A stretch of DNA of 44,948 bases, the filler included, from an uncultured Methanosarcinales archaeon (GTDB lineage Archaea > Nanobdellota > Nanobdellia > Woesearchaeales > DSVV01), in assembly GCA_964593285.1 (NCBI GenBank). It is 8 parts of 8 records of this genome, joined end to end, with 100 filler letters (N's around TTAATTAATTAA, not from the genome) between each part and the next. Parts side by side here need not be neighbours in the genome. Positions count along the whole stretch, not along the records: positions 1 to 8,343 come from CAZQHZ010000030.1; 7 more parts are not named here. One strand, 5' to 3'. This document shows, piece by piece, positions 1-44,948 of the stretch (position 1 is the first letter of the stretch; every line of letters begins with the position of its first letter). Both the position numbers and the translations under genes were made by a program. A model generated the notes under the pieces. It was given only the letters and a program-made list of their open reading frames with translations, did no database searches and was not told where the DNA came from.

Positions 1-18
1 TAAAATAAAGGTGTTAAT

Positions 19-1686
19 TTGTTAAAAAATATTATTAATGAAGATTGTTATAAATTAAATATCATAAATTATTGTAATAATAATTGTTATTGTTGTAATA
101 ATAATTCTTTTGAAGAAAAATATTATAAAGATTTTCTTAAAATTATTGAAGAAATTAAAACAACAAATAAAAAAAATATTTTAATTTATGGTGGTGAGCC
201 AACATTGTATCCAGTTTTTTTTAAATTAATTAATTTACTTAAAAATTATTTTCAAAAAATAATTCTTTTAACTAATGGTAGAATTTTTTCTAATGATCTT
301 TTTTTAAATAAAATTATTAATTTTGATTTAGTTTATATCATAAAATTAAATGCTTCAAATTCTCTTATACATGACAAAATTTCAAAAGTTAATAATTCAT
401 TTAATCAAACAATTCAAGGAATAACAAAGTTAGTAAATTTTAAACAAAAAGTTTATTTAAAATATAATTTAAATGATAGAAATTTTTTAGATATTAACAA
501 TTTTTATTTATTTATTAATAAATTAAAAATTAGTGGAATTATTTTAGAAATAAATGATTCTAAAAATTATGAAATTTATAGAAAAAAATTTGATAGTATT
601 TTTTTAGATTATAAAAAAAATATATTTTATTTAAAATATGGTGGAAATTTGAATTTTAATTCAAATAATTTAAATTTTGTGTTTGATGAAAATCCTAAAG
701 AAATTTGTTTTGAAGTTACTGCAAGATGTAATTTATCTTGCAGAAAATGTTTTAATAAAATTTACTATAATCAAAATTGCTTAAATAATGATGTTTTATC
801 ATTTGATGATATAAAAAAAATTATTGATAAAATTCCTGTTAATTTTGTAAGTCAAATAAGAATTACAGGTGGTGAACCTTTATTAAGGGAAGATATTTTT
901 GATATTTTTAAGTATATTAAGCAAAAAGGTTTTAAAATATGGCTTAATACTAATGCTACTTTAATAGATGAAAATATTGCTAAAAGAATTTCTAAATATG
1001 TAGATAATGTATTAATTTCTTTAAATGGTTATGATAAAAAAAGCGAAAAAAATATTACTGGTTTAGATTCATTTTATGAAAAAATTCAAGGTATAAAACT
1101 ATTACAAAAATATAATGTTAATGTTGTTAGATGTGGAACAATGGCAACGGAGGAAAATATTAAAAATTTAAAAAGATTTTATTTATTAGTTTTAAAACTT
1201 GGGCTTGATAGTTGGGAATTATATCGTTTGATTGATAATAAAAAATTTAGTGATATTGATTTTGAGAAAAAAAAATATAATATTTTATTTAATCAATTAG
1301 ATGTTTTAAATAGAATTTTTTTAAAAAATTTTAAAGTTGCAAATTCAATTCCTTTATGTATTTCAAAAAAAGCATATAATTTAAATTTTGGGGCTTCATC
1401 TGATGAGGGTCATATAAGATTTGTAATTGGTGCAGATGGAAGTATTAGACCTAGTTATTTTATATTTGAGAAATTAGGTAATATTTTTATTGATGATTTA
1501 AATAATGTTTGGAATTTTGGTTTTTTAAAAAAAATGAGAGATTTAAAATTTGTTACGTTTAAATGTAGAAAATGTATTTTTTTGGATAAATGCCTTGGTG
1601 GGAGTCGATATTATTCAAAATTATTTTTTGATGAATATAAACAAATAGATCCTTTAATAAATAAAAATTTTTATAATAATTTATAA
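19..1686 (+). CDS. Tandem radical SAM protein (HxsC-like rSAM + rSAM with degenerate SPASM)
   Basis: Two CxxxCxxC motifs (CNNNCYCC; CNLSCRKC), each followed by GGEP; C-terminal CRKCIFLDKCLGGSR; TTG start preceded by AAGGTG SD. Confidence 0.85.
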   Translation: MLKNIINEDCYKLNIINYCNNNCYCCNNNSFEEKYYKDFLKIIEEIKTTNKKNILIYGGEPTLYPVFFKLINLLKNYFQKIILLTNGRIFSNDLFLNKIINFDLVYIIKLNASNSLIHDKISKVNNSFNQTIQGITKLVNFKQKVYLKYNLNDRNFLDINNFYLFINKLKISGIILEINDSKNYEIYRKKFDSIFLDYKKNIFYLKYGGNLNFNSNNLNFVFDENPKEICFEVTARCNLSCRKCFNKIYYNQNCLNNDVLSFDDIKKIIDKIPVNFVSQIRITGGEPLLREDIFDIFKYIKQKGFKIWLNTNATLIDENIAKRISKYVDNVLISLNGYDKKSEKNITGLDSFYEKIQGIKLLQKYNVNVVRCGTMATEENIKNLKRFYLLVLKLGLDSWELYRLIDNKKFSDIDFEKKKYNILFNQLDVLNRIFLKNFKVANSIPLCISKKAYNLNFGASSDEGHIRFVIGADGSIRPSYFIFEKLGNIFIDDLNNVWNFGFLKKMRDLKFVTFKCRKCIFLDKCLGGSRYYSKLFFDEYKQIDPLINKNFYNNL

Positions 1687-1693
1687 ATTTAAA

Positions 1694-2503
1694 ATGGCTA
1701 AAAAAAGTAAAAATTTAATAATTAATTATAAATGTAATAGTAATTGCTATTTATGTAATTTTCCTGTTCAAAATAATAAAAAAGAAAATTTTATTTCTTT
1801 TGAAAAATTAACAGATGAAATAAACAATATTAATTTTTATAATTTTAATGAAATAAATATTTATGGTGCAGATCCATTTATACATAAAAATATATTTGAA
1901 ATATTAAAATTGATTCCAGAAGATATAAAATTGAATATATTTACTAATACACGTGCGTTATCATATAAAAATTATTGTTTTAAATTAAAAAATTTTAAAA
2001 ATTTGAATGTTTTTGTAAAAGTTTATTCAAATAATTCAAAATTACACAATTTTATAACACAAACAAGTAATAGTTTTGAGCAAACGTTAAAAGGAATTAA
2101 AAATTTATTTTTTTATAAAATAAAATTTTCAATTATTATTGATGTATGTGAACAAAATTTTGTATTTTTAAATGAAATTATTGATTTTTTTAATTCATTT
2201 AGGCCAAAAAAAATTATTATTAAACCGATTTTACCTATTGGTAAGGCTAAAGATGATTATTTTAAATTTGCTTTAAGGTATAGTGAAATTATTGATGTTT
2301 TAAAAATAAATTATGATAATATTTATGGTTTTTTTCCTTTATGTTTTTTAAATGATCGAAAAATTAATTTTTTTAATTTAGATTATTTAAATTATGAAAA
2401 ATCAAAAAATAACAAATGCATTAAATGTAAATTTTTTCAAAAATGTATTGGTATGCCTGAAGATTATGTTGATTTATTTGGTGCTGAAGAGTTATTGGGT
2501 TAA
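1694..2503 (+). CDS. HxsC-like radical SAM protein
   Basis: CNSNCYLC motif; GADP in place of GGEP; HNFITQTSNSFEQTLKGIKNL; C-terminal CxxCx5CxG..Y..FG..EL tail resembling HxsC-like proteins. Confidence 0.75.
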   Translation: MAKKSKNLIINYKCNSNCYLCNFPVQNNKKENFISFEKLTDEINNINFYNFNEINIYGADPFIHKNIFEILKLIPEDIKLNIFTNTRALSYKNYCFKLKNFKNLNVFVKVYSNNSKLHNFITQTSNSFEQTLKGIKNLFFYKIKFSIIIDVCEQNFVFLNEIIDFFNSFRPKKIIIKPILPIGKAKDDYFKFALRYSEIIDVLKINYDNIYGFFPLCFLNDRKINFFNLDYLNYEKSKNNKCIKCKFFQKCIGMPEDYVDLFGAEELLG

Positions 2504-2515
2504 TTTTTATAAAAA

Positions 2516-5500
2516 ATGAAAAATAATAATAAAATCTTGTTGATAAATCCTTTTTGGAGTTTCACTAAAATTTTTCCTCCTGTAAATTTAGCTCAACTAG
2601 CTGGATTTGTTAGACAAAATGGTTTTGATGTTTCAATATTAGATTTGAATTATGAGTTATCAATGTTGAAAATTCTTGATATTAATTTTTTTTTAGATGA
2701 ATCTTTAAAATTGATAAAAAAATATAATCCTAAAATAGTTGGTCTTATTTGTGACACTGTTCATTTGCCTTTTTGTGTTAAATTTATTCCTTTATTAAAA
2801 AAAACATTCTCTAATATTAAAATAATTATTGGTGGAAATCATGCATCTTCAGATCCTAAAAAAATGTTTGAGTTATTTCCAATTGATTTTGTTGTTATTG
2901 GAGAAGGTGAGTTAACTTTTGTTGAATTATTAGATTCTTTAATTTTTAAAAAAGATTTTTCTTTAATTAAAGGAATTTCTTATAAAAATGAATTTAATAA
3001 AATTGTTATCAATTTAAAAAGGGAATTAATTAATGATTTATCTATTTTGCCAATGCCTGCATACGATTTAATTTTAAATTTAAATTATTATTTAAAATTT
3101 AAAGATGTTGAATTAGGAATTTCTGGTTCACGTGGATGCTTTCATTCTTGTTTATTTTGTGCAAGTAATGTTTTTTGGGGACATCAAAGATTTAGAAAAG
3201 TTGATCATATTATTAATGAAATAAAATTTTTAATAAAAAATTATAATATTAAAAAAATATCTTTTGATGATTTATGTTTAACAAATAATAAAAAATGGTT
3301 TTTAGAATTACTTGAAAAAATAACCCCCTTAAATATAAAAATTAGGGGCTTTGCACGAATTGATCATCTTGATGAAGATTTAATTATTAAAATTAAAAAA
3401 GCAGGTTTTTATAGATTATATCATGGAATAGAATCTGGTTCTAGTAGACTTAGAAATTTATTACATAAAAATATTAAAAATGATTTGTCTAATGGAAAAA
3501 TAATAAAATTAATAAATTTTGAATTAGAAAATAATATATTACCTGTTTGTTCGTTTATGTCTGCAATTCCAACTGAAACAGTAGATGATTTTCATCAAAC
3601 ATTTAATTTATTAAAACAATTAAAAAATATTGGTGCGCAGGTTCAATTCTGGATTATGACCCCATACCCTGGAATTTATGCAAATGAAAAATTTAAAAAG
3701 GATATTATATGGTTTGATAGATGGAAAGAATTAAAACAATCTGATATATTTTTTGAAGAACAACGTATTTTGTTTTCTGATGCTTTAGATAAGCTGAAGA
3801 ATGTAAATCCTGATAATTTTATGTTTAAACCAAATATTCCATTAAAAAAATTTCTTAAATTATATAATTTTGTTGTTAATGAATTGGATCTTAAAAGATG
3901 TGAAAATTATTTATTCATAAAACCACCAATAGAAGAAATAATTCCACCATTTAAAAATGTTAAGGATTATTATTCTAATCCATTTGGTTTTTTTTCTTAT
4001 GGTTCACAGCCAATTGGTTTTTTAAAAATTGCTTCATATTTTAAACATTTAGGTAATAATGTTAAATTTATTGATTGTGCAAGTGAATCTTCAAAGAATA
4101 ATAAAAATTCTATTTTTAATATTAAAAAAATTGGTTATAAAAAAACTGGTGATGGTAAAAGACAATATCCTTTATATCATTGTGGTTTGGATTATAGTGA
4201 TTTTACAAATTTGTTAATTGATCAAAAAAAACCTGATAAAATATTTATTACAACTAGTATGACATATCATTTTAGACCAGTTCATAAAATAATTGAAATT
4301 TGTAAACAATTTTTTCCTAATTCACTTGTTATTGTTGGTGGTATTTATGCTAGTATTTCTCCTGAGCATTTATTAAAAACTAAAGCGGATTTTATTTTTT
4401 GTGGTCAATTTAAAGAATCGGAAGATTATAATTCTGATTTAAATTTACTTGATTATAAACCTCATTATGCCGTTGTTAAATCAACGAGGGGTTGTCCTAA
4501 TAAATGTAGTTATTGTGCTGTTCATATGCTTGAAGGAAATGAAATGTTTTTTAGAAATTATAAAGATACATTTAATGAAATTAAATCAAAGTATGATGAA
4601 GGTATTAAAAATTTTATTTTTTGGGAATCTAATCTTTTAGTAAATTGTAAAAATCATTTTGAAAAAATTTTAGATTTAATTATAAAAAATAATTTAAATA
4701 TTGATTTATCAGCACCAGAAGGTCTTCAACCAAATTTAATTAATTATTCTTTAGCAGAAAAAATGAAAAAAGCAGGGTTTAGTAAAATTCATTTACCACT
4801 TGAAACATCTACTAAAAAAATTGAACAACAATTTAATAGACCTTCAAATTTATATTTTTTTAAAAAAGCCATAAAAATTTTTAAAAAAGCTGGCTTTAGT
4901 GGTAAAAATATAATTTGTTTTATTTTATTTGGATTTGCAAATGATAAATTGGAGACTGTAATTGATTCTTTTATAAAAACATGGGAAGAAGGTTGTGTTC
5001 CTAAAATTATGCCTTTTACTCCTATTCCAAATACTATTGAATATAAAAAAAGTTATGAATTAATTAAAGATAAAGATTATGACGATTTACATCCTTTTTT
5101 ATTTCCTTTTTCAAAAGATTCTTTTTCTGCTAAAGATTGTGAGGATATTTGTAATTTACATAGAGTTAAAAACCCCATAAATTACTTTAAAAATAATTAT
5201 TTTTCTTCTAAAGTTAATAAATTATTTATTTTGAAAATAAAAAGTTCAAAAAAAATATGGGATAATTATTATTTAAATAATTTTAATACTTTAAATTGGA
5301 TAAAGGATATTCCTGATACAATAATTGTGGAATTTATTAAAAATTTTAATAAATATTTTAATATTAATGATTTTAATAAATTTAATGTTTTAGATATTGG
5401 GTGTGGCGTTGGAAAAAATTCTTTGTTTTTAGAAAAAAAAGGATTTAATGTATATGGTATTGATATTTCTAAAATTGCAATTAATAATTTAAATAAAAAT

Positions 5501-5899
5501 ATAAAAAGTAGAAATAATTTTATTGTAGGTAATTTTTTAAATGTAAATTATAAAAAAAATAAATTTGATATAATAATTGATGTTGGATGTTTTCATATGG
5601 TTGATAAAAAATACTTTCAAAAATATATTAATCAAGTTCATGATATTTTAAAACCAAATGGTATTTTTATTATAAGGGTTTTTTCAGAATATGCAAATTA
5701 TTCAACGAGATTTTTTCAAAATAGTAATTTAGATACTTTAAAATCTCCTTTTTTAAATTATTTTACAAAAAAATATATTTTTAATCTGTTTAAAAATAAA
5801 TTTATATTGAAAAATTTTAAAGAAAATTTTTGGTCTATAAATTTAGAAAAAAATAATTTATCTCCAGGAATTTATGAATTAATTTTTAAAAAAATTTAA
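2516..5899 (+). CDS. Fusion: B12-binding rSAM + second B12-binding-like rSAM + class I SAM methyltransferase
   Basis: LLINP/IIIGGNHAS/VIGEGE cobalamin-binding domain; SRGCFHSCLFC; GIESGS; second module IVGGIYAS, TRGCPNKCSYC; VLDIGCGVGKN and FDIIIDVGCFH MTase motifs. Confidence 0.9.
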   Translation: MKNNNKILLINPFWSFTKIFPPVNLAQLAGFVRQNGFDVSILDLNYELSMLKILDINFFLDESLKLIKKYNPKIVGLICDTVHLPFCVKFIPLLKKTFSNIKIIIGGNHASSDPKKMFELFPIDFVVIGEGELTFVELLDSLIFKKDFSLIKGISYKNEFNKIVINLKRELINDLSILPMPAYDLILNLNYYLKFKDVELGISGSRGCFHSCLFCASNVFWGHQRFRKVDHIINEIKFLIKNYNIKKISFDDLCLTNNKKWFLELLEKITPLNIKIRGFARIDHLDEDLIIKIKKAGFYRLYHGIESGSSRLRNLLHKNIKNDLSNGKIIKLINFELENNILPVCSFMSAIPTETVDDFHQTFNLLKQLKNIGAQVQFWIMTPYPGIYANEKFKKDIIWFDRWKELKQSDIFFEEQRILFSDALDKLKNVNPDNFMFKPNIPLKKFLKLYNFVVNELDLKRCENYLFIKPPIEEIIPPFKNVKDYYSNPFGFFSYGSQPIGFLKIASYFKHLGNNVKFIDCASESSKNNKNSIFNIKKIGYKKTGDGKRQYPLYHCGLDYSDFTNLLIDQKKPDKIFITTSMTYHFRPVHKIIEICKQFFPNSLVIVGGIYASISPEHLLKTKADFIFCGQFKESEDYNSDLNLLDYKPHYAVVKSTRGCPNKCSYCAVHMLEGNEMFFRNYKDTFNEIKSKYDEGIKNFIFWESNLLVNCKNHFEKILDLIIKNNLNIDLSAPEGLQPNLINYSLAEKMKKAGFSKIHLPLETSTKKIEQQFNRPSNLYFFKKAIKIFKKAGFSGKNIICFILFGFANDKLETVIDSFIKTWEEGCVPKIMPFTPIPNTIEYKKSYELIKDKDYDDLHPFLFPFSKDSFSAKDCEDICNLHRVKNPINYFKNNYFSSKVNKLFILKIKSSKKIWDNYYLNNFNTLNWIKDIPDTIIVEFIKNFNKYFNINDFNKFNVLDIGCGVGKNSLFLEKKGFNVYGIDISKIAINNLNKNIKSRNNFIVGNFLNVNYKKNKFDIIIDVGCFHMVDKKYFQKYINQVHDILKPNGIFIIRVFSEYANYSTRFFQNSNLDTLKSPFLNYFTKKYIFNLFKNKFILKNFKENFWSINLEKNNLSPGIYELIFKKI

Positions 5900-6264
5900 T
5901 AATATCCACCACCACCGCCACCGCTACTATGGCTACAGTGTTTTGTAGTAAAATTTACATGGTTATAATGATGATCATGTTGAACTTTTAGAGTAGAATC
6001 TCCTTTTGTAATTACAGAATTTTTGTGTTCTCCACAATTAAAATGTTGTGATGCATCTGCTTTTGCTTTTTTTGAAACTTGACACTCTTTGAGTAATTTA
6101 TTAGGGTCGTTTGCTTCTCCTGCTATTACTTTTTTTGTTGCAATGCTACTAATTGAAATTGCACTAATTAATCCTCCAATTGCAATAATTGATTGTTTTG
6201 AAATTTTACCTTCTTCATTTAGCATAAAGTCATTAACTTTTTTTTTAAATTTTGGAATGTCCAT
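5896..6264 (-). CDS. Putative HxsA-like RiPP precursor peptide (His-Xaa-Asn/Ser repeats)
   Basis: Directly downstream of hxsB; triplets HFN, HKN, HDH, HYN, HVN, HCS, HSS; C-terminal GGGGGGYY; hydrophobic N-terminal segment. Confidence 0.8.
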   Translation of the reverse strand: MDIPKFKKKVNDFMLNEEGKISKQSIIAIGGLISAISISSIATKKVIAGEANDPNKLLKECQVSKKAKADASQHFNCGEHKNSVITKGDSTLKVQHDHHYNHVNFTTKHCSHSSGGGGGGYY

Positions 6265-6285
6265 TTTTTATTTTTATGTTAAAAG

Positions 6286-6300
6286 TATATTTAAACTTTT
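6286..6300 (-). promoter_or_regulatory. Archaeal TATA box + BRE-like element for the precursor gene
   Basis: Minus strand AAAAG-TTTAAATATA, first T of the box 31 nt upstream of the ATG at 6264; no SD (probably leaderless). Confidence 0.55.
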
Positions 6301-6303
6301 TGT

Positions 6304-7695
6304 TTATTTTAACCAGTTTTCAAAAATTTTTTTAAATTTTTTATCAAAAAGATATTTTTCAAATATATATTTAAATTGTTCTTTATAAATTTTACAAAAG
6401 GTTGTTTTTGGAATTATTGCATAAGTTGTATTTTGTTCAACATAATTACATACAGGACATATACCGCAGTATGGTTTAAACGGACAATAAATACAAGTGG
6501 TTGTATCATTTATTGAAGAAGATATTATGCTACAGGATTTTTCTGAATTAATTATTTTTTCATAATTATCGTTTTTTACATTACCAAGTTTAAATAAATC
6601 TTCATTTAACATTCTTCCTTCATCGCAAGAAAAAATTTCACCATTGTAATTATATGCTAATTGTCCAATTACAGCACCACAAGGGTTTCTCATTTCAAGA
6701 TAATTTGGATCAAAATCACTAAGTATTTTTTGTAATATTATTAAGGTTGTTCTTTCAGTTATGAATGTATTTTTTAAATTTAATTCAATTATATAATCAA
6801 GTGATTTTTTCCAAAATTTGATAAATTCTTCGCATGAATATTCTATTTTAGTTTTATTTTTTTCAGCATATCCTAATTTATTTAAAAACCTTAAATGAAT
6901 GCTTTCAAACCCTAACTTTACATATTCATCTATTATTTCTTTGTGATATTTTAGTGTTTCTCTTGAAGTTGTTAGTAATGCACCAATTTGATGTTTATAA
7001 TTTGAATTATTTATTTTTTTAATCCATTTTATAATTTCATCATAATTAGATTCTTTTGATATTCTATTTTTATCATGTAAAAATTTTGGGCCATCAAGTG
7101 AAGTGCAAATGGTTATATTATTTTTTATGCAGTATTTTAATATTTCACCAGTCATTACTGAAAGGTTTGTAACTATTGTTTTTTGGAGATTTTTTTTATG
7201 TATTTTATTTAATTTTTTAGCATATTCATTTATTTCTTTTATTATATTAAAATTAAGTAGTGGTTCACCTCCTTGAAATTCAATTGTTAAAAAATCTGTT
7301 TTACTTTGAAAAATAAAATCAACAACTTTTTTTGCTGTATTTTTATCCATATCAAATTCTTTTTTTTCTTTTGGTTTAGAAGATGCATGACAGTATATAC
7401 ATTTTAAATTACATCTAAGTGTAACAACAACAATATGTAAAGAAGTTCCTTGACTTAAATGGGTATTTCTTTTTAATAATTTTTCTTTAATCTTAATTTT
7501 GTTATTTTTTGTAATTATTATTCCTGTTTTTTCAAGTTTTTCAAATAATTTTTTTTTTTTTATATTTTTAGTTGTTAAATTTTCAAATTCATTTTTATTT
7601 AAAAGTGTAAAACTACCATGATTTGTAGTAATTAAAAATTTATTTTTAATTTTCATAAAAATATAATTATTTATTAAATAAGAATTTTTATTCAT
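6304..7695 (-). CDS. hxsB: His-Xaa-Ser system radical SAM/SPASM maturase HxsB
   Basis: TSLHIVVVTLRCNLKCIYCHAS, IEFQGGEPLLN, RNPCGAVIGQLAYNYNGEIFSCDEGR, CIYCPFKPYCGICPVCNY; next to hxsD. Confidence 0.9.
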   Translation of the reverse strand: MNKNSYLINNYIFMKIKNKFLITTNHGSFTLLNKNEFENLTTKNIKKKKLFEKLEKTGIIITKNNKIKIKEKLLKRNTHLSQGTSLHIVVVTLRCNLKCIYCHASSKPKEKKEFDMDKNTAKKVVDFIFQSKTDFLTIEFQGGEPLLNFNIIKEINEYAKKLNKIHKKNLQKTIVTNLSVMTGEILKYCIKNNITICTSLDGPKFLHDKNRISKESNYDEIIKWIKKINNSNYKHQIGALLTTSRETLKYHKEIIDEYVKLGFESIHLRFLNKLGYAEKNKTKIEYSCEEFIKFWKKSLDYIIELNLKNTFITERTTLIILQKILSDFDPNYLEMRNPCGAVIGQLAYNYNGEIFSCDEGRMLNEDLFKLGNVKNDNYEKIINSEKSCSIISSSINDTTTCIYCPFKPYCGICPVCNYVEQNTTYAIIPKTTFCKIYKEQFKYIFEKYLFDKKFKKIFENWLK

Positions 7696-7909
7696 TTTTC
7701 ATGTATCCTAAAGCGAAATTACAAAATTCATCTTTTACTTCTTGTATTTCTTTTTCGCTAATATTTTCATTTAATTTAATTTTTATTATAAAATTTATTT
7801 TGTCTTCTATTAATTGAATTTCACATAATTTTATAAAATCTTTTATTGCAAGATTTATTGCTTTTTTTGAATATAAATTTTTATTGAAATTTATTGTTAA
7901 ATTATTCAT
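7688..7909 (-). CDS. Small HxsD-like protein
   Basis: FNKNLYSKKAI...DEFCNFAL resembles the N-terminal half of the neighbouring HxsD; 8-nt overlaps with both neighbours. Confidence 0.65.
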   Translation of the reverse strand: MNNLTINFNKNLYSKKAINLAIKDFIKLCEIQLIEDKINFIIKIKLNENISEKEIQEVKDEFCNFALGYMKNE

Positions 7910-8309
7910 TTTTTTTATGTTTTTCTTCCCATGGAATTAGTATTCCTTCTGGGTCATTAATTTCTTCATCATTGATTTTTTGGTCTATTTCTTGATTTTG
8001 TACTAAATTATCATTTTCAATAATTTTTGTTGCATTGTTATGGTAGAGAATTTCGTTTAATAATTGTTTTTTTATTTCAATTGTATCTTTATTAAGCGAT
8101 ATTAAATTTGCATAATTTAGTAATTGATTTTTAAATTCATCGGTAAATTTAGTAATATCTTCTTTATTTTTTAATTTAATATGAGCAATAATTTCATTTT
8201 CATTTTTTTGTGTTAAAAAGATATATGCTTTATCTAAAAACATATAAGATGTTGTATATATACAATCTAGTGGATATAAATTTTTATCAATTATTATTTT
8301 TGTTTCCAT
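7902..8309 (-). CDS. hxsD: His-Xaa-Ser system protein HxsD
   Basis: IDKNLYPLDCIYTTSYMFLDKAYIFL...EFKNQLLNY...TIEIKKQLLNEIL; C-terminal DPEGILIPWEEK. Confidence 0.8.
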   Translation of the reverse strand: METKIIIDKNLYPLDCIYTTSYMFLDKAYIFLTQKNENEIIAHIKLKNKEDITKFTDEFKNQLLNYANLISLNKDTIEIKKQLLNEILYHNNATKIIENDNLVQNQEIDQKINDEEINDPEGILIPWEEKHKKNE

Positions 8310-8343
8310 TTTTATTAGATTTTTTTATTAATTTAAATTTTTT

Positions 8344-8443
8344 NNNNNNNNNNNNNNNNNNNNNNNNNNNNNNNNNNNNNNNNNNNNTTAATTAATTAAN
8401 NNNNNNNNNNNNNNNNNNNNNNNNNNNNNNNNNNNNNNNNNNN
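8344..8443. other. Artificial contig linker
   Basis: N44-TTAATTAATTAA-N44 (stops in all frames). Confidence 0.98.
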
Positions 8444-8449
8444 TTTTAA

Positions 8450-9433
8450 CTATTTCCAATTTACCTTAATTTCATCAGTTCTCTCATATGGTTTAATTAC
8501 TGTGTCTTTTAATGAATATTTTTTATTTTTATCATACATTTTTATTCCAAGCCATGCAATCATTACACCATTATCAACTAAAAATTCATTTTCTGGAATG
8601 TAGCATCTAATTTTTCTATTTTTACACATTAATTTAGCCATTTCTTGAAATCTTTTATTACAACAAACACCACCACCAAGCAACAATTCATTTTTTTCAC
8701 AATGAGAAATTCCTCTTTCTGTAACTTCTAGGAGCATTGCAAAAATTGTTTCCTGAACGCTATAGCATATATCGTAAATATCATATTTATTAGATTTTAT
8801 TTTTTGTTTTAAATTTGTTAATAATCCACCAAAACCTGTATCCATTCCTTTAACTAAATATGGTAATTTGATAAAATTTTTACCTTTTAATGAATATTCA
8901 TATATTTTTGGACCACCTGGAAACCCTAAATTTAATTCCCTTGCAAGACAATCCAAAAAATTACCCGCACCAATATCTAATGTTTCTCCAAAAATCCTAT
9001 ATTTTCCTTCTTGAAAAGAAATAACTTGAGTATTTGCTCCAGAAACATACAATAACAACGGATCTTTTACATTAAAAAGCATATTACCTATTTCAAGATG
9101 TGAAATACAATGATTTACTCCAATAATTGGTTTATTTAAATGTAAACTAAGACTTCTTGCAACACTTGCACCAATTCTTAATGTATGACCAAGTCCTGGG
9201 CCAATAGAAAAACTTATTAAATCTATTTGACTCAAATTTATTTTTGCAATTTTTAATGATTCTTTTAAGATTAAATCAAAATTTTTCAAATGATGTTCTG
9301 CTGCTTTTACTGGAATTATCCCACCTTTTTTTGTTGTAAATGTTTTTTTAACATTTGCTAATACTTTTTTTTTACTATCAACTATTCCAATTCCAAAAGT
9401 GTGAGCAGTTGATTCAATTCCAAGACATATCAT
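8450..9433 (-). CDS. kae1: tRNA t6A threonylcarbamoyltransferase Kae1 (KEOPS), standalone
   Basis: LGIESTAHTFGIG, GPGLG, NHCISHLE, LYVSGANTQ, GETLDIGAGN, DNGVMIAW. Confidence 0.95.
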   Translation of the reverse strand: MICLGIESTAHTFGIGIVDSKKKVLANVKKTFTTKKGGIIPVKAAEHHLKNFDLILKESLKIAKINLSQIDLISFSIGPGLGHTLRIGASVARSLSLHLNKPIIGVNHCISHLEIGNMLFNVKDPLLLYVSGANTQVISFQEGKYRIFGETLDIGAGNFLDCLARELNLGFPGGPKIYEYSLKGKNFIKLPYLVKGMDTGFGGLLTNLKQKIKSNKYDIYDICYSVQETIFAMLLEVTERGISHCEKNELLLGGGVCCNKRFQEMAKLMCKNRKIRCYIPENEFLVDNGVMIAWLGIKMYDKNKKYSLKDTVIKPYERTDEIKVNWK

Positions 9434-9539
9434 ATTTAAATAGAATTTAATAGTTTTTATAAATATTACTTATTTTTTGAAATTTAATTATTTTAATATA
9501 GTTAATTAACTTTAAATAATATTAAATTATTTTCATTTT

Positions 9540-10553
9540 ATGAAAATTAAAAAAACATCTTTTATTTTATTTTTAACATTAATATTTATTTCATTAATTG
9601 CTTGTGATAATGATAATTTAAACGATAATGAAAAAACAATTTTAAAATTTTCAGATACAAGAGAATTAATGGATACTTTTGTTACAATTACAATTTATTC
9701 AGATAATGAAAAAAAAGCAAATAATGCTTTAGAATTGGCTTTTTTAGAAATAGAAAAAATTGAAAAAAAGTTTAATATTTTTGATAATAATTCACAAATT
9801 TATAAATTAAATAAAAATAATTATTTAATTACAGACGATTTAGAAATTAAATATTTAATAAATCAATCAATTAAATACTATTATTTAACAAATGAAAGTT
9901 TTGATATAACAATTCAACCCATTTTAGATTTATACACTAAATCTTTTATGGAAACTAATAAACCACCAGCTGATTCTTTAATTGAAGAATATTTAAATTA
10001 CATTGGAAGTGATAAAATTATAATTAATGATACAGGAATTTATTTTTTAAATGATAAAATTAATATAACTCTTGGAGGGATTGTAAAAGGGTATGCTGTT
10101 GATACTGCTGTTAATACGCTAAAGGATAATAATATTACTTCAGGATTAGTTAATGCAGGTGGTGATTTGTTTGCTTTTGGAAAAAAACCAAATAATGAAA
10201 AATTTATTGTTGGATTAACAAACCCTGATAATACAACTGAATTTATTGAAAAATTTTCAATATCAAATAAAGCTACTGCAACATCTGGTAATTATGAAAG
10301 ATATTTTGATTTAGAAAAAAAATCTCATCATATATTAAGCCCAATAACTGGTAAATCTGCACAGGGCATAATTTCAACAACAGTTATTAGCGATTCTGCA
10401 ACTAAAGCAGATGCATTATCTACTGCAATTTTTATTTTAGGTGAAAAAAAAGGAATTGAATTAATTAATGAATTAGAAAATACTGAAGCATTAATTATAA
10501 CTATAGATAAAGAATTATTCTATTCAAATAATTTCAAAGAAAATTATAATTAA
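9540..10553 (+). CDS. apbE: FAD:protein FMN transferase (ApbE), predicted lipoprotein
   Basis: LMDT start motif, FDITIQP, LGGIVKGYAVD, NAGGD, ATSGNYERY, HHILSPITG, ADALSTA; lipobox LIAC. Confidence 0.93.
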   Translation: MKIKKTSFILFLTLIFISLIACDNDNLNDNEKTILKFSDTRELMDTFVTITIYSDNEKKANNALELAFLEIEKIEKKFNIFDNNSQIYKLNKNNYLITDDLEIKYLINQSIKYYYLTNESFDITIQPILDLYTKSFMETNKPPADSLIEEYLNYIGSDKIIINDTGIYFLNDKINITLGGIVKGYAVDTAVNTLKDNNITSGLVNAGGDLFAFGKKPNNEKFIVGLTNPDNTTEFIEKFSISNKATATSGNYERYFDLEKKSHHILSPITGKSAQGIISTTVISDSATKADALSTAIFILGEKKGIELINELENTEALIITIDKELFYSNNFKENYN

Positions 10554-10588
10554 ATAAATTTTAATATTAATTAATTGTTTTTAAAAAA

Positions 10589-11311
10589 ATGATAATTTTA
10601 GATGATATTAAATTAATTGATTTATCTATTTTTTTAGAAAAAACAAAGACACTTATAATTTCTGATATACATATAGGATATGAAGAATCATTAAATAAGC
10701 AAGGTTTTTTAATTCCTAGGCACCAATTTAAATTAACCTATGATAAATTAAATAAATTATTAAAAAAAACTAAACCAAAAAGAATTATTATAAACGGAGA
10801 TTTAAAACATGAATTTGGTATTATTTCACAAACTGAATGGGTGCATACTTTAAAAATAATTGATTTATTATTATCTTTTTCAAGTAATTTGTGTTTAATA
10901 AAAGGAAATCATGATAATATTTTAGATCCAATTACTAAAAAAAGAAATATTGAAATTAAAGATTATATTATTTTAGATAATTTATTAATTATTCATGGAA
11001 ACAAACTACCTGAAAATAATTTATTAAAAGGAATTACTACAATTATAATTGGTCATGAACATCCTGCAATTTCAATTGAAAATTACCCTCGAACTGAAAA
11101 ATTTAAATGTTTTATATTAGGAAAATATAAAAGCAAAAATTTATTAGTATTGCCTTCATTTAATTTAATTACAACTGGCACAAATATTTTAAAAGAAAAA
11201 TTATTAAGTCCGTTTTTAAACCAAGATATGAATAATTTTAATGTTTATATCATTGGTAATGAAATATTTGATTTTGGTAAAATTAAAGATTTAAAAAATA
11301 TAACTAAGTAA
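10589..11311 (+). CDS. Calcineurin-like metallophosphoesterase (ICC-like, archaeal type)
   Basis: SDIHIGYE, NGDLKHEF, KGNHD, IHG, GHEHPAI, VLPSFN. Confidence 0.9.
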   Translation: MIILDDIKLIDLSIFLEKTKTLIISDIHIGYEESLNKQGFLIPRHQFKLTYDKLNKLLKKTKPKRIIINGDLKHEFGIISQTEWVHTLKIIDLLLSFSSNLCLIKGNHDNILDPITKKRNIEIKDYIILDNLLIIHGNKLPENNLLKGITTIIIGHEHPAISIENYPRTEKFKCFILGKYKSKNLLVLPSFNLITTGTNILKEKLLSPFLNQDMNNFNVYIIGNEIFDFGKIKDLKNITK

Positions 11312-11313
11312 AA

Positions 11314-11721
11314 ATGCCACGAAAAAAACGAAATTTTATAATAAAACATTTAGCAAAAAAATATAGTAATTTTAAAAGAACTTTTAAGCAAAATCCTATT
11401 AAAAATAGTTTAATATTAATTTTAAGTTTTATCATTTTATATTTTTTAGGTAGCATAATTTATCAATATTTAGGATCTTTAGCGTTGATTGGTTATTTTT
11501 TCACCTGCATTTATGGGATGGGTAAAATATTAAAAAAACCTTGGAGATTATTTATTTGGGCAATTGGTTATGCATTAGTTACTATTGGAACAAGTTTATT
11601 TTTTACTGAAATATATCCTGATTTAAACCAAAAAATAACTTCTTTTAGTTTATCTTTTCTATTTAGTATAATAATTATTTTATTATTACTTTTAAATGGA
11701 TTAAGACTTAGAAAATACTAA
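11314..11721 (+). CDS. Hypothetical membrane protein
   Basis: About 4 hydrophobic segments; 2-nt gap from the upstream gene. Confidence 0.7.
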   Translation: MPRKKRNFIIKHLAKKYSNFKRTFKQNPIKNSLILILSFIILYFLGSIIYQYLGSLALIGYFFTCIYGMGKILKKPWRLFIWAIGYALVTIGTSLFFTEIYPDLNQKITSFSLSFLFSIIIILLLLLNGLRLRKY

Positions 11722-11749
11722 AATAAATAACTTTTAAATCTTTATAGAT

Positions 11750-12421
11750 TTAATTTATTCGTTTTAACCAAAAAATATATTTATAAATTATAGAAGCAAA
11801 AGTTCCAAAATAGCCAGCCCATATTGTTTCTTCAATTGGCACATTTAAAAGTATTATTCCACTCAAATTAAATATGCTCCATTCATTTAAAAATCCACTA
11901 AATATATTAAAAAAAAACAAACAAAATAGATTATAAAATATCATAAAAGATATTGTTCCAAAAATCATATCTTTTATTAAATCTTTTCTAACTATACTAA
12001 CTAATACAATTTGAATAGTCATTATTATAAAAATAGAATACATAAAATTAATTGGTATAAAAATTGAAATAAAAATTAAAGCAATTGGGACAAAAATAAT
12101 TATTCTATTAATAAAATATTTTTTATAATTCTTTTCAATATAAAATTTATATTTACCTTTAAAAAAAAGTTGGTATAAACTAGATGCAATTCCACCAGTA
12201 GAGAAGCTAAAAATAAAACTTTCAATATCAAATCCTAAAAAACTAAATAAAACTTCTGGATTCCAATACACTGGAACAAAAAAAATTTGTAAAAAACCTC
12301 CAATAGAAATAATCAAACTAGAAACAATCATTTCCTTTTTATATTCTTTTTTTAATATTAAAAATATAAAAAACCAAATAACTAATAAAATAATACAACC
12401 AATTAAATAAAAATAATACAT
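11750..12421 (-). CDS. Lycopene cyclase domain-like integral membrane protein
   Basis: Multi-TM; YWNP...DIESFIFSFSTGGIAS and EW...SGIILLNVPIEETIW motifs. Confidence 0.7.
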   Translation of the reverse strand: MYYFYLIGCIILLVIWFFIFLILKKEYKKEMIVSSLIISIGGFLQIFFVPVYWNPEVLFSFLGFDIESFIFSFSTGGIASSLYQLFFKGKYKFYIEKNYKKYFINRIIIFVPIALIFISIFIPINFMYSIFIIMTIQIVLVSIVRKDLIKDMIFGTISFMIFYNLFCLFFFNIFSGFLNEWSIFNLSGIILLNVPIEETIWAGYFGTFASIIYKYIFWLKRIN

Positions 12422-12501
12422 TTTTTTTAGATTTTTTAGTTAATATTTATAATTAATTATTTTAACAAGTTTTATATTTTAATATTTTATTCTTTAAAAA
12501 T

Positions 12502-13890
12502 ATGACTAATAATAAAAAAATATTGTTAATAAATCCACCATTTTCAACAGTTGTAAGTCCACCTTATTCAATTACTTACTTAAACCAATTTTTAATAAAT
12601 AATTTAGATTCAACTAAATTTGAAATTAATGTATTAGATTTAAATATTTTTTTCCATAATTTAGAATATAAAAATGAAAAAGAATTTTATCAAAATTTTT
12701 CAAATAATTTTGATTTAAAGCAATATAACAATATTTCAAAAGAGTTTAGAGATAAAACAAAAAATGATTATGCAAAAAATAATTTATTAATTGTAAATAA
12801 TAAAAATCCAAAACACATTGATAAATTAATTGAAAAAATTAAATCATTTAAACCAGATATTATTGGAATAAGTATAGTTTATTCAAGTCAAGCTTTTTAT
12901 GCACAAAAAATAGTAGATAATTTAAAAAATGAAAATATAAAAATAATTATTGGAGGGCCTAGCGTTAATGAAAAATTAAAATCTAAAGCAACTTATCTAG
13001 CAAATGAAATAGAATTTTTAAATGAAATTTTAAATAAAAAACTAGATATTGAAAAAATAAATTTTAATACAATTCTTGATTATTCTATATTTAATGACTT
13101 GGATTATTTTACTCCTAAAATGATTTATCCAGTAAAAACTTCTAATACATGTTATTATCAAAAATGTAGTTTTTGTAATCATCATAATAATCAAACTTAT
13201 TTTGAATATTCCTTAGATAATATTGAAGAAACAATTAAAAAATTAAAGCATAAAAATGTTTTTTTTATTGATGATATGATACATAAAAAAAGATTACTTG
13301 AAATTGCAAAAATTACTAAAAAATATAATGTTAAATGGTTTTGTCAGTTAAAGCCAACTAATGATTTTGATTTAGAAACATTGAAAATTTTAAAGGATTC
13401 TGGGTTATTAATGATAATTTGGGGTGTTGAATCTGGGTGCGATAGAATATTAAAATTAATGCAAAAAGGAACTAATAAAGCAGATATTCAAAACGTCTTA
13501 TTAAATTCAAAAAAGGTAGGAATTTTTAATGTTGTTTATTTAATGTTTGGTTTTCCAACAGAAACAAAAGAAGAATTTAAAAAAACAATTAATTTTGCAA
13601 TTTTAAATAAAAATAATATTGATTTAATCTCTACATCAACTTTTGGCTTACAAAAAAATACCGTTATTTTTAATAATCCAAAAAAATTTGGTATTAAAAA
13701 AATCAATGAAGAAAAACGAACAATACTTGAACCAAAAATTAGTTTTGAATGTTTTGTTGGATTAACTAGAGATGAATTAAAAAAACTAAAAAAAATTCAT
13801 TTTAAAAAACTAGAAAAAATAAACAAATTTCCAAAGATGATGAATTATTTTAGAGAACATATGTTTATTTTAGCTATAAATAAACAATAA
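12502..13890 (+). CDS. B12-binding domain radical SAM protein
   Basis: LLINPPF..PPYSITYL, PDIIGIS, IIIGGP, CYYQKCSFC (Cx4CxxC), WGVESG, MFGFPTET. Confidence 0.88.
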   Translation: MTNNKKILLINPPFSTVVSPPYSITYLNQFLINNLDSTKFEINVLDLNIFFHNLEYKNEKEFYQNFSNNFDLKQYNNISKEFRDKTKNDYAKNNLLIVNNKNPKHIDKLIEKIKSFKPDIIGISIVYSSQAFYAQKIVDNLKNENIKIIIGGPSVNEKLKSKATYLANEIEFLNEILNKKLDIEKINFNTILDYSIFNDLDYFTPKMIYPVKTSNTCYYQKCSFCNHHNNQTYFEYSLDNIEETIKKLKHKNVFFIDDMIHKKRLLEIAKITKKYNVKWFCQLKPTNDFDLETLKILKDSGLLMIIWGVESGCDRILKLMQKGTNKADIQNVLLNSKKVGIFNVVYLMFGFPTETKEEFKKTINFAILNKNNIDLISTSTFGLQKNTVIFNNPKKFGIKKINEEKRTILEPKISFECFVGLTRDELKKLKKIHFKKLEKINKFPKMMNYFREHMFILAINKQ

Positions 13891-13938
13891 TAGCAATAAT
13901 AATAATAACATTTATGTTTTTTAACAATTATTAAACAA

Positions 13939-14838
13939 TTACAGATTAATCTTTTTATTTGTAAAATCAACATTAATTAACTTTTCAAACTCATCAACTG
14001 TTCTTTTAGTTCCAATATCATATTTACCTAAACTATCATTTATTAAATCACGATTTTTATCAAATAATTTATTAAATCTTTTAATTGAATTTTCATTTAT
14101 TTTATACCACTCTTTATAATCTTCCCAGTGTCTTGCTCTATTTGTATTTTGATTATAATTATGATATGCAATAACACATGCAGGATTATAAATATCCCAG
14201 CCTTTAGTAAAACACCTTAATGCAAAAGTTATTTCTTCACCAATAAAATAAAGATTTGGGTCATATGGCATGTCATTAATAATTTCACCAAATGAAAACA
14301 AAAATCCTGCACTAATAAAATAAACAACAAATGGGTTTTTATTATTTTCATCAAAAACATGAATACCTGAATTTAAGGTTAAAAGACCACTTTCATCAAA
14401 TTTATTAGGTTTTATTATAACTAAGCCATCTTCTTGAAAATCATCAGGTGGAGTAAAAGATAAAGGATAAGTTGATAATATAGATTTTTTATTATTTATA
14501 CTTACATTATTTAATATTTCAATTAATTTAATATCCCAATCTTTAAGAAATCGCATGTGACTGTCAATTTGAAAATAATATTTTTCATTATTGTATAAAG
14601 ATTGTATTAAAGATCTGACCCAGCAAACACCATAACTGTGAGTAAAATGTAAATCAATTATTTTAATTTGTTTTCTAATATTTTCATCAAATTTTAAAAT
14701 TTGACTTCCATCATGTTGTAAACATAAACCAATAACTAAATTTTCTGGATGTTTTGCTTTACTAAATAAATCATTAATAGTATTAATACAATCATCATCT
14801 CTATATGATGCAATTGAAACAAAAATTTTATCTTCCAT
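13939..14838 (-). CDS. GlcNAc-transferase family glycosyltransferase (Skp1-hydroxyproline GlcNAcT/GT60-like)
   Basis: IFVSIASYRD, GVCWVRS, QIDSHMRF..WD, LSTYP, SAGFLF, PYDPNLYFIGEEI. Confidence 0.85.
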   Translation of the reverse strand: MEDKIFVSIASYRDDDCINTINDLFSKAKHPENLVIGLCLQHDGSQILKFDENIRKQIKIIDLHFTHSYGVCWVRSLIQSLYNNEKYYFQIDSHMRFLKDWDIKLIEILNNVSINNKKSILSTYPLSFTPPDDFQEDGLVIIKPNKFDESGLLTLNSGIHVFDENNKNPFVVYFISAGFLFSFGEIINDMPYDPNLYFIGEEITFALRCFTKGWDIYNPACVIAYHNYNQNTNRARHWEDYKEWYKINENSIKRFNKLFDKNRDLINDSLGKYDIGTKRTVDEFEKLINVDFTNKKINL

Positions 14839-14999
14839 TTTTTCTAAATAATTTTTAATTAATTTAAATTAAACTTTATTAAATTCATATATAAATTTTT
14901 TGTTGTATTTTTATTTACTAATTAAAATAAACAAATTTATTTAATAAATAATTAAATTATTCAAAAAATTATTATATTTTAGAATATTTCTAAAAAAAT

Positions 15000-15980
15000 A
15001 TGAAAGAAGCATTATTTTATAAAATTGAAAATAATTCAATTAAATGCATGTTATGCCCACATAATTGCATTATTGATAAAGGTAAACTTGGGCTTTGCAA
15101 AGTAAGAATAAATATTGATAATAAATTATATTCGAAAGTTTATTTTAATCCAGTTTCATTAAACATTGATCCAATAGAAAAAAAACCATTATATCATTTT
15201 CTACCTTTAACTAAAACATTATCTATTGGAACAGTTGGCTGTAATATGAAATGTATGCATTGTCAAAATTTTGAAATATCGCAATTTGATAATTTTTTAG
15301 AAAATGAAAAAAAAGAACCAAAAGAAATTGTTGATATTGCAATAAAAAATAAATGTGAATCCATATCTTATACATACAACGAACCAACTATATTTTTTGA
15401 ATATGTATATGATATAGCAAAAATTGCAAAAGAAAATAACATAAAAAATGTTTTAGTTACAAATGGATTTATCAATAAAGAACCTGCTAAAATGTTATGT
15501 GAAGTAATTGATGCTGTAAATGTTGATTTAAAAGCATTTAATGAAGAATTTTATAAGAAAATATGTTTTGCTAAATTAAAAGATGTTAAAAATACATTAA
15601 AAATATTTTATGAAAATGATTTACATTTAGAAATTACATATCTAGTTATTGATAAATTAAATGATGATTTAAACGAAATAGAAGAAATGTGTAAATGGAT
15701 TAAAAAAAATTTAAATGAAAATATCCCAATACATTTTTCAAAAGCATTTCCAATGTATAAAATGCAAAATATTATTCCAACACCAACTAAAACTCTAATA
15801 GATATTGAAAAAATTGCAAAAAAATATTTAAATTATGTATATCTTGGAAATTTAAACAATGATAATAATATTTATTGTCCAAATTGTAAAAAATTAATAT
15901 TAGAAAGATTTAATTATGATAAACAATTTATTAAAAATAATAAATGTGTATTTTGTAATAAAAAAATTTTTGGAGTATTT
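15000..15980 (+). CDS. amrS: AmmeMemoRadiSam system radical SAM enzyme (ends at contig edge)
   Basis: CMLCPHNC..GLCKVR, DPIEKKPLYHF, GCNMKCMHCQNFEISQ, YTYNEP, CPNC...CVFC. Confidence 0.9.
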
Positions 15981-16080
15981 NNNNNNNNNNNNNNNNNNNN
16001 NNNNNNNNNNNNNNNNNNNNNNNNTTAATTAATTAANNNNNNNNNNNNNNNNNNNNNNNNNNNNNNNNNNNNNNNNNNNN
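15981..16080. other. Artificial contig linker
   Basis: N-TTAATTAATTAA-N. Confidence 0.98.
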
Positions 16081-17420
16081 GAATCATGAACTGTGTTTAC
16101 AACATTTACAACATCTTTATATGCAAGTGGTGCTTCTTCTGCTAGTGATGAAATGTTTGGCGATTTACTTATAATTCCAACATTTGCTAAATCTTTTTGA
16201 ATTTCACCACCCCTAAAAGTTTTAATTGCTTGATTTCTAGACATAACTCGTCCAGCTCCATGACAACTAGAACCAAAAGTTTTAACTAATGCATCATCAG
16301 TTCCTTTACAAATGTAAGAAGCTGTACCCATAGAGCCTGCAATTATAACAGGCTTATTTGGATATGCCCTTGTTGCACCTTTTCTGTGTATATACATATC
16401 TTTGCCATTTATATTTTCTAATTTTACAATATTGTGTGCAATTGCATAAACTGTATGCATTCCTAAATCCTGCCAATCTTTTTTAAAAACTTTTTCAAAA
16501 ACTTCACGTATCCAGTGTGTCATAACTAATCTATTAGTAAAAGCATAATTTACAGCACACTTCATTGCACTAAAATAATCTTGTGCTTCTTTTGAATTAA
16601 CAGGTGCACATGCAAGTTGTCTATCTGGTAATTTAATATTATATTTTTTTACAGCTTCTTCATGAATTTTTAAATAATCAGTTGCAACTTGATGACCAAG
16701 ACCTCGAGAGCCACAATGTAGCATTATCATTACTTGTCCTTCCTTTTTCATAAAATGTTTATTTGCAAAATCCTTATCATAAATTTTTGAAATTTTTTGA
16801 ATTTCAAGAAAATGATTCCCTGCACCTAAAGTTCCAAGTTGCGATAAACCTCGTTTTTTTGCTAAATCTGAAACTAAATTTGCATTTGCATTTTTCATGC
16901 ATCCTTCTTCTTCTGTTGCTAAAATATCTTCTTTTGTACCATAACCCTTTGATGCTGCAAAATTAACACCATTAACTAAAACATCATCAATTTCCTCCCT
17001 AGTTAATCTCAGTTTCCCTTTTGCACCAACCCCGCAAGGTATTTTTTTAAATAATTCTTCAATTAATTCTTTTAATTTTGGTTTTATTTCTTCATAAGTT
17101 AAATTAGTAGCAATAGAATTAATACCACAATTAATATCAAAACCACAAAGACCAGAAGAAATAACCCCATTGTTACTATCAAATGCAGCAACCGCTCCCA
17201 TAGGCAGGCCATATCCAAAATGTGCATCAGGAAGTGCAATTACAGGTTCAATCACACCAGGCATACAAGCAACATTTGCTAACTGATTAATAGCTTCATC
17301 CTCAACTAAATCATAAATTAATTTATTTGCAAACAATTTTCCTTTAACATTCATATCTTCTCGTGAACTTTTTGGTAAATCCCATTCATTATCATTAATT
17401 TGAACTAATTTTTCTTTCAT
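16081..17420 (-). CDS. rtcB: RNA-splicing ligase RtcB (3'-truncated by contig edge)
   Basis: PDAHFGYGLPMG, GFDINCG, LGTLGAGNHFLE, HCGSRGLG, HRKGATRA, SSCHGAGR, EEAPLAYKDV; SD GAGGGG. Confidence 0.95.
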
Positions 17421-17490
17421 TTAAATCCCCTCTTAACTTAAGAAATACACAATAATTTAAAAATTATTTTATAATATTTTTATAATAATT

Positions 17491-18219
17491 CTATGCAACA
17501 TAAGTTACAGGTACTTTTTTTTGCAATATATCATCTAAATCATATTTAACATGGCTTATATACATTTTTGCCTTTGAATCCAAAATAATTTTAGCACAAT
17601 TCAATTTACTTTCAAAACCACCATTACCCAAATTACTTTTATCTATACAAAAATTATATTGCTTATTGATTTCTTTTATTGAAGATAAATCAAAAACTTT
17701 TTCATTATTTCTAATAAAACAATCATAATCGCCCCCAAGAAACATAATAAGCCTTGATGCATTACAATAATTTGTAATAACCCCTGCTGGAACATCATTA
17801 TCAAGTCTTAACTGATCAAAATCTGTACTATCATTCCAATTAATTAAAGAAATCCTTTTTTTATTTCTATTTTCATCAATTAAATTTTTAACTTTATTTG
17901 AATCAATTAAATCATCAATTGTAATTAATAATTGTCCTGTATTTAAACTAAATAAATCATCATAAAGATTCATTAACTTAGGCTGACCAACACTTGCATA
18001 ACCTTGTAATTCAACTGTTGATAATTCTTCTTTTTTTCGTTTTTCATTTTCAAGAAGCATACCATATGGAATTGCACCTGAAACAACTAAAACACTATCA
18101 ATACCTTCATTTGTTAAATTTTCAATCTCTGTTGCTTTTTTTTCAACATATTTAGTATTTAACTTACCATATTTATCAAAAATACAAGCTGAACCAAATT
18201 TTAATATCTGTAGCATCAT
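17491..18219 (-). CDS. Glutamate 5-kinase-like amino acid kinase (no PUA domain)
   Basis: ILKFGSA, VLVVSGAI, ASVGQPKL, GQLLIT, DND, GNGGFESKL; start moved to ATG 18219/18216 after AGGTGGT SD. Confidence 0.75.
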   Translation of the reverse strand: MMLQILKFGSACIFDKYGKLNTKYVEKKATEIENLTNEGIDSVLVVSGAIPYGMLLENEKRKKEELSTVELQGYASVGQPKLMNLYDDLFSLNTGQLLITIDDLIDSNKVKNLIDENRNKKRISLINWNDSTDFDQLRLDNDVPAGVITNYCNASRLIMFLGGDYDCFIRNNEKVFDLSSIKEINKQYNFCIDKSNLGNGGFESKLNCAKIILDSKAKMYISHVKYDLDDILQKKVPVTYVA

Positions 18220-18470
18220 AACCACCTTTTCTGTAACAAAACATAACAACTATTTAAATTTTGTTTTTTTAATTACTAAATAGTAGTATTTAAAATTTAT
18301 GTTTGAAGCAAAGACTATTTCTAAAATCATTAGACCTATAACTTGTTTGTAAAAATAAGCCATTTTTATTTTTTTACCACGAAAATTATAAAATAAATAA
18401 ATTTTTCAAAAATATTTATAAAGTAAAAAAAAATTCTTATTATTTTAAGGATGATTGGGGTGTAATTTAA

Positions 18471-21431
18471 TTGGCTAGTAAAAGAAATAAAAAATTAAAA
18501 AATAAAAATACAAAAAAAGAAATATCAACTAAAAAAGAAACTAAAGATGACAATTCTAAATTTAAATTACCACAATTTAATAATTTAAAAAAATATTCAA
18601 AAATAATAATTCCAATATTTTTTCTAATAATTTGTTTATCCTTAAGTATTTATTTAAGAGTTCAACCAGCAGATTTACCAGCAACAGAAATGTGGGCAGA
18701 AAAATCAATGATAGAAAGTATAAAACAAGATATTAAAAACAATGTTAATGCACAATTTCCAAATTTACCCGAAAATGAAAAAAACAATATAATAGATGAA
18801 CAATTAAATGAAGCTTTAAAAAAACAAAAAGACGAAATAAATTCTGCAATAAAACAACAATCAGATTTTTTTAAATCGCATTTTATTAATGAAGAAAAAA
18901 ATACAACATATTTACTTGCAATAGATCCATGGTATTTTTATGGTTTAACCAAAAATTATATTGAAACTGGAAATGAATTTGGTTTAACAGAGGAAGAAGC
19001 AAAAGATGGATATTATCATCCACTAAGAGCTGCTGGAACACCTGTTGAAATTAAAGGAAAAGATTCAAGAAATGTAAGAGAATTACATATTTATGTTAAT
19101 GCATTTATCTATAAAATTTTAAAATTATTTAATCCTGATATTTCTTTAATGAAAGTTTTATTTTATGTTCCAGTAATTCTTGGAACACTAATGATAATTC
19201 CAGGTTTTTTCCTAACAAGAAAAATAGCAGGTAATTTTGCAGCATTATTTGCAGGAATAATTATTGCAATTCATCCATCACTTTTAACTAGAACAATTGG
19301 TGGATTTAATGATACAGATGCATATCAAATATTATTTCCATTATTTGCAATATGGTTTTTATTTGAAAGTTTTTCTTCAAAAAACATTACAAAATTATCA
19401 ATATGGAGCATTTTAGCTGGATTATCAATTGGCTTATTTGCATTTGCATGGAATGGCTGGAGCTTTATATTTTTATTTTTAATATTAACATCAATTGCAA
19501 TACTTTCATACAAAATATTAACTAAATACAATGATTTAATCAATTTTAATTTCAAAACAATTTTTGAAAAAATTAAATTAAATTTGTATTCGTTCTTAAT
19601 TTTTATTTTAAGTTCTGCAATTTTTATCACAATATTTACTTCATTTACAAAATTTACAAATATAATAAATAGAATTTACAGTTTTTTATTTGATTACAAA
19701 ACTGTTGCAACAACAACAATTTGGCCAAATGTATTAACAACAGTTGCAGAACTAAATCCTATTGGTGCAAATAAAGTATTAACACAAATTAGTTTAGAAA
19801 GTAATTTATTATTATTTTTTGGACTAATTGGAATTTTTCTTCCAATGATTTATTTTAAAAAAANNNNNNNNNNNNNNNNNNNNNNNNNNNNNNNNNNNNN
19901 NNNNNNNNNNNNNNNNNNNNNNNNNNNNNNNNNNNNNNNNNNNNNNNNNNNNNNNNNNNNNNNATCACTTAAATCTTTTGCAAATGCATATATATTACTT
20001 CCAATACTAATTGGTCTTCCAATTGCTTCATACATTTTATACAATATTTATATAAAAGAAAATATTGATATTAAATTTAGCACAATTTTATTATTATATT
20101 ATGGTGCAGTTATATTTTCTGGACAAAACGGCGTTAGATTTGTATTATTATTAATGCCAGCATTTGCATTAAGTATTGGAATTACAATTGGTTTTATATT
20201 AAAATATTTACCAGAAATTACAAAAAAATATCTTGAATTACCAAAAATAGTTGCAATAATAATTATTTCATTATTATTTTTAATATTATTCATAAATCCT
20301 ATCAAAAGTTCATTTGAAACTTCACAACAAATGGCACCTTCAATGAATGATGGTTGGTATGATGTTTTGAAAAATATTGATGATAAAGCATCAGAAGATG
20401 CAATTATTAATTCATGGTGGGACTTTGGACACTGGTTTGTTGCGATAGCAAAAAGACCAACAACATTTGATGGTGCAATGCAAAATAATCCTAGAGCTCA
20501 CTGGATGGGAAAAGCCTTAATAACACCAACAGAAAATGAAAGCGTTGGGATTTTAAGATATTTATCATGTGGTGGAAATTATGGATATGATTTAATTAAA
20601 GAAAAAACACACAACGATAGTTTTACTTCAGTAAATATTTTATATGATATAATACCTAAAAATAAAGAAAATGCATTGAAAATTTTAATTGAAAATAACA
20701 TAAGTGAAAATGATGCAAAAGAAATATTAGAATACACACATTGTGATAATTTAGCTGAAAATTATCTCATTACAAGCCAAGATATGGTTGGTAAAGGTGC
20801 AGTTTGGGGACACTTTGGCTCATGGAATTTTACAAAATCACTGATGTATAATCAAATTAGAAAAATGCCCGAAAATAAAGCGATAGAGCATTTAATTGAA
20901 AATTTTAACTTAAGTGAAACTAAAGCTAAAAATTATATTAATGAAATCAAAACAACATCTGCAAAAGATTGGATTTCACCATGGCCAGGTTATCTTGGAA
21001 GCAGTAATTGTAATAAAATAAATGAAACTACAATAAATTGTCAAGATGGAATTATATTTGATTTAGAAAAAGAAGAAATAATGCCACTAAATTTAGGCGA
21101 TAATATTGAACGATATCCAAAAAATATACTTTATTTTTCAGAAAAACAAAACAAAACAATATACAAAGAGTACAACAATAAAAATATAATTACTCTCCAA
21201 AATGGACGCTCAGTTGGTGTTGGAATTTACAAAGATGGTAATCAATATAAATCAATTTTAATGGATTATGAATTAACAAATAGCATGTTTACAAGATTGT
21301 TTTTCTTTGAAAACATAAATAATGAATTAGAATATTTTGAAATGTTTGATAAAACAACAACAATTACTGGCGAAAAAATAATTGTCTGGAAAATAAACTG
21401 GGATAAATATAAAGAAAAAATTAATTATTAA
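18471..21431 (+). CDS. aglB: Oligosaccharyltransferase AglB/STT3 (contains a 100-N scaffold gap)
   Basis: AIDPWY, GFNDTD, TVAEL, WWDFGHW, DMVGK; many TM helices. Confidence 0.93.
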   Translation: MASKRNKKLKNKNTKKEISTKKETKDDNSKFKLPQFNNLKKYSKIIIPIFFLIICLSLSIYLRVQPADLPATEMWAEKSMIESIKQDIKNNVNAQFPNLPENEKNNIIDEQLNEALKKQKDEINSAIKQQSDFFKSHFINEEKNTTYLLAIDPWYFYGLTKNYIETGNEFGLTEEEAKDGYYHPLRAAGTPVEIKGKDSRNVRELHIYVNAFIYKILKLFNPDISLMKVLFYVPVILGTLMIIPGFFLTRKIAGNFAALFAGIIIAIHPSLLTRTIGGFNDTDAYQILFPLFAIWFLFESFSSKNITKLSIWSILAGLSIGLFAFAWNGWSFIFLFLILTSIAILSYKILTKYNDLINFNFKTIFEKIKLNLYSFLIFILSSAIFITIFTSFTKFTNIINRIYSFLFDYKTVATTTIWPNVLTTVAELNPIGANKVLTQISLESNLLLFFGLIGIFLPMIYFKKXXXXXXXXXXXXXXXXXXXXXXXXXXXXXXXXXXSLKSFANAYILLPILIGLPIASYILYNIYIKENIDIKFSTILLLYYGAVIFSGQNGVRFVLLLMPAFALSIGITIGFILKYLPEITKKYLELPKIVAIIIISLLFLILFINPIKSSFETSQQMAPSMNDGWYDVLKNIDDKASEDAIINSWWDFGHWFVAIAKRPTTFDGAMQNNPRAHWMGKALITPTENESVGILRYLSCGGNYGYDLIKEKTHNDSFTSVNILYDIIPKNKENALKILIENNISENDAKEILEYTHCDNLAENYLITSQDMVGKGAVWGHFGSWNFTKSLMYNQIRKMPENKAIEHLIENFNLSETKAKNYINEIKTTSAKDWISPWPGYLGSSNCNKINETTINCQDGIIFDLEKEEIMPLNLGDNIERYPKNILYFSEKQNKTIYKEYNNKNIITLQNGRSVGVGIYKDGNQYKSILMDYELTNSMFTRLFFFENINNELEYFEMFDKTTTITGEKIIVWKINWDKYKEKINY
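19864..19963. other. Scaffold gap (100 N, no linker)
   Basis: Plain N run inside aglB; frame across the gap unverified. Confidence 0.95.
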
Positions 21432-21464
21432 TTTTTTTATTTTTTCTAAATTAAAAACTAAAAA

Positions 21465-22376
21465 ATGGAAAATTCAAATGAACCAATTGTTGCATCAACA
21501 ATAATTAGACGACAATTTAAACATGAATTAATTACAAAAACAAAAAAATCAATGGAATTAGCTAAAATTTATGATGTAATTAAAAAAAATAATATTTTAA
21601 TTAAAATTGATTGTTCATCAAATCATCTAATTCCAGGAATTAATACTTCCCCATATATGTTAGAAGCAGTAATTAAAAATTTAAAATATAAGTTACCTGA
21701 AAGTAAAATTATTGTTGCAGACTACATTAATAACTCTAATAATTTTAAAACATGGGGAGTTGCCGATATATGTAAAAATAATAATGTAAAATTAATAAAT
21801 TTAAAACATGTAAAAAAAGAAAAAATAAATAATATAAAAATACCAAAAATTTTATTAGAAGTTGACCATGTTATTAGTATCTCACCTTTAAGAACAGATA
21901 AAAAATATCAAATTTATACACCAATTTCAAATTTATTAAACATTACAAATAATAATATTGAAATTAAAAAAAAATTAAAAACAATTTTAGAAAATATTAA
22001 TTTATCTTTTGCAATAATTGATGCAACAATTTCTTTTATTGAAGATAAAAATATTAAAAAAACAGTTATAATGGATACAATAATTTCATCTAAGGATTTT
22101 CTTGCAATAAGCAATATCGCATCTAATATTTTTTCAATAAATTATAAAAAAATAAAACATTTAGAAATTGCAAATAAATTAAATTATGGAAATCCTTTTT
22201 ATAAACTGATAGGGGATTTTTCTGAACAAAAAATAAATTTAAAAAAAGAAAAAAGAAATATTATTGAAAAAATTAAAGAATATTTTTGGTATAAATTTAA
22301 AGCAAAAAAATTAGCTAAAAAAACAATTGAAAAAAATATTCTATATACTCTTGAATTTGAAAGTTTAATCAAATAA
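21465..22376 (+). CDS. DUF362-like protein (divergent)
   Basis: ILIK...PGINTSPYMLEAVI..IIVAD, IPKILLEVDHVISISPL, AIIDA, IISSKDFLAI, HLEIA..LNYG. Confidence 0.65.
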   Translation: MENSNEPIVASTIIRRQFKHELITKTKKSMELAKIYDVIKKNNILIKIDCSSNHLIPGINTSPYMLEAVIKNLKYKLPESKIIVADYINNSNNFKTWGVADICKNNNVKLINLKHVKKEKINNIKIPKILLEVDHVISISPLRTDKKYQIYTPISNLLNITNNNIEIKKKLKTILENINLSFAIIDATISFIEDKNIKKTVIMDTIISSKDFLAISNIASNIFSINYKKIKHLEIANKLNYGNPFYKLIGDFSEQKINLKKEKRNIIEKIKEYFWYKFKAKKLAKKTIEKNILYTLEFESLIK

Positions 22377-22492
22377 TTTCTCTATTTGTAATAAAGATAT
22401 TTAAATATAATTAATCTAATTATGATCAACAAAGAAATATTAATAATAATTAAACAAAAAAAATTCTAATAAAACCTGTTTGGAAATGGTTG

Positions 22493-22592
22493 NNNNNNNN
22501 NNNNNNNNNNNNNNNNNNNNNNNNNNNNNNNNNNNNTTAATTAATTAANNNNNNNNNNNNNNNNNNNNNNNNNNNNNNNNNNNNNNNNNNNN
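22493..22592. other. Artificial contig linker
   Basis: N-TTAATTAATTAA-N. Confidence 0.98.
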
Positions 22593-22718
22593 GGATGGTT
22601 CAAATCCATCATATGCAATAATTTCTTTTTTAGAATTTAATAATTCAGTTAATTCATCTTCAGTTACGATTTCTTCTCCAACTTCTTTAATTAATTTAAT
22701 TCTTTCATTTATATCCAT
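22593..22718 (-). CDS. tyrS: Tyrosine--tRNA ligase, N-terminal 42 codons (continues in 33388-34393)
   Basis: MDINERIKLIKEVGEEIVTEDELTELLNSKKEIIAYDGFEPS; 22593-22647 identical to 34339-34393. Confidence 0.92.
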
Positions 22719-22828
22719 ATTAGTAAAGTAAATATTATATTATTTTAAATATTTTTGGGTTTTCTTTTTAAAAACAAAAGGTTTATATTTTATTGTTATA
22801 ATATATTTTAATTTAAGGTGTTTTTTAA

Positions 22829-23623
22829 TTGAAAGAAATTGTAATGTGTAATCCAAAATTTTATGATGTAATTTATGAAATTAATCTATGGATGAAAATT
22901 TCTAATAAAGTTAATAAAGAATTAGCAAAAAAACAATGGAATAATTTAAAAAATAATTTTACAAAAAATAATGTAAAAGTAAATGTTTTAATTCCAAACA
23001 AAAATTGTCCAGACATGGTATTTACTGCAAACCATGGTATTGTTTTAAATGATGGTTTTATTGCATCAAATTTTTTAAAACAAGAAAGAAAATTTGAAAT
23101 CATTAAAGCTGTAGATCAAATAATGAAATTATTACCAGGTTTTAAATATAATCAATGTCCATATCCATTTGAAGGAGAAGCTGAATTATTTCATTTAAAA
23201 GATAATATTTATATTGGTGGATATAATAAAAGAACGGTACTTGAAAGTCATTTTTGGTTTGAAAAAAATTATAAATTGAAAATTTATCCATTATTTATTA
23301 AAAATTCAAAATTTTATCATTTAGATACTTGCTTAACAATTAGAAATAACATTATATATCTATATGAAGATGCATTTCTTAAAAAAGATGTTGATAATTT
23401 AAAAAAAAAGTTTAAAGTAATTTGTGTTTCAAAAGAAATTGCAATGGCTTTTGGGATGAATTGTATTCAGTTAAAAAATTCTTTAATTACACCAATTAAA
23501 GATTTAAGATTAAGAGATGAATTAAAAAAAATATTTCAAACAAAAATCATTTATAATGATATGAGTGAATTTATTAAATCTGGTGGTGCTTGTTTTTGTT
23601 CTAAAATGATTTTAAAAAGATAA
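22829..23623 (+). CDS. Amidinotransferase / dimethylarginine dimethylaminohydrolase family protein
   Basis: YEINLWM, AKKQW, PDMVFTAN, FEGEAE, FYHLDTC, SEFIKSGGACFC; TTG start with AAGGTG SD. Confidence 0.88.
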   Translation: MKEIVMCNPKFYDVIYEINLWMKISNKVNKELAKKQWNNLKNNFTKNNVKVNVLIPNKNCPDMVFTANHGIVLNDGFIASNFLKQERKFEIIKAVDQIMKLLPGFKYNQCPYPFEGEAELFHLKDNIYIGGYNKRTVLESHFWFEKNYKLKIYPLFIKNSKFYHLDTCLTIRNNIIYLYEDAFLKKDVDNLKKKFKVICVSKEIAMAFGMNCIQLKNSLITPIKDLRLRDELKKIFQTKIIYNDMSEFIKSGGACFCSKMILKR

Positions 23624-23630
23624 TTTATAT

Positions 23631-24800
23631 TTAATTTTCAAACACTTTGTGGTTTTTTGGAATAAATTGTTTTTCTTCATTTGTTATATTAAACACCCAA
23701 ATTCCATTTTCTTGAACAAGTTTATCATCAACAAAAATTTTCCCACCAGGGTTTTTTCCTTTTTTTCTTAAATCACAAACAATGTCCCAATGTAATTTAC
23801 TTTTATTTAATCCACCACCATTTGAGAGAAGATATGGATATGAATTTCCAAGAGCAATATGTATTGTACCATTAATTTTTTCATCAAAAGAAATATTTTT
23901 AGCAAATTTTTTTATTTTTCCATTTGTTCCAACAGCAAATTCACCAAGTTTATTAGCACCTTTAATTTTTATTAGTGATTCTAATAATTTTTGATTTGTT
24001 TTAGCAGAGTATTTAATTATTTTACCCTCTTTAAATGTAAGTTTAATATTTTTAATAACTGCAGCATTTCGAATAATTGGTGTGTTAAAAGTTATATATC
24101 CATTTGCAGAATCTTCAACTGGTCCATAAAAAATTTCACCACCTGGCATATTAATATGTCCATCTTCAATATATCCACCTCTATTTTTTAATGAAAAAGA
24201 AAAATCAGTTAATCCAGAAACTAAGATTCTAACATTTTTTCCATAATCAAAAAGTTCTTTTATTTTTTGCATTCGTTTATTTTCATTTATCCAATCTTGG
24301 TTTGTAGACTTGTACAAATAATTACTGTATTTTTCATTTGTCATTTTGGTTAAATTTGCTTGTCCAATGCAAGGCACTTCAGTTAAAACCCATTTCATTC
24401 CTTCAGTATCAAATCCATTACCTAATCTATATTTTATAATGTTATTAACTATTATATTATTATAATCTGTAATTTTTTTTGGATTGACATTATTTAGATA
24501 AATTGGGTTTGAAAGAGAAATTATTTCAATCATCGAATTTGATTTTTTCATTAGTTTTAAAATATGTTTTTGTTCTTTTTTTAGATTTGCCAAAATATTT
24601 TCTTCAATCATTTTTTTTCTTTTATTTAGATTAAAAAGATAAACAATTGAATTTCCACCAAGTTCACAAATTCGCTCATTTAGTAATTTAACAAACCAAT
24701 CATGTATGTCTTCACCGTATATAAAAATAGTTTCATTTGGTTGTATAGTTAAAGAATATGTTAATAAGGTATTAGCTAATATTTTAGATTTTTTTATCAT
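23631..24800 (-). CDS. M29 (thermophilic metalloprotease) aminopeptidase
   Basis: NMPGGEIFYGP, LGEFAVGTN, FDEKINGTIHIALG, NKSKLHWDIV. Confidence 0.92.
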   Translation of the reverse strand: MIKKSKILANTLLTYSLTIQPNETIFIYGEDIHDWFVKLLNERICELGGNSIVYLFNLNKRKKMIEENILANLKKEQKHILKLMKKSNSMIEIISLSNPIYLNNVNPKKITDYNNIIVNNIIKYRLGNGFDTEGMKWVLTEVPCIGQANLTKMTNEKYSNYLYKSTNQDWINENKRMQKIKELFDYGKNVRILVSGLTDFSFSLKNRGGYIEDGHINMPGGEIFYGPVEDSANGYITFNTPIIRNAAVIKNIKLTFKEGKIIKYSAKTNQKLLESLIKIKGANKLGEFAVGTNGKIKKFAKNISFDEKINGTIHIALGNSYPYLLSNGGGLNKSKLHWDIVCDLRKKGKNPGGKIFVDDKLVQENGIWVFNITNEEKQFIPKNHKVFEN

Positions 24801-24868
24801 TTTTATATAAAATAAATTGCCTTTTTTATTTATTATGTTTTAATAAAAATTTTAGAAATTTAAAAAAA

Positions 24869-24942
24869 TGGGCCCGCGGAGATTTGAACTCCGGACCACC
24901 CGATTATCAGTCGGGCACTCTACCAGACTAAGCTACGGGCCC
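24869..24942 (-). tRNA. tRNA-Ile(GAT), CCA not encoded
   Basis: GGGCCCGTAGCTTAGTCTGGTAGAGTGCCCGACT-GAT-AATCGGGTGGTCCGGAGTTCAAATCTCCGCGGGCCCA followed by a T run. Confidence 0.97.
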
Positions 24943-24969
24943 TTAATATTTATAAACTGAAAAAATAGT

Positions 24970-24986
24970 TTATTTATAAAAGTTTT
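24970..24986 (-). promoter_or_regulatory. TATA/BRE promoter of tRNA-Ile
   Basis: Minus strand AAAACT-TTTATAAATA about 30-37 nt upstream of the tRNA. Confidence 0.5.
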
Positions 24987-24997
24987 GATATGTTTTT

Positions 24998-25738
24998 TTA
25001 ATTTTTACCTTGATTTTTTACTAATTCTTGTTTTTTTTTAATTTCTTGTAAATTGCCAAGATAATAGTTTTTTATAGGATTTAAATTATCATCAAATTCA
25101 TATACTAGTGGAATTGCTGTTGGAATATTCATTTCAACAATTTTTTCATCTGAAATATTATCGATATGTTTAATTAATGCACGTAAGCTATTACCGTGAG
25201 CCACGATAATTATTTTTTTTGATTTAATATTTGGTTTAATTTTATTTTCCCATAAGGGAATTACTCTCTCAACTGTATCTTTTAAACATTCAACTGATAT
25301 AATTTTTTTCATGTCTGTTTTTTTATATTTATTTTCATGTGAAGGATTTGTTAAATCATCTTCACTATATGCATTAGGTCTTATATCATAACTTCTTCTC
25401 CATAAAAGAACTTGTTTTTCACCATATTTTTTCACAGTTTCTAATTTATTTAAGCCTTGAAGTACTCCGTAATGTTTTTCATTTAATCTCCAATCTTTTT
25501 TAACATCAATCCAAAGTAAATTCATCTCTTCAAGAACAATATTCAATGTTTTAATCGCACGTTTTAAGTATGAAGTGTATGCATAATTAAAATTAAAACC
25601 TTCTTCTTTTAATATTTTTGCTGCATTTTTTGCTTCAATAACACCATTTTTTGATAAATCTACATCAACCCATCCTGTAAATTTATTCTCTTTGTTCCAT
25701 AAACTTTCACCATGCCTTAATAAAACCAATTTATACAT
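24998..25738 (-). CDS. gpmA: 2,3-bisphosphoglycerate-dependent phosphoglycerate mutase
   Basis: LVLLRHGESLWN, FTGWVDVDLS, WRLNEKHYG, VAHGNSLRAL, NIPTAIP; SD AGGTGA. Confidence 0.96.
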   Translation of the reverse strand: MYKLVLLRHGESLWNKENKFTGWVDVDLSKNGVIEAKNAAKILKEEGFNFNYAYTSYLKRAIKTLNIVLEEMNLLWIDVKKDWRLNEKHYGVLQGLNKLETVKKYGEKQVLLWRRSYDIRPNAYSEDDLTNPSHENKYKKTDMKKIISVECLKDTVERVIPLWENKIKPNIKSKKIIIVAHGNSLRALIKHIDNISDEKIVEMNIPTAIPLVYEFDDNLNPIKNYYLGNLQEIKKKQELVKNQGKN

Positions 25739-25748
25739 TTAAAATCAC

Positions 25749-26102
25749 CTAATTATTCATTATTTTTTCATATGAATTTTTACAATTTATACTACAAAAT
25801 TCACCATAATTATCACTATTAAATAATTTTGCACATAATAAGCATTCCTTTTTAACTAATGAACTATTATCATCATAAAAATCTTTTTTTTTAAGTCCAA
25901 TTAAACAATCAAAACTACAAATTAAATCTTTAGTTAATGGATCATTTAACCATTTTTCTGTTTTTTTTTTACAATATTTACATAAATAAGAAATTTTAGT
26001 ATTTTTTAATTCTTTAATATCTTTATTTTGTCTTTTTACTTCAGAATTTAAAATTGAATTGAACTCAGATAAGTTATTATAATTTATTATTTCTTCAACC
26101 AT
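25749..26102 (-). CDS. Hypothetical protein with two putative zinc fingers (TRASH/FCS-like)
   Basis: CKYC...CSFDC and CLLC...FCSINC. Confidence 0.6.
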   Translation of the reverse strand: MVEEIINYNNLSEFNSILNSEVKRQNKDIKELKNTKISYLCKYCKKKTEKWLNDPLTKDLICSFDCLIGLKKKDFYDDNSSLVKKECLLCAKLFNSDNYGEFCSINCKNSYEKIMNN

Positions 26103-26244
26103 AATTAGCTAAATTTTTAAATTTATTTAAATTTTACTATATTAATTGTTATAAAATTCTTTTTACACAAAAGTTTTTTAAATAAACAAAAATTTCTATT
26201 AAAAATAAATTTATTTTAATAAAATTATATAAAGGAGGAAAAAA

Positions 26245-26433
26245 ATGAATACTCAAATAAAAGAACCAACAAGCAAATATATTAAAGTTAGATGTCCTAA
26301 ATGTAAAAATGAACAAATAATTTTTGGTAAATCTTCAAGCAATATAAAATGCTTAGTTTGCTCAAAAGTAATTTCTGAACCAAATGGTGGAAAAGCAAAA
26401 ATTAAAGCGAGAGTTTTAGAGGTTTTAGAATAA
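26245..26433 (+). CDS. rps27e: 30S ribosomal protein S27e
   Basis: SKYIKVRCPKCKNEQIIF, CLVC, PNGGKAKI; SD AGGAGG. Confidence 0.96.
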   Translation: MNTQIKEPTSKYIKVRCPKCKNEQIIFGKSSSNIKCLVCSKVISEPNGGKAKIKARVLEVLE

Positions 26434-26435
26434 AG

Positions 26436-27215
26436 ATGCTGTTATTAAAACAAGGCTTTCCTGAAGAATCAGAATTAGTATTATGTACAGTAACTAGGAT
26501 TCAATTTAATTCTGTTTTTGTTGAATTAGACGAATATAAAAAACAAGGAATGATACATATTTCTGAAATATCTCCTGGAAGAATTAGAAATATAAGGGAT
26601 TATGTAAAAGAAGGTAAAAAAGTAGTTTGTGTCGTTTTAAAAATAAATAGAGAACGAGGTCATATTGATTTATCTTTAAGGCGAGTAAATAAAACTCAAC
26701 ACAGAAACAAAATTGAACAAATAAAAAAGGAGATGAAAGCAGAAAAAATAGTTGAACAAATAGCAAAAGAAAATAAATTAGATTTAAAAAAGTTATATTC
26801 AGAAATTAAAGAAAATATTTCAAACGAATATGATTATATTGCAGATTATTTTGATGATTATATTGTAAATAAAACAGATATTAAATTACTAAAATTATCA
26901 GATGACTTAGCTAGTCAATTTGATGAAATAATAAGACAAAGAATAAAACCACCTTTAGTTGAAATTCAAGGTGTATTTTTGATTAATATTTTTGAAGATA
27001 ATGGTATAGATATAATTAAACAATTATTAGAAAAAATACAAAATATAGATTTAGAAAAAATTAATTTAAGTTATCTTGGTGCAGGTAAATATTCAATTAG
27101 TATTTTGGCTGAAGATTATAAAATCGCAGAAGAAATTTTAAAAAAAGCAACTGATATATTTACAAATACACTAGAAAAGATAAATTCAAAGTTTGAATTT
27201 AAAAGAAAAACTTGA
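26436..27215 (+). CDS. eif2a: Translation initiation factor 2 subunit alpha
   Basis: FPEESELVLCTV, GMIHISEISPGRIRNIRD, GHIDLSLRRV, YLGAGKY. Confidence 0.96.
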   Translation: MLLLKQGFPEESELVLCTVTRIQFNSVFVELDEYKKQGMIHISEISPGRIRNIRDYVKEGKKVVCVVLKINRERGHIDLSLRRVNKTQHRNKIEQIKKEMKAEKIVEQIAKENKLDLKKLYSEIKENISNEYDYIADYFDDYIVNKTDIKLLKLSDDLASQFDEIIRQRIKPPLVEIQGVFLINIFEDNGIDIIKQLLEKIQNIDLEKINLSYLGAGKYSISILAEDYKIAEEILKKATDIFTNTLEKINSKFEFKRKT

Positions 27216-27219
27216 AAAA

Positions 27220-27390
27220 ATGGCTAAACATATATTAAGATGTCCAAAGTGCTTAACTTATTCTATAAAAGAATATTGTGAATGTGGTGTGAAAAATATA
27301 ACTCCAAAACCTGCAAAATATTCAGTTGATGATAAATATGCAAAATATCGAAGAATTGCAAAAAAAGACATTGAAAATAATTCTCAATAA
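27220..27390 (+). CDS. nop10: H/ACA RNP protein Nop10
   Basis: ILRCPKCLTYSIKEYCECG...PKPAKYSVDDKYAKYRR; conserved position after aIF2alpha; start moved to ATG 27220. Confidence 0.92.
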   Translation: MAKHILRCPKCLTYSIKEYCECGVKNITPKPAKYSVDDKYAKYRRIAKKDIENNSQ

Positions 27391-27399
27391 AAAATTTGA

Positions 27400-27534
27400 A
27401 AATGCTTAATTTATGAAGAATATTGTGAATGCGGTGTGAAAAATATAACTCCAAAACCTGCAAAATATTCAGTTGATGATAAATATACAAAATATCGAAG
27501 AATTGCAAAAAAAGATATTGAAAATAATTCTTAA
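27400..27534 (+). repeat. Tandem partial duplicate of nop10 (no start codon; pseudogene-like)
   Basis: 27418-27534 matches 27271-27387 with 4 substitutions; preceded in frame by TGA. Confidence 0.88.
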
Positions 27535-28770
27535 TTAAAATATTAAGCTAAATGGATTAAATATATAACTAGTAAAGAGCATAAATAATATTACAAATAA
27601 GAAAAATATGCCAATATATTTCCAAAATTTTAATCCTGTTTTTTCATTTTTAAATAAACGTTTAAATGCTAATCTTGTCATATGTCCGCCATCTAAAGGA
27701 CCTGCTGGAAGTAAATTCATCAAACCAATACCTAAATTTAATAAAAATAACCACATAAATAAATCTTTAAACCAAAAAAACACAGTTGATTTTATTCCTT
27801 TATATTTATCATTGATTATAATTTCATTTTGGGATGGATGAATTCCTACATAAGCTAAATTATTATCTTCTGGATGATTTATTGTATTTACATTATAAGC
27901 TATATCATCTGCAATAATTGTTATTTGTTCACCTGGTTTAATTCGTAGCATTTCTCTTCTAAAATCAGAAAAGGTTTTTATATCAATATTATTAATTGAA
28001 GTGATTATAGAATTATTAATCATTCCAGCTTTTTTTGAAGGTACATCATTTTCATCAACTAAGACAAATGAAAATCCAACATTTTCAGTCATATTATTTG
28101 TAATTGGAATAAATAGGAAGATAAAAGGTATTAAAACAATTATTGCAAGTATTATGTTAGCCATAGGTCCTGCTGCATAAATTGAGTATTGTATAATATC
28201 ACTTTTTTTTTTTAATTCTTTTTCATCAGGTTCAACGAAAGCCGCAGGAAGCAATGGAAGGCCAATTCCAAAAATTGCAAAACCAGTTTTTTTTATTTTT
28301 AATCCATGAGCTTTTGCAATAACTCCATGAGCAAATTCATGAACAATTGCTAATATAAATATAGAAATTAAAAAATACCAAAAAGATAAATATCCAATTC
28401 CTGGAATTGTTGTAAAAGGTAAAACCAATGCAACACCTGCTTCTTCTACTTTTGGTTTTAAAATTATTATAAATAATTGCCAAATTAAAGTTATTGAAAC
28501 AAATAAAATACCAAAAAAACCAAAACCAATAAAACAATATCCAATTAATTTAATTAACTCACGATATTTAGAAGAAATTTTTTCCATAAATTTTATTCCA
28601 ATTGTTGTATCATATCTAATTAGATATATAAAAAATCCAATAATTTTTTCGATTTTTATTTTATCCCTTTTAGAATATAAAAAAATTGATAAAGCAAGTA
28701 AGAAAATTATTGCACTTAAAGTGTCAAAATTAATCTTTTGAAAAAATTCAAAGAATTGATTTGTTTTCAT
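27535..28770 (-). CDS. Site-2 protease (M50) with PDZ-like domain
   Basis: HEFAH, AAFVEPDE, AGPMAN, NLLPAGPLDGG. Confidence 0.93.
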   Translation of the reverse strand: MKTNQFFEFFQKINFDTLSAIIFLLALSIFLYSKRDKIKIEKIIGFFIYLIRYDTTIGIKFMEKISSKYRELIKLIGYCFIGFGFFGILFVSITLIWQLFIIILKPKVEEAGVALVLPFTTIPGIGYLSFWYFLISIFILAIVHEFAHGVIAKAHGLKIKKTGFAIFGIGLPLLPAAFVEPDEKELKKKSDIIQYSIYAAGPMANIILAIIVLIPFIFLFIPITNNMTENVGFSFVLVDENDVPSKKAGMINNSIITSINNIDIKTFSDFRREMLRIKPGEQITIIADDIAYNVNTINHPEDNNLAYVGIHPSQNEIIINDKYKGIKSTVFFWFKDLFMWLFLLNLGIGLMNLLPAGPLDGGHMTRLAFKRLFKNEKTGLKFWKYIGIFFLFVILFMLFTSYIFNPFSLIF

Positions 28771-28817
28771 TATTTGTATTTAATTTTTATTATCATTTAA
28801 AAAGGTTTTCATTACCA

Positions 28818-28917
28818 NNNNNNNNNNNNNNNNNNNNNNNNNNNNNNNNNNNNNNNNNNNNTTAATTAATTAANNNNNNNNNNNNNNNNNNNNNNNNNNN
28901 NNNNNNNNNNNNNNNNN
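28818..28917. other. Artificial contig linker
   Basis: N-TTAATTAATTAA-N. Confidence 0.98.
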
Positions 28918-28959
28918 TAAATAAAAACTTTTTTAAAAAGAAACAATTTTTATAATATA

Positions 28960-30834
28960 ATGAGAAAAAATAAATTATTCTTAGTATGTATTATTTTAAT
29001 ATTTTTTATATTTAGTTTAAATAATGTTTGTGCAGAAAATATTTTTGAAAACAAAAATCATATGGTTTTACTTGCAACAACACAATCTGGTGAAATTGAA
29101 AAAGGTGGGGTTGCAGATTTATATCTTAAGGTAACAAAAGGTAGTGGTACTGTTTATATGGATGCATATTCATTAACTAAACTTGATACACAAATTTCAA
29201 TTAGGTTTGCAAAAGAAATTGCATGTAATTATCTTGAAATTGATTGTAATAATTATGATTTTTTTTACACAATTCAGTCAGATTCAATAATTATTGGTGG
29301 GCCTAGTGCAGGTGCTGCATTAACTACACTTACTATTGCAACATTAAAAGATTTAAAAATAGATAAAAAAACAGCAGTTACAGGAACAATTAATTCGGGC
29401 GGTTTTATTGGCAATGTTGGAGGAATACAAGAAAAAATATATGCAGGTTACAGTGCAGGGATTAACAAAATAATTATTCCAAAAGGATCATTAAAAAGAT
29501 CAATAAATTCAAATAATAGTCATGGAGATGAAAAAAAAAATATTTCTAATTTTATTTTAGAAAATGACATTACAATTGTTGAAGTTACAAGTATTGATGA
29601 AGTTATAAAAGAGTTTACTGGAAAAGAATTTACAGGTAATAAAGCAAAAAAAGAAATTAATGTTTCTAAAAAGTATTTAGAAATTATGGAAAATGTTAGA
29701 AATAAATTATGTAATAGAACTAATAATTTGTTAGATAATGTTACTTTAATAAATGATACATTGTATTTAGATGCAAAAGATTTAATCAATAAATCTGAAT
29801 TTTTTGTAAAAGAAAATGCTTATTATTCGTCTGCAAGTTTTTGTTTTGGAGCAAATATTAAACTAAATAATTTAGTTTTAAAACAATCTAATTTAACAAA
29901 AGATCAATTATTTGAAATAGCAATTAATTTAGAAGAGAATGTTAGTTTTTATAATGATTATATAAATGAAAAAAAAATTGATACTCTATCAAAATTACAA
30001 ACTTTCATTATAGTAAATGAAAGAATAATTGAATCAGATGAATATTTAGAAATTGTATTTGATTTAATTTCTGAATATGATAATTTAGATGGTAATCGTA
30101 CTAATACGACCAAAATAAAACAAGAAAAATTAATTGAAAAAATTAAAGAAAATTTAGCATATTCAAAGGAGCGTTTTATGAGTGCAGTTTTTTGGTCTGA
30201 ATTTTTTATATTACCTGGAAAAAAATTTGATATCAATAACGAAGTTTTAAAAAATTCATGCACTCAAAAATTACATGAGGCACAAGAGAGAATACAATAT
30301 ACAAGTATTTATTTTCCAGCTAATTTTATAAATTTAAATGAACAATTAAATTCTGCTTATTTAGATAGAGAAAAGAAAAATTATGAATTATGTCTATTTA
30401 GAGCTTCAAAAGTAAAAGCACAAGCTAATTTAATTTTAGATTCATTAAGTATTACAGAAAATGTAATTATAAATTATTTAGATATAAAATTTGATCATAT
30501 CAAAGATGTAATTATTAAACAACAAGAAAATAAAAATTTTCCAATTTTAGGTTATAGCTATTATGAATATGCAAAAAGTCTTTCAGTTAATGACCCATCA
30601 TCAGCACTATTATATTCAGAGTATGCACTTGAATTGAGTAATTTAGAATTATATTTTAAAGAACAAACCTTTTCTTTTAAAAATCATAATTTACCAATAA
30701 ATAAAACCTTAATTTATTTTTTTTTAATAGGTTTTTTTATTGGAATTATATTTATTGCTTTATTTTTGATACCAAATTACATCAATAATAAAGAAAAAAA
30801 TAATCATATAAAAATAAAGATTAAGCATAAATAA
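28960..30834 (+). CDS. Archaeal secreted/membrane-anchored S16 (Lon-like) serine protease
   Basis: Signal peptide, GGPSAGAA, TGTINSGGFIGNVGGIQEK (Ser-Lys dyad), C-terminal TM; no ATPase domain. Confidence 0.88.
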   Translation: MRKNKLFLVCIILIFFIFSLNNVCAENIFENKNHMVLLATTQSGEIEKGGVADLYLKVTKGSGTVYMDAYSLTKLDTQISIRFAKEIACNYLEIDCNNYDFFYTIQSDSIIIGGPSAGAALTTLTIATLKDLKIDKKTAVTGTINSGGFIGNVGGIQEKIYAGYSAGINKIIIPKGSLKRSINSNNSHGDEKKNISNFILENDITIVEVTSIDEVIKEFTGKEFTGNKAKKEINVSKKYLEIMENVRNKLCNRTNNLLDNVTLINDTLYLDAKDLINKSEFFVKENAYYSSASFCFGANIKLNNLVLKQSNLTKDQLFEIAINLEENVSFYNDYINEKKIDTLSKLQTFIIVNERIIESDEYLEIVFDLISEYDNLDGNRTNTTKIKQEKLIEKIKENLAYSKERFMSAVFWSEFFILPGKKFDINNEVLKNSCTQKLHEAQERIQYTSIYFPANFINLNEQLNSAYLDREKKNYELCLFRASKVKAQANLILDSLSITENVIINYLDIKFDHIKDVIIKQQENKNFPILGYSYYEYAKSLSVNDPSSALLYSEYALELSNLELYFKEQTFSFKNHNLPINKTLIYFFLIGFFIGIIFIALFLIPNYINNKEKNNHIKIKIKHK

Positions 30835-30844
30835 TTATTTTTCT

Positions 30845-30893
30845 AAAAAAAACCCTTGCTCATACTTTCATTAGATGAAAGCATGAGCGCGGG
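30845..30893 (-). terminator. GC-rich hairpin followed by U8 on the minus strand (terminator or part of a small RNA)
   Basis: Minus strand CCC-GC-GCTCATGCTTTCAT-CTA-ATGAAAGTATGAGC-AA-GGG-TTTTTTTT. Confidence 0.55.
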
Positions 30894-31053
30894 AAAAAGA
30901 GGTGATTATGATATTATATTAAACATATTGTTTAATTTTAACTTACTATAAAGTAGGTACAACTTATATTTAAATGTTTTGTTTTTAAGTATTATTAAGT
31001 GGTGACAAAAGTATGAAGAAAATATTTAAACTAAAAAAATTTTTTTAACAAAA

Positions 31054-31560
31054 ATGAAAAAAATAATTGTTTTTATAATATTATTATTTTTAGCAGGTCT
31101 TAGTATTATCTGGCTATCGTTAACAACTGGCACAGTTAGAATTATTGATGATTTTAATTATGCAACAGAAAATTTAAAAAATAAAAGAAATTATAATGAA
31201 AATATTTTTAAGATATATAATTTAAAATTTTTTGATAGTTTATTAATTTCTGATTATTTAAATAAAAGTTTAACTAATACTAATAATCAAAATTTATGTT
31301 TAAATGAAAATAAAACAGAAATTATAATTATAGATATCATAACTTATAATTATAATCTTCCATTTGAATGTAAATTTTTTATAAATAATAATTTAAAATT
31401 AACTAAAGTTATTAACAAAGTAGAATGTGGTAATTATTGTCAGGATAAAGAAAGCATTTTTAGCTTTGATTTTGGAAATTATAGTATATTTAAAGATCAT
31501 GAAATAAATATTTGTTGTAATAATCATTGCAATAAAAAAATTTTAGAAAAAATTTGTTAA
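31054..31560 (+). CDS. Hypothetical membrane-anchored/secreted Cys-containing protein
   Basis: N-terminal hydrophobic segment; 8 Cys, mostly C-terminal. Confidence 0.65.
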   Translation: MKKIIVFIILLFLAGLSIIWLSLTTGTVRIIDDFNYATENLKNKRNYNENIFKIYNLKFFDSLLISDYLNKSLTNTNNQNLCLNENKTEIIIIDIITYNYNLPFECKFFINNNLKLTKVINKVECGNYCQDKESIFSFDFGNYSIFKDHEINICCNNHCNKKILEKIC

Positions 31561-31676
31561 TTGATAACAATTTTTTGTATATTCATGTAAAAATTGCAAA
31601 CTTTAGTATTTTTTTAGAAATTTTTCATCTTTTTAACAAATATATTTATTAATAATAAATGCATACTATATACAAA

Positions 31677-31973
31677 ATGGCATTTTCAAAATCTTTTCCA
31701 AAAACTACTGAAAAATCAACATATCCAAAATGGATAGAAATTTTTTTAACTAAAAGAGAAGAAGAAAACTGTGAATTAAATGCTAAAAAAAATAATATTG
31801 AATTAATGAAAGAATGTATTGATGATGCAAAAAAAATTGTTGAAGATAAAAATTTGAAAAAATTTCAATCAGATATGATAAAAATTGCAATTTCTTTATT
31901 TGAAAAAAGGGCATCTTATGCTATTCATTATAAAGAAAATTTAGCTAAGGAAAAATTTGATTTAGAAAATTAA
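31677..31973 (+). CDS. Conserved-looking hypothetical protein
   Basis: MAFSKSFPK..YPKWIEI...CIDDAK...SLFEKRAS; second ATG favoured; stop overlaps the convergent gene. Confidence 0.7.
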   Translation: MAFSKSFPKTTEKSTYPKWIEIFLTKREEENCELNAKKNNIELMKECIDDAKKIVEDKNLKKFQSDMIKIAISLFEKRASYAIHYKENLAKEKFDLEN

Positions 31974-33385
31974 ATAAATTTTTCTAAAAATTTTTGTGTA
32001 TAATTTAATACAAAATCAACTTCAATTATTGTTGGCATTTTATTTTCTTTTAGAAAATTATTTTTAATTTTTTCAATTTTTTGTATTTCTTCTACATGTG
32101 GTATATTTAATTCTCTTGATAAATTTTCAATTAATGAATTAAAATATATGTTATTTGAATTAAAAATTTCAAGATTTTTTTCTTTTAATTTATAAAATAT
32201 TGATAAATAACAATTTAAAACACATAAGCCAAGAGAATAATTTGCAGTATAAAAAAAATTATCATTTATTAAATTATTTTCATCATTTTCATAATTTAAT
32301 GATTTAGTTTCATTTGATTGAGATTTATATAATGAAAAAATATTTTTATTTTCATCAAAATTTTCATTATTAACATCATCATTTTCAATATTTAATTCTT
32401 CTGTAGAATTTGAAATATTATCAATAATCTCTTCAAATAATATTGTATTTTTTTCAGTTATTTCTTCAAAATTATCTATATAAAGTTCATCATTTTTAAT
32501 AAAAAAATTATAAACTAATTTTTTATTTACATTGTTTAATATTTCTTTAAATTTTTTTGAATATTCAATAATTTTATCTTCCAAAATTTTTAAATTTTGA
32601 TTTTCTGTGTCTATTTCTTTTTTTATGGTTTCTGTTGTTTCTTCATTAAATGAAAAATAAAAATTTTGTTTTTGTTTATTTAATTCAAATATTTCTAAAT
32701 TATTGTAATTTAATAAATAAACATCAGAAAAATTATTTGTCGATTCAAAATTTAATCCATAAACACAGCTAATAACTAAATAATCATAATTATTTTTATT
32801 TTTAATATAAAAAGAACCAGAAATTTCTTTATTAGTTCGTTTTTTGATAATTATTGCGACATTTAAAAACTTATTATCTTTTATTTTTAATATATTATCA
32901 ATTGAAAAATAATATGCATAAATTGATAAAATTGCATTAATTAAATCATCTATATTATTAATATTAGTTATTCTTATTTCTTTAAAATCATAATCAGTTG
33001 TACTTGAAATTAAATCAACGCTAAATTTTTTATTAGATGAAATCATCTCATTTAATGGTAAATTTTCATCAATACTAAAAGAATTATAAGCTTCATTAAT
33101 TGCCTCATTAATTTCATTTGGTAATTTTTGGTTTAAAATTAATTTTTGAATTTCATTTGAGATATGATTAGTTTTATCTTTATCTTCACTAGTTATAATA
33201 TGTAGTAAATTTATAATTTTATTTTTAATATTGGCTTCTTTTATAAAATAATTAAAAACACCACCACTAATAACAAAACCTTCATTTATTTTTACTAATT
33301 TAGATAAATTATTGTAGGTTTTTGCAGTTTTTCCAACCTCATTTAATGATTGTTCATCTAAATTATTTAATGAATAAATTACCAT
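31970..33385 (-). CDS. Degenerate PEP/pyruvate-binding (PPDK_N-like) domain protein
   Basis: EVGKTAKT (cf. VGGKA), GFVIS..FNYF, IQKLILNQKLP..I..AY, SCVYGL; no phosphohistidine or PEP-utiliser domain recognised. Confidence 0.6.
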   Translation of the reverse strand: MVIYSLNNLDEQSLNEVGKTAKTYNNLSKLVKINEGFVISGGVFNYFIKEANIKNKIINLLHIITSEDKDKTNHISNEIQKLILNQKLPNEINEAINEAYNSFSIDENLPLNEMISSNKKFSVDLISSTTDYDFKEIRITNINNIDDLINAILSIYAYYFSIDNILKIKDNKFLNVAIIIKKRTNKEISGSFYIKNKNNYDYLVISCVYGLNFESTNNFSDVYLLNYNNLEIFELNKQKQNFYFSFNEETTETIKKEIDTENQNLKILEDKIIEYSKKFKEILNNVNKKLVYNFFIKNDELYIDNFEEITEKNTILFEEIIDNISNSTEELNIENDDVNNENFDENKNIFSLYKSQSNETKSLNYENDENNLINDNFFYTANYSLGLCVLNCYLSIFYKLKEKNLEIFNSNNIYFNSLIENLSRELNIPHVEEIQKIEKIKNNFLKENKMPTIIEVDFVLNYTQKFLEKFI

Positions 33386-33387
33386 TT

Positions 33388-34392
33388 TTATCTTGTAACT
33401 TGATAAGATTTAACTTTTTCTAATAATTCTCTTGCATTACTATCATTTTCAAAATGTTTTCTAATTGGATCAATTATTTCATTAATATATAGTCCAACTG
33501 ATTTTTTTAAATCACCTGGGTGCAATTCTTTTTTAACAAAAGAATTTTCTAATTCATTATATGAATTAAACGAAATATCTCCTCCAAATTTTTCTGGTCT
33601 ATTAATTTTAAAGCAATCAAATTTTTCAAAAATGATATATTTACAATATTCTAATATTGGATTATCTTCTTTTATTCCTTCTGGACAATATGCTTTATTT
33701 ATTTTTTTGACAATTTCATCTTTTGTGTCTGTAACAAATACTGCTGAATCTGGTTTTGATTTTGACATTTTTAATTCAATTGCCCTATCAACTGCATTTT
33801 CTGCCTCTGAATTTTGTTGAATTAATCCAAGAAGCATCCTATGACTTATTGAAATCGGTTTATAAAATCCTATTTTTGGTCCAATTTCTCTTGCAAGCAT
33901 ATTAACTTTTCTTTGATCTAATCCTAATTGACAAATATCAGCTTTTAAATAAAAAATGTCAGCAGTTTGCATACAAGGATATAGTATTTGTGCAGCACTT
34001 AATGAGTCAGATTCATTTCTGCCCATAATTTGTGAACATCGTAGTACCCGTTTTAAAGTTGAATTTCTTGAAACATCCATCACAATTTTCCAATAATTTT
34101 CATCTTTAACTAAATCACTTGCAAAAACAAATTCAACATTATCTAAATCCATACCGCATGCTTTCCAAACTTCAATAAAATATTTTCCAACAGTTTGTAT
34201 TTTTTCTAAATCTCCACCCATCTTGTTGTTGGCCCATGCATGCCAATCTGCAACAAACATTTTAAATTTAATTCCAGCTTTTATTAATTTGTTGATATTA
34301 ATTGTTCTAATAACTGATTGTGCAATATGAATTTTTCCGGATGGTTCAAATCCATCATATGCAATAATTTCTTTTTTAGAATTTAATAATTC
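33388..34392 (-). CDS. tyrS: Tyrosine--tRNA ligase (5' end on the other contig)
   Basis: Frame is open upstream of the ORF call: YDGFEPSGKIHIAQ; FVADWHA; YPCMQTAD; QLGLDQRK; KMSKS. Confidence 0.95.
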   Translation of the reverse strand, partial: ELLNSKKEIIAYDGFEPSGKIHIAQSVIRTININKLIKAGIKFKMFVADWHAWANNKMGGDLEKIQTVGKYFIEVWKACGMDLDNVEFVFASDLVKDENYWKIVMDVSRNSTLKRVLRCSQIMGRNESDSLSAAQILYPCMQTADIFYLKADICQLGLDQRKVNMLAREIGPKIGFYKPISISHRMLLGLIQQNSEAENAVDRAIELKMSKSKPDSAVFVTDTKDEIVKKINKAYCPEGIKEDNPILEYCKYIIFEKFDCFKINRPEKFGGDISFNSYNELENSFVKKELHPGDLKKSVGLYINEIIDPIRKHFENDSNARELLEKVKSYQVTR

Positions 34393-34393
34393 A

Positions 34394-34493
34394 NNNNNNN
34401 NNNNNNNNNNNNNNNNNNNNNNNNNNNNNNNNNNNNNTTAATTAATTAANNNNNNNNNNNNNNNNNNNNNNNNNNNNNNNNNNNNNNNNNNNN
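34394..34493. other. Artificial contig linker
   Basis: N-TTAATTAATTAA-N. Confidence 0.98.
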
Positions 34494-34834
34494 TTAAATA
34501 AAATGATTAAATTTTTTAATTAATTTAAACCTAAAAAAATATTAATAAAACCAATTTAACCTTTTGGAAAAGTTAAGAAAAATAATTTAAAATTTGCTTT
34601 AAGTTTAATTGAAATTATTGTTATTTTAAAAATTAATTAGAATAAAATTAATGCTTTTTTTCTTTAATGTTTTTTAATAATTAAAAAAATAAATTTTTTA
34701 ATTTTAATTATTTAAATTATGAAAAATCAAAAAATGAAAAATGCATTGAATGTAAGTTTTTTCAAAAATGTATTGGTATGCCTGAAGATTATGTTGATTT
34801 ATTTGGAATAAAAGAAATAATTAATTTTAAATAA
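34494..34834 (+). pseudogene. 3' part of a second copy of the HxsC-like rSAM (pseudogene or low-quality contig end)
   Basis: Collinear with 2168-2503; distal part reads LNYEKSKNEKCIECKFFQKCIGMPEDYVDLFG; proximal part has 4 in-frame stops and a 1-nt shift. Confidence 0.8.
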
Positions 34835-34865
34835 TTAGTTGTAATAATTTTTTTAAATATTTAAA

Positions 34866-37800
34866 ATGAACAAAGATAATATTAAAGTAACTTTTATTAA
34901 TCCTTTTTGGAATTTTAAAAAATTAATAGTTCCTTTCAATTTATTAAATATTGCATCTTTTATAGAATATAATAATTTTAATACATCAATAATTGATTTA
35001 AATTATGAATTAATTAATTTTAGAATTTTAAATAATGATTTATTTGTTAATAAATCAATAGATATTATAAAAAAAGAAAAAACTGAATTTGTTTGTATTA
35101 ATTGTGAAATGGTTGATTTTCCTTTTTGTTTTAAATTAATTCCATTATTAAAAAAAGAAATACCTCAATTAAAAATAATTTTATTTGGAGATTTTGTTTA
35201 TAATTTTTATAAAAAGTTATTTCAAGTTTTACCTATTGATTTTATTATTTATGATAAAATTAATTTAAATTTATTAGATTTTTTAAATAAGTATTTATTG
35301 AATAATTCTTTTGAAAATATAAATGATGTTTCTGGTTTAATTTATAAAGATATTAATGAAAATATTAAAAAAAATAATGTAAATAAATCCTTTATTTATA
35401 AAAATAAAACTTTTAAATTACCAAAATATAATTTATTAAAAAATTTTAATAATTATATTAAAAAAAATGACTTTGAATTTTTTATATCTTGTTTAAATAA
35501 TGATTATTATGATAATTATATTAAAACTAAATATTATAATTATTATTTTAATAAAAAGGAAAATGATTTAAAAAATATAAAAAATATTATAAATGAAATT
35601 ATTTTTTTAAAAAAGAAATATCAAATTAATAATTTTTCATTTGGGAATTTTTGTTTAACTAATGATTTAAATTGGTTTAATAATTTATTAAAATCTTTAA
35701 TTCCATTAAATATAAGTATTAGTGGTTTTATTAAAATTAATGATGTAAATAAAAATATTTTATTATTAATGAAAAATGCTGGTTTCAAAAAAGTATATCA
35801 AAATATAAATTCTGGAAGTTTAAGATTAAGACAAATTTTAAATAATGATTTTTTTGATGATTTAACTAATGAAGAAATTTTTAAAAAAATAAATTATCAA
35901 ATTAAATTAAATTTAATTCCTATTTGCATTTTTAATGTTGGTATTTTTTCAGAAGAAAAAGAAGAATTTAATAAAACAATTAAATTTGCAAAAAAATTAA
36001 ATTTAGTTGGTGCAAAAATAAAATTAAAAATTCAAAATATTCATCCAAAAATAATTTCTAACAAATATTTTTTAGGTAGGTATGTTTTTATTTATAAATG
36101 GAATCTTTTTAGTCAATCTAATTTTTTTGATTTAGAGCAACGTATGTTTTTTAGTAAAATTTTATGTCAAATTGATATTTTTAATTTAGACAATTATATT
36201 TTTAAGTCAATTTTATCAATTGAAGAGTTTATTAATTTATATAAATGTGCTTTAACTGAATTAAATTTAATTAAAAAAGAAGATTATTTATTAATAAAAC
36301 CACCAATTGAAGAAATTTTTTCTGAGTCATATATTAATAAAAATGATTTAAATCAGGAAAATTGTGCATTTTTCAATCATGCTTCCCAACCTTATGGTTT
36401 ATTAAAAATAAGTTCTTATTTAAAATATCATGGAAAAAATGTTTCTTTTATTAATTGTTCTTCTGAAGGACCAAACTTTAAAAAAAATTCAATATATAAT
36501 GTTAAATTTAAAAATCATATAAAGACGGGGGATGGTAAACTAAAAAAATCAATATTTCATTGTGGTTTAGACTATTTTAATTTTAAAAAAATACTACTAA
36601 AAATAAAAAATCCACCTAATATTATTTTTATTACTTCAACAATGACCTATCATTTTAGACCAGTTCATAAAATAATTGAAATTTGTAAAAAAATTTTTCC
36701 CAATTCACTTATTATTGTTGGAGGAATATATGCAAGTATTTCTCCTGAGCATTTATTAAAAACAAATGTAGATTTTGTTTTTTGTGGTCAATTTATGGAT
36801 GCTGAAAATTTTAATTCTGATTTAGATATTTTAGATTACAAACCAGACTATGCAATAATTAAATCTACAAGGGGATGTCCAAACAAATGCAGTTATTGTG
36901 CAGTTCATATGATTGAAGGGAATAAAATGTTTTTTAGAAATTATAAAGATACATTTAACGAAATTAAACAAAAATATGATAAAGGTATTAAAAGTTTTGT
37001 TTTTTGGGAATCTAATTTATTAATAAATTTTAAAAATCATTTTGGAAAAATTTTAGATTTAATCATAAAATACAATTTAAAAGTAGATTTACTTGCACCA
37101 GAAGGTCTTCAGCCAAATTTAATTAATTATTCTTTAGCTAAAAAAATGAAAAAAGCGGGTTTTAATAAAATTAGTTTGCCTCTAGAAACTTCTGATAAAA
37201 AATTAGAATTAAAATTAAATAGACCATCTAAGTTAAATTTTTTTAAAAACGCAATAGAAATTTTTAATAATGTAGGTATTAAAAGATATAATATTGGTTG
37301 TTTTATTCTAATAGGTTTACCTAATCAAGATATAGATGACGTTATTAATTCTTTAATTATTGTTTGGGAATCAGGTGCATTTGTTAGAATTATGCCATTT
37401 ACTCCTATACCAAATACAAAAGAATATATTGATAATTATGATTTTTTGAAAAATAAGGAATATCATAAATTATCTCCTAATTTATATCCTTTTTCAAATA
37501 AATTTTTTTCTAGTTATGATATTGAAATTTTATCAAAATTCCATGGTATTTTTGAACCTATTTTTTTCTATTTATCTATTTGTACAAAATCAGATATTGA
37601 CTATAAAATTATTTCAAAAATTAAAAATTCAAAAAAAATATGGGACAATTTTTATTCTAATTTTAAATATTTTTATTGGTCAAATGATATCGTTGATACA
37701 ATAATTATTGATTTTATTAAAAACATTAATAATAATTTAAATAAAAAAATTTATAATAATTTAAATGTTTTAGATATTGGATGTGGTTTAGGTAGAAATT

Positions 37801-38273
37801 CTTTATTTTTAGAGCAAAAAGGATTTAATGTATATGGTGTTGATATCTCTAAAGTTGCAATTGATAATTTAAATAAAAAAATAAAGAATAAAACAAATTT
37901 TGTTGTTGGAAATTTTTTAAATGTAAAATATAATAGTAATTTTTTTGATATTTTAGTAGATATTGATTGTTTAAGTTTTTTAGATAAAAATGATTTTGAT
38001 AAATATATAAAAAAAAATTATGATATTTTAAAACCAGGGGGTATTTTAATATTAAGAGTTTTTAGAGAAGATGCAAATTATTCAAAAAGATTTTTTTTAA
38101 GAAAGGGTTTTAGGAAATCTTCATTTGTAAATTATTTTACAAAAACAAAAATTATTAAATTATTTTCAAGATATTTTCAAATAAAATCAATTAAAAACAA
38201 TCTTTTTGTATTTAATTATAGAAAAAACAAAATTTCACCCTCTGTTTTTGAAATAATTATGAAAAAATTTTAA
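34866..38273 (+). CDS. Paralog of 2516-5899: degenerate B12-rSAM + intact rSAM + methyltransferase
   Basis: Collinear over full length; first CxxxCxxC absent; TRGCPNKCSYC and VLDIGCGLGRN retained. Confidence 0.9.
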   Translation: MNKDNIKVTFINPFWNFKKLIVPFNLLNIASFIEYNNFNTSIIDLNYELINFRILNNDLFVNKSIDIIKKEKTEFVCINCEMVDFPFCFKLIPLLKKEIPQLKIILFGDFVYNFYKKLFQVLPIDFIIYDKINLNLLDFLNKYLLNNSFENINDVSGLIYKDINENIKKNNVNKSFIYKNKTFKLPKYNLLKNFNNYIKKNDFEFFISCLNNDYYDNYIKTKYYNYYFNKKENDLKNIKNIINEIIFLKKKYQINNFSFGNFCLTNDLNWFNNLLKSLIPLNISISGFIKINDVNKNILLLMKNAGFKKVYQNINSGSLRLRQILNNDFFDDLTNEEIFKKINYQIKLNLIPICIFNVGIFSEEKEEFNKTIKFAKKLNLVGAKIKLKIQNIHPKIISNKYFLGRYVFIYKWNLFSQSNFFDLEQRMFFSKILCQIDIFNLDNYIFKSILSIEEFINLYKCALTELNLIKKEDYLLIKPPIEEIFSESYINKNDLNQENCAFFNHASQPYGLLKISSYLKYHGKNVSFINCSSEGPNFKKNSIYNVKFKNHIKTGDGKLKKSIFHCGLDYFNFKKILLKIKNPPNIIFITSTMTYHFRPVHKIIEICKKIFPNSLIIVGGIYASISPEHLLKTNVDFVFCGQFMDAENFNSDLDILDYKPDYAIIKSTRGCPNKCSYCAVHMIEGNKMFFRNYKDTFNEIKQKYDKGIKSFVFWESNLLINFKNHFGKILDLIIKYNLKVDLLAPEGLQPNLINYSLAKKMKKAGFNKISLPLETSDKKLELKLNRPSKLNFFKNAIEIFNNVGIKRYNIGCFILIGLPNQDIDDVINSLIIVWESGAFVRIMPFTPIPNTKEYIDNYDFLKNKEYHKLSPNLYPFSNKFFSSYDIEILSKFHGIFEPIFFYLSICTKSDIDYKIISKIKNSKKIWDNFYSNFKYFYWSNDIVDTIIIDFIKNINNNLNKKIYNNLNVLDIGCGLGRNSLFLEQKGFNVYGVDISKVAIDNLNKKIKNKTNFVVGNFLNVKYNSNFFDILVDIDCLSFLDKNDFDKYIKKNYDILKPGGILILRVFREDANYSKRFFLRKGFRKSSFVNYFTKTKIIKLFSRYFQIKSIKNNLFVFNYRKNKISPSVFEIIMKKF

Positions 38274-38304
38274 CCAAATTTATGTTAGCTAAAATTATTT
38301 TTTT

Positions 38305-38589
38305 ATGATTAAAAGAGCAAATCATTGTGCATTTGATATCCATTATCACTTAATTATTGTAATGAAATTTCGAAAAAAAATTCTAATAAAACAAAATTTT
38401 ATTGTACGTTTGTTTGATATTATTAAAGGTGTAGAAAAAAGATATAGGTATGAAATCAAAAAAATAGTACTAATAATGATCATGTCCATATTTTTTTCAG
38501 TGCTTTTCCAAGAGATTCACCATATAAAATAATGAATATTATTAAGAGCATAACTGCTAAAGAGATATTTAAAAGTTTTTCTGAAATAA
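38305..38589 (+). pseudogene. tnpA: IS200/IS605 TnpA (Y1 transposase) remnant, frameshifted and truncated
   Basis: HCAFDIHYHLIIVMKFRKK; after a frameshift NDHVHIFF..P..SP..IMNIIKSITAKEIFK; catalytic-Tyr region missing. Confidence 0.85.
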
Positions 38590-39640
38590 CCCAAGTTTGA
38601 TAGTTAAAAATTAAAAAGTGTTCTTAGTTTGTAAGTTCTAACATAAAACAAACAAACCCAAGAACAATAGATATAAAGAAGAACTTAAATATATTTTTTT
38701 CAGTTGGAATTGCCTTTGCAGTTGAAAAACTTCATTTTTCAGATATTTTTAGCAAATTTAAGGAAAAAAAGATTTCTTTAACTAATTTAAATAACGCTTT
38801 AATTTCTTATAAGTTAATTGATAATTTAAGTCTAACGAGAGGTAGTGATTGAATTAATAGAACTGAAGTTCTTGAAACATTTAATTTAAAGTCTTTTGAA
38901 CAAAAGACTTTGTATAGTACAATTAAAATAATTGATGAAAGATATCAGGAAGTAATTCTTGTTTTAGAAGATAGCTTATTCAATCAATATAATTTTGAAC
39001 CTGGATTAGCCTTATACTTTTTGGGATAAGGCGAAAATTGGAGAATATGTTTGTAGTAGAAATCATAGACCCGATAAAAAACAGATTACTTTTGGAATAA
39101 CTGAACTTTGAAAACCAATCAATATTCAAATTGATTTAACAATTGGAGAAGGTAATGTTAATGATCAAACTCATTTTCAAACAACATTTAATCAAATAAA
39201 ATATGTTTGAAAAGAAATTCTAAAATTATTTTTGATAAGAGAGGAAATTCTAAAGAGAATCTTAATTCAGCAATTGTATCAAATATACAATTTCTAACTG
39301 CTAAGAAATTGAATACAAGTGATAATAAAATCATCAAATCTTTTTGGAGAAAAAACCCAATTTTAGTTGATTCAGAAAATGAAGTTTATGGTATAAGAAT
39401 ACATTTCCCTAGTCGGATAAATTATTTTTTCTTTTCGAGAAAATTAAAGCAAGAAAATATAGACTCTGCTTTAAGAAAAGCAGAAAGACAGCTTAAAGAA
39501 GCAAAAGAAATAGAATCGGCAAAAGAAAAAGATAGAACATTACCCAAACGATTCAGACTTAATAATATTTTAGTTGATGCAACAATTAAATATTAGACAA
39601 AGCTTAAAAGTTTATCTGAATTTGAAACTTTTAAAATGGT
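38590..39640 (+). mobile_element. Decayed IS1634-family element (DDE transposase pseudogene)
   Basis: Fragments LISYKLIDNLSLTRGSD*INR, SRNHRPDKKQITFG, GNVNDQTHF, IIFDKRGN, FLTAKKLNTSD; starts with IR-like CCCAAGTTTGATAG; right end not found, end coordinate approximate. Confidence 0.8.
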
Positions 39641-39768
39641 AAAAAAATTTGGAGGCAAATGTGAATTATCTAAAATTGTAAAATAATTTATATGCAAAGC
39701 CTACATTTTGGGGTAATATAAAATCCTAATTATTCTCAAACAAATTAATAAAGATTTATGTTGGCTTC

Positions 39769-39868
39769 NNNNNNNNNNNNNNNNNNNNNNNNNNNNNNNN
39801 NNNNNNNNNNNNTTAATTAATTAANNNNNNNNNNNNNNNNNNNNNNNNNNNNNNNNNNNNNNNNNNNN
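39769..39868. other. Artificial contig linker
   Basis: N-TTAATTAATTAA-N. Confidence 0.98.
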
Positions 39869-39889
39869 AATTTTTATCATAAAATAGAA

Positions 39890-40072
39890 ATGTTAGCTAA
39901 AAATAAAAAGATAAAAGATTCACTTATTTATGAAGCTAAAGGTGTTATTGGTTTAAAATATAGGGATAATATAAATCAAATCAATAGTTTTTTAAGGAAT
40001 AGTTTTAATAATCATATAATATATCTTCATAAAAAAAGAATAAAAGAGTTGATTAATTATGCGAATAGATGA
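39890..40072 (+). CDS. Short or partial hypothetical ORF at contig start
   Basis: Stop overlaps the creatininase start by 14 nt, suggesting an operon; no motif. Confidence 0.4.
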   Translation: MLAKNKKIKDSLIYEAKGVIGLKYRDNINQINSFLRNSFNNHIIYLHKKRIKELINYANR

Positions 40073-40757
40073 AATGACTTCTCCTGAAGTAAAAAAATTA
40101 TTTTCAAAAGGAATTGCTTTGATTCCTATTGGAGCAACCGAGCAACATGGACCTCATCTTCCAATGGGTACAGATACATTTTATGCAGAATATATTACTA
40201 ATAAAATTGGAAAAGAATTAAAATTACCAGTATTACCTTCTGTAAGTTTTTCTGTTTCTGGATATAACTTCCCTTATCCTACAATTACAATAGAACCTGA
40301 AACGATTACAAAATACCTAAATGATATATGTAAAAGTTTAAAATTTCATGATGTTGATAAAATATTTTTTATAGTAGGACATGGTGGAGAGAATTGTGCT
40401 GCACTTGAAACTGCTGCTTACATTATAGCACGAGACAATGATGTGAAAATTAAAATTTTTTATCCATGGCAGTTTTTACCCAAAGAACTCTATAAAAAGA
40501 TGGATGATGATTGGCATGCAGGATTTATTGAAACTTCAGAGATGCTTTATTTAAAACCAAAATTAGTTAAAAAAAAACATATTAGAAAAAGTTCAGTACC
40601 CGATTATATGAAGTTTATTATAGATTATAAAAAGACAAAAGAAGATCAAAGACAAGGAGTTTTTGGTGACCCATCTAATGCGAATAGTAATATTGGAAAA
40701 AATAATTTTAAGATAATTATTGAAAGTATGATTAAAGAAATTAAAAAATTAATATAA
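40059..40757 (+). CDS. Creatininase / creatinine amidohydrolase family protein
   Basis: IPIGATEQHGPHLPMGTD, GHGG, HAGFIETS, GVFGDP. Confidence 0.93.
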   Translation: MRIDEMTSPEVKKLFSKGIALIPIGATEQHGPHLPMGTDTFYAEYITNKIGKELKLPVLPSVSFSVSGYNFPYPTITIEPETITKYLNDICKSLKFHDVDKIFFIVGHGGENCAALETAAYIIARDNDVKIKIFYPWQFLPKELYKKMDDDWHAGFIETSEMLYLKPKLVKKKHIRKSSVPDYMKFIIDYKKTKEDQRQGVFGDPSNANSNIGKNNFKIIIESMIKEIKKLI

Positions 40758-40948
40758 TATATAGTTAATACGTCTTTTCAAATGCATTTTAGGAAAATTA
40801 AATATTAAGTGTTTTGCTTTTAATAAATGAGAATTTACTAAATCATAATTTGGTCTTGATTTTTTTTATTTTATTATTAATAAAAAAATAATTTAATTGA
40901 TCTTTTAAATAATTATTATCTTTAAACAATTTGTTTAAATTCATTAAT

Positions 40949-41430
40949 TTAAACCTCATAAAAATTTTGCTCTTTGTATAGTGAAAAACCCGATTTTTTG
41001 GCTTTAATAATTAATGAATCTTTTACATCAATAAATTCATTAATTGAACATTTAAATATAGATAAGGGATAATTTGATTCATTATTAATTTTGTCTTTTA
41101 ATTTTTGAAAATTTTTCGGTTTATTTAATAAAATTAAAATATCAATACCGTTGTTTTTTGTTTTTTAGATGTAAAACCAAATAAAACAATTGTAAAAATA
41201 TCGTTTGGCATTTTTTTAAAAATTGATTAATAGAATTTTTATTTCTATATTTAAATTTGAAAATTTATTATATGCAATTTTTGAAAATTCAAAATTAAAA
41301 TATTTTTTATCTTTAATTATATAAAAAACATTTGACTTGGTTTTTTCAATTTTTAAAATAATTTTTTATTAATTTAGTTAATGCATTTTGAAAAGAACTA
41401 TTTGATAATTTGGTATATTCTTTTAATTGG
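40949..41430 (-). pseudogene. Decayed HTH + minimal nucleotidyltransferase gene
   Basis: Minus-strand fragments DIFTIVLFGFTS.., GIDILIL, YPLSIFKCSINEF, AKKSGFSLYKEQNFYEV*; frameshifted; 5' limit approximate. Confidence 0.5.
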
Positions 41431-41528
41431 TTAAAATATAAAGTATTTGTATTTGATTTAATATAAAATTTAGAACAATTCTATTAAAACCAATATATTT
41501 TTATTGTAAGTATTATTATCTTTATTTT

Positions 41529-41780
41529 ATGAAAGCAAAAAAATTAACTTTAGATGTTTATAAAATTATCAAAGATAATTGGCCAATACATCCATCTAGT
41601 GTTTGTAGAAAATTAAATTTAGAAGTTAGTGTTTCAAATATTTCTAAAATTAAATATCATTTTAATATTTTAGAAAAACAAGGTAAAATTAGAACTAAAA
41701 AAATTGATAGAGCGCTTGTTTCCTGGCCTAATGATATTGAAAAATTAAGAGTTATGCATGAATTTATGCGTGAAGATTGA
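41529..41780 (+). CDS. Small winged-helix DNA-binding protein
   Basis: VYKIIKDNWPIHPSSVCRKL...IKYHFNILEKQGKIRTKKIDR. Confidence 0.75.
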   Translation: MKAKKLTLDVYKIIKDNWPIHPSSVCRKLNLEVSVSNISKIKYHFNILEKQGKIRTKKIDRALVSWPNDIEKLRVMHEFMRED

Positions 41781-41871
41781 TTTTTTTAACATGTTGTGAA
41801 TTTTTTGTTATTTTTTTCTTAATATGTTGTGAAAAAAAGAGTAATATTTAAATATATATAATTCTAAAATT

Positions 41872-42330
41872 ATGATTATGCTGTCATCGTTTTTAAAGAG
41901 ACTATTACTTGCAAGGCAATTTTCAATGCAAAATGGCAGAATAAATATACTTGGAGCAGAAAAAATAATGTTACCACAAACACTTATATTAAAACTTGAA
42001 GAAAATGATAAATATTTTAATTTAGTAAAAGAGAGCATCATTGAACAATTAAGTATTTATTCAAAAAATCTTGGTACAAATGAAAAAGGTATATTAAATG
42101 TTTGTGAAGAAATTTTTGAAAGTTTTGGCGTTGGTGTTTTAAATGTTATTTCTCATGAAGAAAATGAAACTATATTAATTATAAAAAATCCAATTTCATT
42201 AAAGCTTGAAGAGAATAAAACTGCTTTTGCAATTGTTGAAGGTTTGTTTTCTTTTATTTATGATAGTTGTGTTAAATCAAAATATGAGATAAAAAAAAAT
42301 GAAATTATTGTTAAAATAAAACGAGGTTGA
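41872..42330 (+). CDS. V4R-like small-ligand-binding domain protein
   Basis: LLLARQFSMQNGRINILG, IFESFGVGVL, IIKNP, VEGLFS. Confidence 0.55.
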   Translation: MIMLSSFLKRLLLARQFSMQNGRINILGAEKIMLPQTLILKLEENDKYFNLVKESIIEQLSIYSKNLGTNEKGILNVCEEIFESFGVGVLNVISHEENETILIIKNPISLKLEENKTAFAIVEGLFSFIYDSCVKSKYEIKKNEIIVKIKRG

Positions 42331-42368
42331 TTTAAATGTTTGGTATGAATAAAAAAAATAAAAATATT

Positions 42369-42468
42369 NNNNNNNNNNNNNNNNNNNNNNNNNNNNNNNN
42401 NNNNNNNNNNNNTTAATTAATTAANNNNNNNNNNNNNNNNNNNNNNNNNNNNNNNNNNNNNNNNNNNN
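42369..42468. other. Artificial contig linker
   Basis: N-TTAATTAATTAA-N. Confidence 0.98.
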
Positions 42469-43035
42469 TAATAAATTTAAAATTATTCCTGCAAATAAAG
42501 GTACAAATAAATTATCATTGACTATCCCTAGATAATCTTTTTTAAAAAAGGATTCAAAAATCATACTAAAAAATGATGCAATAAAAGCATATAATGGTAA
42601 GACAAAAAAACTAGCACCAATATAACCACCAATTATTCCTGCAATTGTACCTTGAATGCTTTTATCTTTATTAAATGGGTGTTTTATTTTTCCAAATTCT
42701 TTTCCAATAATTGTTGCAAAAGAATCACCAAGGGATAAAATCATAATTGATGCTGAAACAATTTGTGGTTTATCATAAAATACTAACCATACAATTAAAA
42801 TTCCTAAAAAAAAGCTTAATAATCCAAAATCAACATAATCTTTATCTCTATTTAATTTTTTAAAAAAATAATTTAAATGTGAAATTCGTATATTAATAAA
42901 TAAAACATAAAAAGCATATATTACTAAAACTATTATTGCAAATTGCCAAATCTTAATTAAATTAAAATGAATTAACATTGCAATTTTAGCTGATGCAAAA
43001 ATATGTAAAAATTTTCGAATTAATTCATAGTTCAT
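42469..43035 (-). CDS. SEC59/DGK1/VTE5-family polyprenol (dolichol/phytol) kinase (reaches contig edge)
   Basis: ELIRKFLH, LSLGDSFATIIG, KSIQG, NDNLFVP. Confidence 0.85.
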
Positions 43036-43037
43036 AA

Positions 43038-43613
43038 TTAAACACCAAATAAATTATTCTTTTTTGTTATATAAAATACTAAAAAACCAATAACATAACC
43101 AATTATCATCCCAGCTAAAATGTCTGATAAATAATTTTGAATTAAAATAATTTTACTAATTCCAATAATTATTCCAAAAATTAGCCAAAAGAATAATAAC
43201 TTTTTTGAAACATTTTGAAAAAAACCAACTAAACTAAAACAAATTGCAACAAAAATACAAGGAAAAGAATATTTTGTTATTGAAAATAAAATATTTAAAT
43301 TTTCAAGGGGTGAATCTCTTGCAACAATTAAATTAATAAATATTATTGAAAAGAAAGTAACAATAAAAGTGATAAAAGAAGGAATTATAAATTCTTTTTT
43401 TTTAATATTCCACAAATAAAGTAAACCAAATAAAAAACAAATAATGATTAAAAAAAAACTAAAATTACTCCAAGAAAACAAATAATTTAAAACAAAATTA
43501 TTACTATTTTCAATATATTCTATTAAATTTTTATCAAAGAGAAAAGAAATAAACATAAAAATAATAGTAATAAGGAATGAAATGATTGTAATAAATTTTT
43601 GGTTTAATTTCAT
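43038..43613 (-). CDS. PAP2-fold membrane protein with degenerate active site
   Basis: IVARDSP, YSFPCIF, ISKIILIQNYLSDILAG match PAP2 motif positions. Confidence 0.7.
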   Translation of the reverse strand: MKLNQKFITIISFLITIIFMFISFLFDKNLIEYIENSNNFVLNYLFSWSNFSFFLIIICFLFGLLYLWNIKKKEFIIPSFITFIVTFFSIIFINLIVARDSPLENLNILFSITKYSFPCIFVAICFSLVGFFQNVSKKLLFFWLIFGIIIGISKIILIQNYLSDILAGMIIGYVIGFLVFYITKKNNLFGV

Positions 43614-43619
43614 TTTTTA

Positions 43620-44900
43620 TTATATTTTAATATATTCAATGTTTTTTATTTTTTTAGTTATTGTTTCATTATTTATAAAATCATTTATTAAATTATCTAC
43701 ATTAAAATATTTTTTTTTAACAATTGCATATATTTTATTATTCTTTATAAATGTATTTTTATGTTTTTCTTTAAATAATAAACAATGTTTTTTTGATTTA
43801 ACAGGAGGTCCTGGCCATATTTTTTCTTTATTAATAATTGCTTTTTTTACGAAAATATAAATTATTGCACTATTTTTTAAATTCCATTCAAAATCACTTT
43901 TATCTATTTCAAAATCATTAATTAAAAGAGTATTTATCAATTTATTGTAAATTTTTAAAATAATGCTTCCTGTAATGTCTTTTTTATTTTTAAATAAATA
44001 AAGTTTTAAAATTATTTTTTTGCCATCATATTTTATTTTTTTTATACTATCTATTGTAATTTTTGATTTAATAAAATATTTAATTTTAGGTTTTTTTAAA
44101 AAAGTGAGTGCATTTTTTTTAAAATGTTCAACTTTTTCAAAAGATAGTGCAGATGCTGCATTTCTATTTGGTTGCACAGGGTCAATTACAATAATTGAAT
44201 TTATTTTTGATTTATTTATTTTTTTTGCAGTTTTAAAATTTTCAACATCGATAATTTCATGTTTTTTCCATTTTAGAGAATTTATCAACAAATTTTCAAA
44301 ATTTTTGTATTTTACTAATAATATTTCAATTAAATGTCCTGAAAATCCAGCAATATAACTTTCAGCACCATAGACTCTTATTGTTTTACAAAATTGTTTT
44401 GTAATTATAATTTCTTTAATTAAGTTTGAATCTTTTTTAATTTTAGATTTTATCCATTTTACATGTAAGGGTGAAAAATCAGTAACGTTTTGTGCATCTT
44501 TTTTAGAATCAATTTTTAACACAGGAATAAATTCAAATTCAATATCATCTATTTTTGCATTAAAATAATCTCTTGAACCATGAACCCTTGTTATATTTTT
44601 AAATATTGATAATATTTTTTCTGTTAAATTTGAAAGATTTTCATTTTTATATTTTTTATTAAATCTTATAAAAATATCACAATCATAATTATTTTTTAAA
44701 ATTGTCTCTTTAGCAACACTGCCACCAATTATCACATCAGCTAAAAGTTTATTTTTTTTAATAGAATTAGTTATTTTTTTAACAACTTTATTTATTTTTG
44801 CTAATATTTGTTTGTATTCTGTTTTAGTTAGTTGATTTTTTTTAATAATTTTTTTTTTAATTTCATCAATTTTTTTTTTAGTTTCAAAATTTAATTCCAT
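43620..44900 (-). CDS. cca: Archaeal class I CCA-adding enzyme
   Basis: GGSVAKET...YDCDIF, HGSRDY, NVTDFSPLH, YGAESYIAGFSG, IDPVQPNRNAA, GPP. Confidence 0.95.
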   Translation of the reverse strand: MELNFETKKKIDEIKKKIIKKNQLTKTEYKQILAKINKVVKKITNSIKKNKLLADVIIGGSVAKETILKNNYDCDIFIRFNKKYKNENLSNLTEKILSIFKNITRVHGSRDYFNAKIDDIEFEFIPVLKIDSKKDAQNVTDFSPLHVKWIKSKIKKDSNLIKEIIITKQFCKTIRVYGAESYIAGFSGHLIEILLVKYKNFENLLINSLKWKKHEIIDVENFKTAKKINKSKINSIIVIDPVQPNRNAASALSFEKVEHFKKNALTFLKKPKIKYFIKSKITIDSIKKIKYDGKKIILKLYLFKNKKDITGSIILKIYNKLINTLLINDFEIDKSDFEWNLKNSAIIYIFVKKAIINKEKIWPGPPVKSKKHCLLFKEKHKNTFIKNNKIYAIVKKKYFNVDNLINDFINNETITKKIKNIEYIKI

Positions 44901-44948
44901 TATTTTTAAAATTACTCTTTCTTGTATAAATGTTTTTCGAATATAAAA

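Follow-up and report, generated by a model that had tools for sequence, protein, structure and literature searches.

The best-described relatives of the locus reported here are the HXS systems of Pseudomonadota, which have the gene order HxsD-HxsB-HxsC-HxsA (families TIGR03976-03979) and act against phage (Li et al., Nat Commun 2026, PMC13128918). According to that report, more than 99.8% of HXS systems are of the four-gene kind; E. coli HxsA is exported, processed at its N terminus, modified on an HxS motif with a shift of +8 Da, and blocks the entry of viral DNA at the envelope in a model that requires basic repeats. A sequence-only reading of our DNA had taken Hxs products to be uncharacterised, which the E. 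coli antiphage work corrects. The main text of the report mentions no archaea, B12, methyltransferase, peptidase or protease, and our searches of the open-access literature turned up no account of an HXS variant from archaea or of one linked to a peptidase. Close models do exist as the NCBIfam variants HxsA3 (NF038309), HxsA4, HxsA2, HxsC4 (NF038332) and HxsD-like (NF038315), and NCBI already names HxsB in Woesearchaeota records.

The archaeal system shares with those of Pseudomonadota, as described in PMC13128918, an HxsB above the family cut-off, small HxsD-type proteins, HxsC-like radical SAM (rSAM) domains, a precursor that combines His triplets with an export-type leader at its N terminus, and the core order D-B-A. 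It departs from them in its host, an additional HxsD-like gene, B12-rSAM and methyltransferase modules and a dedicated A24 peptidase. Instead of an HxsC above cut-off, it has numerous diverged HxsC-like domains, encoded on the other strand or at other sites, and its precursor, unlike HxsA, is a 122-aa protein with mostly H-x-N triplets and no peptidoglycan-binding domain (0 Pfam families matched).

A convergent hxs locus on one contig

The window, the whole stretch of 44,948 nucleotides that we analysed, begins with the complete, N-free contig C30 (positions 1-8343) and continues with further small contigs joined by Ns. Four genes on the minus strand of C30 encode HxsD (135 aa, 7902..8309), an HxsD-like protein (73 aa, 7688..7909), HxsB, an rSAM/SPASM maturase with an N-terminal RRE-like domain (6304..7695), and the HxsA3-like precursor (122 aa, 5896..6264). 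They converge on three further rSAM genes on the plus strand, in place of the four-gene order D-B-C-A. These genes encode a 555-aa double rSAM protein, in which an HxsC-like domain is fused to a NirJ/AhbD-like rSAM domain (19..1686), a 269-aa HxsC-like rSAM protein (1694..2503) and a 1127-aa B12-rSAM/B12-rSAM/methyltransferase fusion (2516..5899).

The sequence-only reading had described this arrangement of seven ORFs on a gap-free contig, and all of them, with their stop overlap, do lie within the one 8.3-kb contig. Its tally of six CxxxCxxC rSAM domains, two B12-binding domains and a methyltransferase was borne out by motifs (C19 and C237 in the 555-aa protein, C14 in the 269-aa protein, C208 and C660 in the fusion, C95 in HxsB) and by Pfam (six Radical_SAM stretches, two B12-binding stretches, one methyltransferase). 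Six is a lower bound, because the contig end is 19 bases from the start of the first plus-strand gene, whose operon may be cut off. The 4-nt TTAA at 5896-5899 does contain the stop codons of both convergent genes; in DNA of about 20% GC such an overlap is unremarkable, and we rejected it as a meaningful feature.

On its family matches, the cluster is an HXS-type system. HxsB scored 483.5 bits against a TIGR03978 cut-off of 370 and the HxsD-like protein 62.1 bits against 41 for NF038315, which upholds the original assignment. The proposed HMM check with TIGR03976-TIGR03979 came out mixed: TIGR03978 was passed, HxsD scored below TIGR03976 (44.6 bits against 50, E 1.4e-11), the HxsC-like domains were all below their curated cut-offs, and the precursor had no match to TIGR03979 and fell below the cut-off of HxsA3 NF038309 (32.1 bits against 65). 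Compared with the NCBIfam variants, the HxsD-like protein is above cut-off and HxsC4 is the best or second match of several domains, whereas the precursor reaches 32 bits against 65 and the HxsC4 matches stay far below 500.

The predicted model of HxsB (pLDDT 93) has an N terminus of three strands followed by helices, and its nearest solved fold is 5wgg, a thioether-forming RiPP maturase (TM 0.70, about 21% identity). In fold and domain order HxsB resembles RRE-rSAM-SPASM RiPP maturases (5wgg; PapB-family model); it would differ from 5wgg-type enzymes in its substrate residues, His with Ser or Asn, besides the low identity. HxsD is predicted to form a small alpha/beta domain with a long helix and an acidic tail, for which a fold search returned generic alpha/beta matches alone (best Z 8.3); it was rejected as an RRE because its predicted topology differs. 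The HxsD-like protein is fused to HxsB in a relative's locus (L033). PADLOC matches of window proteins (viperin, mad2, PDC-M51A) were set aside as generic rSAM or methyltransferase similarity.

The HXS-type system is scattered over the host genome (1.18 Mb, 95.9% complete). Elsewhere in it are nine more rSAM domains, the gene for a dedicated A24 peptidase, another precursor gene and a second copy of the fusion gene; HxsC-like genes are present on contig C13 and the additional precursor on C3. The sequence-only reading had overlooked these further loci, along with the conserved export-type leader and the peptidase. The genome also encodes SAM synthetase and IscU. The architecture proved more common than had been implied. 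HxsB occurs in 80 of the 301 genomes of the host's order, patchily (0 of 4 in the host's family), and at least six rSAM domains were found in 10 of 60 neighbourhoods by a motif count that is conservative, giving five for the window instead of six.

The precursor, its leader and a dedicated peptidase

The 122-aa precursor has a conserved leader of about 48 residues with an invariant E-x-G and a hydrophobic stretch, and a core with eight His in H-x-N/H-x-S triplets, a Gly run and a Tyr-Tyr end. It had been called a His-triplet peptide; the triplets are present, but only two are strict H-x-S (H109, H112) and four are H-x-N (H74, H80, H99, H102). Among 37 aligned members of the family, 36 match HxsA3 and 14 match HxsA4, and a search with a profile of the leader yields 941 representatives at E<=0.001. 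A His spacing of 3 predominates. Of the 150 best relatives, 137 have at least three His in the core; one or more H-x-S triplets are present in 119 and one or more H-x-N triplets in 129. Long H-x-S runs occur in relatives. The conserved core residues in the 37-sequence alignment are His; none of the three Cys of the precursor is conserved there and the conserved Cys-rich core that marks ranthipeptides and sactipeptides is absent, so that thioether chemistry is not indicated. ESM Atlas matches to the precursor, all below 0.9 and in Woesearchaeota and Omnitrophota clusters, serve as leads only.

Class III signal peptides carry basic residues at -2/-3, Gly or Ala at -1 and a hydrophobic stretch from +1 (PMC4187195). 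The leader motif E-[ED]-G, with acidic residues before the Gly and Lys or Arg after it in 141 of 149 sequences, is acidic-then-basic and so the reverse of the basic-then-hydrophobic rule set out there. A second Gly follows 11 residues on in 96%; the residue two positions upstream of it is basic in 60%, and the next 12 or so residues are mostly apolar. The 122-aa precursor has Ala in place of this second Gly. None of 29 leaders matched a Pfam signal or pilin family.

The gene for the A24 peptidase lies on contig C13, outside the window and off the contig of the cluster. Its product matches PF01478 and PF06819, both just above cut-off when stretches are summed, and is distinct from the ordinary prepilin peptidase on C22; of the two catalytic Asp residues, one is conserved in 35 and the other in 38 of 39 members of its family. 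As in EppA, FlaK and PibD (PMC4187195, PMC4858521), both families and two conserved aspartates are present. Unlike those enzymes as described, it tracks the Hxs leader and not pilin-like genes, and its candidate substrate has acidic residues before an invariant Gly and Lys after it. The subfamily is found in 79 of the 301 genomes, 70 of which also have HxsB, and in 69 of the 73 leader-bearing genomes; six genomes have leader and peptidase with no HxsB detected, and 211 have none of the three. These genomes are related and not independent, so the counts overstate co-occurrence. In 34 of 60 loci the peptidase gene is found upstream of hxsB, no more than 2 kb away. An adjacent pilin-like surface protein occurs in 222 of the 301 genomes, a distribution that the peptidase does not follow. 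Because the peptidase accompanies the precursor's leader, the co-occurrence suggests export of the peptide.

Proposed pathway and role of the product

We think it probable, with moderate confidence, that the cluster forms the central part of an enlarged HXS-type maturation system of archaea, one that makes an exported, His-crosslinked and methylated surface peptide in a Woesearchaeota-like cell. Gene content, family matches, co-occurrence and synteny are direct observations; for leader binding, all of the chemistry, cleavage and export we infer the following course. The leader of the precursor would be held, probably by the RRE-like domain of HxsB, with HxsD and the HxsD-like protein as helpers. 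HxsB and the HxsC-like rSAM domains may then act on the H-x-S/H-x-N triplets by oxidation, which would most likely yield three-residue crosslinks from His to a side chain. Triceptide (three-residue cyclophane) enzymes act on substrates with aromatic-x-x triplet spacing, which the archaeal core may resemble. The B12-rSAM/B12-rSAM/methyltransferase fusion would add methyl groups as an optional accessory, the C13-encoded aspartyl peptidase would trim the leader, and the matured product would be exported to act at the cell surface. Contact with a host or neighbour cell is our tentative choice of role, placed a little before an antiviral barrier.

Some observations count against this maturation reading as a whole: the absence of an HxsC above cut-off from the genome, the position of the peptidase off the cluster's contig, leaders without a Pfam family and with a motif that reverses the class III rule, a search of the 95.9%-complete genome that found no BtuCD/BtuF-type importer, the presence of the fusion in few HxsB loci, and the non-independence of the genomes.

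The same biochemistry could instead serve defence, the matured peptide blocking viral DNA entry at the envelope by analogy with E. coli HxsA, and we regard this as possible though somewhat doubtful. It is the only function tested for any HXS system in the account of PMC13128918. The patchy distribution is in keeping with it, as are a quick HxsB tree in which family-level clades mix with split families, and cores and accessory enzymes that vary strongly between loci. However, the peptide lacks a peptidoglycan-binding domain, and the basic repeats needed in the PMC13128918 model contrast with relatives' cores, which have a median net charge of -2 and are neutral or acidic in 93% of cases (+2 in the 122-aa peptide). 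Of the 148 non-Hxs genes nearest to the loci, just 7 had PADLOC matches, all through generic domains and with no background rate for comparison, and a conserved surface-protein gene cluster lies beside 25 of 60 loci.

A released peptide that binds Cu, Zn or Ni, and not a surface effector, is in our judgement unlikely. Eight core His and neutral-to-acidic cores across the family would suit metal binding, and in noursin, an unrelated lanthipeptide, a His crosslink is reported as required for copper binding (PMC10206099). Against this, the neighbours that were clustered or annotated include no recurrent family of metal transporters, and neither FecCD nor periplasmic-binding-protein-2, which could serve re-uptake, has a match in the genome.

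Returning to the surface peptide, we would extend the maturation reading, at less than even confidence, to about one-quarter of the order, whose members are small, host-dependent archaea. This quarter would make membrane-processed, rSAM-crosslinked, methylated His-repeat surface peptides for host contact or antiviral use, with their own prepilin-type peptidase cutting a new kind of leader; in this 1.18-Mb genome the investment would comprise at least 17 rSAM domains, two precursors and a double-B12-rSAM/methyltransferase. Little biosynthesis is known from Woesearchaeota-like archaea, whose genomes are tiny, yet about one-quarter of those sampled retain this pathway with its costly iron-sulfur enzymes. 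Were the extension to hold, DPANN archaea would have a first natural-product pathway, and a prepilin peptidase would have been taken over as the leader protease of a RiPP, hinting at the type of leader protease left unnamed in the bacterial HXS study. It would also give a testable molecular handle on the interactions of uncultured cells with hosts or viruses, and a large set of rSAM enzymes, including a fusion with two B12 modules, that would act on short, simple, lab-expressible His-triplet peptides.

Plus-strand enzymes and the host contig

Judged from sequence, the three plus-strand genes belong to the hxs cluster. Residues 13-168 of the 555-aa protein match HxsC TIGR03977 best (83.2 bits against 267.9), and its C-terminal half matches AhbD/NirJ-type models, none above cut-off; the Cys-rich C terminus may be SPASM/twitch-like. 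The 269-aa protein matches HxsC (70.8 bits against 267.9) and then HxsC4 (60.8 against 500). The best HxsC scores are 116 bits in the window (the whole 555-aa protein) and 163 in the genome, so that no protein of the genome passes the cut-off of 267.9, and on C30 the HxsC-like genes lie on the strand opposite hxsB.

The fusion consists of a first B12-rSAM module (residues about 1-461), a second (462-905) and a class I SAM methyltransferase (906-1127; Pfam match 958-1049). Each B12-rSAM module has the order of the cobalamin-dependent rSAM enzymes ApyD, BchE, HpnJ, TokK, OxsB and CysS, a B12-binding domain followed by a CxxxCxxC rSAM domain; unlike these, the protein joins two such modules and the methyltransferase in one chain. 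Three other fusions of about 1,110 aa carry both cysteine motifs (P0153, P0154 and P0156). The best family scores of the B12-rSAM modules (148 and 72 bits) are far below all NCBIfam cut-offs, methylase and non-methylase models score alike, and module 2 has no solved relative by sequence. No BtuCD/BtuF-type importer was found in the 95.9%-complete genome in a search that did not extend to ECF-type importers.

A paralogue of the fusion on contig C35 (34866..38273, plus strand) is 36%, 61% and 58% identical by module; its first module lacks the CxxxCxxC, module 2 and the methyltransferase are kept, and its one motif is at C671. It is preceded by a remnant duplicate of the 3' half of the 269-aa gene (34494..34793, plus strand), 83% identical in nucleotides to window positions 2168-2468 and with an in-frame stop that was read by eye.

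That the three genes have nothing to do with the hxs genes beside them, and serve to modify lipids, cofactors or other proteins, seems to us improbable. They lie on the opposite strand, their best family matches include BchE, HpnJ, AhbD and NirJ models, the B12 fusion is found in few HxsB genomes, and the C35 duplicate stands without an hxs core. Yet those scores are far below cut-off, two domains match HxsC best, and module 2 was detected in 6 of 301 genomes, each of which has HxsB, and shares a locus with hxsB in four of the five others (contigs of 9-17 kb). Co-occurrence elsewhere, which the sequence-only reading had named as a check, was found: 14 of 60 loci have rSAM genes that are convergent with hxsB and the precursor gene, and module 2 keeps its convergent position in two other families. 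L053 and L111 repeat the gene order of the window, including the B12-rSAM-methyltransferase, and close homologues of the 555-aa C-terminal half converge on hxsB in L053, L111 and L084. The fusion is missing from most HxsB loci, 11 of 60 having B12-rSAM genes, and is thus not essential to the system.

Bacterial contamination of the bin, to which the low GC of C30 (19.8%, below the genome average) and its tetranucleotide distance (top 10% of same-sized genome chunks) might point, is largely refuted and now very remote, since an overlap of 55 bases, exact and unique, joins C30 to the beginning of the 102-kb contig C2, which encodes diphthine synthase, a public contig extends 9.75 kb beyond position 8343, and 25 of 60 loci in relatives have homologues of the genes at the start of C2 beside hxs. 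Twelve other contig links in the assembly are of the same type as the C30-C2 overlap, and a comparison of contig ends gave no overlap in support of the C13 array directly preceding C30. Reads from four public runs gave no extension past the left end of C30, and no RNA run was listed for this DNA. Bin membership, which had been raised as a doubt, therefore stands. A scan of named genomes for HxsB returned two weak, irrelevant loci only. Among the 12 organism-named HxsB homologues on which our taxonomic survey is based, 11 are from Woesearchaeota or related archaea, in agreement with the DPANN-type host first proposed.

A hxs-type cluster on a single archaeal contig

The genome is 1.18 Mb in size and 95.9% complete, and the window consists of small contigs strung together. 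Positions 1–8343 are the whole of contig C30, which contains no N and is gap-free, as the sequence-only reading had stated. Seven open reading frames fill it: three on the + strand, encoding proteins of 555 (19–1686), 269 (1694–2503) and 1,127 amino acids (2516–5899), and four on the − strand, encoding proteins of 122 (5896–6264), 463 (6304–7695), 73 (7688–7909) and 135 amino acids (7902–8309). The 4-nt TTAA overlap at 5896–5899 contains both final stop codons, and the domain count made earlier also held, with six CxxxCxxC motifs of radical SAM (rSAM) domains, two B12-binding stretches and one methyltransferase domain. The first + strand gene starts 19 bases from the contig end, and this operon may continue beyond the assembly.

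Assignment to the His-Xaa-Ser (HXS) system was supported. The 463-aa protein scored 483.5 bits against the HxsB model TIGR03978 (cut-off 370) and the 73-aa protein 62.1 bits against the HxsD-like model NF038315 (cut-off 41), but HxsD fell narrowly below its cut-off (44.6 bits; cut-off 50) and the 122-aa peptide matched HxsA3 weakly (32.1 bits; cut-off 65). HxsC was the best family for the 269-aa protein, and also for the N-terminal region of the 555-aa protein, with scores far under the cut-off in both cases; no protein in the whole genome reached that cut-off in a family-model search. HxsB was modelled with a pLDDT of 93; its N-terminus is RRE-like, and the RiPP maturase 5wgg is the structure that the model most closely resembles. 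By three tested features, the C30 system is not a member of the canonical four-gene HXS.

An exact overlap of 55 bases, which occur nowhere else, joins the end of C30 to the first bases of C2, a 102-kb contig that encodes diphthine synthase; 12 other contig pairs are joined by the same kind of overlap. A public contig, from what may be the source sequencing run, covers window positions 4542–8343 and extends 9.75 kb further, and the convergent junction (5833–6024) is spanned by a contig from a second microbial-mat study. Among 120 listed HxsB homologues, the 12 with an organism name comprise seven Woesearchaeota, four other archaeal labels and one Patescibacteria; the three named homologues of the 1,127-aa protein are all Woesearchaeota. 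We infer that the order is 'Woesearchaeota-like'. The contig next after C30 carries an archaeal Kae1 gene (8450–9433, − strand).

Distribution and related loci

HxsB was found in 80 of the 301 genomes of the order, over the cut-off in 69, and in none of four genomes of the same family. The HxsB, peptidase, leader and surface-protein tallies include the unpublished genome G208, without which overlaps fall by one. The 79 other HxsB-positive genomes were sampled through 60 neighbourhoods in 55 of them, picked for longer contigs. At least six rSAM domains, conservatively counted, were present in 10 of the 60, so six is typical of the larger clusters and not exceptional. B12-rSAM genes occurred in 11 neighbourhoods, and in 14 of them rSAM genes less than 3 kb away converged on hxsB.

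The 1,127-aa protein fuses two B12-rSAM modules to a class I SAM methyltransferase. Six of the 301 genomes gave a match to module 2, and each of the six has HxsB; module 2 shares a retrieved locus with hxsB in four of the five other genomes, and in the fifth its matches lie ~140 kb away. Two related loci (L053 and L111) have the C30 layout, in which an HxsC-like/NirJ-like gene and a B12-rSAM-methyltransferase converge on the genes for the precursor, HxsB and HxsD, and a peptidase gene lies upstream. The + strand rSAM genes thus co-occur with hxsB elsewhere, in keeping with the single cluster proposed earlier. Three more proteins, of ~1,110 aa, show the complete three-part fusion and have both motifs; the fusion is accessory and missing from most systems. 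A stand-alone 462-aa B12-binding radical SAM gene on C31 (window 12502–13890) is weakly similar to module 1.

Further loci lie elsewhere in this genome. On C13 (locus L091:6692–17636), an A24 peptidase gene is divergent from seven rSAM genes with nine CxxxCxxC motifs, mostly HxsC-like, among them one HemN-like/HxsC-like fusion and one with a ferredoxin domain; an hxsD-like gene lies at the contig end and a separate HxsC-like gene at its start. This array may be the upstream continuation of the C30 cluster. C21 (L093:3699–6338) has a third hxsD-like gene at its end, and iscU and a cysteine desulfurase-like gene lie divergent from that gene. C3 (L132, 70146–70369, + strand) encodes another precursor, which has the same leader and is cut short by the contig end where its H-x-S repeat begins. 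C35 (window 34494–39768) holds a duplicated end of the 269-aa gene with an in-frame stop and a duplicate of the fusion gene in which module 1 no longer has its rSAM motif; a short ORF after it may be a piece of an IS200-type transposase. The genome encodes at least 17 rSAM domains of the system, an ordinary prepilin peptidase (C22) and SAM synthetase; a BtuCDF-type importer was not found in it.

Leader peptides and an A24 peptidase

A profile built from 29 precursor leaders matched 941 representatives at E ≤ 0.001, and the best 150 were analysed in detail. E-x-G is present in 149 of these, followed by Lys or Arg in 141, and 96% have a second Gly 11 residues further on. A stretch of about 12 mostly apolar residues comes next, often with an Ala-rich end at around +28 to +30. 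In the cores of the same 150, His residues mostly stand three positions apart (301 cases), the third residue of a triplet is most often Ser or Asn, and 106 have an aromatic residue among the last three positions. The leader matched no Pfam family; it presumably resembles Flp prepilin leaders.

Apart from rSAM genes, no neighbour is as conserved as an A24 peptidase with a PF06819 domain, found in 40 of 60 loci and within 2 kb upstream of hxsB in 34; the family retains both aspartates. Overall, 79 of the 301 genomes carry this peptidase. HxsB, peptidase and leader were found together in 63 genomes and none of the three in 211, leader and peptidase without detected HxsB in six, and HxsB alone in seven, counts that span related, non-independent genomes and may include single-query misses. 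PF06819 was detected in 27 genomes at E ≤ 1e-5, 25 of them with HxsB. A pilin-like surface protein that often flanks hxs loci is present in 222 of 301 genomes (a tally that also counts G245, G183, G206, G121 and G112), so the peptidase tracks the leader, not the surface protein. In 25 of 60 related loci and at L092:181–11022, hxs adjoins a conserved cluster for large Cys-rich secreted and K-x-Q class III-signal proteins; this surface-protein cluster is present in 222 of the order's 301 genomes and had no Pfam matches.

Proposed maturation and role

The sequence-only reading knew of no characterised Hxs product, but for the bacterial HXS a characterisation exists (Li et al. 2026, PMC13128918). 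According to its main text, HxsA of E. coli is exported and is matured by HxsB, HxsC and HxsD, with processing at the N-terminus and a +8 Da shift on an HxS motif, and matured HxsA blocks phage DNA entry. The +C/−4H change in E. coli shows HXS enzymes to be capable of oxidation as well as of carbon addition. HXS systems are there 99.7% in Pseudomonadota and >99.8% with four genes. A term search of that main text returned no archaea, B12, methyltransferase or peptidase; its supplements could list archaeal records. The family is credited to Haft and Basu 2011 in the consulted part of PMC9062424. Searches of an open-access library yielded no account of an HXS system that is archaeal, expanded or linked to a peptidase; NCBI already uses the name HxsB in annotating these archaea and has models for variant precursors.

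In the archaeal system, the leader would dock on the maturation machinery, HxsB and the HxsC-like enzymes would crosslink or otherwise oxidise the His triplets, and the fusion might methylate the peptide; the peptidase would then cut after Gly19 or Gly30 and the product would be exported. We tentatively favour a role in host or neighbour contact. Antiviral defence, an alternative rated only slightly lower, draws on the homology to HXS and the patchy distribution. However, the peptide has no peptidoglycan-binding domain, and whereas E. coli HxsA has basic repeats (PMC13128918, main text), the archaeal cores are mostly neutral or acidic (median charge −2). PADLOC matched 7 of 148 nearest neighbours (from 401 candidates), all through generic domains, and those neighbours that have an annotation are genes for housekeeping, glycosylation and surface proteins. 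On these grounds, we rate contact slightly over antiviral defence; metal binding by the product appears unlikely.

Variant architectures were also seen. Five of the best 150 precursors (P0067, P0099, P0119, P0139 and P0145) passed a simple motif filter for a Hint/intein-like insert in the core; these inserts end in His-Asn ahead of a short tail (see also L125:18260–19450), and self-splicing could assemble or release the core. In L125 and L126, from genomes with the peptidase in which HxsB was undetected, HxsD is fused directly to a leader and a Cys/Gly-rich core, which suggests that the role of HxsD and the peptidase is tied to the leader itself. HxsD-like is fused to HxsB in L033 and probably in L059 (562 aa), and in L031 and L124 the peptidase is fused to a further domain of ~500 aa.
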